Below are positions 1-64,000 of a DNA stretch of 64,000 bases, piece after piece (position 1 is the first letter of the stretch; each line of letters begins with the position of its first letter). The notes beneath the pieces were generated by a model, which had not been told where the DNA came from, ran no database searches, and saw only the letters and a program-made list of their open reading frames with translations. This DNA is from Octopus sinensis. Lineage: Eukaryota. Both the position numbers and the translations under genes were made by a program. The stretch lies in contig NC_043000.1 in NCBI RefSeq assembly GCF_006345805.1, forward strand, positions 66,340,001 to 66,404,000, given 5' to 3'.

Positions 1-906
1 TGGAGTCCTTCTGGCCTCAAGCTTAAAGTCACTGATGATTAGTCTATGCTGAGGGATACATTCTTCACCCGGGAGGGACTTTGTATTCAAGAGCAACCCT
101 GCATCCCGTTGTCTGGTGAGGATGAAGTCTATTTGGCTAGCGGAGTCTCCTGACTGATAAGTTATAAGGTGGCAGACTGGCTTCTTGAAGTTAGTGTTGC
201 AGATTGAAAGGTTACATGCATCACAGAATTCCAGTAGTCTAGTTCCCTCATCGTTTCTGGTGCCAATACCATATCCACCATGTACCCCAGTGAAGATACC
301 CGATTCCCGCCCAACATGCCCGTTAAAATCTCCACCTACAAAGATGAGGTCCTTGTTACTAGTCTTTGAAGTAGCCTGCAGAAGGGTATCATAAAAGTTG
401 TCCTTCTGATCATTTGGTAGTCCCGCTTGTGGGGCATAGGCTGAGATAATCATAGCTGTGCCACTCTGTAGGACCAACCTGAGCTTAAGCACTCTATCAC
501 AAACCCTGACAACCTCTATGACCTTATCCACCCATTCCTCCGCAAGGAGAATGCCTACACCCCCTACACCTTCCGCGTTACCTTGCCAGTAGAGTTTGTA
601 TCTAAGTGCCTTGCCCGTGAGGACCCTAGCCGAAGCATCTCTCCATCTTACCTCTTGTATGCAGCATACATCAACCTGTCTTCTCTCTAGCATCTCTACA
701 ATCTCACTAGACTTGCCTGTCAATGTACCAACATTGATAGTGCCAACTCTGAAAACTGGGAAGGAGATGTGGGGGGGACAGGGGGGATTCGGCGCCTGAG
801 AAGAGGAGGGTTGTAGTGGTGGTGATAGTTTTCGTGGTATTTTTCTTTTGATCTCTCTTCCAACCTGACCACGCCGTGGGCAGGAGCTGGTGTTAGCAGT
901 GGACAT
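1..906 (-). CDS. LINE ORF N-terminus, apurinic-type endonuclease domain (302 codons, no stop before window edge)
   Basis: Hand translation: MSTANTSSCPRRG...VFRVGTINVGTLTGKSSEIVEMLERRQVDVCCIQEVRW...GVGILL...ISAYAPQAG...GGDFNGHVG...QIDFIL...PQHRLIISDF; in-frame TAA directly upstream (912-910). Confidence 0.92.
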   Translation of the reverse strand, partial: MSTANTSSCPRRGQVGREIKRKIPRKLSPPLQPSSSQAPNPPCPPHISFPVFRVGTINVGTLTGKSSEIVEMLERRQVDVCCIQEVRWRDASARVLTGKALRYKLYWQGNAEGVGGVGILLAEEWVDKVIEVVRVCDRVLKLRLVLQSGTAMIISAYAPQAGLPNDQKDNFYDTLLQATSKTSNKDLIFVGGDFNGHVGRESGIFTGVHGGYGIGTRNDEGTRLLEFCDACNLSICNTNFKKPVCHLITYQSGDSASQIDFILTRQRDAGLLLNTKSLPGEECIPQHRLIISDFKLEARRTP

Positions 907-1449
907 TCGTTATCGTCACTGAGTAACGTAATTAGGTAGAGGAAAGAAATACAGATATTCTAGAGTTGAGTTGGGGAGGGGGGTCCAGTTGAGGCGGGTA
1001 ATATAGGGGAGCAACCAGTGGGGAAGGTTGGGGTAAGGAGGAACGATGGCAGGAAGGGTTGGTGTAGGTTCCTAAGAAATAAAAACGTAGGATATTACGA
1101 GGCGGGAGGGTACTAAAGGGGATGGTCGGATTGACGAGGCGGGAGGGTACTAAAAGGGGATGGTCGGATTGAGGCAGTGTCAGGAGGAAGCGTAAGATCG
1201 GTGGGCAGTTGATGAGCTATGGCGCTAGCAGCTTGTCTTAAGCATATGAGGAGAAGTGGTAGTGGGAGGAGGAGGAGGGAGTAGGGCGTACCCAGTGTAG
1301 ATGAGTAAGGTGTATCCGGTGTAGATAGAGAGAACGGGGTATACTGGTATTGGTGGTGGGGGGGGGTGAGAACAGTGTTCAACGGTATTGGTGGTGGGGG
1401 TGAGAACAGTGTTCAACGGTATTGGTGGTGGGGGTGGGGGGGCGGGCGC

Positions 1450-3027
1450 ACCGCCAATGACTGAAAGATGGGAAAAAGATGGGATTACCGGCTTGAGGCA
1501 GCCTGCGGTTAAATATGTAGAGAGAGAGATAGAAGATAAATCAAGTTATGGCGAAGGCTTGAAAGTATCCTAAAAAGGTTAAATTTTCGTAACAGTGTAT
1601 GAAAAAACGTATTAACAACGAATAAAAAATATAGTAAGATAATTTTTTAAGAACTTGCTGCGGTCATCGAGCGGGAGTTGAAATTGAAGAAGAGTAGTTT
1701 GAACTGGGAATTTAAATTGCAGAATCGTAATAGTAATAGTAATGGCGGTTTTCAAGTTTTAGCATATGAAGAAGAAGAGGAGGAAAAAGAAGACCGCCAA
1801 TGACTGAAAGATGGGAAAAAGATGGGATTACGGCTTGAGGCAGCCTGCGTTAAATATTGTAGAGAGAGAGATAGACGAGATAAATCAAGTTATGGCGAAG
1901 GCTTGAAAGTATCCTAAAAAGGTTAAATTTTCGTAACAGTGTATGAATAAACGTATTAACAACGAATAAAAAATATAGTAAGATAAATTTTTTAAGAACT
2001 TGCTGCGGTCATCGCGGGAGTTGAAATTGAAGAAGAAGTAGTTGAACTGGGAATTTAAATTGCAGAATCGTAATAGTAATAGTAATGGCGGTTTTCAAGT
2101 TTTAGCATATGAAGAAGAAGAGGAGGAAAAAGAAGACCGCCAATGACTGAAAGATGGAAAAAGATGGGATTACGGCTTGAGGCAGCCTGCGGTTAAATAT
2201 TGTAGAGAGAGAGATAGGAAGATAAATCAAGTTAATGGCGAAGGCTTGAAAGTATCCTAAAAAAGGTTAAATTTTCGTAACAGTGTATGAATAAACGTAT
2301 TAACAACGAATAAAAAATATAGTAAGATAAATTTTTTAAGAACTTGCTGCGGCATCGAGCGGGAGTTTCAATTGAAGAAGAAAGTAGTTGAACTGGGAAT
2401 TTAAATTGCAGAATCGTAATAGTAATAGTAATGGCGGTTTTCAAGTTTTAGCATATGAAGAAGAAGAGGAGGAAAAAGAAGACCGCCAATGACTGAAAGA
2501 TTGGAAAAAGTGGGATTACGGCTTGAGGCAGCCTGCGGTTAAATATTGTAGAGAGAGAGATAGGAAGATAAATCAAGTTATGGCGAAGGCTTGAAAGTAT
2601 CCTAAAAAGGGTAAATTTTCGTAACAGTGTGAATAAACGTATTAACACAACGAATAAAAAATATAGTAAGATAAATTTTTTAAGAACTTGCTGCGGTCAT
2701 CGAGCGGGAGTTGAAATTGAAGAAGAAGTAGTTGAACTGGGAATTTAAATTGCAGAATCGTAATAGTAATAGTAATGGCGGTTTTCAAGTTTTAGCATAT
2801 GAAGAAGAAGAGGAGGAAAAAGAAGACCGCCAATGACTGAAAGATGGGAAAAAGATGGGATTACGGCTTGAGGCAGCCTGCGTTAAATATTGTAGAGAGA
2901 GAGATAGGAAGATAAATCAAGTTATGGCGAAGGCTTGAAAGTATCCTAAAAAAGGTTAAATTTTCGTAACAGTGTATGAATAAACGTATTAACAACGAAT
3001 AAAAAATATAGTAAGATAAATTTTTTA
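1450..3027. repeat. Tandem array of ~343-346 bp units, 4 full + 1 partial
   Basis: accgccaatgactgaaag recurs at 1450, 1793, 2136, 2482 and 2826; units are near-identical, differing mostly by 1-nt indels. Confidence 0.97.
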
Positions 3028-4483
3028 TGTGAGGAATATTATTCTATAGAACTAACATTTGAATTCTGTTATTCTTTTATTCAGTCACTGAACTGTGATC
3101 ATTCAAGGGCATTGCCTTTATTAGCTTTAACTGGTTGTTCATTTTACAGTCTAGTTCAAATTTTATCAATCTCTGTTTATTGAATGGCTAAATTAATTTT
3201 TAATTAAAAAGAAATATACAATTTGATGCATTGTTTTGCACTGATACACATGTAAACGGTATCTATCTCTATGCCAAAAATAACCTGACAACAAAATTGA
3301 CTGGGTTTTTTTTTCTATTATATGTGCCAGATGATGGAGGACCTCAATAGTTGGCAAGATGCTGTGAGATCCATCTACTCCATCGTAGCATAGAAAAAGT
3401 GATGTAAAAATGATGTGTGTGTGTGTGAGACAGGCTTTCACATTAGTTAACCCAAGACTCCTGTTGAAAACACTTGGCCAAAGTGCTTGATAGTGGGATT
3501 AAACCTGGTTGTGAACTTGTTAAACTACACAGTAATGAGTAAATTTCCTTTAGATTGCCATGAAATTTCTTGGCATACTGGAATAAAGTGAAACCGTTGA
3601 CTGTTCAGTGAAGAATTTATTTAGTTTCCTTCTATCTTGTCATAGCTTAACTGGACTGAATTTACATGTGTTCTTAAAGGTGATTTTACTTTTTTATTTT
3701 TAGCAAATGAGGTTATGAGACAATGCTTTATTTGTATTTCAGTCTTGGTCTATTTCAGCCATTGCATACACTACATAACTTATATCTTGTGACCCTTTTA
3801 AGAAACAATATTTTCATAAGAAACCAAAGATGTTTCTTGTATCAGGTCATATCAGTAGTGGCGGGAGCTAGGGAGCTGTTACTTCAGTTGGATTCTGGTC
3901 TGTGTGCAAAAAACGGATTATGTAATGTGTATAATAAATGATGCTGCATGTTTTGGAAACACGGGTGTTGAATGCAGAAGATCTGAGATTAGAGAGTCAA
4001 TTATAATTTCTTAGATGTGTAGTGTTAACTCTGATAAAAAGTGGAGCATAAGTGAGCTAAGAGTGTGGCTGAGTATAAAAGGTATTATTAGTTGATACAT
4101 GTAGGAGACATGACTGCTGGAATGGATATCATGCAGGTATATGAATGAATGCTAATTGAAAACATCTTTTCTGTAGGTACTCATATCAGCAGAACATGAG
4201 GTATTGGTGTTGGACCTCACAATAAAAATTAAAAAAGAAAAACTGGTGATATTCTATTTTACAGACCTGTTCATGCTGTAGAATCATAGCAGAATGAACA
4301 GACATTATATATGATAATTAATGATACTTATTACTAACACTATTGATTCATTAAGATCCCTGATTTTCTTTATTCCATTTTAAAGTCACCTTATCCTTTT
4401 ACATCTCTTCAAAATTTGTGATTGACTTAAGTATTCATATTCTTTTCTTTTTGTTTCTAAAATAATTCACTATTATTTTGCAG

Positions 4484-44772
<40,289 letters not shown>

Positions 44773-46762
44773 CCAAATGACATAATCTTAAATTCTCATC
44801 TTTTCCAACTACATTTATTGTTAAAAACAAAGTAAGCTTATATTTAAGCTCCGTGAAATGAGTATAACCTTCTCATCTTGTTAATATCAAGCACCATGCT
44901 ACAGGACATCTAGTGTGACTACAGATTTGAGGTTTTATCCTTAAATCTTTAGTCTGTAGTTACATTTCTCTATTAATGTCATGGCGCTTTTATACATGGT
45001 GCTGTGTTATCTAAGTTAAACCAATTTAAATGAATTTTTATTCATTTCAGATACGCCTGATCTGTTACGTTTAATTCTGTCAAGAGAAAGATCTGAGGGT
45101 TAGTTTAGTAATATATATCCGTGTGCACAATATAACAGTTGTATCACACACAATGAAAAAAAATTCTGCTCTCATAATCTCCAAATGATTCAATAGACCA
45201 ACATGAATTATTATTGGCTGTTATTATTTATAATGTAAAAATTCTTAGATTATGCTTGAATGCTCCAATTTTTAAAACCAACTTCGTTATAAGAACTGAA
45301 AGATCTATTTTAAAATTCATGAACATGTGAATCAAAGATTTTAATTTGTATTTATATTGGTTAAAAATTGCACTCCAATGTTTTTGTGAAAAAAAAAAGA
45401 AAAAAATGGATGCTAAGCTGCTGCTGATGATGATATTGTCATTTTTAACACGAAATTATATTGTTAGCCAGTCTATTTGCTTGCATTTCTGTTTTAATTT
45501 CTTTATTAAATTCAGAAAGTGTGTAAAGAATGTTGTTCCAGAAACCATAATCTATTCTACAGGCCACTTCTTTCTTCAGTAGAGAATATTGATTTGATGC
45601 TGCTCCCTATTTTTAATTTAAATGATTTAAATCAGCTTTTTTGGCTTGATTTCTTTTATTTGATTTATAGATACATTATTCTGCATTGAATAATTTTAAA
45701 ATAGCCCTTATTTTGGGCATCGTAAATCATACTGTGATGTACAGTTCTTACAGCATATTAAGAATACAGAAAGCTATTTATAATCACTTTTGTATTTGTT
45801 TTGCGGGATTCTTGACATGAAATCATCTGTTGAAATTGGTATTGTTGTATTTTGAGAGGGTCATAGTGCCAATATACCACACACACACACACACACACTA
45901 ACTGTAACATACTTCAAGTTTTATTATCAATTATTTAGATAGTTAGTCAATTGATTAATCAATTAATGAAGTAACTGATTATCTAATTAATTGATAATAA
46001 AACTTAACGAAGCTACAACAAACGTGTGTGTTCCCTAAATACAACAATATTTGTAATCAAGGTTACCCAAATATTTTCTTTAAAGCAAATTTAATACCAT
46101 GATCTGATCTATTTATTTGACTGTACACAAGGCCAAGAATAAGGAAGATAGTTTGTTGAATTGATACCAATACCTTACTGATATTATTTTATTGATTAGG
46201 ATGAGTAGCACAGTTGATTCCTTTTTTTTTTTTTGTTATTAGAAAACAGATGATAAACAGTGAAAAAAAAGGGAGAAAAAATATTTCACATGATGCCTGA
46301 CTTTTTTTTTTTTTAAATTTAAATTTATTTCAAAATGAATCAGTAATGTGTTTATAACAGTAAACAGTGAACACTGAACAATGTTGAAATGAACTTTCTG
46401 GGTTTCCAAACTTAGTTAACTATGCAAGTTTAAGAAATATTTTTTTAATTGTAAATGTTAATGTGCTTCTGATAAAATACTGTAATTTAGTTGGTTATTA
46501 TTTTTTTCTTCTCTCTTTCAAAACATTAAAGAGTGTTTAGTTAAAAAAAAAATATTCATCCAATGAATCATGCTAACACGTTGAATATTTGTATTCTAGC
46601 TGTTTTCTCTTTTATTTTATCAATTTCTAACCAAAAGCATACTTTATTTTAAATTACATACAACCAACAATTGTGAATTAAATATGCTGGATATTTAAGG
46701 CCAAATATTGAGATTTTATCTTGCGGAAACTACTTTTTTTTTTTCCTTAATCTTAGCTTTTC

Positions 46763-46796
<34 letters not shown>

Positions 46797-46797
<1 letters not shown>

Positions 46798-47072
46798 TGT
46801 TTTTATATAAAATCATCAATATAATTATCACTCAGCTATTGGCAATTGTCTGTTATATCAAATAAGTCAAATAATTTTCAGAAGTGAGTGATAATTATAT
46901 TAATGATCATTTAGTATTTTTCTTCGTAATATTGCTTTATATCAGTGAGTTATTTTTTTCTAACATTTACTTAGTTTATTTTTCCCTTCTGCAATGTAAT
47001 TTAATATGAATTGGGTGTTCAGTAATTTCATTGCAAGATGTTACAATTGAATTTGGACCAATTCTGTTGTTG

Positions 47073-47109
<37 letters not shown>

Positions 47110-47384
47110 TGTTTTTATATAAAATCATCAATATAATTATCACTCAGCTATTGGCAATTGTCTGTTATATCAAATAAGTCAAATAATTTTCAGAAGTGAG
47201 TGATAATTATATTAATGATCATTTAGTATTTTTCTTCGTAATATTGCTTTATATCAGTGAGTTATTTTTTTCTAACATTTACTTAGTTTATTTTTCCCTT
47301 CTGCAATGTAATTTAATATGAATTGGGTGTTCAGTAATTTCATTGCAAGATGTTACAATTGAATTTGGACCAATTCTGTTGTTG

Positions 47385-47386
<2 letters not shown>
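46797..47386. repeat. Direct tandem duplication of a 278-bp segment (period 312) separated and flanked by (TA)n
   Basis: 46797-47074 and 47109-47386 look identical by eye; TA tracts before, between and after. Confidence 0.95.
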
Positions 47387-47424
<38 letters not shown>

Positions 47425-50400
47425 TACATACATACATACACACACATATAGGAATATTTTTCTCTATAACTAGATCTTAATGATTAAAGAATATTTTGTT
47501 TTCAATCATATTTCATTTTAATTATATTCTACATGATAATCAAAATATATTTCAAATAAGAAATTGAACATCAAACTATTAAAAGTTTATTGTGCATCTA
47601 CTGTTTTAGTCAGTTTTTTTTTTTAAATTCTCACAACAGCTAAAGCAATCAGATTTAAAAATCATAGATTTCATTCAATTTTCATAAAGGTCATTAAAAT
47701 AAGATATAGTTATGATCAATCAGTTTATCATTTAAATAGTAATTTCTTTATACATATATTTTTTTTGTAAACATTTATTTCTTATTTTAAAACAGAAAAC
47801 ACAATTTATGATTATTCCTTTTACTAACCATGCATTGCTAAATTACCTATATAAATGCTTTAAGGATGATTTAAACTTACAATAATTTATATTAAAACAT
47901 CTCTTGATGTTTAAAAAAGAAAATAACTAAATATTTCACCTGAAATATCTTTTAATATGGTTCATGATTTCATTATTATATTTCATTGCTTTACAAAATC
48001 ACTTTTCAATTCACATCTCTTTTGAGCATTTTTTTCTGTCATTCTCTGCTACCCCTCTCCCTCCCTACTTATTTTCCTTTTCAAATTTCTATTTGCTTAA
48101 ATAATTATCTCTCAATGAAAATAAGCTTTTGATATTTAAAGTTTCCATTGTACTATTGCTGAGGAAAGTTTTTAATTTCTTCTAATATTTAACACATTTT
48201 ACTCTTTTAATTTTTTTCTTTCTCTATTGCTGCTACATGTTCCATTTTTAACTTCATTACAGTTTGTTTTACTCAAAGTAAAATTAACTTATTTTTAAAA
48301 TTAACATTTATTTTTTTATTTCATATTTAAAAAAGAAAAAGAATTAATAAAAAAATATAATTTTCTGAGAAAACTTGTTAAAATGTTTATATAGACTGAC
48401 TTTGCAAAAAAAAAAATCATGTTAACTACAAGATCTTTTTTTTTTTTGTTTCTACTATTTCTTGGACTTAACCCTGCTTTAAGGTGTTGTACTGAAGTTG
48501 TATACTTTATTTAAGGTGGGGGGGGGGCTTTTTTGTTTATCTTTATGTATGGAAGTATTTCTTTTCTATATCTATGTAAATTTTACTAACATTTTGTATA
48601 TAGTTGTCATCATCTGGTTGTGCTTTTAGTCTCTCTCTTTTTTCATTGGTAGCCAATTCTAAATGTAATTCTTGCTCAGTTAAATTTTGGATATGTTTCA
48701 GGTTGTTTTCTATTAAAATTCTATTTCTCATTATTTACTATATGTTTCATGTTTATCATTGAAATTGCCTCTTACGAAATATATAATTAGTGTTTCAGTT
48801 ACATTAATATTGTTTTTTGTCTTCATTTGTAGTTTCTGTATCCCAATTTTCTGTCTGTATCATAATTTTCTATACTGTCAACAATAATAGATGCTAGAAT
48901 GGGAATATAGCATTTCACTGGATCATGATTATATATTTTTCTAGATTGCAAAAATATACAGTTTGAAATAATATCAATGAGATTGCACATAATTTAAATA
49001 TTCATTAACTGTTTTCAACGATTTACCAATTTTCTGTCAAATTGGATTTTTGTTGAAGACATTTGTAATAGCTAACATCTGTGAAAAAAGTAAATTATAT
49101 TTGAATCACCTGCTGAACCAAGTTTCCAGTTGCAACAATGGTCTTACACTGGAGCTGTAAGTTGATATTGCCTAATTTTGTTTGAAAGAAACATCTGGTG
49201 AATCAGTTGTCATCTTATGCCTCTAGAGAAAACAGTGTCTTCAAACCAATTGAAATTGAACAATCAGATTTGTTTACCATTGACAATCATTAATGCTACT
49301 GGATAAATCAACATAAATTTTTCACACTGTTATTTGAAATTAAATAACTTGAAACCATAAACAACCGTGACTAATTCTAGTTGTGCTCTTATGTACATAT
49401 ACTCAACTTTAAATAAATATTGCCAAATACACATATACATTTAGACTTTATTTCATACCTACACACACATCCACATGGACATGTATACTGCTTTTCACTA
49501 GTAGTAGACCTACTCTTGCATAACCAGATCAAGGCAGCTATTCCTTCTCACTACAACAAACAATCTGCATATCACATCTCAGCTGACTTGCAAAGCTTAA
49601 ACTGCATATCTCTTCAAACTATACACCAACTGAACTCTTACATAATCTTCAGAGTATTGGGTGAGGGTTGGGACATGCATACACACATACTTAAATACAT
49701 ATATACTTGTATGCATGTATTGGGATGATTTGTGAATTTATATCAGTTTGTCCAGAAGTAATACTGTCAGGTAGAGCTTGTTAGACAAATCTGATTGTAT
49801 TCAAGATCATTGATATTAGACGTATTGTCCCTGGATTAGTAAGGTGACAACAGATATTCTTCAGAAGTTTGTTTTATCAAAAGAAATTTACTTCTCTAGA
49901 TAATAAGGTAAATTTCCAGCTTTCTTATGAGAGACTAACCACTATAGGTCTCAGCTGGGTCACAATGAGGTGTGAGTATCTGCTGCTATAGTTGATGCAA
50001 GCCATTGCAATGCTTTATTTTTATTTGTGAAAGAAAGCAATAAGAAATGCATTCAGCTATTCCCCAAATACATTCAGCCGATTAGTTCAGAAACAAATAT
50101 TGTGGTTGGAGAGAATTCTTGTTTGCTCTTTGTGATAGTCTCCTTCAGTTGATTTGTTAAACTTTGATCTCTGAGACAAAATTCAATTTCTGAATCATTT
50201 GATATTTTTCATTCATTTCAAAGTCTTTTAGAGTGTCAATTTGAGTGATATTGTAATTTTTGTGGTGTAAGAACATTTGGATATGGTGCCCTATTCATTT
50301 AATGAACATGAAATATATATATATAAATAAGACCTGTATTTACATATCAAGGATGTCGGGGTTTTTAAAGTGCCAGGTTGTAGATGATGGTGTAAAGCAA

Positions 50401-50849
50401 CCTGCTGAACTTTCTGAATGGTACACCTAATGAAAAATTACCTTGAATTTTTTTAGTTGTGCAGCCTACTTGACAATGAGCCATGTCTTATGTAGCCCGC
50501 TTCTTGAAAAAGGTTGCCTATGCTTGGTATAATGTAAGCAGAATTTCCAAGTTTCCACAAACTGCAGGAAGTGCCAGATATATCATGTTGGATAGGAAAT
50601 GATATAACAATGGTTTTACTTCAACAGAAATAAGCTACTAATTTATAAGATAAAATATATCAAATATCTTGCAGCAGACAGCCATCCTCTTAATTTTTTT
50701 TTTTTTATCAATATACTTGGAAAAGTGATATTGTATATGAGTGGCTGATTTGTATCCTCTGCAATGTCTTTCCTTTTTGTTTTTCTATTTCTTTGTAACA
50801 ATGAGGTAACGTTCAAATTATTTTTACATCTGCCTAACAAGTATTGTAT

Positions 50850-52450
50850 AATGTTTTCTTTAAGTCACTTCTTCATTTCTTTCTTTCATGTCTTTTTTTT
50901 TTTTTTTTTTTTGTACCTACCAAAGTTGATCCTATTCTGGATGAAAATCATGATTTCCCCATGTTTCATTGGTGAGGGGTCTCGTACTTTGAAATTTGTA
51001 TTCTGATCAGCCTTGTCTAGGTTTGAAAAACGTAGGTTTGATAGTGTTTTTATTTCTATGATACTAATTTTAATTGCAATAATATTTCTGATTTCCATTG
51101 TTCATTTACCATGTAATACTATAATGATGTTGAGGTTTGAGGATCTTTGAAAATGCCTGAATGTGATATCTGCTTCCCATGAGCATGCTGATAGAAGGAT
51201 GTTGACACAATTATTGTCCGTTTTTTCCTATGGTTACACTATCACATTTCTCTATCAACAGGCTGTGCAGATCAAATTCATTCTTAGCTATAAGAATGGT
51301 ATCATTGAAAATTGTTGATTTTATGTCCTTCAGTTTTCAAACTTGAATTCTATTCTCTTTGTGTAGTCATAGTCATTGTACAAGGGAATCAGGACACACA
51401 ATACATCTTTGTTGTACACCTTTCTTGACACTCTGAAAACAACTGATTTCTTTGTTAAAACTTAATCAGTATGTTCTCATTGTATGCTTGTAAACATGCT
51501 GATATTTGCTTGCAATTTACTTAAATACTGAAATGAGTTATTGTTAGTTGGATAAAAATTTTCTCATTTATTAATCTCATTTATAGAAAGTATATTTATA
51601 TTTACACTTCTTTTCAATCAGTTTGATTTTTGAGTGTCAGCTAATGTTTTAATATTTGAATATGAACATTCATCCCAAACTGTATTTGAACAAGAAACTT
51701 TATTTCTAAATAAGCCAAGTAAATAAGTACTCTAAAGATGAGATTAATACTTTAGAAAATTATCATCAGAATCTATTTTCAGCAGTTCTGTTGTCAAAGT
51801 GTGTGTAATTAGTCATCATTTGATGGTGATAAGGAATTGTAGCTGATGTATTTGATGTAGAAGGAGCTGAATATAAATTTCATGAAACTGTCATGTACTT
51901 TGTCTATTCCTTTCATGATTTTGTAGCTTCCTTCATCTTGATTCTTAGTGAAACTCTCCTTACATGACTCAAAAGAGGCACTTAATGTCACCTGGCTTCC
52001 ATGATACTGTCAAGAAAATCAAAAGTAGGATCTTGCATTTTCCTCACTGTCATGTAATTCATAGATTAATTCTGCATTTGTATATATGTTCAGTTTTTTT
52101 TTCTTCTCTATGCATTTCAGCTGTCTTCTAAGAAGTATGATTCTTTTTAAAATTATTTTGTATCCAAACACTTTCATTTCCTCCATGATTATAGAGATTT
52201 TAATATATCTGTCCATCTTTCTAGTGTCTTCCCTCAAATCTTTGCCTCTTTCATTTTTGAATAAATGACCAAATGTTTGTCTGGATTTATAGTGCCTGCT
52301 TCAGTCCCTTTTATATCACAAATACCATATAGCATATATTCAATCTTTCCTTATCTTTCTTTATGGTCTTCTTTCCCTGTCCCATTCGTATATATTGATA
52401 TAATATTCCAAAGTACTAATCTGGAGGTTGTTATTCACTTTTCCTCTCTT
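50850..52450 (-). mobile_element. Ancient, heavily decayed RTE-type LINE (EN and RT remnants)
   Basis: Minus-strand remnants: GVQQRCIVCP (51420-51391, cf. GVRQGCILSP), GHKINNF..NDTILIAKNEFDLHSLL (about 51330-51255, cf. INNLRYADDTVLIA), EIRNIIAI and ETWG downstream, VFGYKIILKRIILLR upstream. Confidence 0.55.
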
Positions 52451-53746
52451 AGTATTACTGACAGTAGCTTGATGATAGTCTGTTGCATACAGTAGCCTAT
52501 ATTGGACAAGTAGCTTCTACTGAAGCCAAATTCATATTATCATTAAATGATATAAACATTTCAAGTCTCTTAATCTTGGTTATTGTTTGACAATGTTTCT
52601 TGTTTCCTTCTGTTGGTTTCTGCACAATCTTTCTGCTAAACTTCTATTTGTACTTACAAGGCAGATTTTTTGGGGAGTGCCTCCACTTTACTTGGTTATC
52701 TTTTCTCAAAGCCTCTGGGATACCTTATAGGAAACAAATATGACCAGATGTTGCATCTTACTCCACAAAATTACTTCAATGAAGACATGAACATTATTTG
52801 AAATGACAATGAGTTATTTTGAACTCTTAATCTGAGTTTTAATAAAGATGCAATAGTGCCTGCTCTGATTGGTTTATATTATATTATATTGATCAGTATA
52901 TTGTTTAATCATTTACCGAATGAAGAACTTTTCAGTCTTTTGCATGAAATAATAAAAAAGAAAAAAATGATCCTGGTTTATTTTCAGAGCAAAAATATTC
53001 CAAGTCAGTTAATTGTTGATAAAATTAGTCATATGAGTGTCATTCTTGAAATATTAAGCAGCTGCGTTTTATCCATTCATTTCTTGGGCTACAGCCAAAT
53101 CTGTCCCCCACCACATCCATCTCCCTTTCTCTTTTTCACTCCAGCTTATTAGGGAGTCAGTGAAACAATGTATCTTACATGGCTGTCAAGATGATACATC
53201 TGCTGACATGTTAGATGTATAACATGCACATTTAATGATGATCAAAGCACATACATAGGTAAATCTCCACACATTTATTCATGATTTTCTTTTTTCTTTT
53301 AGTTATATACTTAGCTTCAAATTGACAAAAAAAAATTGAAATTTATTAAAGAAGCCTTTTTTCTATATTACTTGAATATTTTTGTTTCATTTTGTAAATA
53401 TGCAAAATTATTTTTTTATAATTTTCTATTTAAAATAGTTTTGCTATTTCTAAACACTTTGTATGTTTTATGAGCAATGAATTGCTCAAGCTTTATTGAT
53501 CAATTATTGAGGAAGGACACTCATGGCTTTTATAATAAAAGCTTAATTATTTAAACTTATGATTTTTAAGCATTTTTTATTTGCTCTCTGAAAATATATT
53601 CTAAAATGTTATGTATCATGTTCAAAAGATTAAAAAAGAATTATGAAATATATTAGTGTATTTATGTATTATTTCAGCAATTCTATTTTTTAGTTGATTC
53701 CTTATACAGGCAATAAATTGTAAAGGTTTTAGGTATCTACTAAGTA

Positions 53747-53787
<41 letters not shown>

Positions 53788-56700
53788 TTCAACTGCTTCA
53801 TTCAGCAATATCTATTTTTAGTCACAGAAATGATTAAAGCTTTATAAACAATATATTTTTATATACCATTACAGAAGAAAGAATGAGACTTTAATTGAAA
53901 AGGAAGTAAAAGTATATTTTGGTGATTAAAACTTTATAATGTTTTGGCGTAACTTCTATACATTTGTTTGCAGTAATTTCTGACAGCAGATAATTAGTGA
54001 AAATACACAATTAGAGTTTATATCAACAGTAATAAATAAATCTATTGATGTCTAGCCAAATATTATCAGAAAATGATCTGCCAAGACTATGAATAGATGT
54101 TTATATTCTATATTATAAAGCTGACTTGGCTATCTATTAAGTAGTATGTTCAATATGTTTAAGGAATCAAAGATGTCTTCATTTAAGACTTTCTTATCTC
54201 TGATTATATATTTAGCCTGTCTGGGATGTACTGTAGTGAGAGACTTGTAAACGTTAAAGATGCAAAGATTCAAGTAGGAATGGAGTTGATAAAACTGGAA
54301 AGATAGGGGCTCCTACTCAAGCTGCTAAAGATAGCAGTCAAATGCACCCTACTGTCTTACATTTTGAATAAAAAATGAAGAAAAATCACCTTGGTCATGT
54401 AGTCCCTAATATAATAGACAAAATACCAGGTTTATCACTGCTGGAATGCTTTTTGTTATAATTCTAGCTTGGGGCTAATCAAAGAGTAGGATCTTATCTG
54501 AAGGGTATTTTATCTAAGGTGTGTGTGTGTGTATATATATATATAAAAGTTTTATTAATAGATATTTTAACATAAGCTGCAAAGAAAGACTGAAGATTTT
54601 ATTAAACATCTAATCATAAGCTTCACTTCTTTTTTTGCAAACCTACATTGTTTCAGAATTCCAGTCAAAAATTCTCGCATCTGAATTATCAGCAACTTTT
54701 TTTTTTCTTTTCTTTTTCTGTAAGAGTTTGCAGTGGAGCAAATTAATACTTTGCAAAATGTAAAATATTCCAATGAAACACACTGTATATGTGTGTTTTA
54801 ATTAATTTTGAAAATGTGCAAGAATTTGGAGAACTTTCATAAAATAACTTTTTTTTTATTGCTAAGCTGGTGTTTGGAACATAGTAGAAGGTTCTTACAT
54901 AAAAAGAATTGAATTATAATAGAACATTTTAATTTAGTTATGGATACTTTAAAACAAGTTTTTTTATGATACAACAAGGTTGGGGTCAAAAGGCTTAATA
55001 AATTAATGGCAGTAGTGATATCTGTAAATTTCTGCATAAGTGTAATCTACCAGTTGAATAAATGCAGGGCCCAGAGTTAGTTTGAAATAAATATATGAAG
55101 AAGACTTGTTAATTGAGCGAAGTTAAAATGTAACATGGCCTTTACAATACGTGTTAAAATAAGTTGTCTATAATTTTTCTATCAAAGCTTTTTCATTAAA
55201 AACATCTAAAATATAAAAATTAAGAATCTTTTATGCATCTGACTTTATTGAATTATTGATGGAAAAAAAAACTCATCTTTGACTGAAGATATCTACTGTT
55301 TGTTTTTAATTATAATTAAATATTCTGCACTCTGCTTCTAAAGTAATATTTTATCCTTTTTTAAAAGAATTTTAATCACTGGATGAAATAAGTTTTGATT
55401 TTTATAGTTTCCTTTGATGTATATAGCTAGTGATGTAAAAAATTCTTAAGGACTTCATTCTCTGATGAACTATTCTTTAAATAATAGTTAATATAGATAG
55501 GAACACTCTCTTTTGTCTATTACAGCATTATGTCTCACAACTGTATTGATCCAATATTTTAGTGTTATTTTCTTCAGAGCTGAATGCACAAGACTCTCCT
55601 TCTGCTCACTACAATTATACAACCGTCCTATTTGTTTTATGTGATGAGAAACTGAATTATTTAGCATTGATTTAATCATTTAGTTATAAATTTTTTAAAA
55701 AATCTCATTTTTGTATTTCAAAATCAAAGGATCTTAATGTACCTGACAATATTTTATTTTATAAATATATAATGGTCAGTTCTATTTCCCCAATCAAGTT
55801 TTACATTAAAAAAAGAAAAATCAAAAAAGTCTATATAGCCTCATCAACAAGTCAACTTAACTGAAGTACAAATTCAAATCAAAATGCAATGAACACATTC
55901 TGGTTATATTTATATAAATCTTAGAACTCTTATTGCTACAGTGTGAAATGAAATTGGACCTATTTTATTCACACAGAACAGGCATAACTAGTTCTGGTTA
56001 CCAACTTCTGTTTTTTTATTTATTATTTTGTCACTTAAGTAATCTTTATAAAATGCTAATCACTGAAAAATGGTTAGTAATAATTAAGTTGTTGAAAAAC
56101 TTAAAATGTAACTTTTCAAATTCAATTAAAGACAAGTGTTTTCTCAAAGTGATTGGCTCTCTTGCTTCTCATTCTGCATTACTACAGCTATATCTTCTTT
56201 CAAAAAGTACAATTTACTGTTTTATGATAAAGAATTTTAAAATATGATCCTAACTTCAATAATTTTCAAAAATGATGACAAACACTCATGCAATACAATT
56301 GAAATTAACTTTCGAATATTTTGTATGATATTGAGTTTTAGAAGTTAATTAGTCATTTTTATCACTATTTTTTTCTGGATCAAATAGTATATATTTGCCA
56401 TCGTAATTTTGCTTTGTGTGATAAATATCCATATGCATTCAGGTGCATTTATTATGTACATATAAATACATAGTAGCGTTGCAGTCAAAATTCAGACATT
56501 GAAAGGCAAAAGGCTGGGATATTTAGCTAACTCCTGATGAAGTAATCATGATCCAAGTTATTCTTCCATAATATCTTTCATAACGAATCATTAGAACAAA
56601 AGCTTTACTTGTAATCTTAAGATTTGTTATTTGAGAATGTCATGCTGATCTCTGCTGCTATCAGTGTTCCTTGGTCTTGTAAAATTTGATTGTTCTGTGA

Positions 56701-57399
56701 CTACAAACTACACACTTAACTAATACTGTCAGCTCACACCTCAAAGGGTTCTGATTTTCATGCACTAAGCACTTTGTTTCTCTGTTTTCAAGCATACAAT
56801 TTGCTTTAAGATACTGCTGAAAGAAAACAATAGATTATAGAGCAGTGAAATTCTGGCGAAGAAGTGTAGCCTATATTTTGCATGACAAGTTTTACAGTTA
56901 ATATGACTGACTGAGCAAAGAATTACAATTGACAACCACACATTCTTGTCATGTAGCTGATTCTTTTTTGGTACCTTCCTCAATTGTGTGTTAATACAGC
57001 TACTGATACCAAGTTGAACTTTTGGTAGGAAACCCAGTTTCTGCTGTAATGGTTACTTAATTCTTAAACATGGGGTCTAGATGTGAGATAATATTCTTGA
57101 ATTTAAGCTTATGGTCAATCTTCTTCAGAAGTTTTGAGATTCAATAGTTGATATATCATCCAATTGTAATGTATTCACAAATTTTCACACATCAGCGGAC
57201 AAATATAATGACTCTCTGTATTATTACTCCCTCTAGGAATATCTGTAATTGCTACCTATCTGTTTTCTTACTATTAATGTAGTTATCTGTTAACTGTGTC
57301 CTTCTTGTGAGCTACAAACTTTTATTTTCATTATTGAGAATAACTTTTCCTTTGCTCTCAGCCTCGGCCTTTTGCACATTTGTACCAAGTCAGTGAGAT

Positions 57400-57900
57400 A
57401 CAACCTATCCCCCCCCCTCTCTCTCATTGCTCTCTTCTATGAATCTGATGCAATATAAGTAGTGTACTGTTGATGTTATCTCAAAGTTTTGACATACTGC
57501 TTCTAAGAATAATATATATCACCATCTTTGTGCCTCACAGATTTCCTGTGAATAATTTGTTAAGTCTTCATATACTTTCAAGTTGGGGACAAAAATATAC
57601 TGCATATCAATCTCAAGAAGGAATGTTACCAAGCTAGTTCTATTGTTAACTTTATTCATCCTACTGACTACTATGCACATGAATTTCTAGTCTCAGTAGA
57701 TTTTGTGGTTCACTTTTCAACTTGTATATTTTAATTTTTTTTATTCTCCTGGTGGGATATTTACTTGTACTGCAATCAAACCTATGTATTGCACAATATT
57801 GATGGTTTTCTTTATTCTCAGGAGTGTCACCACCTCTTTAACAACATTGCTCTTGCTCGCACTGCTGATCCAATATCTTGTTGAGCCACGAGGAAATGGG
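57400..57900 (-). mobile_element. Possible ancient LINE endonuclease remnant
   Basis: Weak motifs LRIKKTINIVQY and ILRSSMS; heavily interrupted. Confidence 0.25.
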
Positions 57901-58149
57901 ATTTGTATAATCCTTTAAATTTATGTAATAAGACGTTTGATGTCTGAAGCTCTTGAACTAGTAATGTTTTTGGCAATTAAAATCTTTCAGTAGTATTATG
58001 CAGTCCTGCTCTTAAAACATGGAACATTTAGCCATTTTTTAGATACTTTGGACTTTTTCAGATTTAGTGGTTTTTCTAGTTTGTAAGAACTGTAACCCTA
58101 ATTTTACTGATAGACAAGGTAAATTTCCACCTCTTTTGAATGAATTATG

Positions 58150-59020
58150 GGTTTATTCCCATATATACATACTACATTTAATTTAAATGGAATCTCACCA
58201 TTGATTTATGCTACTTTTACAAAATGCCTAATAAAGCACAGGATATATGTATAAATATGCAACTACCTGAGGAATATTAATGGTTTAGTTAAAAATGTAT
58301 CTCTTATATTTTCTCTTTTGCCAATAAACAAATCTGTAACAAATCCTCAATTTACTATTATACTCTGTATAGAATCAGAGTTAACAAGGAAATTTCTCAA
58401 TTACTTGACAAATAGAACAGCCTATCATAGAAATAGACAAAAATTCATTTAATCTTTTATCTGAATTAGTAACCTTACCCACTAATTTAACATTTTTTTT
58501 TTTACTTTACTTGCAAAACATTCTCTACCACAACATAAATATAGAATTTTTAATTATGAGCAGAATTAAGATTTCATATTTCACTACACTAAATCTTAAA
58601 TTATTGCTTCCAACCTTACTGCCTCAACTACAAATCTATGATTCTAATTGTGCTCTCCCTAATAATTGTCCATTGAATTCTAATTGGTACATTATGGACT
58701 TTGCTAAACAATGTAAAGTTTAAACTGCAAACTCTGCCAATACATACATTGGCTCTACTGCTAATCTTTTCAAGTTTCATTGCAATCAGCATACTCATTC
58801 CTTCCAAAACTATTATAAGCAATGTAGTTATGTTTGGAATTAAAGAATTTAAATAGAAAATTCTTCCTAATATCCAAGAAACTGAAATTCATGCAACCTG
58901 TTCTAGAGAGGTTTATGAAATTCCTTTTCCTAACATTTTTACTCTTGACAGGCATTTGGACAGAAAAGCTTCATGCCATCACAAAATTTTCAAGCAATAC
59001 ACATATTTTTAACCCTTTTC
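58150..59020 (+). mobile_element. Penelope-like element relic, GIY-YIG endonuclease region
   Basis: RIKISYFTTLNLK..NCALPNNCPLN..QCKV*TANSANTYIGSTANLFKFHCNQHTHSF..SYVWN; TYIG at 58742-58753 in frame with ORF 58511; CNL and SCHHK remnants downstream. Confidence 0.7.
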
Positions 59021-59612
59021 TTCTTAGCACAAAAATTATATGACATAAACTTCTCCCTAAATTTATCTCGTTTTACTTTAGCTCTGTACTACCCTAGTTT
59101 GCAAACACATTGTATTAATTTCATTGTTGTTTACTTATCATAGTTTCTACATATTTCATACTAAATTTCTCTATTACCTTTTCAACGTAATTCAATTTAA
59201 TTAAGTCCTCTCACATGTCTGTGGTCCTAGTTACTAAATTACTTTACCAACATATAAATATGTCAAGTAATCTCTAATATTCAACCACACTTTTTCTATT
59301 GTATATACTAGTATTGATTATCCAGTTCATTAATGCATATATTGGTAATTAAACCGGCATCTTACTTCACACCTCTCTTCATGATTTTAATGATCAACAT
59401 TTTTAGTCTATGTAGCTACCTTTCCTTCTTATTACTCTACAGATTTATCCAATACTTTTGCCCTTTGTCCTACCTTAATGCTAATATTCAGACCCAGCAC
59501 TGCTGCTCATGACTTCATTTAATATCTTTTTTTATAACTCCTGTTCCAAATTGTTTTTAGATTATTTGTTTTTGATATTACATTTTTGTATATATATGTT
59601 CCTATATCTGTA

Positions 59613-59980
59613 TGTGGCACTCTCTCAGTCAGTTACGACGATGAGGGTTCCAGTTGATCTGATCAACAGAACAGCCTGATTGTGAAATTAACATGCAAGT
59701 GGCTGAGCATTCCACAGACATGTATACTCTTAACGTAGTTCTCGGGGTGTGTTACAAGGCTGGACTTTTGAAGTACAGGTACAACAGAAACAGGAAGAAT
59801 GAGTGAGACATAGTTGTGGTGAAAGTGTACAGCAGGGTTCACCACCCCACCCTCTCCTGCCAGAGCCTCACGGAGCTTTAGATGTTTTCACTAATAAACA
59901 CAACACTCGGTCTGGGAATTGAACCTGATCTTATGACCACGAGTCCTCTGCTCTAACCATTGGGTCATTGTGCCTCCACA
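59613..59980 (-). mobile_element. tRNA-derived SINE, probably composite with a second repeat
   Basis: Minus-strand head ggaggcacaatgacccaatggttagagc..ggttcaattccc; CpG-richer than flanks. Confidence 0.6.
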
Positions 59981-61799
59981 TCTGTGTGTATATATGACTA
60001 TTCATTGTTTGGTTGTTTGCTTGTTTTGTATGTATGTATTTTGGTAGACAGGTAGTAAGTATTTTTACATGGAAAAGGTTGACAGTTACTTTGAAGTTTC
60101 AGATTTGTAGCCATCATAATATTGAATGTCACCTTTTGAATGAATATGTTAGTCTACAAATAGGTATTGAGTAATCCTTCAATTTAACGTTTTTTTGTAT
60201 AGCTATTCATAAAAAAAAACGTTTATATGTATTCAAATATACATTTATACACACACACAATAGTCTCATATATACATACACATGTCCATACGTACACATA
60301 TACACAAAATGCACATCACTCCACACAGCGCACACACTAGGTTACTTGTACACATACATGCACATGCTCCCATATACACACTGGCCTATGCATTTGTATA
60401 CACACATGTACATATGCACACCAATACATGAAATACGTCACGCCATAAAATGTACTCACTAGGTTACTTATACACACATACAGGGCTACATAATTTTAAG
60501 CTTGCCCACACATACATATTCATGCTCTCAGCCCCCCCCCCTTCACACACCATTCTTACATAGTCACGTGTGCTTGTGCACTCTAGTTCAGCTGGGTCAT
60601 TGTTACCTCCCTTCCTCTCAGTCTCTTTCTTCCAGCCATTTCATCATGTTGAACCATTAATCCCTATACTTCCGTTTCTCTCTCTCTCTTTTTCCTTGTC
60701 TCTCCATTTATGTTTTCCTCTCTGTCAAAGAGCGTAGGTTGAAAACATCAAAGACTTTTCCATTCTTCCCAAGCGTCAAACTAATATATCTGCTTGTTCC
60801 TTCACCTATCTTCGTCTTTTGTTTTCTGTAAATTTGAAGTATGTATATATGTGTATAAATTAAATGAAAATAAGCTAAGAGAAACAACTCAATGGTGTGT
60901 ATTTGAACAACATTGACAAATGTAGGTATACAACAAATATAGGTATACCATACAACATAAATTCTTGATTTATTACAATTATTTCTGTCACTAGAGAATG
61001 TGTCATAATTACCAAATAACAAAATCAGCTCCGTATGAGGAGGGGAGATAATTTCAGTTAAGTATTTTCCCGAATTGACATGCCATTAAAGAGAACAGGC
61101 TTAATGCCTGGAGATAAGAGGATAGTCATGAACATGTGTTTCTATCTCGACAGGCATCATCAGCACAGCAATTGTCCAACCTTATCTCCATTATATATAT
61201 ACATATATATATATATATAATAATTGTGATTATATATTGTATTTTTATATGTGAGTTAGTATTAAATGTATATCTCTTGTGTATAGATCTCACTTAATAG
61301 TTTCTTTGTACACACACATACATGTAGTTTGGGTATTACAAATGGAAGAAATAGAACTCAGTACATAAAGCAGTGTGTGTGTGTATTATTAACTGAAGTT
61401 ACCTTTGTGACTCGAGACTGTAAATTCATGTCAAAGCTCTTTTCAAATGCTTTCTTTGACCAATACTGTGGGAACAACACTCTCAGCCCTTGAGTCACTT
61501 ATGGAACTTTACAGCTAATAAATATGTGCGCTGATATTTGCTTGTATATCTATATGTATATACTTTTGTATATATTTATATGGATGGATACATAGTTATT
61601 GACATGTATCGTGTGTGTATATATTTATGACTACATTGGGGGGTGCAACTCTGTCAACCATCTTTGATTTAAATCTAGTTCCTACCAGAGATACCTTGCT
61701 AGAAAAGTTACTTGCCTCGCTGTATCATTAATTCTCACATCCTTATATATTTTTTCTTTTTACATAAGTTTGTCTATGGTTTTACTTCAGTACTTAACT

Positions 61800-62330
61800 G
61801 ACAGGCTTAAGTTGTGAATTTTCAGTCTCTTATGGTACACACTCATGTACTGAGGATGCTGTACTATGTCTCTGAATGCAGGAGTTGATGTATCATCAAG
61901 CAGTTAAACAGCTCTGTAGGTGTTTGGTCTGCTTTTACTGCAACACTACAGCTGCCCAGGCCTTCCCACTGATCTAACTGACAAAACTCCTTTACAACTT
62001 TGAGCTTTGTTGAGTCAGATGTTGCAATTCTTGTTGAACTAGATGTTTCTACCATTCTCAATGTTCACTCTTTCTGCACCACTGGTCCTCTCTCTTAAAC
62101 CAGATGAAATGGCTTGTTTTCTCAGCAGCTCCAGACAATTTTCTGGCAACAACTTTTGTCTCCATCGCATCTAGACCAAGACTCCTGAGCAAGTGAACCC
62201 TTCTTTCAACAAATCCTCTAATACCAATCTCTGCAGGAAAGCAATATGCCTCCTATCTATTGTTTTTCCAGAGTTCAACCAACTTGCTGTATTTCCCTAT
62301 AATTTTTTTCTGTGCTACTAGGGTCTAGTA
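61800..62330 (-). mobile_element. HERO-like (RLE-bearing, R2-group) non-LTR retrotransposon 3' fragment
   Basis: 62315-62058 translates AQKKIIGKYSKLVELWKNNR*EAYCFPAEIGIRGFVERRVHLLRSLGL...LSGAAEKTSHFIWFKREDQW, matching the K..KY..L / P.EVG.RGF / AAE..S.W.W.KR C-terminus; 3' boundary approximate. Confidence 0.62.
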
Positions 62331-64000
62331 AGAGTCTAAATTTTACTTTCTGTTTACTTCTTGTTACTTTCTGTTTTATCTTTTATTTACTAGATCTATA
62401 CAATTACACTATTATATTTAGTATAAATTCAGTCACATATCTATAGTTTTAATTGGTATATAATGTATAGGGAAGTTATGTTCATTTAAATAACAACAAT
62501 AATAATAATGGCTTCAAATTTTGGCAAAAGGCCTGCAAGTTCAGGGGAGTGGGTAGCCAATTACATCAACCCCCAATGCTCAGCAGGTACTTATTTTATC
62601 AACCCTGAAAAGATGAAAGGCAAAGTTGACCTTAGTAGAATTTGAACTCAGGATGTAAAGACGGACTAAAAGCCACTAAGCATTTTGCCTGTCATGTTAA
62701 CAATTCTACCAGCTCACTACCTTAATAATAATAATAATAATGCTATTTTTTTTTTATAATTTGATATTACTTTCCAAATATACATATTTTTTAAAAGTCA
62801 TTTCTGTAGAGTACTTTTTTATGTACAAATAGTCCTTTTAGAGTATGAAAGTACTAATAATGTTGTGTTTGTGTGTATGTTTATATATAATTGTGTATGT
62901 ATGATAAATTTTATGTGTGTATATAATTGTGTGTGTGTGTGTGTGTATTATATAAAAAATGGAAGACTCACATACAGTACTTCACATATCCCCACACCTG
63001 GCAAACTATAGGTATAAAGTTACTTGATTACTGATCATTAATCAACACCTGTGGTACCATTCGTCAGCTGTTGTGTGAAGCTTCTCACATGTTTGTATAA
63101 TATAATAGATATATTCCTCTTTTTTAATAAAACTGAGATTTACTTCTTTTGATAGTACACACATGAGTAACTGTTACACACACACACAGCTTTTGACAGT
63201 CCACTAATTTTATACATCAGGTTAGCATCTTTAATTTTATATTAGACTGCTTTGAATTCTCATCACAGTTATTTCCCTTCTCCTCCACAACTATATGAAA
63301 ATCTAAATTTCATACTATTTGAGTTTGCTTTTTACAGTAACCATTTTTATAACGACTTTATATCACGTATTAATTATACTCTTTTATTTAACTTCATACC
63401 TTACTTTTAAATATGTTTTTCCTACAACTTCCCGCTTATTTTATTATATTTAATGCTTCTCTTTAGTCTTTCTGGCATTAATATGTATTTTATGTGGAGT
63501 TGTTTCTTTTGAGTTCATTATTTATTTATTTGCTTCTAATTTGTTGGTTTAATGTTTTGGTCTCAATTCTAGGTGAAACATATATATGTATTATGGGCTC
63601 AAAAATTCCTTTCATTCTTCTCTGAAGAGTGCTTGTCATAGCCGAAACAAACTGCATTTTGTAAGAAAACTATGAATTAATACTGTATATTCCAGAAGTA
63701 AATAGCATTGAGTTCTTTTAAATTGTTGATTTTCTAGTCAAACAATTAAATTTTCTAGATCACACACACAAACACCCTACACACATACTTCACTTTTGTT
63801 CAAAACTGCTGATGATTAACTGTAAAGTGACTACAAATCTGTACCAAGAATGCTGATATTGATTAACTTGTTTTGTCCACATTTTTGTTTCAGTTCTTGG
63901 CAGGTTCTCATTCTTGAGTAAAATACAAAATTACTTTTCAAAAGCTATTATTTCAAAGCACATCCTCAATGACTGAGTTCTCTCCACCAGGCAGGCAGAT

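Follow-up and report, generated by a model that had tools for sequence, protein, structure and literature searches.

A tandem array of 344-bp units upstream of an RTE-like LINE in Octopus sinensis, a candidate promoter with mouse-L1-like architecture

In the 64-kb stretch of Octopus sinensis DNA analysed here (the window), a young RTE-like LINE on the minus strand is preceded by a unique leader and, directly upstream of the leader, by a head-to-tail array of 344/345-bp units repeated 4.6 times. The array (positions 1450–3027, minus strand) has the same orientation as the ORF of the element. We lean towards the interpretation that it is the distal 5′ UTR of this LINE and that its units may serve as the promoter, drawing for the promoter role on the CpG-island character of the array and on the precedent of mouse L1 (PMC9022269, PMC6454616). 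That the array is carried by the element, whether as a promoter or in some other role, appears probable, since array and element share a rare strand skew and a richness in CpG, the array does not decay towards its edge, it is short, and a parallel layout is present in the nearest relative of the element.

The 5′ part of the single LINE ORF occupies positions 1–906 on the minus strand. It starts with an ATG at 906–904, which is preceded by in-frame stops, and its 302 codons are open to the edge of the window. Pfam places an AP-type endonuclease domain at approximately 43–741 (minus strand), with matches to Exo_endo_phos (PF03372, residues 56–201) and Exo_endo_phos_2 (PF14529, residues 153–288). 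The 302-residue N-terminus matches 314 proteins at E ≤ 1e-10. The closest of these, in a collection from which the window's own ORFs are absent, is an unnamed ORF designated P0002 (assembly GCA_024449705.1) with 67% amino acid identity, and no protein relative above this value was found in the collection searched. The next matches are proteins annotated as “craniofacial development protein 2-like” (CFDP2-like) in Octopus bimaculoides (62%) and in O. sinensis (60% by BLASTP, 58% by tblastn), and proteins of the same kind in nematodes, Lepidoptera and many plants follow at lower ranks. We take this name to mark endonucleases derived from BovB/RTE elements. RTE LINEs are documented in Octopus (PMC9115989). 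The ATG at 906 runs straight into the Exo_endo_phos domain, and neither a coding ORF nor a family match is present in the 2.1 kb that precede this ATG, hence no ORF1. A single ORF with an N-terminal endonuclease is the RTE pattern, and the element fits an RTE-like LINE, in agreement with an earlier reading made from the sequence alone; the clade is assigned by the endonuclease, as neither the RT nor the 3′ end is contained in the window. There is no L1-type ORF1 and the endonuclease matches RTE and CFDP2-like proteins best, which speaks against membership of the L1 clade. One copy of the element was read, and its target-site duplication, like its 3′ end, falls beyond the window edge. A CR1-like LINE is present elsewhere in the window, with best matches of 58% overall and 84% over half of the query.

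TRF delimits the array at 1450–3027 with a period of 344, 4.6 copies, 96% matches, 2% indels and a score of 2935, and self-BLAST reproduces it. By alignment of the units, the array is divided on the minus strand into M1 (2683–3027), M2 (2338–2682), M3 (1995–2337), M4 (1652–1994) and M5 (1450–1651). M1 is the outermost unit and begins with TAAAAAATTT right after the flank ...CCTCACA, which is unrelated to the array; read on the minus strand, the 5′ start of the array at 3027 is TAAAAAATTTATC. The innermost unit M5 is a partial one of 202 bp that ends with ...TCAGTCATTGGCGGT at the leader junction, where ...GGCGGT of the array is followed on the minus strand by GCGCCC of the leader. There is no spacer at this junction, and the units directly abut the leader. 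The array has 35% GC and contains 56 CpGs, about 12 per consensus unit. Its length of 1.6 kb is short, as in other LINE 5′ arrays, and it has no ORF longer than 82 amino acids. Within the 64-kb window, monomer, leader and ORF occur nowhere else by self-BLAST, and there is no free-standing monomer outside the array that adjoins the LINE.

The sequence-only reading had described a partial monomer followed by four full monomers of ~344 bp, a GC-rich tether of ~540 bp and the ATG. The sizes are borne out by the TRF result (344 × 4.6), by a leader of 543 bp with 53% GC and by the ATG at 906, and the order of array, leader and ORF stands. The placement of the truncated unit as the outermost does not stand, as it follows from a convention of register applied to one copy. 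With X a 202-bp and Y a 142-bp segment, the array can be written as X(YX)4-leader, with the partial unit outside, or as (XY)4X-leader, with the partial unit inside. Since only one copy is at hand, the choice of register decides whether the truncated unit is the outermost or the innermost, and both are valid. In the register with an outer partial unit, the lone 202-bp piece corresponds to 3027–2826.

The leader, or tether (907–1449, minus strand), is very C-rich on the sense strand and contains three small tandem duplications detected by TRF on the minus strand. Two of them consist of 38 bp × 2 (1097–1172) and 24 bp × 2 (1279–1326), and the third, of 34 bp × 2.4 (1354–1436), adjoins the array junction. 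Homology between monomer and leader is not significant, as the best local alignment score of 24 is reached by 42 of 300 dinucleotide shuffles. There is thus no sign that the array has grown from the leader, and we discarded this origin as a supported reading. A coding role for array or leader was likewise rejected, as the longest stop-free stretches (82–106 amino acids) are of low complexity and have no Pfam match. A structured RNA or SINE origin was also dismissed: at the gathering threshold Rfam gives no hit, the only signal being sub-threshold sR52 noise with E = 0.2–0.3, and a search for tRNA found none.

Array and leader together form a CpG island inside a CpG-depleted genome. The array has a CpG o/e of 1.42, the leader one of 0.93 and the ORF one of 0.34, compared to 0.23 in the rest of the window and 0.15–0.17 in the flank next to the array, and the highest value among 297 other 1578-bp windows is 0.59. 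The units thus retain CpGs, as had been noted from the sequence. Mammalian L1 elements likewise have a CpG-rich 5′ UTR ahead of a CpG-poor ORF (PMC5381506). The GC skew on the plus strand is 0.43 in the first 52 codons of the ORF (751–906), 0.62 (0.618) in the leader and 0.43 (0.433) in the array, and it drops to 0.13 beyond 3027. The array value of 0.433 exceeds those of all 594 background windows of equal length, no other 1578-bp window has a skew above 0.30, and even among 344-bp windows only 2.5% reach 0.43. Leader and array are both 65–69% purine on the plus strand. As an extreme skew of the same sign is common to the ORF start, the leader and the array and ends at 3027, the three form one compositional domain, the outer edge of which is the edge of the array.

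The copy is recent, as the units are 0–3% apart, no CpG has changed to TpG and the ORF is intact. Pairwise comparison of the units reveals 0–3% substitutions and 2–9 short indels, M1 and M3 being free of substitutions relative to each other, and there are no CpG>TpG differences among the 56 array CpGs. Most of the differences are indels of 1–2 bp, and homopolymers account for about half of these. The sequence-only reading had described the differences as homopolymer indels typical of long-read error. Single units have their own combinations of substitutions and indels. M2 carries a TG insertion, an AT deletion and four substitutions, and M4 carries TT-C>TCGT. Furthermore, the adjacent 906-bp ORF has no frameshift, which implies that uniform read error does not by itself account for the indels between units.

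The nearest relative of the element is the locus that encodes P0002 (L001; contig JAANSU014725947.1 of assembly GCA_024449705.1). It is known from a single 2.7-kb short-read contig that starts inside an array, so its unit count is a lower bound. Positions 1–845 of this contig consist of a tandem array in sense orientation with a period of 270–276 bp and at least 3.1 units, each unit having 86% identity with its neighbour and 84% with the unit beyond. The array is followed by a unique leader of 183 bp and an ATG at 1029. As in the window, therefore, an RTE-like endonuclease ORF and a unique leader are preceded by a CpG-rich, long-period sense array (CpG o/e of 1.75, against 0.53 in the L001 ORF). 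Unlike those of the window, the units are shorter, composed of 33-bp sub-repeats and less alike, the leader is shorter, and the sense strand is G-rich, where that of the window is C-rich. Sequence similarity between the two loci is confined to the ORF, with none in the array or the leader. That a layout is shared by unrelated sequences speaks for an array that is part of the element. A search with the pseudo-ORF of the L001 array found no further copies of the L001 family.

More distant relatives differ in this respect. Three loci with 46–47% amino acid identity (L004–L006) are copies of one family, have only ~460 bp of common sequence upstream of the ATG and carry no array, and three others with 45–49% identity (L009–L011) have no array upstream either. 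The array is thus not a general feature of RTE elements. The two Octopus loci are old, decayed copies, one with nothing upstream and the other with a CpG-rich array of 63 bp × 4.4 about 670 bp upstream, which is ambiguous. The Octopus loci L002 and L003 and the short contigs L012 and L013 were considered as copies of the same family and rejected, since their nucleotide identity is ~70% and limited to the ORF. No exact 22–25-mer of monomer or leader occurs in the metagenome, prokaryotic-genome or viral contig collections, and a protein-guided scan of the viral contigs gave no match.

Each unit contains a motif cluster at consensus positions 170–201 on the minus (sense) strand (1451–1482 in M5), and the cluster of M5 ends exactly at the leader junction. 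At the level of motifs only, the cluster comprises two copies of CCATCTT, which resembles the YY1 core, an initiator-like TCAGTC, an inverted CCAAT (ATTGG) and GGCGG. The sequence CCCATCTTT occurs seven times in the window, always inside the array and always on the sense strand. The YY1 site of mouse L1 Tf/Gf monomers, GCCATCTT, is situated close to the start site (PMC6454616). These matches hint that the motifs of the units may be promoter elements. No TATA box was found in the motif scan. The outer end of the copy is at unit position 1 and the initiator-like motif at position 188, and because of this mismatch the motif fails to explain the outer end.

The closest architectural analogues are the mouse L1Md elements (A, Tf, Gf and F) and rat L1, in which sense head-to-tail monomers are followed by a tether and the first ORF, as in the window (PMC5381506, PMC6454616, PMC9022269). 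The mouse-L1-like architecture put forward in the sequence-only reading is recognizable in the sense orientation of the monomers, in the non-monomeric tether and in the CpG-rich units. Like the window, L1Md elements have few CpG-rich units, a partial unit at one end and a YY1-core-like CCATCTT per unit. The dimensions differ, with units of 344 bp here compared to ~200 bp in mouse and ~650 bp in rat L1, and a tether of 543 bp compared to ~250 bp. The monomers act as the promoter of mouse L1 (PMC9022269, PMC6454616), and the way in which its arrays originate and persist “remains unclear” (PMC6454616). Mouse L1 copies have been shown to vary in monomer number, to be truncated at a common point and to have promoter activity, whereas the window element is known from one sequence. 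Unlike L1Md, it has a single, RTE-like ORF with the endonuclease at its start, lacks an ORF1 and shows no sequence homology; it is an analogue of L1Md and not a member, as judged from its sequence. Duplicated motifs of 70–100 bp occur in the L1 5′ UTRs of horse, elephant, opossum and hyrax (PMC5381506). These resemble the window in the tandem duplication within a CpG-rich LINE 5′ UTR, but they belong to the L1 clade and have only two or three short motifs instead of a long-monomer array with a tether. The A-module of Dictyostelium TRE5-A is a discrete ~200-bp module at the extreme 5′ end that supplies the promoter of a non-LTR element (PMC3159450). It differs from the window in being a single module, in an AB-ORF1/ORF2-BC structure with two ORFs, and TRE5-A is a tRNA-gene-targeting, amoebozoan element (PMC3159450). 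We found no RTE element with 5′ monomers in the full-text literature searched, which is weak evidence that the design is undescribed for this clade.

An alternative to an element-borne array is that the adjacency of array and LINE is specific to this copy, which we regard as unlikely. The LINE, with its real 5′ end at ~1449, would have inserted into an existing 344-bp array, either a local minisatellite or the array of another mobile element, and monomer sequence would then resume as CTTCTTTTTCC... past the LINE 3′ end. In another form of the same explanation, the array would have been acquired once, by 5′ transduction from an upstream start or by a template switch of the RT onto a repeat transcript. 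In both forms the array would not be inherited by the family. The 543-bp leader is by itself as long as an ordinary RTE 5′ UTR, as seen in the ~460 bp of L004–L006 and in RTE-2_OV of O. vulgaris, whose 5′ and 3′ UTRs are ~600 nt each (PMC9115989). These elements resemble the window in a related endonuclease and a unique 5′ UTR of ~0.46–0.6 kb, close to the leader length, and differ from it in that a monomer array is neither reported nor seen (PMC9115989). Since the leader alone is UTR-sized, insertion into an array stays in play. A non-integer copy number is also expected if an insertion cuts an array, the register with an inner partial unit being equally valid; the monomer and the leader are not homologous, and the adjacency is seen in one copy only. 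L1 is known to transduce flanking DNA, including satellite monomers (PMC6947457). In the Pacific oyster, also a mollusc, satellite-like arrays borne by Helentron-derived elements are common, and these short dispersed monomer arrays resemble that of the window (PMC7492417). They sit between Helentron arms, however, and not at the 5′ end of a LINE (PMC7492417), whereas the window array has no arms or hairpins and its outer flank lacks a Helitron-like hairpin or terminus. Adjacency by chance would also require a considerable coincidence, as other arrays with a period above 100 bp cover ~1% of the window, and a chance array would in addition have to match the rare skew with the same sign (~2.5% of windows × 1/2) and a CpG richness unmatched in the background. 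The same layout appears independently in L001, so that the coincidence would be needed twice in sister families. Lastly, the edge unit is not degenerate, M1 having no substitutions compared to M3.

Less probable still, in our view, is an element-borne array that does not function as a promoter. Neutral slippage or unequal exchange could have produced it, or it could have a function in the RNA, such as controlling translation, binding proteins or serving as a target of small RNAs. The three duplications in the leader and the 33-bp sub-repeats of L001 suggest that 5′ UTRs in this lineage are repeat-prone, and many mammalian L1 5′ UTRs hold two or three duplicated motifs of unknown function (PMC5381506). 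The missing TATA box and the position of the initiator-like motif away from the 5′ end of the copy also fit a role other than that of a promoter. Against this, a CpG o/e of 1.4 compared to 0.34 in the ORF suggests that the array is shielded from methylation in the germline or that sites containing CpG are under selection, which is typical of promoters (PMC5381506), and in mouse L1, the sole well-studied analogue, it is the monomers that drive transcription (PMC9022269, PMC6454616). We attach very little weight to an assembly artefact, in which a long-read assembler turned one or two real units into 4.6, or to an expansion at this single locus after insertion. Differences that are mainly 1–2-bp indels, about half of them homopolymeric, would be expected of an artefact, and another repeat in the window, of 312 bp × 2.1 (46765–47416), is 100% identical and hints at assembly quirks. 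The substitution and indel combinations particular to M2 and M4 argue against it, and the absence of a frameshift over 906 bp of ORF makes a raw error rate of 1–2% unlikely here.

If the array is the promoter of the element, the element would begin with the repeated CpG-rich units of 344 bp, followed by the unique leader of 543 bp and by one ORF starting with the AP-type endonuclease. Each unit would provide RNA polymerase II binding sites and a start site, and a transcript begun in an upstream unit would carry the downstream units along. A daughter copy would thereby keep at least one complete promoter unit even where reverse transcription halts at or short of the 5′ end of the RNA, which is the logic of the monomer/tether 5′ UTR of mouse L1. 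On this model, the array would also be present in other copies of the family, with a varying number of units, and transcription would start inside the units, by which the promoter would be maintained. More tentatively, an RTE-like lineage that includes the window family and its 67% relative may have evolved a mouse-L1-like 5′ UTR independently, one in which the sequence turns over completely and the architecture is kept.

How a LINE keeps its promoter when each new copy risks the loss of its 5′ end is an old question, to which the mouse L1 array is the textbook answer. Should the array be a chance neighbour, the finding would be ordinary. If confirmed, it would be a convergent design in which both unit and tether are long, in an RTE-like lineage of invertebrates that belongs to a different clade and phylum. 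It would also offer a second system, with much longer units, for asking where transcription starts, where copies end and how units are gained. If the recurrence in a sister family with unrelated sequence holds, it would be the layout itself, and not a particular sequence, that is under selection. Monomeric, self-maintaining promoters would then have evolved repeatedly, in different LINE clades and phyla, as an answer to 5′ truncation.

The nearest relative of the window LINE (L001, 67% amino acid identity) carries a 5' tandem array at positions 1–845 with two levels of repetition. TCGA-rich sub-repeats of 33 bp form the lower level, and higher-order units of ~270–276 bp with 84–86% identity form the upper one. 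The contig starts within this array, so 845 bp is a lower bound on its length. The CpG observed/expected ratio across positions 1–845 is 1.75.

In the window array (1450–3027, minus strand), units differ from one another by 2–9 short indels per ~340 bp. In contrast, the adjoining 906-bp ORF (1–906, minus strand) contains no frameshifts. The indels reflect either a polishing failure confined to the tandem repeat or true differences between units.

Tandem arrays also lie upstream of other RTE-like copies. An Octopus sinensis locus (L003) has a CpG-rich array of 63 bp × 4.4 at positions 9051–9333, ~670 bp upstream of a decayed RTE-like ORF; this may be a further array of the 5' UTR type or an unrelated one. 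In ENA sample ERZ26222911, a 33-bp unit is repeated 49 times with 98% identity (L006, positions 193–1811), ~4 kb upstream of an RTE copy. This array, across which a 567-residue “gene” has been called, falls outside the segment that all three members of this RTE family (L004–L006) have in common.

Elsewhere in the window, a 312-bp unit × 2.1 with 100% identity (46765–47416) begins in a (TA)n run; it arose either by very recent duplication or through an assembly error. A CR1-like LINE (RT domain) is represented by two fragments with frameshifts (22795–25214 and 27578–29172), which lie in the same orientation ~4 kb apart and share 81–84% identity. The best database relatives of this LINE, all ENA contigs, match with 58% identity overall or 84% over half of the query.

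Window positions 3028–64000 are very CpG-depleted, with an observed/expected ratio of 0.23 at 33% GC, and GpC is normal there (1.09). Low CpG with normal GpC implies that CpG sites are heavily methylated in the host germline. The array and leader, both rich in CpG, are therefore conspicuous against the genome.
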